A stretch of 63,809 nt of DNA, counting the filler, from Myxococcota bacterium (GTDB lineage: Bacteria; Myxococcota; Myxococcia; Myxococcales; Myxococcaceae): the NCBI GenBank assembly GCA_049322255.1. It is 5 parts of 5 records of this genome, joined end to end, with 100 filler letters (N's around TTAATTAATTAA, not from the genome) between each part and the next. Parts side by side here need not be neighbours in the genome. Positions count along the whole stretch, not along the records: positions 1 to 13,710 come from JBMORE010000111.1; 4 more parts are not named here. One strand, written 5' to 3'. The translations under genes were made by a program, and so were the position numbers. The stretch's first letter is position 1; each line of letters opens with the position of its first letter. Below are positions 1 through 63,809 of this stretch, piece after piece. Below the pieces are notes generated by a model. That model saw nothing but the letters and a program-made list of their open reading frames with translations. It did not search any database and was not told the DNA's origin.

Positions 1-1403
1 TCTTCGAGATCCTCTCCTACGACGAGCTGAACATGGTCGCCGCTTACGGCGGCTTTCCCAACCGCTACCCCCATTGGCGCTGGGGCATGGAGTACGAGCA
101 GCTCTCCAAGGGCTACGAGTACGGGCTGTCGAAGATCTACGAGCTCGTCATCAACAACAACCCCTGCTACGCGTACCTGCTCGAGTCGAACGCCGAGGTG
201 GACCAGAAGCTGGTGATGGCCCACGTTTACGGGCACTGCGACTTCTTCAAGAACAACTTCTCCTTCGCCCATACCAACCGCCGCATGATGGACGAGATGG
301 GCAACCACGCCACCCGCGTGCGCCGCTGGGTGGACAAGGTCGGCCTGGACAAGGTGGAGGACTTCATCGACCGCGCGCTGTCGCTGGAAAACCTCATCGA
401 CCAGCACTCGCCGTTCATCAAGCGAGCCCCCGACCCCAAGCGGGCAAAGGAGGAGCTCGACAGCAACGAGCGCATCGAAGGCTTCAAGGTCGACCGCGAG
501 TACATGCGCGGCTACGTCAACCCCGCTGAGTTCTTGGAGTCACAGCGCAAGAAGGTGGAGGACGAGAAGGCGCGCCTCAAGAAGTTCCCCGAGCGGGCGC
601 AGCGCGACGTGCTCGCCTTCCTCCTCGACCACGCGCCCTTGGAGCCCTGGGAGCTCGACGTCCTCTCCATCGTGCGCGAGGAGGCGTACTACTTCGCTCC
701 CCAGGGCCAGACGAAGATCATGAACGAGGGCTGGGCCAGCTACTGGCACTCGACGATCATGACCACCCGCGCCCTCAAAGATCACGAGATCGTCGACTAC
801 GCCGATCACCACTCGGGCACCATGGGCACCCGCCCGGGAGCGCTCAACCCCTACAAGCTGGGCATCGAGCTCTTTCGCGACATCGAAGACCGGTGGAACA
901 AGGGCCGTTTCGGCAAGGAGTGGGACGAGTGCGACGATTTGCGCGCCCGCCGCACCTGGGACAAGAAGCTGGGCGCCGGCCGCGAGAAGATTTTCGAGGT
1001 GCGCAAGCACTACAACGACGTCACCTTCATCGACACCTTCCTCACCCCTGAGTTCGCCATCGACCAGAAGCTGTTCGTCTACGGCTTCAACGAGAAACGA
1101 AACTCGTGGGAGATTCTCGACCGCGAATTCCGCAAGGTGAAGGCGAAGCTGTTGCAACAGCTGACCAACTTCGGGCAGCCGGTCATCGAGGTGATCGACG
1201 GAAACTTCGAGAACCGAAGCGAGCTGCTCCTCTCTCACCGGCACGACGGGCAAGATCTCAAGGCAGACTACGCGCGGGAAACCTTGAAGAATCTAGGCAC
1301 CCTGTGGCGCCGGCCGGTGAACCTCGTCACCAAGTCGGAGGGAAAAGGCTTGATGCTGCGGTACGACGGACAGAGCCACTCGGAGAAGAAAGTGGAGCTG
1401 TAG
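1..1403 (+). CDS. spoVR: SpoVR family protein (5' end lies before the window)
   Basis: Frame open from window start ([28 protein letters not shown]); SpoVR motifs [50 protein letters not shown]. Confidence 0.93.
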
Positions 1404-1420
1404 GCTCGCTCCGACCTCCT

Positions 1421-1969
1421 ATGAAGCCCCGTATCGAGACGGCGGAGGTTCTTTCGTTCAGGCTCAAGGTGCCTCCGGAGGAGATTCGGCGCCTGCCCCA
1501 GCAAGTCCGTGAGCTGCGGCTGACCGTTGATACCGATGAGGGAGATTTCATGGTTTCGGTGGAGGATGCCGACAGCTACCTGCGCTTTCGCCCCATCGGC
1601 GCCGAGGCGATGCTCACCGAAATCTTCCTCAACAACGACGAGCGCGGCCACTTCTTCCAGAACGTCCTGGGCGCCTTGATGGTGCGCTTCGGAGGCGACC
1701 TTCATATCCGCCTGGCTTGGAACACCCCCGAGCGCAACGCCCACGGTGACTTCACCGAGGTGCTCATCGCCCGCGGCGTCACCACTTACCCCGGCCTGAC
1801 CAACCTCCTCTCCGCGTCTCCTCCGACCGTGGGCAGCGAGGGGCAAGTGGCGGTGGAGGCAGAAGAGGTGGAAACGACCACCCCGCTGGAAAAAGAGGTG
1901 CGCGAGCTGCTCGCCAAGGCCCGCGCCGACTGGGACGAGTACCAGCGGCTGAAGCGACGGAAGGAGTAA
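1421..1969 (+). CDS. hypothetical protein (182 aa)
   Basis: ATG 17 nt after spoVR stop (MKPRIETAEVLSFRLK...), coding-like composition; no recognised motif. Confidence 0.75.
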   Translation: MKPRIETAEVLSFRLKVPPEEIRRLPQQVRELRLTVDTDEGDFMVSVEDADSYLRFRPIGAEAMLTEIFLNNDERGHFFQNVLGALMVRFGGDLHIRLAWNTPERNAHGDFTEVLIARGVTTYPGLTNLLSASPPTVGSEGQVAVEAEEVETTTPLEKEVRELLAKARADWDEYQRLKRRKE

Positions 1970-2101
1970 GGTCTAAAAGGACTACTTAGGGCTTGACGGG
2001 ACGGAAAGACTCACCGTCAGTTCCGGGTAGTCAGCTTCTTACATTGAAGCGGAGTCCTGCCTTCGTTCACACTTCGGGTTTGTCTTGAGGAGGGGCCTCC
2101 C

Positions 2102-5100
2102 ATGGACACCAAAAGACGCAGCGGGCGGCGGTGGCTCCTGGTTGTATTCGCCGCCGTTGGCACTCTCGCCGCCTGCCAGCGCAAGCCAGCCAAGCCGCCT
2201 GGGGAACTCGAAATTGGACCGGGTGGGGCTGTGCTTGCGGCTGCATCGGCGCTCCCTGGCTCTTCCCCGACAGCCCAACTTGTCGTCCCGAAGAGCGCGC
2301 TGGAGGCGAAAACTCGCATCACCGCTCGGGAGCTTCCTCACCCAATTCCGGGCGCTGTCGGGCCTGTCGTCGAGATGGGGCCGCACGGCATGCAGTTTCA
2401 AGAGCCGGTGCGCATTCGCTTCAAGCCGGACACGACGAAATTTCCTCGAGGGGTGGCGCCCAGCAGCTTGCGGGTAGCGACGCTGGCCGGCGGCAAGTGG
2501 CGGCTTTTGCCGACGTCGTTCCCAGAGCCCGGCGTCATCGAAGGCGAGACGACTCACTTCAGCCTCTTTGGCCTGGTGTCTCCCTGCCTCGTCAGCGGGA
2601 TTGGCGTGGACTTCCCCCTAGCCAACTGCCCGAACCTCAACCCGAGGATTCAAGCCTCCGCCCCGGTGGCGCTGTGGGCAATGGGCGGCAGGCAGACGTT
2701 GCTCATCGCCGTCGAGGCAGCTCCCGGCGCCTCGGCCTCGAGCGTCACGCTCACTATCTCCGGCCTTCGGCCCAGTTTGACGTACCACCTATTGCGGGAC
2801 GGCCAGGGGCCTCCTGTCGCGGTGCTGGCGGATGCCTCGGGGCAGCTGCAGACTTCCGAGAGTACGGCGGGCCGCCGTTACTTGGTGTTGATGGCGACGC
2901 ACGGCAGCATCGACCTCGATGCCTCCAGCTGCGTGCCTCCGCTGGGCATCTGGACTTCGGCGACCTCCACCTGTGCCCTGACGCAGGACGTGACGGCCCC
3001 GCCCATCTACATCCAGCAAGACGGCCTCACCCTCGACTGCAAAAACCCCGTCACGGGCCAAAACCACACCATTGGTGGCGCCACCCGCCAGTCTGCGGGC
3101 GTCTCGGTCATCACGCGTACGAACGTCAAGGTGCGCAACTGCAACATCACCAACGTCGACTTCGGGTTTTTGGCGTCGGTGGCGCACGGGCTGTTCATTT
3201 CAAAGGTCGATGTCTCGGCGCCTCCCAGCGCGCCGGGAGATGTCGCCTTCTCGCTGCACGGCAATGGCATCACCGTCCAGGACAGCAGCGTCGACGGCTT
3301 CGACTTCGGCGTCCGGACCGACAACATGGACGCGCTGACGCTGAAAAACACCACCTTCAAGACACTCTCGACGGCCACGGAGCTGGCCTTCGTCACCAAC
3401 CTTTTCCTCGAGGACGTCTCCGTCGACGGCTCGCTGTTCGCCCCAGGGGCGTCTGCTCCAGTGGGGGCCGTCATCCTCGACAACTCTCCGGGCGCCACCC
3501 TCAAGCGTGTGTCCGTCACGCAGGCCTCGGCGTTCGATAGCGCCATCGCCGCCGTTTTCGACTCCGATGCCACAGTGGAGGCGGCTTTCGTCTCGGGCGC
3601 AAACAGAGGCATTCGACTGGATGGCCCGGGGCCAAGCCGGGTGGAGTCCAGCACCCTCACCAGCAACCAGGAAGGCTTGGTGCTTCTGGGCGGCACCACC
3701 GTCGTCTTCCACAACAACCTCTTCGGCAACAGCACTCGGCAGGTGTACGCCGCGGGCGCCATCGAGCTGTCCGACACCCGGGCCGCCTCGCCGACGTTCC
3801 AGCAAGGCAACTATTGGGGGCGCTCCTGTCCGGGGACGCTTTTCTTGGCTGGCGTCGACTCCAGCCGCGCCGATGTCGTCGACAGCTACCCCTACGGACA
3901 AGCATCCGCGTGGACGGCGGGCGGGACGCCCGGCTGCACCTCTCCTCCGGTATTGGCCGCGCCCCTCCTCACTTCGCCAACTCCGGGTGCCCTGCTGGCC
4001 ACGGCGACGCCGACGTTTGCCGGGACAGCAGCCGCTGGAGCCACCGTCGAAGTGCGCGAGGGTGGAGTCACCCACGGAAGCGCAACGGCGGACTCCGCGG
4101 GGCGATTCGAAGTCGTCCCCACGGTGTCCCTTTCCGAAGGGGCGCACACCGTCGTCGCCAAGGCGTCGCTGGGTGGGGCGGTGTCGGCTGACTCGGCGCC
4201 GCTGACATTCACCATCGACACCCTCGCCCCCTCCGCGCCTGTCCTCGTCTTTCCCACCCCCGGCATAACCCTTGCCGAGTCTTCGCTTTTGGGGGTGGGG
4301 ACTGCCGAGGCGAATGCCCGCGTGCACCTCGAGGAGGGCGCCGCGCTGTTGGTGGATGGAATGGCCGATGCCGCAGGGCAATTCTCCCTTCGAGTCCCCT
4401 GGCTTGCGGCCGGTGCACACACCCTCATTGCCCGGGCCACGGACGCCGCGGGAAATACCTCGCCCGCAAGCGCACCTGTCAGCTTCACGGTGACGAGGGC
4501 GCCGACGGGTGTTGCCGGCCACTTGAAGCTGACGTCGGTGTACGACGCACCGGACGCCTTCGAGCCCAACGCGGGCGAAAGCAATACCCTGCATCTCGAA
4601 GGTACGATGACGAAGCCCAGCGGCGGAGGCGCCTCCACGTACTTCCTGCTTCTTGCGCGCCGGGTGTACTCGCAGGCGACGGGCGCCCTCGTCCGGACGC
4701 TTTCTGCACAACAGCAACTGACTTTTGGCTCCGGCAACTCCCCCGCCGCCTTCAGCCACGACATTGGCTGGGACGGCAAAGACACCCAGGGCGTGGTGGT
4801 GCCGCAGGGAGTCTATGCCTCCGTCACCACGATGCGCGCGGTGAGACAGAGGGCGGGCGGTGGCAACAGCAGCGGCTGCCTGTCGACGACTTCGACGGGA
4901 GGCTGCGTCTTCGACGAAGTGGACGTCGTCACCACGGTGATGCTGGTGGCGACGCCTGTTGTCCTTCGCCCTCCGGCCGCGGCGCCGGGGACAAGTCTCA
5001 TCGAGGTGGCGCAAGCAGTCGTGCCCACCGCCCAAGGCGTCCTCATCATCCCCGAGAGCGCCTTCCGGGCGGCGCTCGCTTCGGGACACCCTGCACCGGC

Positions 5101-8100
5101 GGATGACGCCGCCAAGTCGCTGGCGGTCGATGTGGCCGGGAAGGGCAACGACTCCGCGGCGCTCGGCTGGGTGGGGGCGCTACACACCGTGGGAGGGCCG
5201 CAAAGCTTCAGCGGCCAAGTCTTCATCGTGGCGCGAAACCCGAAGACTTCCGGGGCCGGGCGCTTCGTGGAGACGGATGACTACTTCGTCGCCGGGGTGA
5301 AGCTTTCTGGAAGCGCGCCGTGGATTGGCGCCGTCGAAGGCGTGGCGGTGAGTAGCATCGGGCCCGCGCCAGCTTCCGGGTGCTGTGGAGAGCCGAAGAA
5401 GTGCGCGCAAACCAGTCCGGGCGGGCCGGGAGGGTGCGGGCCCGCAGGGCTTTGCCTCTCCTATGACACGAAAGAGGTGCTGCCGGGAGGTGTGCCCCAG
5501 GGACCAACGGAGTTGGCGTTCTACGGCTCTCCCGAAGCCAGTGGCACCATTCCGTCCCTCAGCTACTCATGCCTGGCCAAAGTCTTTCCGTTGTGCGCCC
5601 AGGCGCAGCCGCTGTGCGACCCGGCTGACTACCTGACGCCCGGAAATGGCGGGGGTGGTGGAGGCAGCCAAGCCTGTGGCCCCGCCGAGCCGCGCATCGC
5701 GCCTCCATTGGGTCCCCCGGTGGCTGACTCATGCAAGTACGGGCTGTGGGAAGACCCTCCTCCTGAGTGCGGTGGGTGGAGCCCCAACTTCGGAGCGCTG
5801 ACGTGGAGCGCCAGCGGGCTGCCTCCCAGTTGCGCGTTGATGCAAACCATCGAGGGCTCCGAACTCTGCAACCCCCACAGCGCGGAGCTGAGGGAAGCCA
5901 GAAACTTTCAAATGAAGTTCAACGTCCTGACGAGCGGCTGCGCCGGCCAGGCGGGGTTGGTCAGCAGCCAACTCGGGGGAAAGTGCTGCGGCGCCAACTG
6001 CGTCTGCGGGGAGGTCGCGCTCGGACAGAAAGGCACTGCGACTGTAAAGGCCGACGTCTGCACCGAGTGCGACAACACGGGAGCGACAGGACAGTGCAGG
6101 GAGTTTGCGGAGAGGGTGTGGTTCGACTCGAACCTGGCGGCGAATGATACCGGCGACGGAACAACAGTAGAAGTCCTCTGCCATTGCCATTGGGTCGACG
6201 AGCAATGCATATGCCAGGGTACCGACTGCGCTGGCGTGACTTGTCCGGCCAAGCCGGTCGTAACAAATGAGGTCTCGCCGGTTCCGGATGAGCAAGGGCT
6301 GAACACCGGTACTCCGCCTGAGCCAGAAGCTCCACCCGAAACCAATCCAAGCCAAGTAGCGCAAAAAGGTCCCGGAGGCGCTGGCGACCCAATTCTTCTT
6401 GGGGACGGCAGCTTCGACATCCAGCAAACTGACCTGTCTTTCGATGGACCAGTGCGTCCCCTGGAATTCCGACGGGCGTACAACTCACGCGGCGGGGGCC
6501 GAAGCACGCTCGGAAGCAACTGGACCCATAACTGGGACGTCCGGCTCGTCGTGCTGCGCGAGGGCATCGCACCTTCGTGGGTGCCCGCCTACTGCTTCGG
6601 AACGCGGCTGGAGCCTACGTGTCTGTTGCTGCACGAGGGAGATCGAGGACCCCAACTCTTCTACTCCGAATACGGAACGGGGCTCTTCCTGCCTCAAGCC
6701 GGGAGCACAGACACTGTCGCCGTCGTCAAGCCGCAGGGCGGCTGGGCGCTGCGCCGTGCTGATGGCTCGATGCTTCTTTTCGATGCCGACGGCTACCTCC
6801 GGCAGGACAGAGACCGCTTCGGCAACGGGTTTACCATCGACTACGAGAAGACGCCGCTGGGCGAGTTGTATGCGCACCACTGCGCCGAGTCGGAGGTGTA
6901 CTCGGACAAGTGCGCTGTCTTGGCGTACCTTGTGGGCGATGGCGCACGGCCCGATGCCGTCTCGCCGGCCTGGCAAGTCACCGCCTCCACCTACCCGATT
7001 TCAAGTTTGCTGGATTCGGCCGTTCAGCAGCGGCTTCTCTACGCCCGCGAGTACTTTCTCGCCTTGCTGCGGACGGGCCCGCGCGTCCGCCAAGCTTTCG
7101 GCGCCCACGCCCAGCGGCCAAGCCAGATACGCGACGACACCGGCAGGACTCTCCAATTCACCTACTACCAGGCCCCGTCGGCGAGCTTCTTCTCCAGCCA
7201 AGGCATCGAGGGGATGCCGCACGTCGAGCTGCTCCATGAGGTGCGGGGGCCCGCCGGTACGAAGGCCGAGTTTTCCTACAGGAAGCCGGCCAACCATCCC
7301 CCTCTGCTCGGCGAGCAGTTCCTCGTTAAGGTGACGCGGCAAGACTCTCCGTCGGCGAGCCACGTCGACATCCTCGCGGCGCCGGCTCGGACCATCGACT
7401 TCGCCTACCAGTGGCCAGAGAATTCCGCACCGTCGTACTCACCTCAAAACGAGCAGGACGTCTACAGCCGCTACCTCGACTACTACGCCACCTTCCGCGG
7501 CTGCGCGTACACGACGCAGCCCGGCCCCTGCGCCAAGGGGACACCGCAACTCACCATCCTGCCTGGAAACCCGGCACTCCTGGCGCGGGAGGCCGCCAAC
7601 GAGTACGTCTCCGACGTCGCCGACAACATCATCCAGGTGACGACGTCCGGCAAAGTCGAGTCGGAGACTCGCTACGACGCCGACCCCTTCTCCATCGAAT
7701 TCGACCGCGTGTTGGCCCAGCGCTACGGCGCCAGCCAAGCGACACAGGACGTGACGAAGCTGCCGCCGGATGTCTTGGCCTTCAACTGGCAGAGCCAGCT
7801 GCCGCGGATGGTGATGGAGTACCGGCCCGCAGGCATCGCCTCCGGAGGCGACGAGACGGACGCGCTCCTTCCCGCCGCCATCAAGAGTCGCTACCCCGTG
7901 GAGGATGGCTCGAATTTCCACCCGCCGGAGTTCCATGCGGGGCCGAATACTGCCTCCAGCTTGGCCTGCCGCTTCGACTTGGTCGACGTACGACGGAAGC
8001 TGCTCCCGGGCTACCGGAAGTCGCTCCTCTACTTCGAGGCGGCGTCAATGCCCGGTCCCGATGATGGATTGAAACGGTCGGCGCTCTCTTGCGAGGCGCT

Positions 8101-11100
8101 GGCCTTCGCCCAGGTGGCCGACCCGACGCACAACGAGCTCGTCAGCAAGATAGAGGCAGACTCCTCGACCAGCGATAAGAGGGATGCGCTGGTTTCTCGC
8201 GTCATCGGTGGACGCAAGCGAATCGCCAAGGACGCAAACCGCATCTGTGCCTGGAGCAAGGTCATCGACCGCGATGGAGATACCCGCTACTTCGGCCTTA
8301 ACTACCGCGGACAAGTGCTGGTCGATGCGCTCGCGGAACGCAGCGGCGGCTACCTCTTCAAGGAACGCGTCTACAACGCCGACGGGAATGTCATTCAGGA
8401 CAGGCGCCCCACGCGCGCGCCGTCGTGGAGCGCGACCGAGGGCTACACAAGCTTCGAGTACCACGACAATGAAACCGGGTTCGTCATCGACATGACCAAG
8501 TTGACGTACCCCTTCTGGGTGCGCCGCCAGCACCTGCTGCGAGTCGAGGAGCGCCCCAAGGGCGGCTCGGTGACGGATGTCGCCGAGGGGCCCGCGCTGG
8601 CGGTGGGCCAAAGCGTGGGACGTTTCCAGCAGTACAGCTACGAGCCCTTCTTCCAGCAAGTCCTCTCGTTCCAAGAAGGAGCGCTGGGGCCGCAGTCGTC
8701 CACCATCCACCGAAGCGTCGTCTACGACTACGACTACCAGGAACTGGACCCCGACGCGCCCCTGGGAGACTCGAAGTCGCTCTTGCCGGTGTACTTGGCG
8801 CTGGCGCCCTTCGGTTTTGCCTCGCTGCCGGCAGTGCCCTTCGCCAAGGTAGACCTCAACGGAGACGGGGTGCTGGGCTTTGCGCACCCTCCTGGCTTAG
8901 AGCACCTCAAGGCCCGCGGCGCGGTGGTGCGCGTCACCCAGCGGCAAACCCCGACTTCGTCCGACAGCCTCGTCTACACCTATACGTGGGCACCGCACGG
9001 GCAGCCTGCCAGCATCAAAGGCCCGGACGGCAGCACCGTCCGCTTCGACTATTACTCGCTGGCCGCGCCGTATGGGAATGCAGCACCTCCCGCGTCAGCC
9101 GATGTCTCTTCTTCCAACCGAGGTTTCCTCGGGCGAATTCAGGTGCGCAGGCTGGATGAAAGCTACCCGCTCGCCTATGGGCCATCTGCGGCGCCCTGCC
9201 AGGGACTCCGAGGGCCGTACCAATGGGTGCTGAGTGGAAACTGCTCTTCGCCGTCGACGGAGTTGGCCGGCTTGGGGCTGCACCAGGCGGCCATCGACCA
9301 AATACTCGCTGCCTCGGGGGCTGCGGGGGCCTCCGAAGCGCTGACGACGGCCTTCAGCTACTCGGTGCTGGGGAAGGTGCGCCACACCTGGCTTCCCACC
9401 GGGACGATGCACGCGGTGCGCGACGCCGACGGCCGGGAGAGAGTCGTCACCGATGTGCTGGGCAACCAGACGGAGCATCAGTACGACGTCTACGGCTTCG
9501 CCATCCGTACGCTTCGAAAAGACGAGCTGGGAAACCCGTTGGGGGACACCGAGCGCCGCTTCGATGACGAAGGACAGTTGCTTTTCGAGTGCACCGAAAC
9601 CGAAGCAGGCGGGTGTAACGGGACTCTCGCTTCGCCCAACGGAGTCGCCTCCGAATACGCCTACACCCCGGAGGGGCAGCTTTTCCAAGCCAAGGACAGC
9701 GAAGGCCTCGTTACCCAGCACTCCTACGACGAGAGGAAGCTGCCGAGCCAAACCACGCTGCGGCCCTCGTCGGCCACGGCAGCCAGCCGGAGGGTTGCGT
9801 ACGCCTACAACGACGACGGCAACATCGAGCGCGTCGAGTACGGGCTGTCTTCAGCGCAGCCGCTCGAGCGGCTGGAAGAATTTTTCGTCTACGACGGCCT
9901 GCGGCGGCTGAAGGAGTACGCCGACAAGCGCGGCTACCGCTGGCAGCTGGGTTACTCCAGCCGGGACGTCCTTTCGAGGTATAAGCAGGACGCGGCGGCC
10001 TATGGCTTTCCGGGCGGTGCGCCGGCGTGGGAGACGTACCTCGCGTATGACGTCTTCGGGCGCCTGGTGGAAAGGGGGGACAACGGCCTTTCCACGACGA
10101 AGTACTCCTTGACGAAGGAGGGGCGCGTCTTCGCCGTCGAAGCCACTGGTTTGGCGAAGTCCTTCACCACCTATGACTTCCAGGGGCGGCCGTTGTGGAG
10201 TGTGGACGGGGCGGGCAACCAGAGTCTCTACACGTGGCGCCCGGCGCCGCACATCGAGACGGAAAGCAGCATTCGCATCGACGACACGGGCGCACGGGTA
10301 GCGACAAGCCTCGTCCGCACGTTGAATGCCCTCGGGCACCCGCTGGAGGAAACCGAAGGAGGCGGGGCGCAGACGCGCGCGTGGGTTTTCCGGCGTACTG
10401 CTGCGGGGTTTGTCCGGGAGGTAGTCAACCCCGAGGGCTTCCTCACCCAAGTGACGCGCAACTTCCTGGGCTGGCCGAAGGAGGTGAGGGAGGAGTCCTC
10501 TTCCGCGCCGGGCGGCTTCGAGATAGCGACGTACGAGTACGACTCCCGCGGGCAGGCGAAGCGGGTGGTGGACCCAAGCGGGTACGTCACCCAGATATTC
10601 CGCGACGAGTTGGGCGACGTGCGAAGGCGGGTGGTGGAGGGAAGCCCGACGGTGGACGTCTTTTTCGACTACGACAGCTTGGGGAGGCTGTCGAAGCGGA
10701 CGAGTGGCGTCTCCACCATTGGCTTCGAGTACGACGTCCGGGGCGACGCGGTGGTGGAGAAGCTGCTTCCCGGCGGGCAACTGTTGTCGGAGAGGGCCTT
10801 CGACACGTTGGGCCGAGTCGTCAGCGCCTCCAACTACAACCCCGCCCTCTCCTGGCTGGCGGAAGGCGCCCGGACGGTGCGCCAGACTCTCTCCTACGAC
10901 GGCTTAGGAAGGGTGGCGACAGACGGTTTGCGGGTAGGCGGTGGTGCGTTGAGAGAGGTTTCCTCCGCCTGGAGCCTCTCGGCACAAAACACCTGGCAGC
11001 GGCAAAACGGCTACCTCCTGCCGGGCCCCTTCGCCTCGTCCAGCTGGACGCAGCACTTCGATGGGGTGGGCCGGCTGTCGGAAATGGACGTGCTGGGGCG

Positions 11101-13207
11101 TGGGACGTCCTTCGCCTGGCAAGGGGAGTGGTACCTGGGCAGGACGCAGCGCCTCTCAAACAAGCCCAGCCCATTTCGAGAGAAGCGCACGTTGGACGCG
11201 CTGGGGCAGCTTTTCACCCTGGAGTACCGCGCCCTCGACGTCTTTCCCGGTGGGCAGCCGGTGAATGCGGCGGAGGGCGCCTCCTACTGCGGAGGCAGCT
11301 GGAGCGCTGGCGACTGCGCGGGGCCGCTGCTTGGAATTGAAACGTTGCGCGACAGAATGGGGCGGGTGGCGTCGCTCCAGTGGGGCTATGGCCACCCGGT
11401 GTTGAATGCCGGCGGCTCGCGGGTGCCGGCGACACACCCAAAGCCCTGGAGAGGTTACGCGTATGACGAGCTCTCCCGGTTGACGAAGACGTGGGAGCAC
11501 CCAGGCGTCGGCAGCGCAGTGTCGACGTCGGGCCTTTTCACCCACTTCGTGACGACGCAACAGGTGCAGCAACTGGGAAGCGCTTCGGACGCGTGGAGAT
11601 ACCAGCGAGAGGCGACGGTGGGCGGGACGCTGGCCATTTCCCACGAAGTCACCAGCCAGACGAGGTGGCAGGGCAGCCGGGGAAGTGGCCACCAACTACA
11701 GACGGCCACGGTGGATGGGCAGGGACGCATTCTGTCCCACGACGCCGAGGGGCGCCTTGCCAGCGATGGAGTGCGCACCTTCGAGTACGACGCCCGGGGC
11801 CAGCTGGCGGTGGTGCGGGCGCCGACTGGGGCAGTGCAGGAGGCCTACGCCTACGACGACTTTGGGCGAATGGTGGCCGTCTTCACCGGCAGCGGCGTCG
11901 ACGAAAGCTTCCTCTACGACGGCGTGCACATGGTGGCCTCCTTCGACGGCCAGGGAGGCTTGGCGTGGGAGGCAAGGTGGGGCCCCGGCATCGACTCTCT
12001 CGTCGGGTGGAGAGACGTGGCGGGCGGCACAGGCACCCATGTGCCCTTGGTGGACAGCCGCAACTCGGTGGTGGCCAGTTGGAGTGACGCCGACGGGAAG
12101 CTGACGGAACGGGCCGAGTACACGCCCGAGGGGCGCGTCCTGCGCCGAGACGCCGCGGGAAGTCTCCTGTGCGAAGAAGAAGGCACCGGCCAGGTATGTC
12201 CCGGCGTTGCTGGAATGCCCTTTAGCTTCGCCTCGGCCTGGAAGTCGGACAGAAGCGGCCTCGTCTACATGAGAAACCGCTGGTACTCGCCTGAATTGGG
12301 AGAATTCCTCTCCCACGACGCCATCGGCTACCGCGACTCCTTCAACCTCTACGCCTACGTCGCTTTCGACCCCATCAACAAGCGCGATCCATTTGGATTG
12401 GTTGGAGTCGAGGTGCGTGCAGGCGCGCAGGCCACCGAAGCAATCGTGGCGCAGCAGGTGCTGAAGCAGTTGAGCACGCAGGCCCCGACGGTGGTGTCCA
12501 AGGTCGCACCGGCTGCGGTTGCAACAGCCGCTGGCTCAGGTTCAGCTGCCGCTGTTGGCACGACGGCGGCGGCTGGTTGGGGAGCGGCGGCGTTGAGCGT
12601 GCTCCGAGGGCTCGTCTCGAGTCCGGCCCTCATCCTCAATGTGCTGCTCTACACAGGTAGCCAAGACTGCACCACTGGCGCGGGATGTGGATCGCCGCTG
12701 TACACTCCAGGGCCGAGCCCGGCTCCGACGCCGATTGAGGAACCGAACGCTTGTTATGGCCCATGCGGTGTCCCAGCATCGTTCCCCGCTGGGCGGTCGC
12801 CGGCGCCGATCGAAGCTGCCAAACCGCCCAAACCGTCGCTACCACCGGGAATGACGGAGCGTGATCTCGGTGAACTTCTGAAGTGGCCCAAGTCTCGTAA
12901 CCCTGGAGGGCCGCCGCCAACGACTGAGGAACTCGCCAAGAAAGGTGTGACGAAAGAAATTCTGGAGAAGTGGAAGAAGTTCTACGAGGAGATCGCGAAG
13001 CAGTTCCCTGAGAATCCTTCAGCCGGAAAGCGCGTTCCCTACCTCGATGAATTGATCAAGAAGATGACCGGTGGGACATCTATGAACGCTGCCCCAGGGC
13101 TCGTGGGGATTCCTGGGTTGCCATCATCAACGGGACTCAGTTCGAGACCGAGTGGCGCCGGACCCGCACCGTCGGTGTGTCACAAGTCGCTCGCAGGCTG
13201 TCGTTAA
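2102..13207 (+). CDS. giant Rhs/YD-repeat polymorphic toxin-like protein with lipoprotein signal (3701 aa)
   Basis: GAGGAGG upstream; lipobox LAAC (Cys25); ZU5-like segment (GPHGMQFQEPVRIRF...TTHFSLF); beta-helix repeats; two Ig-like repeats (ARATDAAGNTS); FlgD-like WDGKD; DUF6531-like GDPILLGDG...FRRAYNS...LGSNWTHNWD; many YD repeats; Rhs core YMRNRWYSPELGEFLSHD...NLYAYVAFDPINKRDPFGL. Confidence 0.92.
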   Translation: MDTKRRSGRRWLLVVFAAVGTLAACQRKPAKPPGELEIGPGGAVLAAASALPGSSPTAQLVVPKSALEAKTRITARELPHPIPGAVGPVVEMGPHGMQFQEPVRIRFKPDTTKFPRGVAPSSLRVATLAGGKWRLLPTSFPEPGVIEGETTHFSLFGLVSPCLVSGIGVDFPLANCPNLNPRIQASAPVALWAMGGRQTLLIAVEAAPGASASSVTLTISGLRPSLTYHLLRDGQGPPVAVLADASGQLQTSESTAGRRYLVLMATHGSIDLDASSCVPPLGIWTSATSTCALTQDVTAPPIYIQQDGLTLDCKNPVTGQNHTIGGATRQSAGVSVITRTNVKVRNCNITNVDFGFLASVAHGLFISKVDVSAPPSAPGDVAFSLHGNGITVQDSSVDGFDFGVRTDNMDALTLKNTTFKTLSTATELAFVTNLFLEDVSVDGSLFAPGASAPVGAVILDNSPGATLKRVSVTQASAFDSAIAAVFDSDATVEAAFVSGANRGIRLDGPGPSRVESSTLTSNQEGLVLLGGTTVVFHNNLFGNSTRQVYAAGAIELSDTRAASPTFQQGNYWGRSCPGTLFLAGVDSSRADVVDSYPYGQASAWTAGGTPGCTSPPVLAAPLLTSPTPGALLATATPTFAGTAAAGATVEVREGGVTHGSATADSAGRFEVVPTVSLSEGAHTVVAKASLGGAVSADSAPLTFTIDTLAPSAPVLVFPTPGITLAESSLLGVGTAEANARVHLEEGAALLVDGMADAAGQFSLRVPWLAAGAHTLIARATDAAGNTSPASAPVSFTVTRAPTGVAGHLKLTSVYDAPDAFEPNAGESNTLHLEGTMTKPSGGGASTYFLLLARRVYSQATGALVRTLSAQQQLTFGSGNSPAAFSHDIGWDGKDTQGVVVPQGVYASVTTMRAVRQRAGGGNSSGCLSTTSTGGCVFDEVDVVTTVMLVATPVVLRPPAAAPGTSLIEVAQAVVPTAQGVLIIPESAFRAALASGHPAPADDAAKSLAVDVAGKGNDSAALGWVGALHTVGGPQSFSGQVFIVARNPKTSGAGRFVETDDYFVAGVKLSGSAPWIGAVEGVAVSSIGPAPASGCCGEPKKCAQTSPGGPGGCGPAGLCLSYDTKEVLPGGVPQGPTELAFYGSPEASGTIPSLSYSCLAKVFPLCAQAQPLCDPADYLTPGNGGGGGGSQACGPAEPRIAPPLGPPVADSCKYGLWEDPPPECGGWSPNFGALTWSASGLPPSCALMQTIEGSELCNPHSAELREARNFQMKFNVLTSGCAGQAGLVSSQLGGKCCGANCVCGEVALGQKGTATVKADVCTECDNTGATGQCREFAERVWFDSNLAANDTGDGTTVEVLCHCHWVDEQCICQGTDCAGVTCPAKPVVTNEVSPVPDEQGLNTGTPPEPEAPPETNPSQVAQKGPGGAGDPILLGDGSFDIQQTDLSFDGPVRPLEFRRAYNSRGGGRSTLGSNWTHNWDVRLVVLREGIAPSWVPAYCFGTRLEPTCLLLHEGDRGPQLFYSEYGTGLFLPQAGSTDTVAVVKPQGGWALRRADGSMLLFDADGYLRQDRDRFGNGFTIDYEKTPLGELYAHHCAESEVYSDKCAVLAYLVGDGARPDAVSPAWQVTASTYPISSLLDSAVQQRLLYAREYFLALLRTGPRVRQAFGAHAQRPSQIRDDTGRTLQFTYYQAPSASFFSSQGIEGMPHVELLHEVRGPAGTKAEFSYRKPANHPPLLGEQFLVKVTRQDSPSASHVDILAAPARTIDFAYQWPENSAPSYSPQNEQDVYSRYLDYYATFRGCAYTTQPGPCAKGTPQLTILPGNPALLAREAANEYVSDVADNIIQVTTSGKVESETRYDADPFSIEFDRVLAQRYGASQATQDVTKLPPDVLAFNWQSQLPRMVMEYRPAGIASGGDETDALLPAAIKSRYPVEDGSNFHPPEFHAGPNTASSLACRFDLVDVRRKLLPGYRKSLLYFEAASMPGPDDGLKRSALSCEALAFAQVADPTHNELVSKIEADSSTSDKRDALVSRVIGGRKRIAKDANRICAWSKVIDRDGDTRYFGLNYRGQVLVDALAERSGGYLFKERVYNADGNVIQDRRPTRAPSWSATEGYTSFEYHDNETGFVIDMTKLTYPFWVRRQHLLRVEERPKGGSVTDVAEGPALAVGQSVGRFQQYSYEPFFQQVLSFQEGALGPQSSTIHRSVVYDYDYQELDPDAPLGDSKSLLPVYLALAPFGFASLPAVPFAKVDLNGDGVLGFAHPPGLEHLKARGAVVRVTQRQTPTSSDSLVYTYTWAPHGQPASIKGPDGSTVRFDYYSLAAPYGNAAPPASADVSSSNRGFLGRIQVRRLDESYPLAYGPSAAPCQGLRGPYQWVLSGNCSSPSTELAGLGLHQAAIDQILAASGAAGASEALTTAFSYSVLGKVRHTWLPTGTMHAVRDADGRERVVTDVLGNQTEHQYDVYGFAIRTLRKDELGNPLGDTERRFDDEGQLLFECTETEAGGCNGTLASPNGVASEYAYTPEGQLFQAKDSEGLVTQHSYDERKLPSQTTLRPSSATAASRRVAYAYNDDGNIERVEYGLSSAQPLERLEEFFVYDGLRRLKEYADKRGYRWQLGYSSRDVLSRYKQDAAAYGFPGGAPAWETYLAYDVFGRLVERGDNGLSTTKYSLTKEGRVFAVEATGLAKSFTTYDFQGRPLWSVDGAGNQSLYTWRPAPHIETESSIRIDDTGARVATSLVRTLNALGHPLEETEGGGAQTRAWVFRRTAAGFVREVVNPEGFLTQVTRNFLGWPKEVREESSSAPGGFEIATYEYDSRGQAKRVVDPSGYVTQIFRDELGDVRRRVVEGSPTVDVFFDYDSLGRLSKRTSGVSTIGFEYDVRGDAVVEKLLPGGQLLSERAFDTLGRVVSASNYNPALSWLAEGARTVRQTLSYDGLGRVATDGLRVGGGALREVSSAWSLSAQNTWQRQNGYLLPGPFASSSWTQHFDGVGRLSEMDVLGRGTSFAWQGEWYLGRTQRLSNKPSPFREKRTLDALGQLFTLEYRALDVFPGGQPVNAAEGASYCGGSWSAGDCAGPLLGIETLRDRMGRVASLQWGYGHPVLNAGGSRVPATHPKPWRGYAYDELSRLTKTWEHPGVGSAVSTSGLFTHFVTTQQVQQLGSASDAWRYQREATVGGTLAISHEVTSQTRWQGSRGSGHQLQTATVDGQGRILSHDAEGRLASDGVRTFEYDARGQLAVVRAPTGAVQEAYAYDDFGRMVAVFTGSGVDESFLYDGVHMVASFDGQGGLAWEARWGPGIDSLVGWRDVAGGTGTHVPLVDSRNSVVASWSDADGKLTERAEYTPEGRVLRRDAAGSLLCEEEGTGQVCPGVAGMPFSFASAWKSDRSGLVYMRNRWYSPELGEFLSHDAIGYRDSFNLYAYVAFDPINKRDPFGLVGVEVRAGAQATEAIVAQQVLKQLSTQAPTVVSKVAPAAVATAAGSGSAAAVGTTAAAGWGAAALSVLRGLVSSPALILNVLLYTGSQDCTTGAGCGSPLYTPGPSPAPTPIEEPNACYGPCGVPASFPAGRSPAPIEAAKPPKPSLPPGMTERDLGELLKWPKSRNPGGPPPTTEELAKKGVTKEILEKWKKFYEEIAKQFPENPSAGKRVPYLDELIKKMTGGTSMNAAPGLVGIPGLPSSTGLSSRPSGAGPAPSVCHKSLAGCR

Positions 13208-13231
13208 ACTTTATGCGGTGGTGGTGAGATC

Positions 13232-13513
13232 ATGAAAGTCACCGTGCGGCTCCAGAACAAAGGCGATAGGGAGATCGGACTCGAAGTCGAGCCCTGGGGC
13301 GAGTACTACCGTATTGCACCGGGAGCACAGGTTGACTTAGTCATCGCGGGTCCCATCGTCGGTGAGCCAAATGCAGATCCACAATCAAATGGAGTTATCG
13401 ATCTACAGTACGAAACAGACCTGATTACGGTCTACGGATGGCGAAGTGCCGAAATCGAAGTCGTTGGTGCGACGATGGCGCCATGGCCGACAGGTACCGG
13501 CGAGAAGAAGTGA
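13232..13513 (+). CDS. small protein, candidate immunity protein for the Rhs C-terminal toxin
   Basis: 93 aa, 24 nt after Rhs stop, lower GC like the Rhs tip; beta-rich with LEVEPWG...YGW motifs; immunity role inferred from position. Confidence 0.65.
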   Translation: MKVTVRLQNKGDREIGLEVEPWGEYYRIAPGAQVDLVIAGPIVGEPNADPQSNGVIDLQYETDLITVYGWRSAEIEVVGATMAPWPTGTGEKK

Positions 13514-13710
13514 CTCCCAGATTGTCCGCGAGCCGAGCGGCGGGACGCCGGGCCCCATCGAGACGCCCGGCCTTGGTGCGGGGTGTGGTGTTCGCGCAAA
13601 GCCAGAACGGTCGTGGATCCGCGGTTGAAAGGCTGCGAGAAGCTGGTCGAGGGCGGCGAGCGAGCACACGTCTCGTGACGATGTGCGGGGGCATCAGCAG
13701 CGAGCATGGA

Positions 13711-13810
13711 NNNNNNNNNNNNNNNNNNNNNNNNNNNNNNNNNNNNNNNNNNNNTTAATTAATTAANNNNNNNNNNNNNNNNNNNNNNNNNNNNNNNNNN
13801 NNNNNNNNNN
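13711..13810. other. assembly spacer (Ns with TTAATTAATTAA linker)
   Basis: N run with all-frame stop linker at 13755-13766. Confidence 0.98.
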
Positions 13811-13814
13811 CATT

Positions 13815-14066
13815 CCGAGTGCCCGAAGCACCGTCAAAATGGTCGGGCGGCACCGAATAGGCTCGGGGGCGTCGTCGAAGTCGATTCGGCGGCGCCGGAG
13901 TGCTTGGAAGCGGCGTCAAAGTGGTTCGGGCGGCACCGGATAGGCTCGGGGGCGTCGTCGAAGTCGATTCGGCGGCGCTGGAGTGCTTGGAAGCGGCGTC
14001 AAAGTGGTTCGGGCGGCACCGGAGAGGCTCGGGGGCGTCGTCGAAGTCGATTCGGCGGCGCTGGAA
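13815..14066. repeat. 83-bp tandem repeat (~3 copies) with ~21-bp substructure
   Basis: GCTCGGGGGCGTCGTCGAAGTCGATTCGGCGGCG recurs at 13861, 13944 and 14027. Confidence 0.92.
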
Positions 14067-14143
14067 GTAATACGATGCTTCATCAAGGCTGTTGTGGCGA
14101 TGCCTTGGCCCAATGATTCACCGTCCGGTGGTTTGGGCTCGCC

Positions 14144-15319
14144 TCAGCTCTCGTCTTGGCGCGGCAGTGGACGGCCCACGAGCGCGATGACCGCCGCCTC
14201 CGAACGTTCGGTGAGCGCGATTCCGTCGCCCTTCTCTTCGGTCTCAGTCACGCGTACCACGTCGCCACGGCGTAGGCGGAAGAAGGCAGCGTTGGCTTCG
14301 GTGCGGTGTTTCTCCTGCAGTGCGAGACCCAGCCGCCCTTCGGGGCCGCAACCAATGTAGCGCTGACGGCCCTTACCCTCCAATGGCTCGGAGACGATGC
14401 GAAAGACTCTCCCCGGGGGAGGCTCACTCCACGGTTCGCCTTTGGGCGCGAGGATGAGGTAGCTCATCTTGAGCGCCTCCTTGTGGAGCGAGGCGGCGTG
14501 CGCGAGCTCCTCGACCACGGGAGGCATGCGCCAAGCGCGCTCGGCGTGGCACCAGTCGCTCTCCTTCACCAGCGCAGGGCAGGCGTGCCGCCACAGACAA
14601 GGTGCGCGCACCGCGTAACCTCGGGCCACCAGGACGTCGCGCACTAGCAGCAGCGCCCGGGAGGTTTCACGCAAGGCGGGCTCGAGCACCACCACTGAGC
14701 CGCCCTTCTTCACCTGTTGCAGCGCGCTCTCCAAAAGCTCCGCGCGGCGCTTCACCGCATCGGAGCCCTTGCCATACAGCTCGTTGAGCAGATGGCCTAT
14801 GGTGATGACGTCGAAGGTGCCCTCGGGCAGATGGCCGCCGCGTTCGGGGTCCCACAGGCGGGAGGCGAGGGCTTCCTCCCCTTCGGCGGCAAGCTCGCGG
14901 CCGAGGGTGAGCGCCCTCTGGCTTCGGTCGGCACACATGACTTCAGCGGCACCGGCATCCAGAGCAGCGAAGGCCAGCGGACCAGGCCCGCTGCCCAGGT
15001 CGAGCACCGCACGCGGCCGCGAGGTGAGCTCGCCGAATACTTGCCGCGCTTGGGCGTAGCTCACCGGCCAGTAGAAGAGCAGGTACGCACCCAACAGGCG
15101 GGGGTCATCCATGTACTTTGCACCGGCGAGAGAGCGTTCGCGGGTGAGGCCGAGGGAGAGCTGGCGAATGCCGGCGGCGACTTCCTTCACCTCGGGCGAA
15201 GTGAGGCGGTCGGGAGGGCCAGCGCTCCGGTTGCGCTCGCGCCGCCACACGGCGATGAGCCGTTTCATCCACCGCTCGAGGTCTTTGTCCTGTCCGGCGC
15301 TCACAAGCCCTGCATTCAA
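14144..15319 (-). CDS. Rsm22/METTL17-like SAM-dependent methyltransferase
   Basis: AYLLFYWP, VLDLGSGPG, VVLEPA, APCLWRHACP...WCH motifs; start uncertain. Confidence 0.85.
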   Translation of the reverse strand: MNAGLVSAGQDKDLERWMKRLIAVWRRERNRSAGPPDRLTSPEVKEVAAGIRQLSLGLTRERSLAGAKYMDDPRLLGAYLLFYWPVSYAQARQVFGELTSRPRAVLDLGSGPGPLAFAALDAGAAEVMCADRSQRALTLGRELAAEGEEALASRLWDPERGGHLPEGTFDVITIGHLLNELYGKGSDAVKRRAELLESALQQVKKGGSVVVLEPALRETSRALLLVRDVLVARGYAVRAPCLWRHACPALVKESDWCHAERAWRMPPVVEELAHAASLHKEALKMSYLILAPKGEPWSEPPPGRVFRIVSEPLEGKGRQRYIGCGPEGRLGLALQEKHRTEANAAFFRLRRGDVVRVTETEEKGDGIALTERSEAAVIALVGRPLPRQDES

Positions 15320-15360
15320 GGGTCGCGCTTGGGAGGAAGTCGCGTTAATTCCACACTTGG

Positions 15361-16356
15361 ATGATCTCCGTTCGCGACCTTCGCAAGCACTATCAGGTCC
15401 ACAAGCGGCCGCCCGGTCTCAAGGCAGCCTTCGGAGCGCTCTTCCACCGCACCTACTCCACGGTGAAAGCGGTGGATGGCATCAGCTTCGACATCCAGCC
15501 AGGGGAGCGGGTGGGCTTCTTGGGCCCCAACGGCGCGGGGAAGACGACGACCTTGAAGGTGCTCTCGGGGCTACTGCACCCCAGCGGGGGCGAGGTGACC
15601 GTCGATGGTCACGTGCCCCAAAAGCGCGAGGAGGCGTTCCTCAAAAAAATCATGTTGGTGATGGGGCAAAAACAGCAGCTTCTGTGGGACCTGCCGCCAC
15701 AGGAGACCTTCGAGCTCAACCGCGCCATCTATGATGTTCCCCGAAAGCAGTACGAGGAGACGATTGCGGAGCTGACCGAGCTGCTCGAGCTGGGCGAGTT
15801 GTTGCAAAAGCCCACGCGGCAACTTTCCCTGGGCGAACGGATGAAGTGCGAGCTGGCGGCGGCGCTCATCCACCGGCCGAAGCTGCTCTTCCTCGACGAG
15901 CCGACCATCGGTCTGGACGTGTCGATGCAGGCGACGATGCGCGACTTCATCAAGCGCTACAACGAGCGCCACCGCGCGACGCTCATCCTCACCAGTCACT
16001 ACATGGACGACGTTTTGGCCCTCTGCCCGCGGGTCATCGTCATCGATAAGGGACAGCTTTCGTACGATGGTCGTCTCGACGAGCTGGTGCGCCGCATGCG
16101 CCCAGAAAAGCGGGTGGTGTTTCACCTCACGCAGCCGATTGAACGGCCGGCGCTCGCCGCGTTGGGCAAGGTGGTGTCGCTCGAGCCGGCGCAGGCAGTG
16201 CTTCAAGTCTCGCAGGAGGCGATGAACCTCACCATCACCCGCGCGCTCTCCACGCTACCGGTCAAAGACCTCACGGTAGAGAACCCTCCGCTGGAGGAGG
16301 TGATGAGCGAGCTGTTCGCGCGCAGCCGGGCTGCCCAGAAAGAGGCGGCGTCGTGA
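15361..16356 (+). CDS. ABC transporter ATP-binding protein
   Basis: Walker A GPNGAGKTT, signature LSLGERM, Walker B LLFLDEPT, SHYM. Confidence 0.95.
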   Translation: MISVRDLRKHYQVHKRPPGLKAAFGALFHRTYSTVKAVDGISFDIQPGERVGFLGPNGAGKTTTLKVLSGLLHPSGGEVTVDGHVPQKREEAFLKKIMLVMGQKQQLLWDLPPQETFELNRAIYDVPRKQYEETIAELTELLELGELLQKPTRQLSLGERMKCELAAALIHRPKLLFLDEPTIGLDVSMQATMRDFIKRYNERHRATLILTSHYMDDVLALCPRVIVIDKGQLSYDGRLDELVRRMRPEKRVVFHLTQPIERPALAALGKVVSLEPAQAVLQVSQEAMNLTITRALSTLPVKDLTVENPPLEEVMSELFARSRAAQKEAAS

Positions 16357-17156
16357 GTGTTCGCTCCACTTGGCGCGCGCTGCCTACGGTGATGCGGGTG
16401 GGGCTGGCCGAGGCGGTGGCCTACCGCGCCGAGATGTTGGTGTGGGTCTTGGCCACCACCATGCCACTCATCATGATGGCGCTGTGGACCGCAGTGGCCC
16501 GCGACGCTCCGGTGGGCCGCTTTGACAGCCAAGACTTCGTCGCCTACTTCCTCGCCACCTTCATCGTGCGCCAGCTCACCGGCACTTGGGTGGCCTGGCA
16601 GCTCAACTACGAGGTGCGGCAGGGCACGTTGGCGCAGCGGCTGTTGCGGCCTTTTCATCCCCTGGTTGCCTACGGCGTCGAGCACCTGGCGGCGATTCCC
16701 ATGCGCCTGGTGGTGGCGGTGCCGGTGGCGTTTCTCGCCATCGCCTTGGTGGGGCAGCAGGCGCTGCCGCGCACCGTGGGGATGTGGGCCATCTGGTTTT
16801 TGTCCATCGTCGGCGGCTTTCTCATCAGCTTCTTGGCCAGCGCGGCGATAGGTACCTTGAGCTTCTTCATGCAGAGCTCCATCAAGGTGATGGAAGTCTG
16901 GTTCATGCTGTTCATGGTGCTCTCTGGGTACCTCTTCCCCCTCGACTTGTTGCCTCCCTGGGCGTTGACCGCGGTGAACCTCTTGCCCTTTCGCTACCAA
17001 ATCGGTCTTCCCGTCGAGGTGATGACCGGGCTGCACGACTGGAAAGGAGCGCTTTTGCTACTCGCTGGCCAGTGGGTGTGGGTGAGCGCCCTGCTCGCGG
17101 CCACCGTCCTCGCTTGGCGCGCGGGGCTTCGGCGCTTCGCCGCGTTCGGAGGGTGA
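16353..17156 (+). CDS. ABC-2 type permease (DUF990-like)
   Basis: Hydrophobic, YRAE..., EVRQGTL..RLLRP motif; 4-nt overlap with ATPase. Confidence 0.9.
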   Translation: MSVRSTWRALPTVMRVGLAEAVAYRAEMLVWVLATTMPLIMMALWTAVARDAPVGRFDSQDFVAYFLATFIVRQLTGTWVAWQLNYEVRQGTLAQRLLRPFHPLVAYGVEHLAAIPMRLVVAVPVAFLAIALVGQQALPRTVGMWAIWFLSIVGGFLISFLASAAIGTLSFFMQSSIKVMEVWFMLFMVLSGYLFPLDLLPPWALTAVNLLPFRYQIGLPVEVMTGLHDWKGALLLLAGQWVWVSALLAATVLAWRAGLRRFAAFGG

Positions 17157-17947
17157 AGTTGACACGCTACGCCCACCTGTTGCGCACCCAGCTTCGCGCG
17201 TCGGCGCTCTTGGCCATGCAATACCGCGCCGACTTTCTCATCGACGGAGTCGTCTCTGTGTTTCGCACCGCGGCGGCGCTCATTCCGCTCTTCGTGGTCT
17301 TCCAAGACCGACGCTCGTTCGCCGGGTGGAGCTTCGGTGAGGCGCTGCTGGTCACCGGGTGGTTCGTGCTCCTGCGGGGCATCATCGAGGGAGCCATCAG
17401 CCCCAGCCTCGTCTCGGTGGTCGACCATATCCGCAAGGGCACGCTGGACTTCGTGCTGCTCAAGCCGGCCGACGCCCAGTTTTTGGTCTCCACCTCGCGC
17501 TTCGAGCTGTGGCCGGTCACTCGCATCGTCACTGCCTTCGCCATCTTCGCCTACGGCTTTCACCTCATCGGCCGCCCGCCCAGTGTCTCCGGCACGGTGC
17601 TGTCGGTGGGCCTGCTCGCCTCGTCGACGCTGCTTCTCTACAGCTTGTGGATTCTCACCGTGAGCGCGGCCTTCTACGTGGTGAAGATCGACAACCTCGT
17701 CTACTTGTTCGACTCGGTATTCGATGCCGCACGCTGGCCGGCGACCATCTTCCGCGGGTTGCTCGAGGTGGTGTTCACCTTCGTCATCCCGCTGGCATTG
17801 ATGACCACCTACCCGGCGCAGGCGTTGCTCGGGCGTTTGCCGGGCGCCGCGTTCGGAGTGGCGGTGCTGGGCGCGCTGGTCTTCGCGGCCATCGCCCGTT
17901 TCATTTGGCTGCGGTCGATTGGCCGCTACACGTCGGCGAGCAGCTAA
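17153..17947 (+). CDS. ABC-2 type permease (DUF990-like)
   Basis: GTG overlapping previous stop; MQYRADF, IRKGTLDFVLLKP, C-terminal RYTSASS. Confidence 0.9.
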   Translation: MKLTRYAHLLRTQLRASALLAMQYRADFLIDGVVSVFRTAAALIPLFVVFQDRRSFAGWSFGEALLVTGWFVLLRGIIEGAISPSLVSVVDHIRKGTLDFVLLKPADAQFLVSTSRFELWPVTRIVTAFAIFAYGFHLIGRPPSVSGTVLSVGLLASSTLLLYSLWILTVSAAFYVVKIDNLVYLFDSVFDAARWPATIFRGLLEVVFTFVIPLALMTTYPAQALLGRLPGAAFGVAVLGALVFAAIARFIWLRSIGRYTSASS

Positions 17948-18060
17948 TGGAATCGAAGACCCTCGGGCTTTTGTTGGTGGCGCTCGGTGCGCTCCTGGTG
18001 GTGGTGGGAGGGCTGTTCTACCTGGGCGCGCTCTCGTGGCTCTGGCGCAGGTTTTTTTGA
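17947..18060 (+). CDS. 37-aa membrane peptide, possibly internally deleted DUF2905-like protein
   Basis: ATG overlaps permease stop; MESKTLGLLLVALGALLVVVGGLFYLGALSWLWRRFF. Confidence 0.5.
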   Translation: MESKTLGLLLVALGALLVVVGGLFYLGALSWLWRRFF

Positions 18061-18137
18061 GGGCCCCCGCAACCAACGCCCGCCCCCCGGGTTGAGAAAG
18101 GCCAGTGGGCCGAACCTCAACACAAGGGAGTGAAGCG

Positions 18138-19220
18138 ATGCGTCAAGTGAGAGCAGTCGTTCTGGGAGCAGCACTGTTGGCGGTGGTTGGGTGTGGGCGG
18201 GGAGGAGATGATTCGTTCGCCGAAGCCACGCCGGACTTCGACGGGCTGTCGCTGGAGATTTCCGGGGCGGCATCGGAAGGCGCGGCCCTCAGCGGCACGA
18301 CACAGCAGGGCCTGGGGGAGAACGCTCCCGAGTACCTGAAGAACGCGCGCGAGGCGGTGGCCAACTTGAACGCACACGTCAAGAAAGCCATCGAGCCCAT
18401 CGCCGAGTTGGTGGCGGCCAACGTGGGCAAGACGCAGCCCGGTGACTCCAAGGTCTACGGGCCCAAGGACCGCGGCAACGCCACCTACCGGTTCACCATC
18501 AAGCGACAGACGCAAGTCCGCTTCGGGTGGCTGCTCCAAGCCAAGCCGCTCGGCGCCGACGACTCGGCCTACAAGGCGATTGCCGCCGGAGCCCTCACCA
18601 AAGGCGAGCTGCCTCACCGCGGCCGCGGCGTCATCGGCATCGACTTGGACAACTTGAAGGCGGTGGACAGCGCGACCAAGGGCCAGGGCAAGCTCTTGTG
18701 TGGCTTCGCCCACGTCGGCGACACGAAGACCCTGGTTTACGGTTTGAAGGGCTTCACCCCAGATGCTTCGGTGCACGAGCCGGTGAACGCCGCCTTCGTG
18801 GGCCATCGCCTGATGCCCTCCCGCGCCACGCGCGTTCGGATGGCGAGCTTTAGCAACGTGGTGAAGACCACCGACGCCAAGGAGCTCGTGCGTAGCCGGG
18901 TGCGCTACATTCCTGGCATCGGCGGACGAGCCGACGTCCTCGCCACCGGCGGCGACGTGCCGGCGGGCAAGGTGTACGTGGGCAGCGCCTGCTGGGACGC
19001 GCAGGAGAACGAGGGCTTCGCGGTGCTCCGCGTGTGCGACCGCGGGCAGCCGCTGACTTGCCAGGTGGTGGAGACGCGCGGACAGCTCTCCAACTGCCAG
19101 CGTGAGGTGGAGCGTGAGGAGCTGCCTCCCGAGAACGCCGAGGACCTCTCCCTCGAGCCCGAGGCTCCAGCAGGTGACATCGCTCCTCCGGGAGAGATGC
19201 CCAGCGGCAGCGGCGAGTAA
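18138..19220 (+). CDS. uncharacterised lipoprotein
   Basis: GGGAG upstream; signal peptide with lipobox VVGC. Confidence 0.82.
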   Translation: MRQVRAVVLGAALLAVVGCGRGGDDSFAEATPDFDGLSLEISGAASEGAALSGTTQQGLGENAPEYLKNAREAVANLNAHVKKAIEPIAELVAANVGKTQPGDSKVYGPKDRGNATYRFTIKRQTQVRFGWLLQAKPLGADDSAYKAIAAGALTKGELPHRGRGVIGIDLDNLKAVDSATKGQGKLLCGFAHVGDTKTLVYGLKGFTPDASVHEPVNAAFVGHRLMPSRATRVRMASFSNVVKTTDAKELVRSRVRYIPGIGGRADVLATGGDVPAGKVYVGSACWDAQENEGFAVLRVCDRGQPLTCQVVETRGQLSNCQREVEREELPPENAEDLSLEPEAPAGDIAPPGEMPSGSGE

Positions 19221-19246
19221 CCCAGCCCGTCTGCGCCGTTCATTCG

Positions 19247-19276
19247 AGGCCGAAGGCTCATCTGGGCCTTCGGCCT
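19247..19276 (+). terminator. GC-rich hairpin, probable terminator
   Basis: AGGCCGAAGGC...GCCTTCGGCCT inverted repeat after lipoprotein stop; weak U-tract. Confidence 0.55.
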
Positions 19277-19340
19277 TGTCGTCTGTGATGGGAAATCTGG
19301 TAACGTGAGAGCCATCTACCTACTTTGGAGGCAGGTCGGT

Positions 19341-19721
19341 ATGCGCGCCTTGGCAAAGTGCTTTTGGGGAGTTGGTTTCTTCCTGGTGATGAGCTGTGCT
19401 CAGCCTGGAACAGGAGGAGGGGGGGGTGGAGGCGGTGGAGGAGGGGGCGGTGGGGGCGAGACTCTGAACCGGAATGCCCTCCTGTCGTGGGACGCGCCCA
19501 CCACCAATGAAGACGGCACTCCGCTGACCGACCTGGCGGGCTATCGAGTGTATTGGGGCACCGCCTCGGCGGCCTACACTCAAAACGTGGACGTGGGAAA
19601 CGTCACCACTCATGAATTGACCGCGCTTCCCAGTGGTCGCGCGTTCTTCGCAGTGACCGCCTACGACGTGAGTGGAAACGAGAGCATCCACTCCGAGGAA
19701 GTCTTCAAAGACATTCCCTGA
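19341..19721 (+). CDS. small lipoprotein with poly-Gly linker and fibronectin type III-like domain
   Basis: Lipobox VMSC; LSWDAPTTNEDGTPLTDLAGYRVYWG...FAVTAYDVSGNES. Confidence 0.82.
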   Translation: MRALAKCFWGVGFFLVMSCAQPGTGGGGGGGGGGGGGGGETLNRNALLSWDAPTTNEDGTPLTDLAGYRVYWGTASAAYTQNVDVGNVTTHELTALPSGRAFFAVTAYDVSGNESIHSEEVFKDIP

Positions 19722-19750
19722 CGTAGGCGTTAGACAGAAGACCTTCTTCC

Positions 19751-21367
19751 ATGGCCAACGAGCTCGAGAAGGAGGTCGCGCGGCGGCGCACCTTCGCCAT
19801 CATCTCGCACCCCGACGCGGGCAAGACGACCCTGACGGAGAAGCTGCTTCTCTACGGCGGCGCCATTCACCTCGCCGGCAGCGTCAAGGCTCGCCGCGCC
19901 CGCCGCCACGCTACCAGCGATTGGATGGAGCTGGAGAAAGAGCGTGGCATCTCGGTCACCTCGTCGGTGCTGCAATTCCCCTACAAAGGCCACGCGGTCA
20001 ACCTGCTCGACACCCCGGGCCACCAGGACTTCTCCGAGGACACCTACCGTACCTTGGCCGCTGCCGACGCCGCGGTGATGCTCATCGATGCCGCCAAGGG
20101 TGTGGAGCCGCAGACCAAGAAGCTCTTCCAAGTCTGCCGCCTACGCCAGATTCCCATCTTCACCTTCGTCAACAAGCTCGACCGCTACGGCCGCGCGCCG
20201 CTGGAGTTGATGGACGAGCTGGAGCAGGTCTTAGGCATTCGCGCCTACCCGATGAATTGGCCCATCGGCTCCGGGCCGGAGTTTCGCGGCGTCTACGACC
20301 GCGGCTCGAAGGTGGTGCACCTCTTCGAGGCGAACCAAAGCCACGGTGAGACCCAGGTCCACGAGCGAAAGGTGCCTTTGGGGGCGAGCGATCTCGTCGC
20401 TGTGCTCTCCGAGGCGGAGCGAGCAAAGCTCGCCGAGGACATCGAGCTGCTCGACGTCGGCGGCGACGAGTTTTCGCGACAGAAGGTCGAGCAGGGCGAG
20501 CTGACCCCGATGTTCTTCGGCAGCGCGATGACCAACTTCGGGGTACGCCCTTTCCTCGACGCCTTCCTCGAGCTGGCCCCGCCGCCCACCCCCCGCAAGG
20601 CCAACACCGGCCTCATTCAGCCCACCCGCCCCAGGTTCTCGGGCTTCGTGTTCAAGATTCAGGCAAACATGGACCCCGCGCACCGAGACCGCATCGCCTT
20701 TTTGCGCGTCGTCTCCGGTCGCTACACCAAAGGGATGAGCGCCTTTCACTCGCGCTTGGGCAAGGAGGTGCGCCTGGCCAAGCCGAGCCAGTTCCTCGCC
20801 GCCGAGCGCACCGCCATCGAAGACGCCTGGCCGGGCGACGTCATCGGCCTGTTCGACCCTGGGCAGTACCGCATCGGCGACACGCTCGCCGAGGGAGACG
20901 ATTTTTCATTCGAGGGGGTACCCCGTTTCTCCCCGGAGCACTTTGCCATCGTTCGCGCCAAGGACCCGCTGCGTCGCAAGCAGATGGAGAAGGGCCTCGA
21001 GCAGCTGGCCGAGGAGGGCACGGTGCAAATCTTCCAGCAGCTGCAGATGGGTATGAAAGACCCTGTGGTGGGTGTGGTGGGCGCGCTGCAGTTCGAGGTC
21101 TTGCAGTACCGCATCGAGCACGAGTACGGGGCCCACATTCTTCTCGACCGGCTGCCCTTCTCGCACGCGCGTTGGGTGGTGGGAGCCTTCGACCCCAAGA
21201 GCTTCGACTGGGAAGGCAATCGCCAGACAGTGCAGGACCGCGATGGGCTGCCGTTGGTGCTCTTCCGTGACGACTGGGCGCTGCGGCACGCCGAAGAGAA
21301 GCACCCCGAACTGAAGTTCCTCTCTGCCGCGCCTCAGCTGCGCCACCCGGCGGCGCTTGCTTCGTAA
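19751..21367 (+). CDS. prfC: peptide chain release factor 3
   Basis: RRTFAIISHPDAGKTTLTEKLLL, SDWMELEKERGISVTSS, DTPGHQDFSEDTYR, NKLD. Confidence 0.98.
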   Translation: MANELEKEVARRRTFAIISHPDAGKTTLTEKLLLYGGAIHLAGSVKARRARRHATSDWMELEKERGISVTSSVLQFPYKGHAVNLLDTPGHQDFSEDTYRTLAAADAAVMLIDAAKGVEPQTKKLFQVCRLRQIPIFTFVNKLDRYGRAPLELMDELEQVLGIRAYPMNWPIGSGPEFRGVYDRGSKVVHLFEANQSHGETQVHERKVPLGASDLVAVLSEAERAKLAEDIELLDVGGDEFSRQKVEQGELTPMFFGSAMTNFGVRPFLDAFLELAPPPTPRKANTGLIQPTRPRFSGFVFKIQANMDPAHRDRIAFLRVVSGRYTKGMSAFHSRLGKEVRLAKPSQFLAAERTAIEDAWPGDVIGLFDPGQYRIGDTLAEGDDFSFEGVPRFSPEHFAIVRAKDPLRRKQMEKGLEQLAEEGTVQIFQQLQMGMKDPVVGVVGALQFEVLQYRIEHEYGAHILLDRLPFSHARWVVGAFDPKSFDWEGNRQTVQDRDGLPLVLFRDDWALRHAEEKHPELKFLSAAPQLRHPAALAS

Positions 21368-21479
21368 GTAAACAGATTTACAAGGCGGCAAATTTACAAA
21401 TTTTCCAAACAGCCCTCCATCGAGGATGACGTGGGCGGTCGAAGGCCCTATCTTCTTTGCACCACGAAGGGGGTTGTTC

Positions 21480-21707
21480 ATGGCCAACGTCGGCGAGCTG
21501 GTGCGCATGGAGAACGGCCGCTGGGCTCGGTATCAGCGCTGCGCCGTCTACGCCGCGGGCCGCCCGGACATGACGGACCTATCCATCGTGGTGGCAGTGG
21601 AGCTCGATGAGGCGCAGCAAGAGCGCTTGAACGTCGCCGAGGCGTCCCTGGAGTGGGGTGCGCCGGTCTTCGCTCCGTTCGAGCGTGGGGGCGACGCCAC
21701 GCTATAA
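21480..21707 (+). CDS. small hypothetical protein
   Basis: GAAGGGGG upstream; MANVGELVRMENGRWARYQRC... Confidence 0.65.
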   Translation: MANVGELVRMENGRWARYQRCAVYAAGRPDMTDLSIVVAVELDEAQQERLNVAEASLEWGAPVFAPFERGGDATL

Positions 21708-21718
21708 AGCGGCGTTCG

Positions 21719-23653
21719 CTAGGTGGGGCTGGGCTCGGTGGTCGCGCTCACCCTTGCTTCGGCGATTTCCTCGGCCCGCGCTGAGAGCGCAAGGTCGGCT
21801 CCCAGCGCTTGCAGGAAAACGTCGCGCGAGAGGACCAGGAGCAGGGAGTCGGTGAGGGTGCGCACGGTGGCGGTGCGCGGCACGTTGCGTAGCAGGGCAA
21901 TCTCCCCGAAGTGGTCGCCGTCGAAAAGCTGCCCCAGCCGGTTGCCCGCGGCGTCGAGCACCTCCAGTTGGCCTTTGCCCACCAGGAAGAACTCGTCGCC
22001 CGGTTCACCTAGGCGCACCACGTCGGTGCTCGCCGCGACGGTGCGGGGCAGAAACTTCATCGCCAGCGAAGACAGCCGCTCGGTGGGCAAATCCTTGAAC
22101 AGCCGGCTCTTGCCGATGGCGGTGGCGGCGCGCAGGACGGTGGCGAAGTCCACCCCGCCGACGGTGGCGCAGACCTTGTCGAATGCCTCACTTGCCAGCT
22201 CGATGACCGTGGTTTGCGCCAGCGCGCGCACGGTAGCAGTGCGCACTCCGCCCTGGAGCAGCGCGGTCTCGCCGAAGCAGTCACCCGGCCCTAGACGGGC
22301 CACTGCGCGGGTGCGTCCCGCCGGGTCTTGGCGCTCCACCTCCACCGCGCCCCAGCGGACGGAGAAGAAGGTGTTTCCGCCCGTCCCTTGCTCGACGATG
22401 GTCTGCCCTGCATCGTAGGTGACTTCACGTGAGTGAGCGGCGATGGCCGCCAGATCGGCGTCGGAGAGCTTGGAGAAGAGCGGGATGGCGCGGAAGGCGG
22501 CGAGGTCGGCAGCTCCACCCGCCCGCTTGCCTCCTGCGTCGGGGGTCCAGAGGAAGGTGAAGGCTGCATCCAACGCCAGCCCCAAGAGAATGAGCAGAAG
22601 CAGCGGGCAGATGGTGAAGAGCACTCCCGCGCCGGCGTAGGCGAGCAGCGCCGACACCCCCGTACCGTCGATGCCCACCTCGATGAGGCGCACCGCGGCG
22701 TCCAGCCCCAGCGCCACCACCACGTAGACGACGGTGACGACCCAGGCAATCGACAACAGCGCGGTGAAGAAGAGGTCGCGCTCGGCGCGCGGCAGCTTGA
22801 AGGAGCGCAGGCTCTTGAGCAGGGGACGGCCGACGTATGCGCGTACGTGCTCGCGCAGGTCCACCCGGTTGGCCAAGGTGGCCAGCAATGTCCCCGCCGA
22901 GGAGCGGATGAAGGGGCACAGGTCAGCCAAGAGCACCACGAACGCCCCTGCCCACAGCCCAGGACGCGGGTGGCCAATCGCCAGCGCGCACAGCGAGCCG
23001 GCCAGCGCGGCCAGATGAGCAAGCAGGCGTGGGCGGCGGTCCATCAGCACCGCGTTGGCGTGGTCGGGAACCACGTACGCCACTCCCAGGGCGAGCAACG
23101 CTCGGGTGCGGCGGGGGGGAAAGCCGAACAGGCCGCACGCCGCCGCCTTGAAGCGGTCACGCAAGGTGAGGGCGAGCATCGCCCCTGGGTAAACCAGCGC
23201 TACATCGAGCGGGGTCAAGGCCGCGCGCGGCCACAAGGCGAAATAGGCCGCCAGTGCCATCCAGCCCAAGACCTCGATGGCCCGAAACCACGTGGGAGCG
23301 AAGGCGCGGGTGGAGAAGAGCACCCGCGGCGCGAGCAACTCCGTCCACGAGGGGGTAGCGCTCATCCCTCCGTGGCGCAGGCTCGCGGGTGGGTTCTCCA
23401 GCAGGTCGGCCTCGGCGAGGGCGCGCACCAGGTCGGTCAAGGCGGCGAAGGGTACGAACCCGTAGCGATTCAAATGCTCGGCGGAAATCTCCAAAAGCGA
23501 ACGGCTACCGTCGAAGAACTGCACCAAGTTCGACTGATCGGGAGCCGTCTCGAAGGAGCGCCCAGAAACGGCATCGTAAATTCCCTCTGTGCCGTCGGAA
23601 CGCCGACGGACCTCGGCGGTGGGGAGCAGCCGTGGCCGGAGCTGGTCGAGCAT
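21719..23653 (-). CDS. membrane protein with degenerate M50-like domain and two cyclic-nucleotide-binding domains
   Basis: Two cNMP motifs (GDCFGETALL..VRTATVRA; GDHFGEIALL..PRTATVRT) after a hydrophobic multi-TM region. Confidence 0.88.
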   Translation of the reverse strand: MLDQLRPRLLPTAEVRRRSDGTEGIYDAVSGRSFETAPDQSNLVQFFDGSRSLLEISAEHLNRYGFVPFAALTDLVRALAEADLLENPPASLRHGGMSATPSWTELLAPRVLFSTRAFAPTWFRAIEVLGWMALAAYFALWPRAALTPLDVALVYPGAMLALTLRDRFKAAACGLFGFPPRRTRALLALGVAYVVPDHANAVLMDRRPRLLAHLAALAGSLCALAIGHPRPGLWAGAFVVLLADLCPFIRSSAGTLLATLANRVDLREHVRAYVGRPLLKSLRSFKLPRAERDLFFTALLSIAWVVTVVYVVVALGLDAAVRLIEVGIDGTGVSALLAYAGAGVLFTICPLLLLILLGLALDAAFTFLWTPDAGGKRAGGAADLAAFRAIPLFSKLSDADLAAIAAHSREVTYDAGQTIVEQGTGGNTFFSVRWGAVEVERQDPAGRTRAVARLGPGDCFGETALLQGGVRTATVRALAQTTVIELASEAFDKVCATVGGVDFATVLRAATAIGKSRLFKDLPTERLSSLAMKFLPRTVAASTDVVRLGEPGDEFFLVGKGQLEVLDAAGNRLGQLFDGDHFGEIALLRNVPRTATVRTLTDSLLLVLSRDVFLQALGADLALSARAEEIAEARVSATTEPSPT

Positions 23654-23701
23654 GCGGGCCGCTAGCCTAGCGCGACTTGGGGTCGCTCGGGCGATGGTGG
23701 C

Positions 23702-24304
23702 TCACCCTGTTCGGCCGAGCTGTTCGAGCACCTCGTGCAGCGCGCCCAGCCCATCGGAGATTTTCTTCAAGAACGAGCGCTGGTGAGGAACCAAGATGAA
23801 CCGCGGATGCTGCGACCAGAAAGTCCGTAGCCGCTCGTCGAGGGCGGCGGCGGTCGCCACGTCTTCGATGCGAGCGAGGTTGCCGCCTTCGATGCGAAGA
23901 CCTCCGACGGCGGCGCTTTCGAAGAAAAGCACCGCGTCATAGCGCGCCAGCTCGGCCTGCAGCGTGGTTCGCAGCTGGTGGAAGTACTCCTCGCCTCTGC
24001 CCGGCCAGTAGGCTGCCCCGTCGACGGTGCCGCGGTCGCACAAAAGGACGCGGTCGGGGTAGCAGGCCGACTGCACGTCTTCGAGGTTTCGCTGCACGTG
24101 GAAGATGGCCTGCTGGGCCGAACGTAGGGCTTCGGGGTCACCGGTGCGGGGGAAGCCGCCGGTGAAGAGCAAAGTGGCGGCTTCGGGTACCACCACCACC
24201 TGTTCGCCGAGCTCCCGGCGGTAGAGGTCGGCGGCGGTGGTCTTGCCTCCACCCGGGCCTCCGGTGAGCACGATGCGGCAGCGGCCGTTGTTTCCTTGCG
24301 TCAC
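23702..24304 (-). CDS. AAA_28 (NadR/Ttd14-like) P-loop ATPase/kinase
   Basis: RIVLTGGPGGGKTT, VPEAAT, LLCDRGTVDG. Confidence 0.87.
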   Translation of the reverse strand: MTQGNNGRCRIVLTGGPGGGKTTAADLYRRELGEQVVVVPEAATLLFTGGFPRTGDPEALRSAQQAIFHVQRNLEDVQSACYPDRVLLCDRGTVDGAAYWPGRGEEYFHQLRTTLQAELARYDAVLFFESAAVGGLRIEGGNLARIEDVATAAALDERLRTFWSQHPRFILVPHQRSFLKKISDGLGALHEVLEQLGRTG

Positions 24305-24399
24305 GCTGAAGGCCCCCTAGCATCCCCCAACGAGTGCCGCCAGCGTGGACCCGTTCACGGCACCTTCCCCAATCTCTCCGAGGTGCCCAGGTTTGGCGC

Positions 24400-25134
24400 A
24401 TGCCGACTTGGGCTCACGTCGATGCCGTGCTCTTCGATTTGGACGGCGTCATCACCCACACCGCCCACCTGCACGCGCAGGCGTGGAAGGCCTTGTTCGA
24501 CGGCTTCCTGGCTCGGCGAGCGGCCGAGCGGAAAGAAGCCTTTCGCCCATTCGACCCGCTTTCCGACTACCAACGTTTCGTCGATGGCAAGCCCCGCTAC
24601 CAGGGGGTGGACAGCTTCCTTCGCTCGCGCCGCATCGTCTTGCCCTTCGGGACGCCGCAGGACGCGCCGGGCGAGCGAACGGTGTGTGGCCTGGGCAACC
24701 GGAAGGACGAGCTCTTCCACCGACTGCTGGCGCGCAGCCCAGTGGAGGTCTTCGTCTCCAGCTTGGCGCAGGTGCGCAGCCTACGCGCGAGAGGAGTGAA
24801 GACGGCGCTGGTCTCCTCGAGCAAGAACGCGCTGCCCATCGCCCGCGCCGCCGGGGTGGCCGAGCTGTTCGACGTGGTCGTCGACGGCGTGCTCGCGGCG
24901 AAGAAAGGGCTTTCGGGCAAGCCCTCTCCCGACACCTTTCTCGAGGCGGCGCGGCAGCTGGGGGTGCGCCCCGAACGCGCCGCGGTGGTGGAAGACGCGC
25001 TCGCTGGGGTAGAGGCGGGGCGGCGCGGTGGCTTTGGCCAGGTGGTGGGGGTGGCCCGCGCGGTGAGCGCCGAGGCTCTTCTGCAAGCGGGCGCCGACGT
25101 GGTGGTACGTGACCTCGCGGAGCTCTCTCCATGA
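24400..25134 (+). CDS. beta-phosphoglucomutase family HAD hydrolase
   Basis: AVLFDLDGVIT, DGKPRYQG, SSSKN, GKPSPD, VEDALAGV. Confidence 0.92.
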   Translation: MPTWAHVDAVLFDLDGVITHTAHLHAQAWKALFDGFLARRAAERKEAFRPFDPLSDYQRFVDGKPRYQGVDSFLRSRRIVLPFGTPQDAPGERTVCGLGNRKDELFHRLLARSPVEVFVSSLAQVRSLRARGVKTALVSSSKNALPIARAAGVAELFDVVVDGVLAAKKGLSGKPSPDTFLEAARQLGVRPERAAVVEDALAGVEAGRRGGFGQVVGVARAVSAEALLQAGADVVVRDLAELSP

Positions 25135-27515
25135 CCGGCTGGAGGTTGGTCTACGAGGGGTTCGACCCCGAGCAAGAGCGGCTGCGCGAGGCGCTGTGCA
25201 CGCTGGGCAACGGCTACTTCGCCACCCGCGGCGCCGCCCCCGAGGCCCGCGCCGATGGGGTGCATTATCCCGGTACCTACCTCGCCGGCGGCTACGACCG
25301 GCTCGTCTCCCAAGTGGCAGGAAGGGAAGTGGAGAACGAAGACCTGGTCAACATGCCCAACTGGCTTCCCCTTCAAGTTCGCTTCGAGGACGGAGCCTGG
25401 CTTTCCTTCGACGGGCCCGGGCTGCGCGCCTTTCGCCAGGAGCTGGACCTTCTGGGCGGGGTGCTGGTCCGCACGTTGACCTTCGAGGACGAGCGCGGCC
25501 GGCGGCTGCGGCTTCACCAGCGCCGCCTGGTGCACATGCGCCAGATGCACCTCGCCGCGCTGGAGACGACGCTGGAAGTGGAGAACTGGTCGGGTTCGCT
25601 GGTGGTGCGCTCAGGTCTCGACGGCGCGGTGACCAATGGGAACGTCGAGCGTTACCGCGCGCTGGCGAGCCGACATCTGCGCGTGTGCGAGGCCCGTGGT
25701 CTGCCCGAGGAGGGCGTTTTCCTCAAGGTGGAGACGGTGCAGTCCGAGCTACGGGTGGCGCTGGCGGCCCGCACCCGAGCGCGCTTACGCGAACGACCCT
25801 TGCTGCCGTCGCGGCGCGTGGTGGTCGGTGAGGCGCAAGTCGCCGAGGAGCTCACCGTGCCGATGGCTCCCCAAACACCGGTGACGCTGGAGAAGGTAGT
25901 GGCGCTCTACACCTCGCGCGACGACGCCATCTCGGAGTGCGGTCAGGAGGCGCAAGCGGCCCTTGCCCGCGCGCCCTCCTTCGGCGTCTTACTCGACTCA
26001 CATCGCAAGAGCTGGTCGCATCTGTGGCGGCGCTTCGACATGCGGCTCGATGCGCAGACCGCGGGACCCGAGCCGGATCAACTCGTCATTCGCCTGCACG
26101 TCTTCCACCTCTTGCAGACCACCTCGCCCAACATCATCGACCTCGACGTAGGGGTGCCAGCGCGCGGGCTGCACGGGGAGGCCTACCGCGGCCACGTGTT
26201 TTGGGACGAGCTGTTCATCTTTCCCTTCTTGAACATGCGGGTGCCGGAGATAACCCGTGCGCTGCTCCAATACCGTTTTCGTCGTCTGCCCCAGGCGCGC
26301 GCGGCGGCGAAGGAGGCTGGGTTGACGGGGGCGCTCTTCCCCTGGCAGAGCGGCAGCAACGGCCGCGAGGAGAGCCAGCGCCTCCACTTGAACCCCCGCT
26401 CGGGCAGATGGATTCCCGACCGTACCTGGCGGCAGGTGCACGTCAACGCGGCCATCGCCTACAACGTCTGGAAGTTCTTTCAGGTCACCGGAGACATCGA
26501 GTTTCTCGCCTACTTCGGCGCCGAAATGTTTTTGGAGATCGCCCGTCTCTTTGCCGGCCTGGCCACCTTCGATCTCGCCTCGGAGCGCTACGAGCTTCGC
26601 GACGTGATGGGGCCCGACGAGTACCACGAAGACGTCTCCAACAACGCCTACACCAATCTGATGGCGGTGTGGGTGCTGTCGCACGCGCCGAAGGTGCTCG
26701 CGGTGCTCCCCGAAGAGCGCTCCGCGGCGCTCAAAGAGAGCCTGGGCCTCTCCGCCGAGGAGCTCGCCCGGTGGGAGGACGTCTCACGGCGAATGAAGCT
26801 GGTCTTCCACGAAGACGGCGTCTTGAGCCAGTTCGAGGGCTACGAGGACCTCGCCGAGCTCGACTGGGAGCGCTACCGCCAGCGCTACGGCGACATTCAG
26901 CGGCTCGACCGCATCCTCGAGGCCGAGGGCGACAGCGTCAACCGCTACAAGGTCTCCAAGCAGGCCGATGTGCTGATGCTCTTCTACCTCTTTTCTTCCA
27001 CTGAGCTGGCCGAGCTCTTCGCCCGCCTCGGCTACCCCTTTGAGCGAGACACCATCCCCAAGAACATTCGCTACTACGCCGCTCGCACCTCGCATGGCTC
27101 GACCTTGAGCCGGGTGGTGCATGCCTGGGTATTGGCGCGCGTCGACCGGGCCGGCTCCTTCGCCCTTTTGCAGCAGGCGTTTCAAAGTGACATCGCAGAC
27201 GTGCAGGGAGGCACCACCGCCGAGGGCATTCACCTGGGCGCGATGGCCGGCACGGTGGATTTATTGCAGCGGGCTTACACCGGTCTGGTGACCCGCGGAG
27301 AGGTGTTGTGGTTCGAGCCGGCGCTTCCCGACCAGGTGCACTGTCTGCGGCTCCACGTGAGCTACCGGGGGCAGTCGATGGACGTGACCTTGAGCTCCCA
27401 GCGGCTGATCATTCACGCGGTGCACGCGGGGGCGGCGCCGATTCAAGTGGGCGTCGAAGGGCACGTATACCCTTTGTGTCAGAACGAGACGCTCGAGCTG
27501 CCGCTCGAAAGCTAG
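25131..27515 (+). CDS. glycoside hydrolase family 65 (trehalose/trehalose-6-phosphate/maltose phosphorylase-like)
   Basis: LGNGYFATRG, ARGLHGEAYRGHVFWDE, GPDEYHE, KQADVLML, HGSTLS; coupled to beta-PGM. Confidence 0.94.
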   Translation: MTGWRLVYEGFDPEQERLREALCTLGNGYFATRGAAPEARADGVHYPGTYLAGGYDRLVSQVAGREVENEDLVNMPNWLPLQVRFEDGAWLSFDGPGLRAFRQELDLLGGVLVRTLTFEDERGRRLRLHQRRLVHMRQMHLAALETTLEVENWSGSLVVRSGLDGAVTNGNVERYRALASRHLRVCEARGLPEEGVFLKVETVQSELRVALAARTRARLRERPLLPSRRVVVGEAQVAEELTVPMAPQTPVTLEKVVALYTSRDDAISECGQEAQAALARAPSFGVLLDSHRKSWSHLWRRFDMRLDAQTAGPEPDQLVIRLHVFHLLQTTSPNIIDLDVGVPARGLHGEAYRGHVFWDELFIFPFLNMRVPEITRALLQYRFRRLPQARAAAKEAGLTGALFPWQSGSNGREESQRLHLNPRSGRWIPDRTWRQVHVNAAIAYNVWKFFQVTGDIEFLAYFGAEMFLEIARLFAGLATFDLASERYELRDVMGPDEYHEDVSNNAYTNLMAVWVLSHAPKVLAVLPEERSAALKESLGLSAEELARWEDVSRRMKLVFHEDGVLSQFEGYEDLAELDWERYRQRYGDIQRLDRILEAEGDSVNRYKVSKQADVLMLFYLFSSTELAELFARLGYPFERDTIPKNIRYYAARTSHGSTLSRVVHAWVLARVDRAGSFALLQQAFQSDIADVQGGTTAEGIHLGAMAGTVDLLQRAYTGLVTRGEVLWFEPALPDQVHCLRLHVSYRGQSMDVTLSSQRLIIHAVHAGAAPIQVGVEGHVYPLCQNETLELPLES

Positions 27516-27615
27516 NNNNNNNNNNNNNNNNNNNNNNNNNNNNNNNNNNNNNNNNNNNNTTAATTAATTAANNNNNNNNNNNNNNNNNNNNNNNNNNNNN
27601 NNNNNNNNNNNNNNN
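27516..27615. other. assembly spacer (Ns with TTAATTAATTAA linker)
   Basis: N run with linker at 27560-27571. Confidence 0.98.
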
Positions 27616-28475
27616 GCGTGCTTACGCTGGTCGGTGTCTTTCCGCTGGGTCTTGCCTCGTGGCTGGGAGATTTTTTCGGCACGCTGGCGTTTCTGTTCGC
27701 CGCCCGCGAGCGGAAAAAAGCGCTGGCTTCGCTCGCCATCGCCTTCCCCGAGCTTTCGGCCGCCGAGCGCACCCGTGTGGCCCGCGCCTCTTTTCGTCAC
27801 TTGGGCCGCTGCGCCTTCGAGCTGTGCGGCATCGAGCGCCTCGACGCCGCAATGGAGGCTTGGGTGGAGTGGTCCGCTGACGACCGCCGGGTGCTGGAGG
27901 CGGCGCTCGCGCGGGGCAGGGGAGTGGTGTTCGTCTCCGGCCACGTGGGGCACTGGGAGCTCCTCGCCCGCCGCGTCGCCCTCGCCGGCTTTCCCTGTCA
28001 GACCATCGCCAAGGAAACCACCGACCCGCGCCTCACCGCGCTGGTGGAGCGGTTCCGTTCCTCCGCGGGTTTGAGGAGCATCTGGCGTGGGCAAGACGGC
28101 GCCGCCAAGCAGATGCTGCGGGCGCTCAAGGCGGGTGAAATCCTCGGGCTGCTCATCGACCAGGACACCCAGGTGCAGTCGGTGTTCGTGCCTTTCTTCG
28201 GCCGTGACGCCTCCACTCCGCGGGCGGCCGCCGACTTGGCCTTGCGCACCGGGGCGGCAGTGGTCTTGGGCTTTTGCCAGCGCGTCGCTTCCCGCCGCTA
28301 CCGCCTCTTTTTGCAGGAGGTGCGGCTTTCCCACAGCGGCGACCGGGAGCGCGACGTTCACGCTCTCACTGCGGCGCTGACGCAAGGAATCGAGCAGGCG
28401 ATTCGCCGGTTTCCCGAGCAGTGGGTGTGGATGCACCAGCGCTGGAAGACGCGGCCGACTATGGTGGAGCCGTGA
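27616..28475 (+). CDS. lipid A biosynthesis acyltransferase (LpxL/HtrB family), 5' truncated by gap
   Basis: GHVGHWE, LIDQD, VPFFG, PEQWVWMHQRWK; upstream of lptCAB. Confidence 0.9.
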
Positions 28476-28984
28476 TGTTGCGCTTCGCCGCCGTCGCTTT
28501 GCTCGCCCTCACCGCCTGCGGGGTGCCGCCGCCTCCTTCCGTCGAAGCGCTGCCCCCGCACGTCACCCTCTACGGCGTGCGCATGCGCACCTTCCGCGAC
28601 GCCGAGTTGGTCTCCTTCGGGCGTGCGGCCAAGCTCGTCTACAACCGCTCCACTGCCCACTTCACCGCCACCGAGGTGGCGCTGAGCTTTCCGGGCACAT
28701 CGTTTTCCGGGGTGGAGCTGCGTGCCCCACAGATGAACGGCCATCTCCCTTCGCGGTTGGCGGAAGGCAGTGGGGGAGTGCTCGTGCGTACCTCTGCGGG
28801 GCTGACCGGGAAGACCGAACGGGCCCGCTTCGACGGCCAGGCCCGACGTGCGGAAGGGGAGCTCCCGGTGAAGCTCGAGGGGCCGAGCTATTCGCTCGCC
28901 GCCCAGGGCTTCGATTTCGATTTCGCCACCGAGCGGTACCGCTTCACAGGTGGGGTGACGAGCCGCTTTGGAGGGGCGTGGTGA
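28475..28984 (+). CDS. lptC: LPS export protein LptC-like
   Basis: N-terminal lipoprotein-like signal (LTAC), beta-jellyroll-like sequence, position before lptA/lptB. Confidence 0.75.
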   Translation: MLRFAAVALLALTACGVPPPPSVEALPPHVTLYGVRMRTFRDAELVSFGRAAKLVYNRSTAHFTATEVALSFPGTSFSGVELRAPQMNGHLPSRLAEGSGGVLVRTSAGLTGKTERARFDGQARRAEGELPVKLEGPSYSLAAQGFDFDFATERYRFTGGVTSRFGGAW

Positions 28985-28985
28985 C

Positions 28986-29174
28986 TCGAGCGCTGGCTGA
29001 ACAACCGGGAGCGGGAGCGGGAGCGGGAGCGTTCCCGGGTATCGGGGACGCGTACGGCTCACGATGGCGGGGCACGTGTCCGGTCGCGTGCGACGTACCC
29101 GAATGCCGACCCCGTTCCCGCAAACGCTCCCGCTCCCGATCCCGCTCCCGGCTTCTGAGCACTCCATTCCCCTG
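28986..29174. mobile_element. palindromic MITE/REP-like insertion with GGGAGC hexamer arms
   Basis: (GGGAGC)n arm at ~29005-29032, complementary (GCTCCC)n arm at ~29123-29151; GGTGAC direct repeats at 28980 and 29175. Confidence 0.6.
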
Positions 29175-29175
29175 G

Positions 29176-30027
29176 GTGACACCCTTTCTCTTCTTGCTGT
29201 TGGCTTCGACACCCGATGCGGGCCCCGCGGTGACTCCCCGTGCGCTCGCCCGGCCGGTGGAGGTGGCCGCCGACGCGCTGGAGATTCTGGGCAAGGAGAA
29301 CCAAGCCATCTATTCCGGCCACGCCCGGGCCAAACGGGACAGCGCGACCATCACCTGCGAGCGCATTCACGTCTTCTACCGGGGCCAGGACATCTTACGC
29401 ATCGAGGCCACCGGGGGGGTGGAGGTCACCGATGGCGATCGCTGGGCCAAGGGGGAGCGGGCCGACTTCGACAACCTCACCGGCGTCTTGGTGGTCACCG
29501 GCGCCCCCCAGGCGCGGCAGGGCAAGAACCAGGTGGAGGGCTCGAAGGTGACCTTCACCGTGGGCAGCGACCTCCTCGAGGTGGACGATGCCCGTACCCT
29601 CTTCACCGACGCACCGGTGGCGGGGACCAAGCAGGAGCGGGTGCGCATCGACGCCAAACGTTTGACCCTCTTGGGTCAGAAGAACCAGGCGGTGTGGTCG
29701 GGCAAGGTGCGGGCGCGGCGCGGCACCGCCGAGATTTTCAGCGAAGAGCTCATCGCCCACTACACCGAGGGCGGCGCGCAAGAGGTCACCCGCCTGACCG
29801 CCTTGCGCGGGGTGGAGGTGAAGGACGGGGAGCGCTGGGCCCAAGGCGACCGCGCCGACTTCGACAACCGGCGCGGGGTGCTGGTGCTCACCGGCAACCC
29901 CCAAGCCCGCCAGGGGAAGAACCACTTGAAGGGCTCGCGGGTGGAGCTCACCGTGGGAACGGAACGCCTCGAGGTGCAAGACGCGGTGACCGTCTTCGAG
30001 CCCGAAGTGCTGGAGGAGAAGCGGTGA
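29176..30027 (+). CDS. lptA: LptA/OstA family protein with two tandem LptA-like domains (in-frame upstream GTG at 28981 also possible)
   Basis: Hydrophobic VTPFLFLLLAS; duplicated VEV.DG.RWA.G.RADFDN..GVLV.TG.PQARQGKN motif. Confidence 0.85.
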   Translation: MTPFLFLLLASTPDAGPAVTPRALARPVEVAADALEILGKENQAIYSGHARAKRDSATITCERIHVFYRGQDILRIEATGGVEVTDGDRWAKGERADFDNLTGVLVVTGAPQARQGKNQVEGSKVTFTVGSDLLEVDDARTLFTDAPVAGTKQERVRIDAKRLTLLGQKNQAVWSGKVRARRGTAEIFSEELIAHYTEGGAQEVTRLTALRGVEVKDGERWAQGDRADFDNRRGVLVLTGNPQARQGKNHLKGSRVELTVGTERLEVQDAVTVFEPEVLEEKR

Positions 30028-30764
30028 GTGAGCCGGGCACCCTCGTCGCCCAGGGCCTCACCAAGGCCTACCGCGCGCGCAAGGTGGTGGACGGGGTGTC
30101 CCTCCAGGTGCGGCGGGGGGAGGTGGTGGGCCTTTTGGGGCCCAACGGCGCGGGCAAGACGACCAGCTTTCTCATGGTGGTGGGATTGGTGCGGCCTGAC
30201 GGCGGCGAAGTGTGGCTCGACGGGGAAAGGCTCACCGCCCTGCCCATGCACCGACGTGCCCGCGCTGGCTTGGGCTACCTGCCCCAGGAGGCGTCGGTGT
30301 TTCGCAAGCTCACCGTGCGGCAAAACTTCCTCGCCGTGCTCGAGCTGCAAAAGGGGCTGGACAAGAAGGCGCGCGCGCACGCGGCAGACGCGCTTTTGGC
30401 CGAGTTCGGCCTTTCCCACCTGGGCGACTCCTTGGGAGAAACCCTCTCCGGGGGAGAGCGGCGGCGCACCGAGATTGCGCGCTCCCTCATCCCCGGGCCC
30501 AAGTTCATTCTCTTCGACGAACCCTTCGCCGGCGTCGACCCCATCAACGTGGGCGAGCTGCAGCGCGAAATCTCCCAGCTCAAGTCCCGGGGGCTGGGCA
30601 TTCTCATCACCGACCACAACGTGCGCGACACCTTGGGCATCTGTGATCGCGCGTACATCATCGCCCAGGGGAAAATCCTCGAGGAGGGCACTCCCGAAAA
30701 GCTTGCCTCCTCGGCAGCAGCCCGGGCGGTCTATTTGGGCGACCGCTTCGTGCTGGGCGGCTGA
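30024..30764 (+). CDS. lptB: LPS export ABC transporter ATP-binding protein
   Basis: GLLGPNGAGKTT, GYLPQEASVFRKL, LSGGERRR, DEPFAGVDP, LITDHNVRDTL. Confidence 0.96.
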   Translation: MSEPGTLVAQGLTKAYRARKVVDGVSLQVRRGEVVGLLGPNGAGKTTSFLMVVGLVRPDGGEVWLDGERLTALPMHRRARAGLGYLPQEASVFRKLTVRQNFLAVLELQKGLDKKARAHAADALLAEFGLSHLGDSLGETLSGGERRRTEIARSLIPGPKFILFDEPFAGVDPINVGELQREISQLKSRGLGILITDHNVRDTLGICDRAYIIAQGKILEEGTPEKLASSAAARAVYLGDRFVLGG

Positions 30765-30840
30765 CTGTCGTTCGTTCAACACCCTGTAATACCTAAGAAA
30801 TCATCCAGCGGCATAGACGTCTTCGGGAGGCTTTGTTAGC

Positions 30841-30857
30841 TTGGCACGACTCTTGAT
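30841..30857 (+). promoter_or_regulatory. sigma54 -24/-12-like site directly upstream of rpoN
   Basis: TTGGCACGACTCTTGAT versus consensus TGGCAC-N5-TTGC. Confidence 0.65.
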
Positions 30858-30869
30858 GGAAGGCGCCTA

Positions 30870-32381
30870 ATGGGGATGGAGCTCAAGCAGAGCCTCAAGC
30901 TCTCGCAGCAGCTGGTGATGACCCCGCAGCTGCAGCAAGCCATCAAGCTGCTTCAGCTGTCGCGCATGGAGCTGCTCGAGCAGGTGCGGGAGGAGATGGA
31001 GCAAAATCCGCTCCTCGAGCAGCCGGACGAGACGGTGGAGGGCGACCTGGCGGACAAGGCGCCGGGCGAGGCCTCGCTGGAAGCGGAGAACCTGGAGCCT
31101 CCTCCAGGGGCGGAGGCTCCGGCGCTGGAGGTGGCCCAGGAGGTGAAGCCGGAGGAAGGCGGCCCGGCGGAAATCGACTGGGAGGCCTACCTCAACAGCT
31201 ACCAATTCAACGAGCCGACCACCCCCTCCAACAAGGGGAGCGTGGCCACCGACGACTTGCCCTCCTTTGAAGCCAACCTGGTCAAGAAGGAGGACTTGAC
31301 CGAGCACCTGGTGGCCCAGCTGGGGATGCTCAAGCTCAACGAGGCGGAGCGGCGGGTGGCCTCGCTCATCATCGGCAACCTCGACGACGAGGGGTACCTC
31401 AAGCTTCCCGAGGTGGAGGGCGACCCGCTCATCCGGCTGGCCAACGAGGCCGACGTCCCCACCTGGCTGGCGGAGAAGACGCTGCGCCGCATTCAGGAGC
31501 TCGACCCCAAAGGCTGCGGGGCGCGCGACCTTCAGGAGTGCCTGCTCATTCAGTGCCGCTTTCTCAAAGACCCGGCGGCCCCGCTCTTGGGCACCCTCAT
31601 CAAGCGGCACATGAAGCTCTTGGAGTCGAAGAACCTCCCGGCCATCGCCAAGGACCTCAAGGTGACGCTGGAGGAGGTGGTGGAGGCGGCCAAGCTCCTC
31701 CCGAAGCTCGACCCCAAGCCGGGGCGCAACTACTCGGGGGAGGACGCGCAGTACATCACCCCCGACGTCTTCGTCTACAAGCTGGGCGAGGAGTACACGG
31801 TGGTGCTCAACGACGACGGCCTGTCGAAGCTGCGCATCTCCAACACCTACCGCAACGCGCTCAAGAACGGCGGCATCGCTCCGGGGATGACCAAGGAGTT
31901 CGTGCAGGAGAAGCTGCGCAGCGCGATGTGGCTCATCCGCTCCATTCACCAGCGGCAGCGGACCATCTACAAAGTCACCGAGTCGATCGTGAAGTTCCAG
32001 CGCGACTTCTTCGACAAGGGCATCGCGCACCTAAAGCCGCTCATCCTGCGCGACGTGGCCGAGGACATTGGCATGCACGAGTCGACGGTGTCGCGGGTGA
32101 CCACCAACAAATACGTGCACACTCCGCAAGGCATCTTCGAGCTCAAGTACTTCTTCAACTCTTCCATCGCCCGTACCTCGGGAGACGACATCGCCTCGGA
32201 GGCGGTGAAGAACCACATCAAGCAGCTGGTGGCCAACGAAGACGCCAAGAACCCCTACTCCGACCAGAAAATCGTCGAGCTCTTGCGCGCCCAAGGCATC
32301 GAGATTGCCCGACGCACGGTGGCCAAGTACCGCGAGGTCTTGGGGGTGCTGCCCTCGAGCAAACGTAAGCGCTACTACTGA
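30870..32381 (+). CDS. rpoN: RNA polymerase sigma-54 factor
   Basis: LSQQLVMTPQLQQAIKLLQL, HESTVSR, RpoN box ARRTVAKYRE. Confidence 0.99.
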   Translation: MGMELKQSLKLSQQLVMTPQLQQAIKLLQLSRMELLEQVREEMEQNPLLEQPDETVEGDLADKAPGEASLEAENLEPPPGAEAPALEVAQEVKPEEGGPAEIDWEAYLNSYQFNEPTTPSNKGSVATDDLPSFEANLVKKEDLTEHLVAQLGMLKLNEAERRVASLIIGNLDDEGYLKLPEVEGDPLIRLANEADVPTWLAEKTLRRIQELDPKGCGARDLQECLLIQCRFLKDPAAPLLGTLIKRHMKLLESKNLPAIAKDLKVTLEEVVEAAKLLPKLDPKPGRNYSGEDAQYITPDVFVYKLGEEYTVVLNDDGLSKLRISNTYRNALKNGGIAPGMTKEFVQEKLRSAMWLIRSIHQRQRTIYKVTESIVKFQRDFFDKGIAHLKPLILRDVAEDIGMHESTVSRVTTNKYVHTPQGIFELKYFFNSSIARTSGDDIASEAVKNHIKQLVANEDAKNPYSDQKIVELLRAQGIEIARRTVAKYREVLGVLPSSKRKRYY

Positions 32382-32387
32382 AAAGTG

Positions 32388-32423
32388 CCCCCTCTCCCCC
32401 TGGGAGAAGGTGGGGGTGAGGGG
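32388..32423. repeat. REP-like palindrome (CCCTCTCCC-N-GGGAGAGGG-T-GGGGTGAGGG family), copy 1
   Basis: CCCCCTCTCCCCCTGGGAGAAGGTGGGGGTGAGGGG right after rpoN stop. Confidence 0.85.
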
Positions 32424-32506
32424 TTGCATTCTTGCCTGCTGTTGACTCAGATCATCTCCGCAGCGCTTGGACGTGAATTCCCGCAAACCCCCGGAGGCAC
32501 CCACGC

Positions 32507-33112
32507 ATGCAGCTCAACATCACCTTCCGCCACATAGAACCCATCGATTCCCTCAAAGACTACGCGCGCGAGAAGGTGGAGCGGGCCCACAAGTACCTGG
32601 ACCGCACCGGTGAAGCGCACGTGGTGCTCACCCACGAGCGCCACCTGAACATGGCGGACATCACCATTCACTCCGGCTCCTGGGTGTTGCGCGGGCGGGA
32701 GAAGAGCGAGGACATGTATGCCTCCATCGACTTGGCGATGGACAAAATCGAGCGCCAGCTGCGCCGCTACAAGGAGCGACTCAAGCACCACCACGGTCGC
32801 GAGCGGGTGCACCACCGGCAAGAGCTCTTGAGCCAGGTGAAGGTGCGCTACGACATCGTCCAGGTGCCTGACCCCGAGCAAGCCCCAGGCGCCACCGACG
32901 TCAGCCCCCGCATCATCCGCACCAACGAGTTCCTCGCCCACCCGATGACGGTGGAGGAGGCGGTGATGCAGATGGACTTGATGAACAACGACTTTCTGGT
33001 GTTCACCAACGCCACCTCGCAGGAGGTGAACGTGGTGTACCGCCGTAAAGACGGGCACTACGGCCTCATCGAGGCCAGCGCGGTGAGGGAGCAGACCCGC
33101 AAGGCGGGGTAG
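32507..33112 (+). CDS. hpf: ribosome hibernation promoting factor (long HPF)
   Basis: MQLNITFRH, DMYASIDLAMDKIERQLRRYKE, PMTVEEAVMQM, VVYRRKDGHYGLIE. Confidence 0.96.
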   Translation: MQLNITFRHIEPIDSLKDYAREKVERAHKYLDRTGEAHVVLTHERHLNMADITIHSGSWVLRGREKSEDMYASIDLAMDKIERQLRRYKERLKHHHGRERVHHRQELLSQVKVRYDIVQVPDPEQAPGATDVSPRIIRTNEFLAHPMTVEEAVMQMDLMNNDFLVFTNATSQEVNVVYRRKDGHYGLIEASAVREQTRKAG

Positions 33113-33125
33113 CCGCGCCCCGGTC

Positions 33126-33189
33126 TTAAGTGAGGCAGCTTACCGACGTCGTGCCACTTCGGCGGCTCGACTCCAACCGCGCGGAGCAT
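33126..33189 (-). pseudogene. HEPN domain fragment (apparently truncated)
   Basis: MLRAVGVEPPKWHDVGKL resembles HEPN partners of MNTs; similarity ends there and the frame runs antisense into hpf. Confidence 0.6.
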
Positions 33190-33289
33190 NNNNNNNNNNN
33201 NNNNNNNNNNNNNNNNNNNNNNNNNNNNNNNNNNNNNNNNNNNNNNNNNNNNNNNNNNNNNNNNNNNNNNNNNNNNNNNNNNNNNNNNN
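33190..33289. other. scaffold gap (100 N, no linker)
   Basis: N run. Confidence 0.98.
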
Positions 33290-33510
33290 TCGAGCGCTTT
33301 TTCGACATCCAAGAACTCGCGGACCCGCTGCATCCGTCCCATGGGGAGCGAATCGGCGACGATCAACAGATCGACGTCGGAGTCCGGCCGGGCGGTGCCG
33401 CGCGCCACCGAACCGAACACCGCCAGACTGACAAGCCGATCGCCGTATGCACGGCAAACCTCCGCTTTCAGCTCCGCAAAGAACGCCTCGAAGATCATCG
33501 GGGAGGTCAC
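33290..33510 (-). CDS. minimal nucleotidyltransferase (MNT), 3' part in gap
   Basis: LVSLAVFGSVARGTARPDSDVDLLIV (GS..RG...SD.D motif). Confidence 0.88.
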
Positions 33511-33602
33511 GGAAGTTGCTAGGGACGCCCCCAGCGCAGGTCAAACCTGGCAGACGAATGCGCGCGAACGATTCCACGCCACCGGGAGGCAGAACCATCC
33601 GG

Positions 33603-34010
33603 CTAGGGCAGAAAGCGCGCGCGCTGCTCCGGCGCGGGCAGCTCGCAGCGGTCGGTCGTGCCCCAGATGCGGTGGCGCAGCCGCGCGAGCAGCCGGTAGG
33701 GGAGGTCGAGCAAGAACGCGGGCAGCCAGCGCAGCACGTGGCCCCATCGCCAGGGCGCCCGCAAGTGCCGCGCCGCGTGGAGGAGCGCCTTGCTGCGCAG
33801 GTACGCCTTGCCGCCAGCGATGTAGACGACCGACTCGAGGGCCAGGGGGATGTTCGGGTGCACCGCGCGCAGCGCTGAGGCAGTCGGTCCTTGCAGCGGT
33901 GCGAACCGCAGCTCATGGTCTCGCTCGTGCCGAAGCAACCAGCGCACCGAGCGGCTGCACAGGCCGCACTCGCCATCGTAAAGCACAATCGGTTCAGCGG
34001 GGGCGCCCAC
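33603..34010 (-). CDS. DCC1-like thiol-disulfide oxidoreductase family protein (DUF393)
   Basis: IVLYDGECGLC, FAPLQG, C-terminal RIWG...C..P....RARFL. Confidence 0.9.
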   Translation of the reverse strand: MGAPAEPIVLYDGECGLCSRSVRWLLRHERDHELRFAPLQGPTASALRAVHPNIPLALESVVYIAGGKAYLRSKALLHAARHLRAPWRWGHVLRWLPAFLLDLPYRLLARLRHRIWGTTDRCELPAPEQRARFLP

Positions 34011-34053
34011 GAATTGAGTGTCGACTCGCCGGCAACAGATGGCAATGCCGGGC

Positions 34054-35808
34054 CTAAGGGGTAGGCCCCGCCAGCTCCACCCCGTGCCCGAACGGGTAGC
34101 GCGACAAGCGCACCGGCAGCTTGCCGGGAGTGCCAATCTCTCCGAAGAGCGCCGCCGCCGCCGCCGCCGCTGACACCTCCCGGTACGAGTAGGTGGCCAG
34201 TACTGCCTGGGCCTCGCTCACCTGCTCGCCCAGGTAGGGCAGCCCCATGGTCACCGCCACCACCGGTTTGCCGGTGGACGCCGCCAGGGTGACCAGCTCG
34301 AGCTGGCGCGAGTTGATGACCCCCACCACCACCACGTCGGCGCTGGCGGCCAGCTCACGCGTCCGCTGCCGTGCCCTCGCTCGCTCCGCGCTCGAGGCAT
34401 AGGCCGGCACTACCAAGGCCTGGGCGAGCGGAGCGCGCGCCGAAATCGCCCGCGCCAGCGCTCCTTCGGCGGTGGCCACCACGATTTTCTGCGACGCCCG
34501 CAAGGGCAGCACCCGCCCGTCCCAACGAAGCAGGGTCACCGCCGCTTGGGCGATCTGCTCGGCCACCTTGCCGTCGGACCCCAGGCGGGCCAGCCGCTCC
34601 GCCAGAGGGGGAGGAGGCTCGAACAGCCCACGCTTCACCTTCACGGTGAGGATGCGGCGCACCGTCTCGTCGAGCCGCTGGGCGGAAAGCGCTCCACTGC
34701 GCGCCGCCTCCAGCAAGGCCAGGTACACCTCGGTCTTCTTCTCCGGCCGCCAGGGGATGAGCACCATGTCCGCCCCGGCCTGAATCGCCATCACCGCTGC
34801 CCGCCCGACGCCGTAGCGGTTGGCGATGGCCTCCATCTCCAGCTCGTCAGTGAGCACCAGGCCCCCAAAGCCCAGCCGTTGCCGAAGCAGGTGGGTGAGC
34901 ACCTGGCGGGAGAGGGTGGCGGGCAGGTCGTCGCCGGTCACCTTGGGCATGGCCACGTGGGCGGTCATCAGCCCGTCGAGGCCCGCCTCCACCGCTACCC
35001 GGAAGGGCTCCATCTGCAAAAGCATTTCGCTTTCGGTCTCTTTCATCACCGGCAGCGCCTTGTGGCTGTCGGCCTCCGTCGAGCCGTGGCCGGGAAAGTG
35101 CTTGGCCACCGTCACCATGTTGGCGTCCTGCTGCCCGCGCACGAAGTCGGCGCCGAACCTGGCCACCAGCTCCACCTCGTCCCCGAAGGAGCGAATGCCG
35201 ATGACCGGGTTTTTGGGATTCAGGTTCACGTCCAGCACCGGGGCGAGGTTCATGTTGAAGCCCAGCCGGCGTAAGTCCTCTCCTTGGGCCTTTCCCGCCT
35301 GGTAGGCGAGCTGCGCGGAGCGGGTGGCTCCCAGCGCCATGTTCCCCGGGAGCACCACGTTGCCGTCGGCGATGCGCACCACGTTGCCGCCTTCTTGGTC
35401 CACCGCGATGAAGGGAGGAACGGAGTCGGCCAGGAGCGCGCGCACCTCGTCGTTGAGTCGGGCGATTTGCGCCGCGTTCACGATGTTGCGCTTGAACATG
35501 CACACCCCGCCCACCTGGCGGTCCTTCACCAACGCCTCGATGTCTTCGTCCACCGCGGTGCCGGCGAAGCCGACCATCATCAGTTGCCCCACCTTCTGCG
35601 AAAGCGACATCTGGGCGAGCAGCGCCTCCACATCGGGGCCGGTGGGAGCGACCGGGGCCAGGGGGAGGGGAGGTGGAGCCACCTTCACGGCGGGGGCGGT
35701 GGGAGTCGGAGCGGGAGGCGGCGGCGCCGACGGCGGGACGGAGCGCACGCAGGCGGCCAGCACAATCCACAGGACGTGTTTCAAGGCGCGCTCAATGTAG
35801 TTCACCAC
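34054..35808 (-). CDS. nagZ: GH3 beta-N-acetylhexosaminidase (lipoprotein)
   Basis: AVDQEGG, NLAPVLD, KHFPGHGSTEADSH, LTDELEMEA; LAAC lipobox. Confidence 0.9.
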   Translation of the reverse strand: MVNYIERALKHVLWIVLAACVRSVPPSAPPPPAPTPTAPAVKVAPPPLPLAPVAPTGPDVEALLAQMSLSQKVGQLMMVGFAGTAVDEDIEALVKDRQVGGVCMFKRNIVNAAQIARLNDEVRALLADSVPPFIAVDQEGGNVVRIADGNVVLPGNMALGATRSAQLAYQAGKAQGEDLRRLGFNMNLAPVLDVNLNPKNPVIGIRSFGDEVELVARFGADFVRGQQDANMVTVAKHFPGHGSTEADSHKALPVMKETESEMLLQMEPFRVAVEAGLDGLMTAHVAMPKVTGDDLPATLSRQVLTHLLRQRLGFGGLVLTDELEMEAIANRYGVGRAAVMAIQAGADMVLIPWRPEKKTEVYLALLEAARSGALSAQRLDETVRRILTVKVKRGLFEPPPPLAERLARLGSDGKVAEQIAQAAVTLLRWDGRVLPLRASQKIVVATAEGALARAISARAPLAQALVVPAYASSAERARARQRTRELAASADVVVVGVINSRQLELVTLAASTGKPVVAVTMGLPYLGEQVSEAQAVLATYSYREVSAAAAAAALFGEIGTPGKLPVRLSRYPFGHGVELAGPTP

Positions 35809-35900
35809 GAGCAGCCGACCAACCGCCTCGACTTCCCTTGCGATCCACCTGGCCCGGGAGTAAGTGCGCCTCGATTCTCCTAAAGGCCCGTGTTTCGTTC

Positions 35901-36362
35901 ATGAAGATCGCCGAGTTCTTGAGCCCTCAAGCGGTCGTGCCCGGCTTGGCCGCGAAGAACAAACCCGAGGTGCTCAAAGAGCTGTGCGCCGCGCTCTCCA
36001 AGACGCACCCCACGCTCCCCCCCGAGCGGCTGGTGGAGGTGCTTCAGGAGCGAGAGAAGCTGGGCTCCACCGGCATCGGCGAGGGCGTGGCCATTCCCCA
36101 CGGCAAGCTCGCCGGCCTGTCGCAGCTGGTCGCCTCCTTCGGGGTGTCACGCCAAGGGGTCGACTTCGACGCCATCGACGGAAAGAAGACCCAGCTCTTC
36201 TTCGCCCTGGTGGCGCCGGAGAACTCCGCCGGAGTCCATCTGAAAGCGCTCGCCCGCATCAGCCGGCTGTTCAAGAACCCCCGCTTTCGCGAGGCGATTC
36301 TGCAGGCCCCAAGCGCTCAGGAGATTTACCAGCTCATCGCCCAGGAAGACGCGAAGGCGTAA
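35901..36362 (+). CDS. ptsN: PTS IIA nitrogen-regulatory protein
   Basis: REKLGSTGIGEGVAIPHGK, VDFDAIDG, HLKALARISR. Confidence 0.94.
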   Translation: MKIAEFLSPQAVVPGLAAKNKPEVLKELCAALSKTHPTLPPERLVEVLQEREKLGSTGIGEGVAIPHGKLAGLSQLVASFGVSRQGVDFDAIDGKKTQLFFALVAPENSAGVHLKALARISRLFKNPRFREAILQAPSAQEIYQLIAQEDAKA

Positions 36363-36365
36363 ACG

Positions 36366-37256
36366 ATGGAAGTCGTCATTCGCCCGGTGAACGACCGCTT
36401 CTTGCGCGAGGTGGTGTTTCCCGCCTTCGAGCGCGGGGTGGTCGACGCGGTGGGCGGGCTCGAGGTGCTCCTGTCCGCCATCGGCGACGAGAAGACCCGC
36501 GTGGGGCTGGAGGCGCTCTACGACAGCGGCATCACCGGGAGCTTCTTCAGCCTGGACGAGGACTGCTGGGTAGAGTCGGTGTACCAGCTGCTCTTCAACG
36601 AGTGGCGGCTCCACCCCGACGGCTGGAGAATGGGCGGGGGGTACGCCGGCTACGCCGGTGATTGGGAGGGGACGCTCCACCTCGCGCTGATGCTCGAGGA
36701 CCCCGGCTACCCCTACGACGACCCCCAGCAGGCGGCCGCGTCACGCTGGGGCTTTCTCCAAGAACCTCGCAAGGACTTCGACCTGGCCTCGCTGGTCTGC
36801 GGCAGCTGGAACCCCGTGCCCGCCTTTCCCCCTGACCAGGTGCTGCCCAACCAGGGGCAGGCGCAGTACCGCCCGGCGCAAGGGGTGGTGGTCGCCGACT
36901 GGAGCTGGCGTCCAATGGAGGTGGTCAACGCCTGGGGTGCGCAGCTGCCCAACAAGCTCTCGCGCCTTTTGGGGCGGGAAAAGAAACGCCTCGCCCCCGT
37001 CGAAGCGCCCGAGACCCACGAAGTCCTCGACTATTGGCTGGGCCACACCGAGACGCCGCCGCTTTTGGCAGTGACCTTCTCCGGGCTGGGGCCGACCTCC
37101 AGTAGCTGGATTCGCGAGATTGGCGCCCTGGCGCGCATGGTTCGCGACGCCGCCACCAGCGAGCAGGGCTTGACCGCCATCATCACCCGCCGCGGCCGAA
37201 CGATGGCCGACGGCTCCCCGCTGGAGCACGCCGACGTCGGCGAAGAGGGGCGCTGA
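36366..37256 (+). CDS. hypothetical protein (296 aa)
   Basis: Starts 3 nt after ptsN stop, coding-like composition; no recognised motif. Confidence 0.8.
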   Translation: MEVVIRPVNDRFLREVVFPAFERGVVDAVGGLEVLLSAIGDEKTRVGLEALYDSGITGSFFSLDEDCWVESVYQLLFNEWRLHPDGWRMGGGYAGYAGDWEGTLHLALMLEDPGYPYDDPQQAAASRWGFLQEPRKDFDLASLVCGSWNPVPAFPPDQVLPNQGQAQYRPAQGVVVADWSWRPMEVVNAWGAQLPNKLSRLLGREKKRLAPVEAPETHEVLDYWLGHTETPPLLAVTFSGLGPTSSSWIREIGALARMVRDAATSEQGLTAIITRRGRTMADGSPLEHADVGEEGR

Positions 37257-37262
37257 CCTGGT

Positions 37263-37706
37263 TCAACCCCGCGTATCCAACAGAATCGTCACCGGCCCGT
37301 CGTTGACCAGGGCCACCTTCATGTCCGCGGCGAACACCCCCTCGCCCACCGACAGCCCTGCCGCGCGCGCCTTTTCGCAAAAAAAAGCGTAGAGCCGCTT
37401 GGCCTCGGAGGGCTCGCAGGCCTCGATGAAGCTGGGACGGCGGCCTTTCTTCGCGTCGCCGTAGAGGGTGAATTGGCTTACCGCCAAGAGCGCGCGCGTG
37501 GTGTCGAGGAGCGAGCGATTCATCTTCCCTCCCTCGTCCTCGAAGATGCGTAACGAAGCCACCTTCTCGGCCATCCACGCCGCGTCGGCCTCGGTGTCGC
37601 CCTTGCCCACTCCCAAGAGCACCAACAGGCCGGGGCCGATTTCGCTCACCACCTTCTCCTCCACCGTCACTTGGGCGGAGGAGACCCTTTGCACCACCGC
37701 GCGCAC
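37263..37706 (-). CDS. dtd: D-aminoacyl-tRNA deacylase
   Basis: [39 protein letters not shown]. Confidence 0.97.
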
Positions 37707-38407
37707 TACCGGCGGCTCTTCTGGGCCGGCTTTTTCTTCGCCCCCGCTTTCTTCTTCGGCCGGGCCTGTTTCGCCGCCTTCTTCTTGGGGCGCACTTTCT
37801 TGGCCGCGCGGGACGCCGCCTGGGCGGCTCGCTTCTGGGCTGCTTTCAGCTGCTTCGACGCCTTCTTCACCAACCCGCGCACCGTGCTCGCCGCCTTCTT
37901 CGCCTGGGCGGACACCGCGTCGAACGCTTCGCTGGCCTGCTCCCCTGCGGCACTGAAGGCCTCGCTCACCTGCTCGGCAGCATCGGAGAGCGTCTCTCCG
38001 GCGGCGGCCCAGCGCTCGCGGGGGGAGCCGAAGTAGCGCTCCATCGGGTCGAAGTAGTACTCGCTCCAGCCCTCGCGGTAGCGGTGGCCCTGCCCGTCGG
38101 GGAGGTTGTCGTGGCGCAAGGTGAGCCGGGTGCCCCCTTGCGCCGGCTCGAGCAAGACTTCGAGCCGCGAGTCGGGGCTGCCGTCGGGGAACTCGGTGGT
38201 GCGCCAGGCCTGCACGATGCGGCGATACGGCTCCGACTCCAGCGTGCGGCCGGTGATGTACCCGTCGCTCGCGGTGAAGCCGCCCTGGCCGTCGGCGGTG
38301 GCCTTCCCGCCGGACATCGCCCCGTGCTCCTTGGGGTCGAGCCACGCACGAAAGATGCGCTCGGGCGAGGCCGGCAGCACCCGTGTCACTTCGATGGATT
38401 CGGACAT
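37706..38407 (-). CDS. SRPBCC/AHSA1 domain protein with Lys/Ala-rich basic C-terminal tail
   Basis: [12 protein letters not shown]...RIVQAWRT...[10 protein letters not shown], then KKAAK-type tail. Confidence 0.88.
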
Positions 38408-38504
38408 TTCTTCCCTCCTTGTCGAAAGGCAGCGGAATGTAGCGCATCGAGAGGGTACGTGCGCCTTGATACCCACGTGAGCGGCCTTCCATAATCCTCG
38501 CTGC

Positions 38505-40712
38505 ATGGCTTTCTTTGCGCGGTGCGCCGCGGTGGCGCTGGTGCTGGTGGTGAGTCTTGGGGCGCCCTCCGCCGTGGCCGACGCCGCCAAGGCCCGCGAG
38601 CGCGAGGCGCTGCGCAAGGCGTTGGTGGAGTCGATTCAACGCTCCTCGCTCAAGGCAGCGCGGGTGAGCGCTCAGGTGGTGAGCCTCGAGGATGGCGCGG
38701 TGGTGTTCGGCCAAAACGCCGACGAGCTGCTCAACCCCGCTTCCAACGTGAAGCTGGTCACCGCCGCCGTCGCGCTCGCCCGGCTGGGGCTCGACTTCCG
38801 CTTCGACACCGAGCTGCTCACCGACGAGCCGCTCAAAGACGGCAAGACCAAGGTGCTCTACGTCCGCGGCAAGGGTGACCCCACCCTCACCACCGAGCGG
38901 CTCTACGGCATCGTAGGCGAGCTGCTTCACACCGGGCTCAAGGAGGCCGCCGAGCTGGTGGTCGACGACAGCTACTTCGACGCCGAGCGGCTCGCCCCTG
39001 GTTACGACCAGGAGAGCTCCGACCGCTCGTACATGGCTCCCACCGGGGCGTTGTCCCTCAATTGGAACGCCATCGGCGTCTACTTGCGCCCCGGCAACGC
39101 GGTGGGAGCCAAGGCAGCGGTCGAGCTCGAGCCCCCTTCGGAGTACTTCGTGGTGGACAGCTCGCTCACCACCGGCAAACGGCACCTCCGCCGTTTCGCG
39201 GTCAGCTCCAAGCTCGACAAGGACAAGGGGGTGCAGCGCATCGAGGTGCGCGGCAGCGTGCCCTTCGAGCGGGGCACCTGGTCGGTGTGGAAGAAAATCG
39301 ACGAGCCGGCGCTCTATTTCGGCCACACCCTCAAGGCGATGCTCGCGCAGCGCGGGGTGAAGGTGAAACGGGTCAGGCCGGGCACGGTGCCCCCTGCGGC
39401 GAGGATGCTCTACGTCTCCCAGTCGGACACGCTGGACATCGTGCTCAAGCGGCTCAACAAGCACTCTTCCAACTTCGTCGCCGAGCAGCTGGTGAAGACC
39501 TTGGGCGCCGAGGTGAAGGGGCTGCCGGGCTCCACCGCCCAGGGCATCGAGGTGATTGAAGAGTTCCTCGAGAAGGAGGTGGGGCTGGCGCGTGGCTCCT
39601 ACGTGATGAAGAACGGCTCGGGGCTCAACGACACCAACCGCTTCTCGGCGGCGCAGCTGGTGAAGGTGCTGCGCCACATGTACGGCCGCTTCCCCTTGGC
39701 GTCGGAATACCTCTCGGCGGTGGCGATTGCCGGCAAGGACGGCACCTTGAGGTACCGCTTCGAGGGCTCCGACGCCGTCGGCCGGCTGCGGGCGAAGACC
39801 GGCACCCTGGAGAACGTTTCGGCGCTCTCCGGCTATGTGCAGGCGGTGGGTAACGAGCTGTTCGCCTTCTCGGTGGTGGTGAACGACTTCCCCGGACGGG
39901 CGGGAACGGTGGTGCAGCACATCGACGCCTTGGGGGCGATGGTGGCCTCCACCGGGAGCGCCCGGGGGCCGGACAGCGCGGTGGCGGCGCTCACCCCCTC
40001 CTCGGTGGTGGGGCCGATCGACGAGTTGAAATCGCGCTCCCGCACCTACCTGGCGATGGGGCGGCAGGGCGACAAGCGCAACATCTCCTTCCTGCGCACC
40101 GCCTGGCGCAACGAGAAAGACCCGGCGGTACGCGCGGTGGTGGCCGAGGCGCTCTACCTGTCCGACCCGCAGGACTACCTGGGGGCGCGCATGCTGGTCG
40201 ACAGCTTCGCCGCCACCGAAGAAGTCTACGGAAGGCTGCGTAAGGTGGCCCTCGCGCTGTCCGAGGAGGTGCCGGGCATCGCCTCGCTCGCCGAGCTGGG
40301 TTCGGGAGGAAACCTCGAGGCCTTGGGCCGGCTGCTCGAGGTGGCGAGGGCGGCGGTGGCCGACGAGACGGCGCAAGAGCCCATGGCAGAGACCCTGGCC
40401 GAGGTGGCCCGCTCCGCTCCCGACGAGCTGCTCTTGGCGATGCGCGGGGCGAGCGAGGCGGAAGCCAAGGCGTCGACCGCGCTGCTCGCGCGGGGGTTGG
40501 TGAAGGACGCCGACCCGGAGCACCCGTTCTGGCCGGCGCTGCGCCGCTCGATGGGCGCGCTCGACGCCGAGCTGGCCGCCTTCGCCAGGCGCACCGAAGC
40601 CGAGCTCTCGCTGGAGATTGCCCTGGTGAAAGCTCCCCCCGCCGCTGCGACCACCGCGGAGGAAACGGCGCCGCCCAAGGTGTCGCCTGAGGACGCGCGC
40701 CCGGGCGGGTAG
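38505..40712 (+). CDS. dacB: D-alanyl-D-alanine carboxypeptidase/endopeptidase (PBP4) with C-terminal helical extension
   Basis: PASNVK (SxxK), SSN (SxN), AKTGTL, GSGL. Confidence 0.93.
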
Positions 40713-40777
40713 AAGTGTCTTTTGACTAAGTAGTGGTAGCCGGGTTAAGCGCGACTCCTCTCTCTTGCGTGCCCGGC

Positions 40778-41215
40778 GTGGAAACGAGAACGGAACAGCC
40801 GGAGTCCTTCCTGGTGTGCCGCTCGGCGGCTCGTTTTTGCGCGCTTCGGCTCGGCCACGTGGTCGAAACCATGCGGCCCTTGCCCGTGGAGTCGCTGGGC
40901 GGAGCGCCTCCTTTCGTGCGCGGGTTGGCGATGATTCGCGGTGTACCCCTGCCGGTGGTGGATACGCGGTTGTTGCTGGGCGGTGAAGGGAACAGTGCGC
41001 CCGGGCGGTTCGTCACCGTCTGGGCGGGGCCGCGCCAGGTGGCCCTGTCATTCGACGAGGTTCTGGGGGTGAGGAAGATTCCTCGGGAGGCCTTCTCCGG
41101 GCTTCCTCCCCTGTTGGCGCAGGCCGCCCACGACGCCGTCGCCACGCTGGGGGCTCTCGACTCGGCGCTCCTCCTGGTGCTCGAAGAGTCGCGGTTGCTG
41201 GGGGCAGAGGCATGA
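40778..41215 (+). CDS. cheW: CheW family chemotaxis coupling protein
   Basis: [10 protein letters not shown]...[20 protein letters not shown]; start uncertain. Confidence 0.87.
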
Positions 41216-41253
41216 CGGGCGTTACGCGGTATGCCGTCGACCGGCTTCGGGCC
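41212..41253 (+). CDS. start of next gene in the cheW operon (cut by gap)
   Basis: ATGA overlap with cheW stop, open to gap; too short to identify. Confidence 0.35.
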
Positions 41254-41353
41254 NNNNNNNNNNNNNNNNNNNNNNNNNNNNNNNNNNNNNNNNNNNNTTA
41301 ATTAATTAANNNNNNNNNNNNNNNNNNNNNNNNNNNNNNNNNNNNNNNNNNNN
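41254..41353. other. assembly spacer (Ns with TTAATTAATTAA linker)
   Basis: N run with linker at 41298-41309. Confidence 0.98.
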
Positions 41354-44161
41354 GGCGGTCACCACGAGATCAGGGCCGTTGACGGCGACGGCGTTGCCCG
41401 TCATGGCGTTGTTGGTCTCGTTGCCCTCGGCGATGGCTGCTGAGTAATCGGCGATGGCGCCCCAATAGTAGTTGCCAATGGCCACGGTGGTGGGAACGGT
41501 GACATTGACGGTCGCGGTGTTGCTCGCTCCGCCTGCGAGGCTGCCGACGTAGCGCGTGCCCACCCGAATGTCGGAGGTGGTGATGACGGCATCGGTGGAC
41601 AGGTACAAGCCCACGTAGAAAGCTCCCACGGCGGAGCTGCCTTGGTTTCGGACGGTCGACGACAAGGAAGCAACCATTCCCGGACCCGAGGATGCCGGGC
41701 CGCTGATCGCCGTCATCACCAGGTCAGCACCGGGATTGCCGACGACGATGGCGTTACCCAAACGGGCGTTGTTGCCCTCGTCGCTCTCCGCCTCGTAGGA
41801 CGCGTAGTCAACGATCGCTCCCAGGTAGTAGTTCCCCGCAGGCACGCTGGAGGCAATCGTGACCGAAGTCGCCGCCGAGTTGGACGTGCCGACCGCCAAC
41901 GAAGCCACCCACCGTAAGCCCAGGAGGGTGTCGGAGGTCGTGATGGTGGCGTCGGTGGAGAGGTAAATACCCACGAAGAAGCCACCCGACAGCGTCGTGC
42001 CCTGATTGAGGACCGTGTTCGACACCGAGATGCTGGTTCCGGGGTTGGCGGCGGCCGGCCCACTCACGGCGGTCACGACCAAGTCCGATTGCCCCACCTC
42101 GGCGACCGCGATGGTGTTGCCCGCAAGGCTGTTGTTGCTCTCGTCAGACTCGGGGGTGGCGTTGTCGACGTCCGCGATGGCGCCCAGGTAGTAGGTGCCG
42201 CCCGTCAAGCCGGGGGTGATGACCACCGAGGTCGAGGCGGTGTCGCTCGCTCCCGCGCCCAGCGCGCCCACCGACCGGGTGCCCAGGCGCGTATCCGCCA
42301 GGGTGATGACCGGGTCGGGCGAAAGGTAGATGCCCACCGAGAACGCGGTGGAGGTAAACGTCCCGTTGTTCGCCACCGTGGTGGAGACGTTGATCGATGT
42401 GCCAACCACGCCGCTGGTGGGCCCGCTTACCGCAGTCATCTGCAAGTCGGCTCCCGGGCTGACGGAGAAGGAGCTGCTCACCTGACTGTCATTGGCGGTG
42501 CTGCTCTGCACGAGGTAGCTCGACGAATCGGCAATCGCGCCCAGGTAGTAGGTACCGGTGGGGGTGGTCAGCGGAATGGTGACAGACGTGGTGGCGCTGC
42601 TCGAAGCGCCCGCCGCCAGGCTGTTGACCCAGCGTTGGGTCAGCGCGGTATCCGCCGTCGTGATGACGGGGTCGGGTGACAAATACAGACCCACGAAGAA
42701 GCCAGAGGCCCCTCCCCCTCCTTGGTTGACGACGGTGTCGGAGACCGAAATCGTCTCTCCCGGCGATGCCTGAACAGGCCCGCTGACCGTGGTGGCCACC
42801 AGATCGGGAGCGCCCGCATAGAGGTTGGTCACCGCGTTGGCCGCGTTCAACCGCCCACTGGTGGCGCACTTTCCCGAGAGCGACGCGACGACGTCGACGT
42901 TGTAATAGAGAGACGCCTTCACCTGCTCGTGGGTGAGCGCCAAGTTGGTTCCCCACACCAACGCGGCGGCTCCCGAGACAGCCGGCGTGGCCATCGAGGT
43001 GCCGCTCTTTTCACCGTAGTCTGCGCCCGGAATGGTGGAAAGAATGCCAGTGCCGGGTGCGGCCAAATCCACCGAGCCCGCCCCGTAGTTCGACCAATAA
43101 GCCAAGCTGTCGTTGTCGGCGGTGGCGGCCACGCACAAGACGTTGGTTTGCGCAGAGTTGCAGGGCACCGTCGGCGCCGCGTCATTGTTAGCGCCGTTGT
43201 TCATCGCTGCGGCGACGACGAGCATGCCGCGGGTCTTGGCGTACGCAATCGCGTCTTCCACCGTCTGCGAGTAGCACGGCGTGACGTCACACCCCCAGCT
43301 GTTGTTCGCAACCTGCGCGCCGTGGTCAGCCGCGTAGGTGAGCGCGCTGGCCGCGGCGAACATCGAACCGTCCCCTGCCGAGTCCAGGAACTTGAGTGGC
43401 ATGAGCTTGGCCTGCCACGCCACGCCGGCGACTCCGACCCCGTTGTTGCCCACCGCGGCGGCGATACCGGCGACGTGGGTGCCGTGGCTGTTGTCATCGA
43501 AGGGAACGGCGTTGTCCGAGACGAAGTTCCAACCTCGCACGTCGTCGACATAGCCGTTTCCGTCGTCGTCGATGCTGTTGTTGGAAATTTCGTTCGGGTT
43601 CGTCCAGCTGTTCGGTGCGAGGTCCGGGTGTGTCCAGTCGATACCGGTATCAATCACAGCGACGACCACTTGCGGGTTTCCCGTGGAGACGTCCCACGCC
43701 GCTGGGGCGTGAATGTCTGCTCCCGGGGTTCCTCCCGTCTGGCCGGTGTTGTTGAGCCACCACTGATCGGAGAAGCGAGGGTCGTTGGGCAGCTGGTTGG
43801 CGCGCGCCCGGATGTTGGGCTCGGCGTACTCGACCTCTGCGTTGCCGCGGTAACGCAGGAGGGCCTCCTCGACGGTCTCACCATCGGCGAGGCGAATTCG
43901 CTCGACGTTGAGCGGCGCCAGGCGAGCGATGACCGACGCCGACCGCTGCCGGTGCAGCATCGCTCTGGCCGTCAAAGGAACAGAAGGCTTGAATTTGACC
44001 AAGACCTCGCGTGGGGCGTGGGAGCGGTTCCCTGGGAGCCCGAACGGATCTGGGCTCGCCACCGACTTGGGTGAGACCGGCTCACCACAACCCGTGGTGA
44101 TGAACAACCCGCAGATGAGTAGACAGATCGAAGCCCACTTCCCGCCGATGGCAGATCCCAT
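41354..44161 (-). CDS. subtilisin-like S8 protease lipoprotein with CARDB repeats (3' truncated by gap)
   Basis: AGGAGAGG before ATG 44161; lipobox TTGC; VAVIDTG, HGTHVAG, SGTSMATP; repeated DL.(V/M)T.VSGP...YYLGAI.D...E..E.NN. Confidence 0.94.
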
Positions 44162-44340
44162 ACCTCTCCTCCTTTGACCCCTTTTAGGACCTTGGTACAG
44201 CTGACGCGGCAGCCTCAGAGAACCGTGCTCGCGCGTTTTCTTTGTACCATTTTCGGATTGCGACAAGAGCCACTTTGGTGGCTTTTTCGCGCTTGAATTG
44301 GTGTAGGTACTCGGCCGCGGCGCGTCACACGAGCACATTC

Positions 44341-44745
44341 ATGAAATTTTTTTGTCCCAACTGTGGTCAGCCCAACGAAGCGGCCTCTCCCGGAGCGCGG
44401 GTGACGTGCTCGGCCTGCACCGCGATGTTCGACGCGCCAGCCGCCCCTGGGCCAGCCCCTGCGCCGGCGTGGCCCGTGCCGTCGGCTCCGCAAGAAGGTT
44501 GGCCACAGAAACCTCAGGGACAGAAGACCAACACCTTGGCGATCGTGTCGCTGGTGTCGGGCGTTCTCTGCTGTATCCCCTTCGCCTCCGTCGTCGCGCT
44601 GGTCACCGGCATTCTGGCGATGAAACAAATCGACAGAAATTCTCAGGAGAGCGGCAAGGGGTTGGCAATCGCCGGCATCGTCCTGGGCGCGCTCGGATTC
44701 GTAGGCGGCGTCCTCGCGGTGCTCGCCAACCTCCTGGCGCGTTGA
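44341..44745 (+). CDS. zinc-ribbon plus DUF4190-like membrane protein
   Basis: CPNC...CSAC; TNTLAIVSLVSG...GKGLAIAGIVLG. Confidence 0.85.
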   Translation: MKFFCPNCGQPNEAASPGARVTCSACTAMFDAPAAPGPAPAPAWPVPSAPQEGWPQKPQGQKTNTLAIVSLVSGVLCCIPFASVVALVTGILAMKQIDRNSQESGKGLAIAGIVLGALGFVGGVLAVLANLLAR

Positions 44746-44750
44746 AGTAT

Positions 44751-45761
44751 TCAGGTCGCTGTCGGCGAATCCCTCCGAAACAGGGCCGACAACAAATAAG
44801 CGTACACGCCTGTTCCCACGATGAGCGCGAAGCTGATCTTGAACCACACCGGCAGCTTGGGCGGGTGAATTTGCGAGATGGTGCCCTCGATGATTCCCGC
44901 GAGGACGAAGAGGGCCAGCGTCCCCAAGAGCAACTGCACGGCGACCGTCGCCTCTTTGCGCAGCGACTTTCGACGTGGCAGCCCCTGCGGTGCCACCAGC
45001 CCGCGGGCGATGACCAAGCCCGCCGCTCCGGCGATGCAGATGGCAGAAATCTCCGGGATGCCGTGGGGGAGAATCCAGGCCCAGAACCAGCCGGTCATCC
45101 CCTTGGCGGCGTAGACCTGCGCCAGCGCGCCGATGAGCACGCCGTTGAGAAACAGCATCACTGCGGTGCCCACACCCACGGTGATGCCCAGCGCGAAGGC
45201 GAGAAAGGCAACTTGGATGTTGTGGGTGAAAAGAAAGCTGGAGAAGGCGGCCTGCATCTGCACCGACGCGGTGTCGCCTTTGGCTTCGTCTTGGGCGCGC
45301 TCGAGCGGGTCGAGCTCGAGGTGGTCTTGCGGCACCAGGTAGTGCGCCGCGGCAGGGTCGAACATCATGCCCGCGTAGCCGAACCCGAAACCACCCACGA
45401 AAAGGAGCAGCGCCGCCACGTACATGCGCCATTCGCGGGCGAAGAGACCGGGAAAGCCGCGAGTGAGGAAGCGTACGACGTCCACCAGCCTCGGGCGCCG
45501 CCCCGGGTAGGTGATGGCGTAGGCGCGGCCCACCAGGTCGTTCAAATACTCGCTGACGTCGGCCGAGCCTGCGCGCGCGCGCACCCAGAGCAAGTCGGAG
45601 GAGGCTCCGCGGTACAACCGTGACAGCTGCCGCGCCTCATCGAGCGAGAGCGTCTTGAGGCCCGTCATCTCCGCCTTGTCGAGCAAGGCCTCGAGGGCCG
45701 ACCAGCGCGGGCGCCTGGCGTCGATGAGCTCGGGAAGCTCCACGAGCGAAAGCTTAGCCAA
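44751..45761 (-). CDS. stage II sporulation protein M (DUF95) family membrane protein
   Basis: LYR...SDL, YLNDLVGRA, THNIQVAF, ILPHGIPEI, AGIIEG. Confidence 0.9.
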   Translation of the reverse strand: MAKLSLVELPELIDARRPRWSALEALLDKAEMTGLKTLSLDEARQLSRLYRGASSDLLWVRARAGSADVSEYLNDLVGRAYAITYPGRRPRLVDVVRFLTRGFPGLFAREWRMYVAALLLFVGGFGFGYAGMMFDPAAAHYLVPQDHLELDPLERAQDEAKGDTASVQMQAAFSSFLFTHNIQVAFLAFALGITVGVGTAVMLFLNGVLIGALAQVYAAKGMTGWFWAWILPHGIPEISAICIAGAAGLVIARGLVAPQGLPRRKSLRKEATVAVQLLLGTLALFVLAGIIEGTISQIHPPKLPVWFKISFALIVGTGVYAYLLSALFRRDSPTAT

Positions 45762-45786
45762 ATGCGGCTACAGTGCGACGCTCAAG

Positions 45787-46578
45787 ATGGCGCCGGCAGC
45801 CTCCACTCTCGACGCGACCCATACGGTGCTCACCCCAGAGTACGTGGAGTTCAACTTCGTCCTCGCGGGGCTCTACAGCCGTTTTCTCGCGTGGCTTTTC
45901 GACTCGGTGATCGTCGTCTTCGGTGCGGGCACGGTGCTTTCGGCCTTGAGCGTCCTCATGGCGGCGTTCCCCGGCTTCGGCTCGGCCCTGGGCTTCATCG
46001 TCTGGTTTTTGGTCGATTGGGGCTACGCCATCTTCTTCGAGACGGTGTGGAGCGGTCAGACCATTGGCAAGAAAGCCTTTGGGTTGCGCGTCATTCAGGA
46101 GAGCGGGGTGCGCATCGGCTTCTACCACGCGGTGCTACGCAACCTCGCACGCCCCGTCGATCGGCTGCCGCTGTTCTACCTGGTGGGCGGCGCTGCCGCG
46201 CTCTTTTCGAGCTCACAACAACGTTTCGGCGACATGCTGGCCGGCACCATCGTGGTGCGTGAGCGGCGCCTGAAGATTCCCGCGTCGATTGCCCGACCGG
46301 AAGGAGAAGCGCACCTGCTCGCCGACCTCGACTTCCACTTCAAAGTCGCCAAGCTCACTTCGGAGGAGGAAGAGCTGCTCTTTTCCGCCGCCATTCGCCG
46401 CGAGGAGCTGGGGATGGAGGCGCGCCTTCGGCTCTTCGCCGCTCTCTCGCAAAGGCTGCAGGAAGACAACGGCTTCTACAAGCCGGAGAACCTCTCCGAC
46501 GAGAAGCTGGTGCTCCTGGTGGCCGCGGCGAGCGCGGGGAAGAAAAGTCAACCCCACCGGCGAGCGTTTCAGAAGTAG
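45787..46578 (+). CDS. RDD family protein
   Basis: TPEYVE..LAGLYSRFLAWLFD, GQTIGKK, QRFGDMLAGT; divergent from SpoIIM gene. Confidence 0.92.
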   Translation: MAPAASTLDATHTVLTPEYVEFNFVLAGLYSRFLAWLFDSVIVVFGAGTVLSALSVLMAAFPGFGSALGFIVWFLVDWGYAIFFETVWSGQTIGKKAFGLRVIQESGVRIGFYHAVLRNLARPVDRLPLFYLVGGAAALFSSSQQRFGDMLAGTIVVRERRLKIPASIARPEGEAHLLADLDFHFKVAKLTSEEEELLFSAAIRREELGMEARLRLFAALSQRLQEDNGFYKPENLSDEKLVLLVAAASAGKKSQPHRRAFQK

Positions 46579-47072
46579 GTCGATACCACCGCTTGCGCCC
46601 CCAGCGCCGTGCGCAGCGGCTCGTTGAGCGCGATGTACAGGTTGAAAAACCCACGCGCGCCGAGCGACACCGTGTCCCCGGCGAAATAGTCGACACCGAA
46701 GTTGGGCCCCAGCCCGAAGAAGTTGGAAGTTCCGTTGTCGCGGAAGATGTGCAGGAACACCAAGTCGGCCGCCACGTAGGGCCGAAGCTGCTCCTCGCTG
46801 AAGAGGTGGCGCACCCCGAGGTTGCCTCCGGCAGCGATCACCTGTCGCCGGGTCAGCTTTTCAGTGAGGAGCATCAAGGGAACGCGCATCGACGCCTCGA
46901 ACCCGTTCTCGATGTACAGCGAGCTCTCCAAGGCAAGAGGCAACCCCCACTCCAAAAGGGGGTCGGCGTTCATGCTCATGTACCCCAGCGAGACGCCCAG
47001 CGAGCGGTTGGAAAACTGGGCGTGGGCAACGGGCGTGAAAAGAAGGGCGAGGGCGGCAACGAGCAATCGCAT
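46569..47072 (-). CDS. small outer-membrane beta-barrel protein
   Basis: Signal peptide ending AHA; alternating beta-strand pattern, LRPYVAAD, terminal VSTYF. Confidence 0.78.
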   Translation of the reverse strand: MRLLVAALALLFTPVAHAQFSNRSLGVSLGYMSMNADPLLEWGLPLALESSLYIENGFEASMRVPLMLLTEKLTRRQVIAAGGNLGVRHLFSEEQLRPYVAADLVFLHIFRDNGTSNFFGLGPNFGVDYFAGDTVSLGARGFFNLYIALNEPLRTALGAQAVVSTYF

Positions 47073-47124
47073 GGCCCGGCATCGTAGCCCCCTAACCTCA
47101 TGAAATCAGCTACACTTCCTGCGC

Positions 47125-48171
47125 ATGCGGCTTGCTTTTCCCGTGGTTGCCGCCGTCTTGGGGGCGGGCTGCCTCAGCGCTCCTCCGGTGCACCCGCGCG
47201 CGCTCGAGGCCAACGAGCTGTGCGCCATCTACGTCGGCCAGGGCGACTTGACCCGCGCCGAGGTGCAGTGCGACCTCGGGCTGCAATTCTCTCCTCAATA
47301 TGCCGACTTGTGGGTGAACAAGGGGCTCATCGCCCTGCGTCGCGGGCAGGAGGATGTCGCCAAGGAGCACTTCATCAAGGCGCTCCGCTACAACCAGGAG
47401 CAGGCCCAGGCCTACAACAACTTGGGCTACGTCTATTACAAGAACAACGCGTACGGGAAAGCGCACGACAACTTCCAGCGGGCGCTGAAGGTGAACCCCG
47501 ACTACACCGAGGCCCGCTACAACCTCGCGCTGGCGTTCATCGGGCTGGGCGAGAAGGACAAGGCGAAAAAGGAGCTGCGCACCGTCGTGGCCATCAACCC
47601 CAACCTCGCCGACCCCCACCACTATCTGGGGGTGTTGGCGCTGGAGGAGGGCGCGCTGGAAGAGGCGGTGGAAGAGCTGCAAAAGGCCGTGGCGCTCGAC
47701 CCGGCGTACGCCGACGCGTGGATGAACCTCGCCAACGCCTACGCCGAAGCGGGCAAGTTCGGCGAGGCGGTCGACGCCTTCACCTCGTGCATCGAGGCCG
47801 ACCCCAACAACGCCCAATGCCGCAACGGCCTGCCGGTGGTGCAGCGCAAGGCCTCGCTGCAAAAGCCCGGGCTGGAGGACGCGCGCAAGACTCTGGCCGG
47901 GGAGAACACCGCCGAGGGCATGTTCCTCCAGGCCCGCGACTTTCGCGACAAGGGGCTGCGCAACGAAGAGGAGCGCGCCTACAAAAAATGCGTCAAGCTC
48001 GACAACCGCTATGCGCCCTGTCACTGGGGTCTGCACCAGATTTTCGTCGAGGAGCGCCGCGACAAAGAAGCCCTCATCGCCTGCAAGAACTTTCTCAAAG
48101 TCGCGCTGGCCGATGAGTACCCCAAGGAAGTGGAGAGCTGCGAGCGGTACGTCTCCTCGACGACGTACTAG
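47125..48171 (+). CDS. TPR-repeat lipoprotein (PilF/Tgl-like)
   Basis: Lipobox GAGC; repeated AYNNLG, ARYNLA, AWMNLA TPR units. Confidence 0.88.
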   Translation: MRLAFPVVAAVLGAGCLSAPPVHPRALEANELCAIYVGQGDLTRAEVQCDLGLQFSPQYADLWVNKGLIALRRGQEDVAKEHFIKALRYNQEQAQAYNNLGYVYYKNNAYGKAHDNFQRALKVNPDYTEARYNLALAFIGLGEKDKAKKELRTVVAINPNLADPHHYLGVLALEEGALEEAVEELQKAVALDPAYADAWMNLANAYAEAGKFGEAVDAFTSCIEADPNNAQCRNGLPVVQRKASLQKPGLEDARKTLAGENTAEGMFLQARDFRDKGLRNEEERAYKKCVKLDNRYAPCHWGLHQIFVEERRDKEALIACKNFLKVALADEYPKEVESCERYVSSTTY

Positions 48172-48177
48172 GAATTC

Positions 48178-49221
48178 ATGAGCGTTCGGCTCCTGGTCAA
48201 GCAGAAGACCGGCGGCGACGAGCCGGCCGAGGTGATCCTCGACGAGGGGGAGATCACCATTGGCCGCGACACGTCATGCCAGGTGGTGCTCGCCCAGCAA
48301 GCCGTCTCGCGCAACCACGCGCGCATCTCCCGCGACGGCACCTTGTTCTTCGTCGAGGACTTGGGCAGCGCCTACGGCACGCAGATCAACGGGCGCAAGC
48401 TGCCCAAGGGCGAAAAGCGTCTCTTGCGCAACGGCGATGTCATCGCCATCTCCATCTTCGACCTCACCTTTGACCGGGTGGCGGACGCTCCCAAGGGCGC
48501 GCAGGCGGGGGTGAGCAGCGCCTTGGTGGCGCGCCAGGTGGTCAAAGACGTGATGCGCGGGCTGGCCGCCGGCGGCGAGAGCCCCTACTTCCGCGTGATG
48601 AACGGCCCGCGAGAGGGTCAGCGCATCGAGGTCAGCGACGCGCAGGAGCTGGTGATCGGCCGCGACGAGACCGCTGACATCGTGCTCAAGGACGATTTGG
48701 TCTCCCGGCGGCACGCGAAAATTCGCCGCGATTGGTCGGGCACCCACGTCGAGGACCTCGAGTCGCGCAACGGCATCCGCGTCAACCGCAAGAGGGTGAC
48801 GCGCAAGACGCTCAAAGACCGCGACGAGCTGGCGGTCGGCGGTATCCGGCTGCTCTATTTAGACCCCACCGAGGTGCGCGAGGCGCCGGTGGTGCTGCCC
48901 GACGATGACGAGGCCACCCACCACGAGGAAGAGCCGACCATCGCTCCCGACCCTGAGCCCTCCGAGCCGGAAGCGCCCCCAGAGCAAGAGTCGCCACCGG
49001 AGCCAGAACCCGAGCCTGAACCGGAACCCGAACCCGAGCCGCCCCAGGCTGCCCCTGCCGAGACGGAAGAGCCTCCAGACGAAGCGGATGCGGCGCCAAA
49101 GAGCGCTGGACGTTTCCCCGCCCTGCTCGGGGACAAAAAGGCCCTCATTCCCCTGGTGGCGCTGGGTGTTTTCGCCCTGCTCGCCCTGGCCTTGGTGATC
49201 GCCGTGCTCGTCGGCGCGTAG
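48178..49221 (+). CDS. double FHA-domain protein with Pro/Glu linker and C-terminal TM anchor
   Basis: IGRD...VSRNHA...DLGSAYGT and IGRD...VSRRHA...DLESRNG; (EP)n; hydrophobic C-terminus. Confidence 0.92.
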   Translation: MSVRLLVKQKTGGDEPAEVILDEGEITIGRDTSCQVVLAQQAVSRNHARISRDGTLFFVEDLGSAYGTQINGRKLPKGEKRLLRNGDVIAISIFDLTFDRVADAPKGAQAGVSSALVARQVVKDVMRGLAAGGESPYFRVMNGPREGQRIEVSDAQELVIGRDETADIVLKDDLVSRRHAKIRRDWSGTHVEDLESRNGIRVNRKRVTRKTLKDRDELAVGGIRLLYLDPTEVREAPVVLPDDDEATHHEEEPTIAPDPEPSEPEAPPEQESPPEPEPEPEPEPEPEPPQAAPAETEEPPDEADAAPKSAGRFPALLGDKKALIPLVALGVFALLALALVIAVLVGA

Positions 49222-49234
49222 GCGCGTAGGCGCG

Positions 49235-49267
49235 CCCCTCACCCTACCCTCTCCCAGAGGGAGAGGG
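49235..49267. repeat. REP-like palindrome, copy 2
   Basis: CCCCTCACCCTACCCTCTCCCAGAGGGAGAGGG between convergent genes. Confidence 0.85.
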
Positions 49268-49269
49268 AT

Positions 49270-51405
49270 TCAGCGGGTGCTGATGCGAGCCACCGGCTGA
49301 ATGTTCAAGTCGGGCGAGAGCTCCTGGTAGCTCACGACCGAGAAGGGCGGGTTGAACTCGTACTCCAAGAGCTTCCGCACGTAGCGACGAATGTCCATCG
49401 CGGTGAGAATGACGGGACGCTGGGCGGTGGGGGGCAGGTGCCCGCACTCGTTCTTCACCGCCTGAACGATTTCTTGAGCGATGTCCGGCTCGAGCGCCAG
49501 GTGCGTGCCCGAGGAGGTGCGCTTGATCGAGCTGCGAATCGCCTCTTCGATTTGTGGGTCGAGCAGATAGACCACCAAGGTGTTGGTGCCCCGCGCGTAC
49601 TTGTAGGAGACGTAGCGCTTGAGGGCCGCGCGCACGTGCTCGGTGAGCATCACGTTGTCCGCCTCGACCAAACCGTACTCGGCGAGGGCCTGCAGCACCC
49701 CGCGCAGGTCGCGAATGGAGATTTCCTCCTCCACCAAGCGCCCCAGAATGTCGGTGAGCTTGAGCACGCTCACCACCTTGGGAATGACCTCTTTCACCGC
49801 GGCAGGGAAGGCCTTGTCGAGCTGGTCGAGCATCGACTGTGTCTCTTGCACGCCGACGAACTCGCGCGCGTTGCGCCGCAAGACCGCCGCCAGGTGGAGG
49901 ATGATGAAGCCCGGCACGTCCCAGGTGGTCAGCCCCGCCGCCTCGAGCATCTCCTTGTGCTGCTCGGGCACCCACGCCGCCGGCTGCCTTGTGGCCGGGT
50001 TCACCGCCTCGAACCCTTGCACGTTCATCAGCTTGAGGCGGTCGACCGTGTCGTTGACCAGGATGTGCCCCAGCGTCGCCTGCCCGGTCACCACCGGCAC
50101 TTCGTTGATTTGAATCTGGTACGCCCCGGGGGGCAGCCCCGGGTTACCGCGCGCCCGCACGCCGGGGAAGCGCACCCCCAGCTCGACGAACAAGCCGTCG
50201 CGCATGAAGGGAATGAGCTCGAAAAGAAAGCGGCCGCCGTCCTGCCGCGAGTCTACGTAGGACACCAGCGCGTCGGACACCTCGAGGACGATCGGCGTCA
50301 CCACGGGGATGAAGAGCTCGGAGTCGGGGTTGATCGGCTCTTTGGGGCCTGGCTCCACCGCCGCCGGAGCGCCCGCCTCGCCGCCCTCGCCCTCGGCGCT
50401 CTCCTCCAGCTCGCCGCTCTCCAGCCTCTTCTGCTTGCGGAGCATCATGTAGCCGCCGGTGCCGGCGGCCCCGCCCAAGAGGATGAAGGGCACCGTGGGC
50501 AGCCCGGGGATGAGCCCCAGCACCACCAACATGCCGGCCGCGATGGCGATCGCCTTGGGGTAGGCGGTCAATTGGGTGCCCACGTCCTTGCCCAGGTGGG
50601 CGCCCTCCTCCTCGCCACCTACGCGGGTGACGATGATGCCCGCCGCGGTGGAGATGAGCAGCGCGGGAATCATTCCCACCAGGCCGTCACCGATGGTGAG
50701 CAGGGTGTACTTCTTCGCCGCGTCGGCGACCGCCATGTTCTTCTGCATCACGCCGATCACCAACCCGCCCACGATGTTCACCACGGTGATGATGATGCCG
50801 GCGATGGCGTCACCCTTGACGAACTTCATCGCGCCGTCCATCGCTCCGAACAGCTGGCTCTCGCGCTCCAAGTCGCGACGCTTGCGCTTGCCCTCCTCCA
50901 TGTCGATGGCGCCCGCGCGCAGATCAGCGTCGATCGACATCTGCTTGCCGGGCATCGCGTCCAAGGTGAAGCGGGCGGCCACCTCGGCCACGCGTTCGCT
51001 GCCCTTGGAGATGACGATGAAGTTCACCACCACCAAGATGACGAAGATCACCGTGCCCACCACGTAGTTGCCCTGCACCACGAAGTTGCCGAAGGCCACC
51101 ACCACCTCACCCGGGTCGCCGGTCAAAAGAATGAGCCGGGTGGTGGAGATGGTGAGCGACAGCCGGTACATCGTGGTGATGAGCAAGAGGGTGGGAAAAA
51201 CCGACAACCGCAGCGCCTGCGGCACGTACAGCGAGATGAGCAAAATGATGACCGAGAGGCTGATGTTCAGTGTCAGCAACAGGTCCATCAGGACCGTCGG
51301 CAGCGGGACGATCATCATCCCGACGATCGCCACCACCAGAATCGCCAGGACGATGTCCGAGTAGCGGTTGATGAAGGAGCCGCCGGCAGCCATGGAGCGA
51401 GTCAT
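49270..51405 (-). CDS. sctV: type III secretion export gate protein SctV (FlhA/LcrD family)
   Basis: KGSERVAEVAARFTLDAMPGKQMSIDADL, FGAMDGAMKFVKGDAIAG, SIRDLR, VVSYQEL. Confidence 0.95.
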   Translation of the reverse strand: MTRSMAAGGSFINRYSDIVLAILVVAIVGMMIVPLPTVLMDLLLTLNISLSVIILLISLYVPQALRLSVFPTLLLITTMYRLSLTISTTRLILLTGDPGEVVVAFGNFVVQGNYVVGTVIFVILVVVNFIVISKGSERVAEVAARFTLDAMPGKQMSIDADLRAGAIDMEEGKRKRRDLERESQLFGAMDGAMKFVKGDAIAGIIITVVNIVGGLVIGVMQKNMAVADAAKKYTLLTIGDGLVGMIPALLISTAAGIIVTRVGGEEEGAHLGKDVGTQLTAYPKAIAIAAGMLVVLGLIPGLPTVPFILLGGAAGTGGYMMLRKQKRLESGELEESAEGEGGEAGAPAAVEPGPKEPINPDSELFIPVVTPIVLEVSDALVSYVDSRQDGGRFLFELIPFMRDGLFVELGVRFPGVRARGNPGLPPGAYQIQINEVPVVTGQATLGHILVNDTVDRLKLMNVQGFEAVNPATRQPAAWVPEQHKEMLEAAGLTTWDVPGFIILHLAAVLRRNAREFVGVQETQSMLDQLDKAFPAAVKEVIPKVVSVLKLTDILGRLVEEEISIRDLRGVLQALAEYGLVEADNVMLTEHVRAALKRYVSYKYARGTNTLVVYLLDPQIEEAIRSSIKRTSSGTHLALEPDIAQEIVQAVKNECGHLPPTAQRPVILTAMDIRRYVRKLLEYEFNPPFSVVSYQELSPDLNIQPVARISTR

Positions 51406-51423
51406 CCTAGCTGAAGACCTGGG

Positions 51424-52086
51424 CTAGCGCCGCTTCAGCACCTCTTGGGCCATCACCATCAGCCGGCGGGCGCGCTCCACGAAGGGGTCGTCGCCCAGCC
51501 CCAGCTCGATGGCTCGGCTCAAATCCTCGAGCGCCGGCTTCACCTTGCCGCGGTTGAGCCGAATCTCTCCTCGGTACACCAGGGCCGCCAGGTCGCTGCG
51601 GTCGACTTGCAGGGCGGCCTCGAAGAGCGCCAGGGCGCGCTCTTGGTCGTCGAGCGCCAAGTAGATGGTCCCCAGCATGGTGTGGGGAAATGCGTCTTTC
51701 ACGCCCAGTCCCACCAGGCCCTCGAAGACCACCCGTGCTTCGTCGAGGCGCCCCATCTCGAAGAGCTGGTGGCCCAAGAGCGACATCTCGGCCACCTGGG
51801 TCGGGGTCAATTCCCGCCCCCGTGGCTTGGCGGCCTTGCCGTCTTTCTTCCCCTTCTTCTTTCCGCCCTTTCTCGGCTTGGGCGATGGAGAGGCCGACGG
51901 CGGCGAAGCTTCGGGGACGGCCGGCACTCCGAGTGGATCGGTGACGCGCTCGGCCTCGTTCGTATCCAGACGGAACTCGGGAAGGGTGAGCGTCTGCGAG
52001 CGGGCCAACACCGCCTTCGCACGCTTGGGGAAGTAGAAGACCGGTACGCGAGCTGCTTTCTTGCCGACCGGGTCGTCGATCGCCAT
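51424..52086 (-). CDS. TPR protein, SycD/LcrH-like class II chaperone
   Basis: GHQLFEMGRLDEARVVFEGL...LGTIYL...RGEIRL; T3SS context. Confidence 0.75.
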   Translation of the reverse strand: MAIDDPVGKKAARVPVFYFPKRAKAVLARSQTLTLPEFRLDTNEAERVTDPLGVPAVPEASPPSASPSPKPRKGGKKKGKKDGKAAKPRGRELTPTQVAEMSLLGHQLFEMGRLDEARVVFEGLVGLGVKDAFPHTMLGTIYLALDDQERALALFEAALQVDRSDLAALVYRGEIRLNRGKVKPALEDLSRAIELGLGDDPFVERARRLMVMAQEVLKRR

Positions 52087-52104
52087 GTCCGGCCTAACGG
52101 GCCG

Positions 52105-52725
52105 CTACTTCTTTTTGCCAGCGGCCTTGGCTCCACCCTTAGAGGCCGGCTTCTTGGCCTTCCCCTGGTTCTTCGCCTGCTCCTCCGCCGCCTCGAGGGT
52201 TTCGAGGGCCGCCGCCGCGAGAATGCGCGCCCGCTGGGTCAAGGGGTCTTTGTTCTCAGGGTCCAATTCGACCGCCTTCTTGAAATCCTGCGCGGCTTCG
52301 AGAATTTTTCCCTGGCGCAAGAAGACTTCCCCGCGGTTCACGTAGGAGGCGATCTCCTTGTCGTCCAGCTCGATGGCGGCATTGAAGCAACGCTCGGCCA
52401 TCTCTAGATCCTCCAGCATCAGGTGCACCGCGCCCAAAGCCGTGAGGTAGTAGGCCTCCTTGGGGTCGAGGGCGTTGAGCCCTTCGAAGACGACCTTCGC
52501 GTCGTTGAACATGCCGTGCTGGAACATCGAAAAGCCAGCCTTGGCGAGCTCGAGCATCTCCGGCCCGGAGACCGCGTGCAGCTCTTGGAGAGTCATCTCC
52601 CCCCGCACCCACTTCTCGATCCGCTTTGGATCGTAGAGCACCTTCTCCCAACCGGGAGTGGGCTGTTCCGTCTTGCCAGAGGCAGGGTCCTTCCCGGGAA
52701 CCACCGGATTCGAATCTTTGGCCAT
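52105..52725 (-). CDS. SycD/LcrH-like class II T3SS chaperone
   Basis: TLQELHAVS..E...GFSMFQHG...AKVVFEGLNALDP.EAYY..ALGA. Confidence 0.82.
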   Translation of the reverse strand: MAKDSNPVVPGKDPASGKTEQPTPGWEKVLYDPKRIEKWVRGEMTLQELHAVSGPEMLELAKAGFSMFQHGMFNDAKVVFEGLNALDPKEAYYLTALGAVHLMLEDLEMAERCFNAAIELDDKEIASYVNRGEVFLRQGKILEAAQDFKKAVELDPENKDPLTQRARILAAAALETLEAAEEQAKNQGKAKKPASKGGAKAAGKKK

Positions 52726-52745
52726 GACGCCTCTTCAAGAAGGAA

Positions 52746-52779
52746 GAAAAAAGGGTGCCTCCCTCGTGGAAGGCACCCT
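52746..52779 (-). terminator. Rho-independent terminator downstream of the 52823-53602 gene
   Basis: Minus strand AGGGTGCCTTCC-ACGA-GGGAGGCACCCT followed by a T run. Confidence 0.82.
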
Positions 52780-52822
52780 GGTTTTTACTCTGCGAATTCC
52801 AGTGTGTAAAGCAACCGAAACG

Positions 52823-53602
52823 TTAGCCGCGGGTGTTGCGGATGATGGCCATCTTCGCTTCGTGGTCCATCATCATGAGGTTGGTGAACAGGGTGAGCAT
52901 CTGGTTGTAGCGCTGCTGGGACCTCTGCAACCGCATCATGGCCTGGTCCTCCGGCTTGAGCTTATTGAAGTCATCCAACTCCTGGCCGGTGAAGAGCGGC
53001 GCGTTGAGGACTTGGTTGAACACGCTGTTCCCGGGCAATGCCTGGCTGTTGACGACCTGCGCCGCCGACGCGCTGCCGACCGCGTAACCCTGCATGCTCC
53101 CGGGGAGGGTCGAAATAGGGTTCACCGGAGCCCCCACGATCGGGCCGTAGGCGACCGGCGGTGGATACCCATAAACCCCTTGGCCCATCCCGTTGTAGAT
53201 CTGCTGGCCGTACTGCGCACCGAACGGCAACCGGTCGTAGAACCCGGGAACCGTCAGCGGGTAGCCGTTACGGTCCAACACCTGATCGACGGTGTGAACC
53301 CCGCGAAGCCGGTCGGCGACGCCCTGCAGGGCATTCGACATTCCCTGCAGAGTGTTGCCCAACCCCCCGAGCAGCTTGTTCCCCAGCACAGCCACGGGGT
53401 TCCTCATGTACTCGCCGAAAACCCCGGTCCGCTGCAGGAGATTGGGGCTGGCGTTCGGAATGAAGGACGAGCCGCCTCCAAAGCCGACCACGCCCTTGAG
53501 CACCGACTTGGCCAAACCCAAGGCCGCGCCGGTCGCCACCACCGGAATCGAGAACTTCACTACCTTCTTCGCAATCTTTCCAATCGAGCCTAGAAATCCC
53601 AT
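52823..53602 (-). CDS. putative T3SS-secreted protein with needle/rod-like C-terminal helix
   Basis: GGAGG RBS; C-terminus LQRSQQRYNQMLTLFTNLMMMDHEAKMAIIRNTRG; lies between chaperone genes. Confidence 0.7.
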   Translation of the reverse strand: MGFLGSIGKIAKKVVKFSIPVVATGAALGLAKSVLKGVVGFGGGSSFIPNASPNLLQRTGVFGEYMRNPVAVLGNKLLGGLGNTLQGMSNALQGVADRLRGVHTVDQVLDRNGYPLTVPGFYDRLPFGAQYGQQIYNGMGQGVYGYPPPVAYGPIVGAPVNPISTLPGSMQGYAVGSASAAQVVNSQALPGNSVFNQVLNAPLFTGQELDDFNKLKPEDQAMMRLQRSQQRYNQMLTLFTNLMMMDHEAKMAIIRNTRG

Positions 53603-53691
53603 TGTCGTAACCTCCGTGTGTGTGAGGAGAGCCGCTCCCCACTTGCTAAGAAAATTATCGGGGCACCCTCGCTCCGGTTGCTTCCTGGCGC

Positions 53692-54159
53692 CTACCTCCG
53701 GGAAAGCGCGGCTAACATCGCAGAAATCTTAGGTTTTTGTACATCGTCCGACCGAGCCAGCTGGGCTGCCTGCCGTAAGTCCTCCAGCGCTTGGGCTTTT
53801 TGACCCATGGCCACCTTCACCTCGGCGCGGCCAACATAGGCCGAGGTGTCTTTGGGCGCCAACTTGACCGCCACGTCGTACGCCGCCAGCGCCCCTTGCC
53901 CGTTGCCCGCGGCGAGCTCGACGACTCCCAGTGCCTTGGCAAAGTACGGATCGAGCGGATTGACCGCGTACAGCCCCTGGAAGAGGGTGCGCGCCTCTTG
54001 GACGCGCCCTTGGTAGAAGTAGAAGTAAGCGGTACGGGCGACGGCGTACAGCTCCTCGTCGGAGTAGCCGCGCACGTCCTTGAGCGTGGCTTTGCCGTCG
54101 GCCCACCTCTGCAGGAGGGCCAAAAGCTTGGCGTCCTTGGGAGGCTCGGGGGCAGGCAT
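53692..54159 (-). CDS. SycD/LcrH-like class II T3SS chaperone
   Basis: TLKDVRGYSDEELYAV...YYQGRVQEARTLFQGLYAVNP.D.YF..ALG. Confidence 0.85.
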   Translation of the reverse strand: MPAPEPPKDAKLLALLQRWADGKATLKDVRGYSDEELYAVARTAYFYFYQGRVQEARTLFQGLYAVNPLDPYFAKALGVVELAAGNGQGALAAYDVAVKLAPKDTSAYVGRAEVKVAMGQKAQALEDLRQAAQLARSDDVQKPKISAMLAALSRR

Positions 54160-54635
54160 CAGTAACCTTCGGAGCTTTGTTCCTCGCGCATGCGGCGCAC
54201 AATCTCCTCCACCTCTTGGCGCAGCTGACCCACCAGCTGGAGCATCTGCGCCTCCCGCCCAAGCAGCGCTTTGAGCCGCTCCACGCGGTCGGCCGGCGCG
54301 TTGACCCTGGCCAGACTTCGCTCGAGCGCACGGCGGTCTTCGGGGTCACTGCGCTCGGCCACCGAGGCCAGGTGGGGCCGATCGGTGAAGCCCTCCAAGT
54401 CGGCGTCGTGGCCTTCGGGGTGGGGAGGCATGGGCAAGCGCAGCTCCTCGGAGGAGTGCGCCGGACCGATGAAGTCGAGCAGCGCCGCCGAGGCGAGCGC
54501 GGGGTTCTTGGGGTCGCCCTTGCCCGCCTTCTTCTTGCGCTCGAGCTGGGCGGGGTCGACCAGCTTCTCGCGAACGCTTCGGGGGCCTCCCCAGGGCCAC
54601 ATCGGTGCGGGGGGCTGTTGGTTGATTTTCGCCAT
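54159..54635 (-). CDS. hypothetical protein in T3SS operon (coiled C-terminus)
   Basis: 158 aa, stop overlaps the chaperone start. Confidence 0.75.
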   Translation of the reverse strand: MAKINQQPPAPMWPWGGPRSVREKLVDPAQLERKKKAGKGDPKNPALASAALLDFIGPAHSSEELRLPMPPHPEGHDADLEGFTDRPHLASVAERSDPEDRRALERSLARVNAPADRVERLKALLGREAQMLQLVGQLRQEVEEIVRRMREEQSSEGY

Positions 54636-54656
54636 GCGCGACCAAGCACTATATCG

Positions 54657-54932
54657 CTACTTTTTGCCGACCTGCTCCTGCTGGAGCGCGTAGACGAAGT
54701 TCAAGACCTCGGCCACCGCGTCGTAGAGCTCTTCGGGAATCTCCTGCCCGACCTCCACTCGGTAGAGGGCGTTGGCCAGGCCGACGTTGCGCATCACGGG
54801 TACCCCGGCCTGTTTGGCCAGCTCGCGGATTTTTTCCGCCCGAAGGCGCATGCCCTTGGCGATCACCCGCGGGGCGCCGTCCTTTTCCTTGTCGTACTTG
54901 AGGGCGATCGCCAGGTCGGTGTCGTCAACCAT
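54657..54932 (-). CDS. standalone FlhB/SctU C-terminal domain protein
   Basis: AIALKYD....APRVIAKG...AEKI...A...GVP...LA..L...GQEIPEELYDAVAEVL; upstream is a REP then a gap. Confidence 0.85.
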   Translation of the reverse strand: MVDDTDLAIALKYDKEKDGAPRVIAKGMRLRAEKIRELAKQAGVPVMRNVGLANALYRVEVGQEIPEELYDAVAEVLNFVYALQQEQVGKK

Positions 54933-54934
54933 TG

Positions 54935-54962
54935 CCCCTCACCCTAACCCTCTCCCAGAGGG
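54935..54962. repeat. REP-like palindrome, copy 3 (cut by gap)
   Basis: CCCCTCACCCTAACCCTCTCCCAGAGGG. Confidence 0.85.
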
Positions 54963-55062
54963 NNNNNNNNNNNNNNNNNNNNNNNNNNNNNNNNNNNNNN
55001 NNNNNNTTAATTAATTAANNNNNNNNNNNNNNNNNNNNNNNNNNNNNNNNNNNNNNNNNNNN
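54963..55062. other. assembly spacer (Ns with TTAATTAATTAA linker)
   Basis: N run with linker at 55007-55018. Confidence 0.98.
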
Positions 55063-55083
55063 CCCACGGGGAGAGGGGTTGAG
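55063..55083. repeat. REP-like palindrome, copy 4 (partial)
   Basis: CCCACGGGGAGAGGGGTTGAG at contig start. Confidence 0.6.
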
Positions 55084-55851
55084 CAGCAGGTCGAGGTTTT
55101 CCTCCTCCCACCGCCGTGCGCGGTCGAAGGCGGGAAAGCAACGCTCGTGGGCGACGAACTCCGGGGTGTGCACGCAGCGCCGCCCGTCGTCGCGCCGGCG
55201 TGCCCGGTGCACCTGGTGCAGCATCTCGTGGAAGACAATCCACTCCACGAAGAAGCGCGGCACCCTCGGCTGGTCGAGCGCGGGGTGAATACGAATGACC
55301 CGCGCGTCGGCCGAATACGAGCCCATCTTGATGCTCTTGCGCGGGCGACGGGAAGGCGGCGGCGAGGGTCCGTAGGTGATGGTGGCCCGCACCCGGTTCT
55401 GGAAGAAGCGCCGGTTGAGCCGCTCGAAGATGCGCCCCAAGTCGTGGTGGGCGCCCTTGGGGGCGATGCGCAGCCGCCGCTGCAGTTGTTCCGGTGGCAG
55501 CCGGCGAATGTAGACCCGGTTGCGCTCGATGAAGCGGTCGAGCATCGCCGAGCTCTCGGAGTCTCCGAAACGCACATAGCGCACCAGCGAGCCGAGCACC
55601 GGCTCGGGCGCGGCCAGGAACATGTGGTGCAACCGCAGCCGCCAGCCTGCCCGGCTCCTTTGGTAGGTCACCATGGTGTGGGTGTTGTCGTGGATTTCCA
55701 CCACCACCGAGGCCTGCATCCGTCTGCGCAGCCGCTGCGCCAGCACCCTTCGCCAGATGCGAAGCAAATCATGCGGATCGGGGCTTCCCACGGGGCGACT
55801 CATCCGCGGCGCCACGTATTTCCGCCTTCTGGCTGGCCCGGTCGGCTTCAT
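55063..55851 (-). CDS. SprT-like zinc metallopeptidase (stop in gap, start uncertain)
   Basis: IRIHPALD...WIVFHEMLH (HExxH)...HTPEF. Confidence 0.85.
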
Positions 55852-55957
55852 GACGGCCAGCTGTGGATTCTAGAAGCCCGCTGCCGACGTTGTAAATCAG
55901 ACGTCTACCCACATTCCCATTCAGAATCAGCCACTTAGCCCTTGGTCGGCTGTTCGC

Positions 55958-57691
55958 TCAGCGGCACAGGCGAACGATTTGCGGCGACCCGTCGCGCGGC
56001 GCCTGGGCTCGGAAGGCGAGGTTGAGCAGCTTGCTCTTCTTTCCCCTGCGCGACGGGCAGCGATAGAGAATTTGCTGCGTTCCGGGCAAAAGCAAAAGGC
56101 GAACGTTGGGGGCCAGGCGCTCCCTGCCCGAGGCGTCTTGAATGCGGGTTCGCGCCGGCGCCCGAAAAATGACCGTCACTCGGCCCACCGAGTTGGTGAG
56201 CTCTGAAGAGGGGCCCGCGTCGGGCGGCGCGGGAGCCTTCTGGGGAAGAACCGGAGGCGGGGCCTTGGAAACCGTCGACGGCGGCGAAGCTTCGCGCGTG
56301 GGGGCCTCGGCCCCTGTGGGCGGGGGGGACGTAGACGAAGAGGTTTCACCCAGGAGCGCCCACGCGGCCCAAAGCCCCAAAAGGAGCACGGCCGCGAACG
56401 CCAGCGCCGCCGCGCCCAGGGGTTTCTGGGCTACCCACTGGCGCCCGCGCGAGAAAGGCCCCGGACTCTGGTCGGTGAGCTCGTAGTCCAGGCCGTCGTC
56501 GCGCATCGCGGCCGGCGGTGGCGTGCTCTTGATCTCCCGGGTGGGGACATCATCGCGCGCTCTGACGTCGGTCGGAGAGGCGTCGAACACCGGGGCCGCG
56601 GGGCGCTGATCGTCGTATGAACGCACCATGGCATCGAACGCTCGCACCAGATCTTCAGGGCGTGCGTTCAAGGTACTCGGCTCCTCCTCCTTGCTCACGG
56701 CGGGGCTGCGCTCGTTGGAGGTGGGCTTGGCCTCGATGGACGCGGTGTGCTCGTCCTGCGCGCGTCGCTCCGGCACAGGCAGTGCCGGAACGTGGAGCAT
56801 CGTGCGCTCCTCCTCGGCCCCCAGGAGCTTGCCGATGTAGGCCTCGAGCTCAGGGGCGCCGGTGGGCTTTTCGGCGCTGGAAAATTCGTCCAAGTCCGCC
56901 TGAATCTCCGAGGCCTCCTGGTAACGACGGGCCCGGTCTTTCACCAGGCACTTCATGACGATGCGCGAGAGCGCAAGGGGGTAATCGGCCCGCACCAGGT
57001 GGGGGGGCGGCGGGTCCTCTGAACGAATGGCGAAAATCACCGCCTCGGTGGTCGACCGGAAGAAGGGGCTCTTCCCGGTGGTGATTTCATAGAGCATCGT
57101 GCCCACCGCGAAGAGGTCGGCGCGGTGGTCGATGACCTCTTGCGAAAGCTGCTCGGGGGCGAGGTAGAGAAACTTGCCCTTGATGACGCCGGGTTTGCTG
57201 CGCTCGACCAGGGCCCCGGCCTTGGCGATGCCGAAGTCCACCAGCTTGACATCGCCGTTGAACCCCACCATCACGTTCTGGGGGCTCACGTCGCGGTGGA
57301 TGACGTCCAAGGGTCTGCCGTCGAGGCCGACACGGTGGTGCGCATAGTGCAGCCCGGCGCACACCCGCGCGATGACGTAGGCCGCGATGGCGTACGGCAC
57401 CGTCTTTTGGCTCTTCATCTCCTCTTGCAGCACCTTGCGCAGGTCGGCCCCCTCCACCAGCTCCATGGCGATGAAGATCGAGTCGCTGAGCTTTCCCAGC
57501 TCGTGCACGCGGATGATGTTCGGGTGGTGCAGCTGGGCGGCGATGCGCGCCTCGTCCAAGAACATCTGAAGGAACTCCGCCTCCTTGGAGAGGTAGGGGA
57601 GAATTCGCTTGAGCACCACCAACGCGTTGGTGTGGGCATCGCGCGCTAAAAAGAGCTCCGCCATTCCGCCCACGGCGAGCCGCTTGAGCAA
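55958..57691 (-). CDS. membrane-anchored Ser/Thr protein kinase (start uncertain)
   Basis: LAVGGMAE, VLKRIL, IHRDVSPQN, DFGIAK, YLAPEQ; TM segment after low-complexity linker. Confidence 0.93.
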   Translation of the reverse strand: MLKRLAVGGMAELFLARDAHTNALVVLKRILPYLSKEAEFLQMFLDEARIAAQLHHPNIIRVHELGKLSDSIFIAMELVEGADLRKVLQEEMKSQKTVPYAIAAYVIARVCAGLHYAHHRVGLDGRPLDVIHRDVSPQNVMVGFNGDVKLVDFGIAKAGALVERSKPGVIKGKFLYLAPEQLSQEVIDHRADLFAVGTMLYEITTGKSPFFRSTTEAVIFAIRSEDPPPPHLVRADYPLALSRIVMKCLVKDRARRYQEASEIQADLDEFSSAEKPTGAPELEAYIGKLLGAEEERTMLHVPALPVPERRAQDEHTASIEAKPTSNERSPAVSKEEEPSTLNARPEDLVRAFDAMVRSYDDQRPAAPVFDASPTDVRARDDVPTREIKSTPPPAAMRDDGLDYELTDQSPGPFSRGRQWVAQKPLGAAALAFAAVLLLGLWAAWALLGETSSSTSPPPTGAEAPTREASPPSTVSKAPPPVLPQKAPAPPDAGPSSELTNSVGRVTVIFRAPARTRIQDASGRERLAPNVRLLLLPGTQQILYRCPSRRGKKSKLLNLAFRAQAPRDGSPQIVRLCR

Positions 57692-57789
57692 AAGGTACTT
57701 GCCGAACGGTGCGGCGATCTGCGCAGGCGCTTCGCGGATGGCGAGCTCCGAAGGTGGCGAGAAAGCATAGGAGCTTAACCGCCCGCCCT

Positions 57790-58647
57790 TCAGTATTTAT
57801 AGAAGCCTTCTTTCGACTTCTTCCCCAGCTTGCCCGCACGCACCATTTTCTTGAGCAGCTGCGGGGGACGGAAGGTGGCGCTGCCCAGCTCCTTGTAGAG
57901 GTACTCGGCGATGGCCAGCCGCACGTCGAGGCCGACCAGGTCGCCCAGCTTGAGCGGGCCCATGGGGAAGCCGTACCCCAGCTCCATGGCGCGATCGATG
58001 TCGGCGGCGCTGGCCACGCCCTCTTCGAGCATGCGAATCGCCTCCAGCCCCACCGCCACCCCCAGCCGTGTGGAGGCGAAACCAGGGTGGTCCTTCACCT
58101 CCACCAGCTCTTTACCGATCTTCTCTCCGAAGGCGCGCGCGGTGGCCATCGTCTCGTCGGAAGTCTGGTACGCCCGCACCAGCTCGAGCAGCTTCATCAA
58201 GTGCACGGGGTTGAAGAAGTGCATGCCCACCACCCGTGAAGGCTCGCTGGCGGCGGCGGCGATCTCGGTGAGGGAGAGGGAGCTGGTGTTGGAGGCCAAG
58301 ATCGCGTCCTTGGCGCACGAGGACGACAGCTGGCGGAAGGTGGTTTGCTTGAGGGTGAGGTCCTCGGGGGCGGCCTCGATGACCAGCTGGCACTTGGCCA
58401 AGTCGTGCAGCGCGCCAGTGGCGGACAGACGAGCCAGGGTGGCGTCACGCTCTTGGGGCTTCACCTTCCCTTTCTCGATGCCCACGCGCAGGTTGTCGGC
58501 AATGCGAGCCAGGCCTTTTTGCGCCAGCTCGAGCGAGACGTCGTAGACGAGGGTTTTGTAGCCGGCGAACGCGCACACCTGGGCGATGCCGTGCCCCATC
58601 GTCCCCGCGCCCACCACGCCCACCGTCTGGATGGAGGAGATGTCCAT
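57790..58647 (-). CDS. 3-hydroxybutyryl/3-hydroxyacyl-CoA dehydrogenase
   Basis: VGAGTMGHGIA, ASNTSS, GMHFFNP, PMGPL. Confidence 0.95.
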   Translation of the reverse strand: MDISSIQTVGVVGAGTMGHGIAQVCAFAGYKTLVYDVSLELAQKGLARIADNLRVGIEKGKVKPQERDATLARLSATGALHDLAKCQLVIEAAPEDLTLKQTTFRQLSSSCAKDAILASNTSSLSLTEIAAAASEPSRVVGMHFFNPVHLMKLLELVRAYQTSDETMATARAFGEKIGKELVEVKDHPGFASTRLGVAVGLEAIRMLEEGVASAADIDRAMELGYGFPMGPLKLGDLVGLDVRLAIAEYLYKELGSATFRPPQLLKKMVRAGKLGKKSKEGFYKY

Positions 58648-58659
58648 GTCGAGCTCCCG

Positions 58660-59400
58660 CTACTTCTTGCGCTTCTCCAGAAAGGCGGTCATGCGCTCGC
58701 GCTTGTCGGGCGAATCGAACAACAGCGCTTGCCCCAGCTGCTCGAGGGGCGCCGCTTCGCCGCCGTGCGCGAGCGCGTTGAGCGACAGCTTGGCCACTTG
58801 CAAGGCCAGCGGTGCGTTCTGGGCGATCTGCGCGGCCAAGTCGAGCGCCGCCTTCACTGCGTCGGTCTCCACCAACCGCTCGCACAGGCCGATGGCGTAG
58901 GCCTCTTCGGCGTCGAGAATACGACCGGTGAACACCAGGTCTTTGGCCCGGCCCAGGCCCACCAGACGCGGCAGCCGCCAGGTGCCTCCCGCCGCCGGGT
59001 AGATGCCCAAGGTGACCTCGGGCAATCCCAGCTTCGCCGACTTGGAGGCCACGCGGAGGTCGCAGGCGAGCGCCAGCTCCAGGCCGCCTCCCAGCGCGTA
59101 GCCATCGATCGCCGCCATCGTCGGGCGGGGGAAGCGCTCCACTTTCTGGAACAGGGTGGCGTTGACGGCGAAGAAAGCCTCGCGGTGGGTGCGCTCTCGT
59201 AGCTCGGCGATGTCCGCCCCGCTGGCGAAGGCCTTGCCGCCGGCCCCCGAGAAGACCACCACCTTCACCTCGTCGCGCTGCGCCCAGTCGTCGAGGAGCG
59301 CGCTCAAGGCGCTCCTCATCTCCCCGTTGATGGCGTTTCGCGCCTGGGGGCGGTGAAGCTGCACATGCCCCACCCCCTCTTTCACATCGTGCTTGATCAT
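58660..59400 (-). CDS. enoyl-CoA hydratase/isomerase family protein
   Basis: AFASGADI, GYALGGGLELALACD, GLPEV..G..P.AGGT. Confidence 0.94.
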   Translation of the reverse strand: MIKHDVKEGVGHVQLHRPQARNAINGEMRSALSALLDDWAQRDEVKVVVFSGAGGKAFASGADIAELRERTHREAFFAVNATLFQKVERFPRPTMAAIDGYALGGGLELALACDLRVASKSAKLGLPEVTLGIYPAAGGTWRLPRLVGLGRAKDLVFTGRILDAEEAYAIGLCERLVETDAVKAALDLAAQIAQNAPLALQVAKLSLNALAHGGEAAPLEQLGQALLFDSPDKRERMTAFLEKRKK

Positions 59401-59414
59401 CAGAGTGCCCAGTG

Positions 59415-59450
59415 CCCCCTCTCCCTCTGGGAGAGGGTTGGGGTGAGGGG
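59415..59450. repeat. REP-like palindrome, copy 5
   Basis: CCCCCTCTCCCTCTGGGAGAGGGTTGGGGTGAGGGG. Confidence 0.88.
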
Positions 59451-59466
59451 CCATAGTTCGCCCGCC

Positions 59467-60516
59467 CTACTGCGCCATCGCCCCGGCGAAATCGTTCGCA
59501 CAATCTTGCGGATAGAGCACGAAGGTGTAGCTCGCGTCCGTCCCCGGAACGCTCCCGGCGTTGCGGAAGGAGCACCCGCTGGTGCCCCCATCGGCGCAAG
59601 GCGCGTGGGTGTACGAGTCCCACACCCCGCGGATGCCGTTGGGGAAAGTCACCGTGCCACCGTCGTTGGCCATCGCCCGCCAGTCGCAGCGCGGCGTGCC
59701 GCCATCCATGGTGGTGCCGAAGGTCTTGTAGTTGTTGACCAGCACGCCTCCGCTGATCTCGAAGCCAAAGTGCACGGTGTCGGTGGAAACCGCGGAGACG
59801 CGTTTGAACGGGGGAGGGTTGGGGTCGACCAGCGCGATGGGACCGGGAATGTGCACGCGGGTGCCGGCGAGCTCCCTGTTGGCTTGCACCTGGCCGCCGT
59901 TGGCGTTGCCGAAGCCGGAAGGCGCCGTGTTGTCCGCCGGAGGAGTGGCCGTACCGGTCTTGGTGATTTCCAGCTTGCCTTGGTTGTTGGGCGCCTGGCA
60001 GCCGAACTGGCTCTTCAGGGTGAAGCGGTAACCGACGCGATCATCGAAGCGCGACTCGGTACCGATGTAGCCGTCGATGTCGAGCACGTCGCCGACTTGC
60101 GGGTTGTACGGGCCCGGCGGGTCGGTGAAGAACTTGTCCACGTAAATGCCTTGGGTGGGGTTGTTCGGGTCCACCACCCAGAACTGGGTGTCGTAGTCGC
60201 CTTGGCTGCCGCGGAAGGCGTTGTCCACCGCGACCACCACGACGCCACGCAGGCGCAGGTGCTCGGTGCAGAAGACCGCCTGCTTGGCCTGGGCGATGGT
60301 CACCTCGCGAATACCTGCATCGGAGCTGCCCCCGTCACCCCCGCCGCCACCCCCTCCTCCTCCTCCGCCACCCCCGCCGCCTCCTCCGCCACCCGCACCA
60401 CCTCCCCCACCTCCACCGCCGCCTGCATCGAGCGTCTGGCGCGCCGGCCCGCAAGCAGCCAAAAGACAAGCGGCGACGACGAGCACCCCCGCGAGGGGCT
60501 TCTTGAGCGATGTCAC
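59467..60516 (-). CDS. uncharacterised Cys-containing lipoprotein with poly-Gly linker
   Basis: Lipobox LAAC; ~30-residue Gly run; OB-fold-like GIYV...PQVGDVLDIDG. Confidence 0.82.
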   Translation of the reverse strand: MTSLKKPLAGVLVVAACLLAACGPARQTLDAGGGGGGGGGAGGGGGGGGGGGGGGGGGGGDGGSSDAGIREVTIAQAKQAVFCTEHLRLRGVVVVAVDNAFRGSQGDYDTQFWVVDPNNPTQGIYVDKFFTDPPGPYNPQVGDVLDIDGYIGTESRFDDRVGYRFTLKSQFGCQAPNNQGKLEITKTGTATPPADNTAPSGFGNANGGQVQANRELAGTRVHIPGPIALVDPNPPPFKRVSAVSTDTVHFGFEISGGVLVNNYKTFGTTMDGGTPRCDWRAMANDGGTVTFPNGIRGVWDSYTHAPCADGGTSGCSFRNAGSVPGTDASYTFVLYPQDCANDFAGAMAQ

Positions 60517-60633
60517 GTTCTTCTCCTGTGGATTTTCGGCCCGCGTACCTCTAGAAGCCGCGGCTTATACAGCGCGCGTGCGCGGAGCGGAAGGCCACCG
60601 CTTTCGTTCACCCCAAGGCGTCTCGGAGGAACG

Positions 60634-61662
60634 TTGAAGGCGATCGCCTTTCGACAGCACGGCGATGTGAAAGTGCTCGAGCCGATGGAGCTGCGCGAGC
60701 CGGCCTTGGGCGCGCGCGACGTGCTCGTGCGGGTGAAGGCGGTGGCGCTCAACCACCTCGACATTTGGGTGCGCAAGGGTTGGCCGGGCTTGAAGCTCGC
60801 CTTTCCCCACGTCTTGGGCAGCGACATCGCGGGCGTCGTCGAGCGGGTGGGAGGAGAGGTGAGCGACCTGCCGGCGGGAACCGAGGTGGTGGTCAATCCC
60901 GGCCTCTCCTGCGGCGCTTGCGCGGCGTGCCTGTCGGGAGAAGACAACCTCTGTAAGAGCTATCGCGTCCTCGGAGAGCACCTCGACGGCGGCTACGCCG
61001 AGTACGTGGCGGTGCCGCGGCAAAACGTCCTCCCCAAGCCGAAAAACCTCTCGTTCGAGGAGGCCGCCTGCGTGCCCCTCACCTTTCTCACGTCGTGGAC
61101 GATGCTCGACCGCCGCGCCCAGTTGCGCCCCGGGGAGACGGTGCTGGTGCATGCCGCTGGATCCGGGGTGGGCAGCGCTGCGGTGCAGATCGCCAAGCTG
61201 ATGGGCGCCACCGTCATCGCCACCGCCTCCACCGATGAGAAGCTGGCCCGCGCCCAACAGCTCGGCGCCGACCACCTCATCAACTACGCCCGGACCGACT
61301 TCCTCGAAGAGGTGAAGCGGCTGACCAACCGCCGCTTGGTCGACGTGGTGTTCGAACACGTGGGAGAAAAGACCTTCGACAAGAGCGTGGCGTGCCTGCC
61401 TTACGGCGGCCGGCTGGTGACCTGCGGCGCCACCACTGGACACGAGGTGAAGCTGGACCTCAGGGTGCTCTTCTACAAGCGCATCTCGCTTTTGGGCTCC
61501 ACCATGGGCAGCAAAGGAGACCTCTTCCGCATCCTTCAACTGGTGGAGCAAGGGCGCCTGCGGCCGGTGCTCGACCGGGTGTTGCCGCTGGCGAACGCCG
61601 CCGAGGCGCACGGGCTGCTCGAGAGCCGCGCGCAGTTTGGCAACGTGGTGCTGGTACCGTGA
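60634..61662 (+). CDS. zinc-binding alcohol dehydrogenase/quinone oxidoreductase (MDR) family
   Basis: GGAGG then TTG; CGACAAC...[16 protein letters not shown]. Confidence 0.93.
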
Positions 61663-61666
61663 GGGC

Positions 61667-62869
61667 ATGATGGGCGAGGCGCTGATCATCGACGCCATTC
61701 GCACGCCGATCGGCAAGCTCCGCGGCGCGCTCAAGGATGTGCGGCCCGATGATCTCGCCGCGCTGGTGATTCGCGCACTTCTCGCCCGCGCGAAGGTGCC
61801 CACCGCCCGCATCGACGAGGTCTATTTCGGCTGCGCCAATCAGGCGGGAGAGGACAACCGCAACGTGGCTCGCATGGCGGTGCTGCTCGCGGGCCTGCCG
61901 CACTCGGTGCCGGCGGCGACGGTGAACCGGCTGTGCGGCAGTGGACTGGAGGCAGTCATCCAAGGCTGCCGGATGATCCAGCTCGGGGAGGCCGACGTGG
62001 TGATCGCCGGCGGCGTCGAGTCGATGACCCGCGCGCCGTGGGCGATGCCCAAGCCGCCCGAGGGCTTTCCTTCCGGCAAGTGGGAGCTCTACGACACCTC
62101 GCTGGGCTGGCGTTTTCCCAACCCCAAGCTGGCGGCGCTCTTTCCTCTCGAGCAAATGGGCGAGACCGCCGAGAACGTCGCCGCCGAAGAAAAGCTCTCC
62201 CGCGCCGAGCAAGACGAGCTCGCCCTCGCCTCGCACCAGAAGGCGGTCGCCGCGCAAGCCGCAGGCCGGTTCGCCCACGAGCTGGTGCCGGTGGAGGTGG
62301 CTCAGAAGAAGGGCCCGCCGCTCGAGGTGACGGCGGACGAGGGCCCTCGCCCCGACACCACGCTGGAGAAGCTCGCCGCGCTCCGGCCGGCGTTTCGCGA
62401 GGGCGGGACGGTGACCGCGGGCAATTCCTCGACGCTCAACGACGGCGCCTCAGCGGTGCTTCTGATGAGCGAGCGCGCGGCCAAGGAGCTCGGGGTCACG
62501 CCTCTGGCCCGCTACGTGAGCTCGGGCACTGCCGGCGTCGACCCGCGCACCATGGGCGTCGGCCCGGTTCCCGCCTCGCAAAAAGCGCTGAAGGCCGCGG
62601 GATGGAGCGAGCGTGAGCTCGAGCTCATCGAGCTCAACGAGGCTTTCGCTTCGCAGACGTTGGCGTGCATCCGACGGCTGTCGCTCGATCCGGCGAAGGT
62701 GAACGTGAACGGCGGAGCAATTGCCCTGGGCCACCCGCTTGGCTGCAGCGGCGCGCGCATTCTCACCACCCTGGTTCACGAGCTGACGCGGCGCGGAGGA
62801 GGCCGCGGGCTGGCCACCATGTGCGTCGGCGTCGGCCAAGGAATTGCCATGACCATCGAGCACCTATGA
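61667..62869 (+). CDS. thiolase (PaaJ/PcaF-like acetyl-CoA C-acyltransferase)
   Basis: [44 protein letters not shown]. Confidence 0.95.
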
Positions 62870-63684
62870 CCAACCCCCGTGACTGGACACAGCCCTCCGC
62901 CCAAACGCTGGTGGACTACCAGGTGAAGGAGGGCGTCGCGCTCCTGACGCTCAACGACCCCCCGGCGAACACCTACAGCTACGCGATGATGCGCCAGCTC
63001 GACGACGCCATCTTGCGCGCGCGCTTCGACCCGACGGTGCACGTTCTGGTGCTCACCGGCGCGGGGAAGAAATTTTTCTGCGCGGGGGCGAGCATCCAGA
63101 TGCTTCAAGAGGTCGATCCGACCTTCAAGTACTACTTCTGCATGCACGCCAATGAGACGCTCAACCGGCTGGAGCAGACGCCCAAGCTGGTCATCGCGGC
63201 AATCAACGGTCACTGTGTCGGAGGAGGCCTCGAGGTCGCGCTCGCCGCCGACCTGCGCATCGCCGCCCAGGGCGATTTCAAAATCGGGCTGCCCGAGGTG
63301 AAGTTGGGCGTGCTCCCCGGCACCGGCGGCACCCAGCGGCTCGCGCGCCTCCTGGGACGAGCGAAAGCGATCGAGCTGATGGTCGAGGGAAGGAACCTCT
63401 CCGTGGAAGAAGCGCGCGCGCTGGGCCTGGTCACCCGCGTCGTCGACGGCGGCGACTTCATGACCGAGGTGATGGCTCACGCGCGCGAGCTCGTACCGCC
63501 TAAGCGGGCGTCGCGCGCGGTAGGTCACATCAAGCGCGCGGTGCTCTCCGGGCTGGAGAGCGGTTTGACCGAGGGCCTGGCGCTCGAGCGGGAGTTGCAG
63601 CAGCGCCTCTTCACCAGCGAGGACGCCGCCGAAGGCATTCGCGCCTACAACGAGAAGCGCACGCCCGTGTTCAAGGGCCAGTAG
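62866..63684 (+). CDS. enoyl-CoA hydratase/isomerase family protein
   Basis: [40 protein letters not shown]. Confidence 0.93.
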
Positions 63685-63705
63685 CGCTCACGCCCGTTGG
63701 CAAAG

Positions 63706-63723
63706 TGACCACTCCAGTGGTCA
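63706..63723. promoter_or_regulatory. perfect inverted repeat, candidate repressor operator
   Basis: TGACCACT-CC-AGTGGTCA. Confidence 0.5.
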
Positions 63724-63809
63724 GGGAGTGTAGGTACGCCCACTTAGATGCCTTGGGGATGCAGCACCTTCCGTTGGCTTGCTCCGGCCCGAACCTTGCG
63801 TCAGGCTTC

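What the first reader, a model, noticed from the sequence alone, without database searches (positions are those of the whole stretch)
2102..13513. Giant lipoprotein-anchored Rhs toxin/immunity pair with no T6SS or CDI delivery genes in view
Seen: a 3701-aa ORF with a lipobox (LAA-C25), adhesin-like modules, a DUF6531-like start, a YD shell and an Rhs core ending DPFGL. After that come a ~268-aa lower-GC tip and a 93-aa gene. No PAAR/VgrG or TpsB is visible on this contig. Known: Rhs cores self-cleave at the DPxGL-type motif to release a C-terminal toxin, and myxobacteria pass lipoprotein toxins (SitA) between cells by TraAB outer membrane exchange. Inference: a surface-tethered encapsulated toxin, possibly delivered by outer membrane exchange, vesicles or prey contact, which would be an unusual route for an Rhs.
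Basis: partly seen in the sequence, partly recalled or inferred. Interest (0 to 1): 0.85.

Follow-up and report, generated by a model that had tools for sequence, protein, structure and literature searches.

The report
Giant self-contained bacterial toxin capsule gene
A myxobacterial gene encodes a huge, probably membrane-tethered protein capsule that carries an interchangeable toxin, with its likely antidote gene next door; it belongs to an apparently undescribed family whose hosts mostly lack the usual injection and membrane-swapping machines, so how the toxin reaches its victim is an open and testable question.

Summary
The ORF is real: 3701 aa, lipobox LAA-C25, ZU5/beta-helix/Ig modules, DUF6531, YD shell, Rhs protease core ending DPFGL, 268-aa tip, then a 93-aa gene. 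It belongs to a clade of about 68 giant Rhs proteins whose similarity stops at DPxGL; their tips include Ntox5/10/21, AHH, HNH and Hint. This tip holds a DUF4951-like domain (activity unknown). All 4 other loci with that domain have a homologue of the 93-aa gene directly behind it, and a predicted complex scores 0.75 against 0.02, so toxin-immunity pairing is well supported though untested. Outer membrane exchange is not supported: no TraA, and TraB over cut-off in 0 of 30 carrier genomes (3 of 3 controls). The host genome shows no T6SS genes but has a type II secretion cluster. Best reading: Sec export, surface or vesicle display, contact delivery. Lipoprotein YD toxins without delivery genes are already published (myxobacterial teneurin-like proteins; Rhs4/5 have signal sequences). 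New here: the clade, its 470-aa cysteine-rich N-domain with no fold match, a double-length shell, and a short motif found at either end of the cargo (weak support).

The parts
2102..13207 (+). Giant Rhs/YD polymorphic toxin gene, 3701 aa
2102..2176 (+). Predicted Sec/SPII signal peptide, lipobox LAA-C25
   Evidence: sequence; heuristic; lipobox-like Cys also in close relatives P0002, P0003, P0007
2276..2422 (+). ZU5-like domain (res 59-107); possible autoproteolytic or spacer module (inference)
   Evidence: PF00791 E 9e-6, 26.3 bits over cut-off 21
3023..3820 (+). Right-handed beta-helix (NosD-like), res 308-573; stalk or adhesin
   Evidence: PF13229, PF05048
4001..4969 (+). Two bacterial Ig domains and a weak FlgD-Ig-like domain, res 634-956. 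The block 25-956 is optional: only P0002, P0003, P0004, P0007 share it among the first 30 homologues printed
4970..6382 (+). Family-defining N-domain, res 957-1427: alpha/beta part, 25-Cys region (1101-1390), Pro-rich linker; no Pfam, NCBIfam or PDB match
6383..12400 (+). YD shell, res 1428-3433 (2006 aa), opening with DUF6531; about 870 aa (6800-9400) match no Pfam family and 6380-9400 no PDB sequence
12278..12400 (+). Rhs aspartyl-protease core: R3393, D3406, D3429, predicted cleavage after L3433
   Evidence: conserved columns; positions; same Arg-to-Asp spacing as BiTLP R2103/D2116
12401..12823 (+). Pre-toxin part of tip: Ala/Gly-rich and hydrophobic stretch (res 3483-3518), Pro-rich linker; likely membrane-crossing aid (inference)
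   Evidence: 31 of 77 family tips have a 19-aa window with mean hydropathy >=1.5, median at 29% of tip length
12824..13069 (+). DUF4951-like helical domain, putative toxin (conserved W, FY, NPSAxxR)
   Evidence: PF16309 E 4.5e-5, below cut-off; homologues over cut-off; profile hit to PDB 2MMB E 3.5e-8
13070..13204 (+). 45-aa tail after the toxin domain, ending CHKSLAGCR; absent from the non-Rhs homologues L104, L106, L107
   Evidence: 7 of 9 residues identical to the end of the unrelated tip of L037/P0021
13232..13513 (+). 93-aa EPWG-motif protein, predicted cytoplasmic immunity protein
13584..13667 (.). 84-bp repeat also found right after tRNA-Val at the end of contig C22; probable cause of the contig break

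Best explanation
A stand-alone antibacterial polymorphic toxin of the Rhs type. The protein is exported by Sec and lipidated at Cys25 (inferred from the lipobox), folds with many disulfides in the periplasm (inferred), and reaches the cell surface, most plausibly through the host's type II secretion system, or leaves on outer-membrane vesicles (inferred). The ZU5/beta-helix/Ig block is an optional stalk or adhesin. The conserved Cys-rich N-domain probably binds the target and triggers release (inferred from its conservation and the absence of any conserved neighbour gene). The shell holds the 268-aa cargo, cut off by the core protease after DPFGL (established for Rhs cores; motif shown here). 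The hydrophobic pre-toxin stretch helps the DUF4951-like domain into the target cytoplasm, where it acts, perhaps on nucleic acid (about 50%; no activity known). The 93-aa protein protects kin by covering the conserved NPSAxxR patch (modelled). Likely targets are other bacteria, probably related myxobacteria.
For: Identity to homologues runs through the shell and stops at residue 3433. Known toxin or Hint domains in 7 of 15 homologues scanned. Different tightly coupled small genes follow the tips, e.g. DUF4265, Tdi1_C, LRR, HEAT. Tip domain plus EPWG gene adjacent in 4 of 4 other loci with that domain. Complex score 0.75, best of 3 controls 0.02; mark reached by 116 of 157 solved and 2 of 215 mismatched pairs; runs agree in at least 46% of contacts, partner pLDDT at least 73. 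Model of res 2901-3701 matches Rhs/teneurin shells, Z 31.4, rmsd 2.7, 405 aligned to 8QJB. No VipB, PAAR, VgrG or Hcp found in the own genome, E. coli control rings; VipB 0 of 19 other same-family carriers, 3 of 3 controls. GspC/D/E/F over cut-off in own genome. No conserved delivery gene among 37 neighbours scanned. Precedents: PMC13018210, PMC10433427, T2SS-linked Rhs proposed in 10.1101/2025.05.08.652813.
Against: No experiment shows toxicity, lipidation, surface display or secretion route. The tip's own DUF4951 score is below Pfam's cut-off and the family has no known activity. One of three complex runs scored 0.27 and the alignments had 3 rows each. More distant EPWG homologues had no DUF4951-like gene nearby in 8 of 8 loci, so that family is not exclusive to this toxin. 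GspD is over cut-off in only 25 of 30 carriers, missing from the three Acidobacteriota, the Anaerolineae and the Nonomuraea genomes, and was found in all 20 same-family carriers without a non-carrier comparison, so co-occurrence is unspecific. 11 of 48 members with a full N-terminus show no signal peptide by my heuristic, so Sec export is not universal in the clade. A ~380-kDa lipoprotein is a large T2SS substrate (own judgement).
Confidence: 0.68

Rival explanations
1. Delivery by TraAB outer membrane exchange, as for SitA lipoprotein toxins.
For: Lipobox, myxobacterial host, C-terminal toxin plus immunity gene. TraB-like OmpA proteins exist in the genome (202 and 241 bits).
Against: TIGR04566 TraA: none in own genome, over cut-off in 0 of 19 other carriers and 3 of 3 controls. 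TraB model cut-off 700: 0 of 30 carriers, 3 of 3 controls at 950-1005 bits. Relatives' TraA matches own ORFs only through Cys repeats at about 30%, TraB at 27-32%, and the two best TraB-like genes have no traA upstream. SitA orthologues occur only in traAB genomes (PMC5562445). The clade was not found in genera g13 (0/21), g16 (0/18), g22 (0/8), whose tested members have TraA. Caveat: divergent TraAB could fall under these cut-offs (best carrier scores 266-306 bits) and assemblies are fragmented.
Confidence: 0.07
2. Prey-killing effector handed over at contact by the Tad-like (Kil-type) apparatus or used on non-myxobacterial prey or eukaryotes.
For: Genome has a third secretin next to FHA-like genes on C53 (my reading as Tad-like, not scanned). 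Adhesin modules could bind prey surfaces. A read-set holding this DNA is a biofilm metagenome.
Against: A cognate cytoplasmic immunity gene implies risk from kin. The review reports no evidence that myxobacterial Rhs serve predation. Non-predatory phyla carry the clade.
Confidence: 0.12
3. Non-toxic surface adhesin or signalling protein (teneurin-like role); the tip is a relic and the 93-aa gene a hitch-hiker.
For: Large adhesin block; M. xanthus rhs MXAN_6679 mutants have motility and predation phenotypes. Some members lack an evident immunity gene (L039, L041).
Against: Intact protease core, freely swapped tips with nuclease families, conserved tip/EPWG pairing and a modelled interface on the conserved patch.
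Confidence: 0.08
4. T6SS or two-partner (CDI) cargo using unlinked genes missed in the assembly.
For: Shell starts with DUF6531 as in T6SS Rhs and its best PDB sequence hits are T6SS Rhs. VipB present in 4 of 10 carriers outside the host's family.
Against: Four T6SS markers not found in a 99.6% complete genome; a Sec/lipoprotein signal does not fit T6SS loading in the cytoplasm (established knowledge). ShlB not found, but that search had no ringing control.
Confidence: 0.04

Closest known systems
Bacterial teneurin-like proteins, TLP (PMC13018210; passages and sections 7 and 10 read, supplements not read; PDB 9IFO)
   Same: Sec/SPII lipoproteins in Myxococcota with variable adhesin N-termini, YD shell, PxxxxDPxG self-cleavage, polymorphic CTD, immunity gene, no obvious delivery machinery.
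   Different: TLPs are defined by FN-plug, NHL and YD shell, with CTDs averaging ~15 kDa. This clade has no NHL hit, opens the shell with DUF6531, has a Cys-rich N-domain and cargoes of median 293 aa.
M. xanthus Rhs4/Rhs5 (known to me only through reviews PMC10433427 and PMC10047993, passages read; the primary paper was not held)
   Same: ~4000 aa, signal sequence, kin killing that persists without OME and T6SS, presumed surface display.
   Different: On Mx-alpha prophage in TraAB+/T6SS+ hosts. This clade was not found in genera g13, g16, g22, g63 nor in viral contigs. Sequences could not be compared.
T6SS Rhs effectors (S. bongori Rhs 8QJB-D, RhsP 8H8A, RhsA 7Q97, Tse5, Tse15)
   Same: DUF6531 start, YD cocoon, aspartyl core, encapsulated tip, downstream immunity gene.
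   Different: PAAR/VgrG-loaded, shell about 1060 aa (8QJB res 360-1420) against 2006 aa here; no signal peptide.
SitA lipoprotein toxins (PMC5562445, passages read)
   Same: Lipobox, C-terminal toxin, downstream immunity gene, myxobacterial host.
   Different: Far smaller (SitA1-FLAG 62.6 kDa), no shell, need TraAB, which these hosts lack by the tests run.
DUF4951 / PDB 2MMB (Acinetobacter, uncharacterised)
   Same: Profile match E 3.5e-8; fold Z 6.0, rmsd 4.7, 81 aligned (modest).
   Different: No function assigned; the term DUF4951 is in 0 papers of the library. Here it sits as an Rhs tip with a paired EPWG gene.

Membership tests
Rhs/YD polymorphic toxin | YD repeats forming a beta-shell | tested here: met
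   PF05593; model of res 2901-3701 matches Rhs shells, Z 31.4 to 8QJB
Rhs/YD polymorphic toxin | Rhs core with catalytic Arg and two Asp, DPxG-L end | tested here: met
   TIGR03696 58 bits over cut-off 32.5; R3393, D3406, D3429 conserved. First motif is DAIG, not DPxG
Rhs/YD polymorphic toxin | C-terminus varies among homologues | tested here: met
Rhs/YD polymorphic toxin | Cognate downstream immunity gene | tested here: met
   by co-occurrence 4 of 4 and complex model only
Rhs/YD polymorphic toxin | Tip toxicity, rescue and self-cleavage shown | not testable with these tools
   needs bench work
T6SS Rhs effector | PAAR/VgrG linkage and T6SS in the genome | tested here: not met
   controls ring
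CDI (CdiA/CdiB) | TPS/haemagglutinin domains and TpsB transporter | tested here: inconclusive
   no such Pfam hit in the protein; ShlB search blank but without a ringing control
SitA / outer membrane exchange cargo | Lipobox | tested here: met
   heuristic
SitA / outer membrane exchange cargo | traAB in the host | tested here: not met
Teneurin-like protein (TLP) | NHL propeller before the shell | tested here: not met
   no NHL in the protein; PF01436 rings on another contig of this genome and in 4 relatives but not on C111
Teneurin-like protein (TLP) | FN-plug domain | tested here: inconclusive
   N-domain model found no teneurin or TLP match, but region 1480-2900 was not folded
M. xanthus Rhs4/Rhs5 class | ~4000 aa with signal sequence, independent of OME and T6SS | tested here: met
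   size, signal and missing genes fit the review's description
M. xanthus Rhs4/Rhs5 class | Sequence homology to Rhs4/5 | not tested
   sequences and primary paper not available
DUF4951 (PF16309) | Score over gathering cut-off 27.3 | tested here: inconclusive
   own tip 23.9-25 bits; its 42-48% identical homologues pass at 28.9-37.8

The most novel reading that the evidence does not exclude
A distinct, self-sufficient toxin-delivery machine: the Cys-rich N-domain of unmatched fold recognises and breaches the target, the double-length shell carries ~30-kDa cargoes, and a short x-S/K-x-G-F/L-A motif fixes the cargo in the shell from either its N- or its C-terminus (this protein uses the C-terminal tail), so cargoes can be packed and released in either direction. 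It would be the main kin-discrimination weapon of myxobacteria that lack both outer membrane exchange and T6SS.
Probability: 0.22. Interest if true: 0.82.

Novelty: new variant of a known kind. Interest (0 to 1): 0.58.

Why it matters
How large signal-peptide Rhs and TLP toxins get their cargo into a target is stated as unresolved in both PMC13018210 and PMC10433427. This clade offers a clean test case: one gene plus immunity gene, hosts in which OME and T6SS genes are not found, a minimal ~2800-aa form that marks the essential parts, and natural variants with lipid anchor, cleavable signal or no signal. It also gives DUF4951, a family with a solved structure and no function, a testable role as a toxin with a named antidote, and gives the widespread EPWG proteins a role as immunity proteins.

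Tried and rejected
OME, T6SS and TLP membership: see rivals and membership tests. Homologue search of the 93-aa protein by shared words found only itself; the HMMER search found 38. ESM Atlas: unnamed clusters for the 93-aa protein, DUF4951 at 0.77 for the tip, a lead only. Fold search of the N-domain model (pLDDT 70, pTM 0.47): no Foldseek match at E<=0.001, best VIA Z 3.3; this does not show a new fold. Alignment A4 was scrambled at its end and not used. The model of res 2901-3701 left the tail disordered (pLDDT under 50), so it gives no verdict on tail docking; only part of the shell was modelled. First motif test with a hand-made pattern: Fisher p 0.08. No clade member in viral contigs; only a weak DUF6531 hit in plasmids. 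No RNA holder listed. No sigma-70 promoter or terminator match upstream. No informative repeats inside the gene. spoVR is not beside the closest named homologue. Earlier findings of the scan: nothing shown. Literature searches that did not turn up this clade or a DUF4951 function; the library lacks most subscription papers, and the TLP supplements, which list TLP genomes, were not read.
Full report
Observation. The 3701-aa ORF (2102-13207) and the 93-aa ORF (13232-13513) are present. Domain hits: ZU5 59-107, beta-helix 308-573, two Ig domains 634-790, weak FlgD-Ig, DUF6531 1428-1486, RHS repeats and the Rhs core to DPFGL 3433. The lipobox LAA-C25 follows a basic and a hydrophobic stretch (my heuristic, not SignalP). 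The lower GC is confined to the last 380 nt of the gene and the 93-aa gene, though GC3 drops over the whole tip. The contig ends at 13710 and the window's gaps carry a six-frame stop linker, so sequence beyond is probably not adjacent. The host is a 4.85-Mb, 66% GC genome, 99.6% complete; the closest named homologue is from a Myxococcales bacterium, and the genome has many MYXO-CTERM-like tails (my pattern).

Family. A search with res 950-3440 gave 83 proteins; 68 besides the query score 580 bits or more, with a gap down to 105. Most are 2700-3000 aa and begin at the equivalent of res 957; P0002, P0003, P0004 and P0007 also carry the ZU5/beta-helix/Ig block. That block is therefore optional, while the Cys-rich domain 957-1427 and the 2006-aa shell define the clade. 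Named genomes include Myxococcales, Bradymonadales, Nannocystaceae, three Acidobacteriota, Anaerolineae, a betaproteobacterium and Nonomuraea. Within the host's family it is in 20 of 208 genomes, 6 of 51 genera; in a phylum sample 17 of 401, all in that family. Of 48 proteins judged to have a full N-terminus the heuristic called 19 SPII-like, 18 SPI/TM-like and 11 without signal; by eye about five of the middle class are lipoproteins and about five have no signal. Neighbouring genes vary and include transposases and an integrase; none of 37 scanned is a conserved delivery gene.

Polymorphic tip. Similarity to homologues stops at res 3433, and this tip has no BLAST match among the family tips that could cut out. 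Seven of 15 homologues scanned carry Ntox10, Ntox5, Ntox21, AHH, Tox-HNH-HHH, Tox-HNH-EHHH or PT-HINT. Tips are 174-450 aa, median 293, n=77 (P0068 dropped as mis-cut). Here res 3575-3656 resembles DUF4951 (below cut-off itself; profile hit to 2MMB). A DUF4951-like end also follows a Hint domain in P0041 (E 1.5e-5).

Immunity. DUF4951 was found in 2 other genomes of 350 and the tip profile in 2 metagenome contigs. All 4 have a homologue of the 93-aa gene immediately behind, on non-Rhs backbones; three of them are close to one another, so they are not four independent events. The predicted complex scores 0.75 against a best control of 0.02 (mark reached by 116 of 157 solved and 2 of 215 mismatched pairs; runs share at least 46% of contacts; partner pLDDT at least 73; one run 0.27); the partner's EPWGEY lies on the tip's conserved NPSAxxR. 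Against exclusivity: 8 more distant EPWG loci have no such toxin nearby, as expected for orphan immunity genes or a family serving several toxins. The protein has no signal or membrane segment (sequence), so the target is probably cytoplasmic.

Delivery. T6SS: VipB, PAAR, VgrG and Hcp not found in the own genome with controls ringing; VipB 0 of 19 same-family carriers but 4 of 10 other carriers. OME: TraA not found; TraB over cut-off in 0 of 30 carriers and 3 of 3 controls. This is lineage-bound evidence: 18 of 24 sampled same-family genomes lacked TraA anyway, so the exclusion may reflect ancestry rather than function, but it does show that OME is not required. T2SS: GspC, D, E, F over cut-off in the own genome, GspD in 25 of 30 carriers. 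T2SS export of folded lipoproteins to the surface is established knowledge (pullulanase, recalled); its use here is inference. Carriers without GspD and members without signal peptide show that the clade uses more than one export route, which points to the conserved N-domain and shell as the delivery unit.

Structure. The C-terminal model matches Rhs, teneurin and Tc shells. The N-domain model is partly confident and found no match. About 870 aa of the shell's first half match no Pfam family, and its first 1007 aa no PDB sequence.

Either-end motif. Family tips usually start xSxG[FLP]A. This tip does not; instead it has a 45-aa tail ending CHKSLAGCR, nearly the same as the end of an unrelated Acidobacteriota tip, and other tips end KKGFSGP, KSGFSS, KCGFAG, KKGLADK. 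With a leave-one-out matrix built from N-termini only, N- and C-terminal scores are anticorrelated (Spearman -0.35, n=77, permutation p 0.0005); C-terminal hits over the background 95% level occur in 8 of 27 tips without the N-motif and 4 of 50 with it. On a FastTree tree the C-terminal state needs 10 changes, no fewer than shuffles; independent pairs go 5.1 the same way and 0.3 the other, median p 0.06, and p 0.29 at a looser threshold. This protein's own tail scores 3.8, under the 4.24 threshold, and the idea was formed after looking at the data. It is a lead. In BiTLP a disulfide ties the cleaved CTD to the N-terminal plug, a precedent for tethered cargo and a possible role for the two tail cysteines (inference).

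Comparison. It works like TLPs (PMC13018210: Myxococcota members predicted Sec/SPII, no obvious delivery machinery) and like M. xanthus Rhs4/5, but fails the TLP NHL test and could not be compared with Rhs4/5. It is an Rhs polymorphic toxin by every feature testable here, not a T6SS effector and not a SitA. Seven literature searches did not turn up this clade or a DUF4951 function. Papers seen: PMC10433427, PMC10047993, PMC5562445, PMC11461821 and 10.1101/2025.05.08.652813 as passages; PMC13018210 as passages plus sections 7 and 10; no supplements.

Verdict. Real and well supported as a toxin/immunity pair; the OME idea is not supported; the lipoprotein route is a known concept; the clade, its N-domain, its long shell and the DUF4951/EPWG pair appear undescribed. 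New variant of a known kind, interest 0.58.

Noticed in passing
L039:2714-3727 and L041:8646-9944: Both signal-less family members with upstream DNA (Terriglobia, Nonomuraea) are directly preceded by a MauE plus AhpC/TSA thioredoxin-like gene, possibly a disulfide-forming or export partner for the Cys-rich domain. Neither shows an evident immunity gene downstream.
   Followed up: partly
window 13711-13810 and four other gaps: The gap holds TTAATTAATTAA between N runs, a six-frame stop linker; the window is a join of contigs C111, C112, C113, C114, C138.
   Followed up: yes
window 13584-13667 and G000:C22:190816-190899: 84-bp identical repeat, on C22 directly after tRNA-Val(CAC) at the contig end; may be the end of a mobile element.
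   Followed up: partly
window 13843-14091: Three tandem 83-nt copies, also on contig C94.
   Followed up: no
window 4411-4897 and 10906-11009: Run X1 holds a second, diverged allele of the N-terminal and shell regions (depth about 23), while 12352-13613 lies in one contig without differences; a co-occurring strain with another tip is possible but not shown.
   Followed up: no
G000:C192:4091-4743 (L111): A second, small Rhs core fragment interrupted by a stop, at a contig end; unrelated to this clade by BLAST.
   Followed up: partly
L106:2-418 and L107:3-524: The DUF4951-like domain follows a Cys-containing region (TPCCYQTQ..ACYQL) with no NCBIfam or other Pfam hit; an unidentified non-Rhs carrier.
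   Followed up: partly
G000:C53:163137-165515 and C47:14226-16022: Cys-rich proteins with MYXO-CTERM-like tails and an N-terminal HExGHxxGLxH metalloprotease-like motif (read from sequence); not TraA.
   Followed up: partly
L036 and L069: Family genes whose reading frame is interrupted upstream of the core.
   Followed up: no
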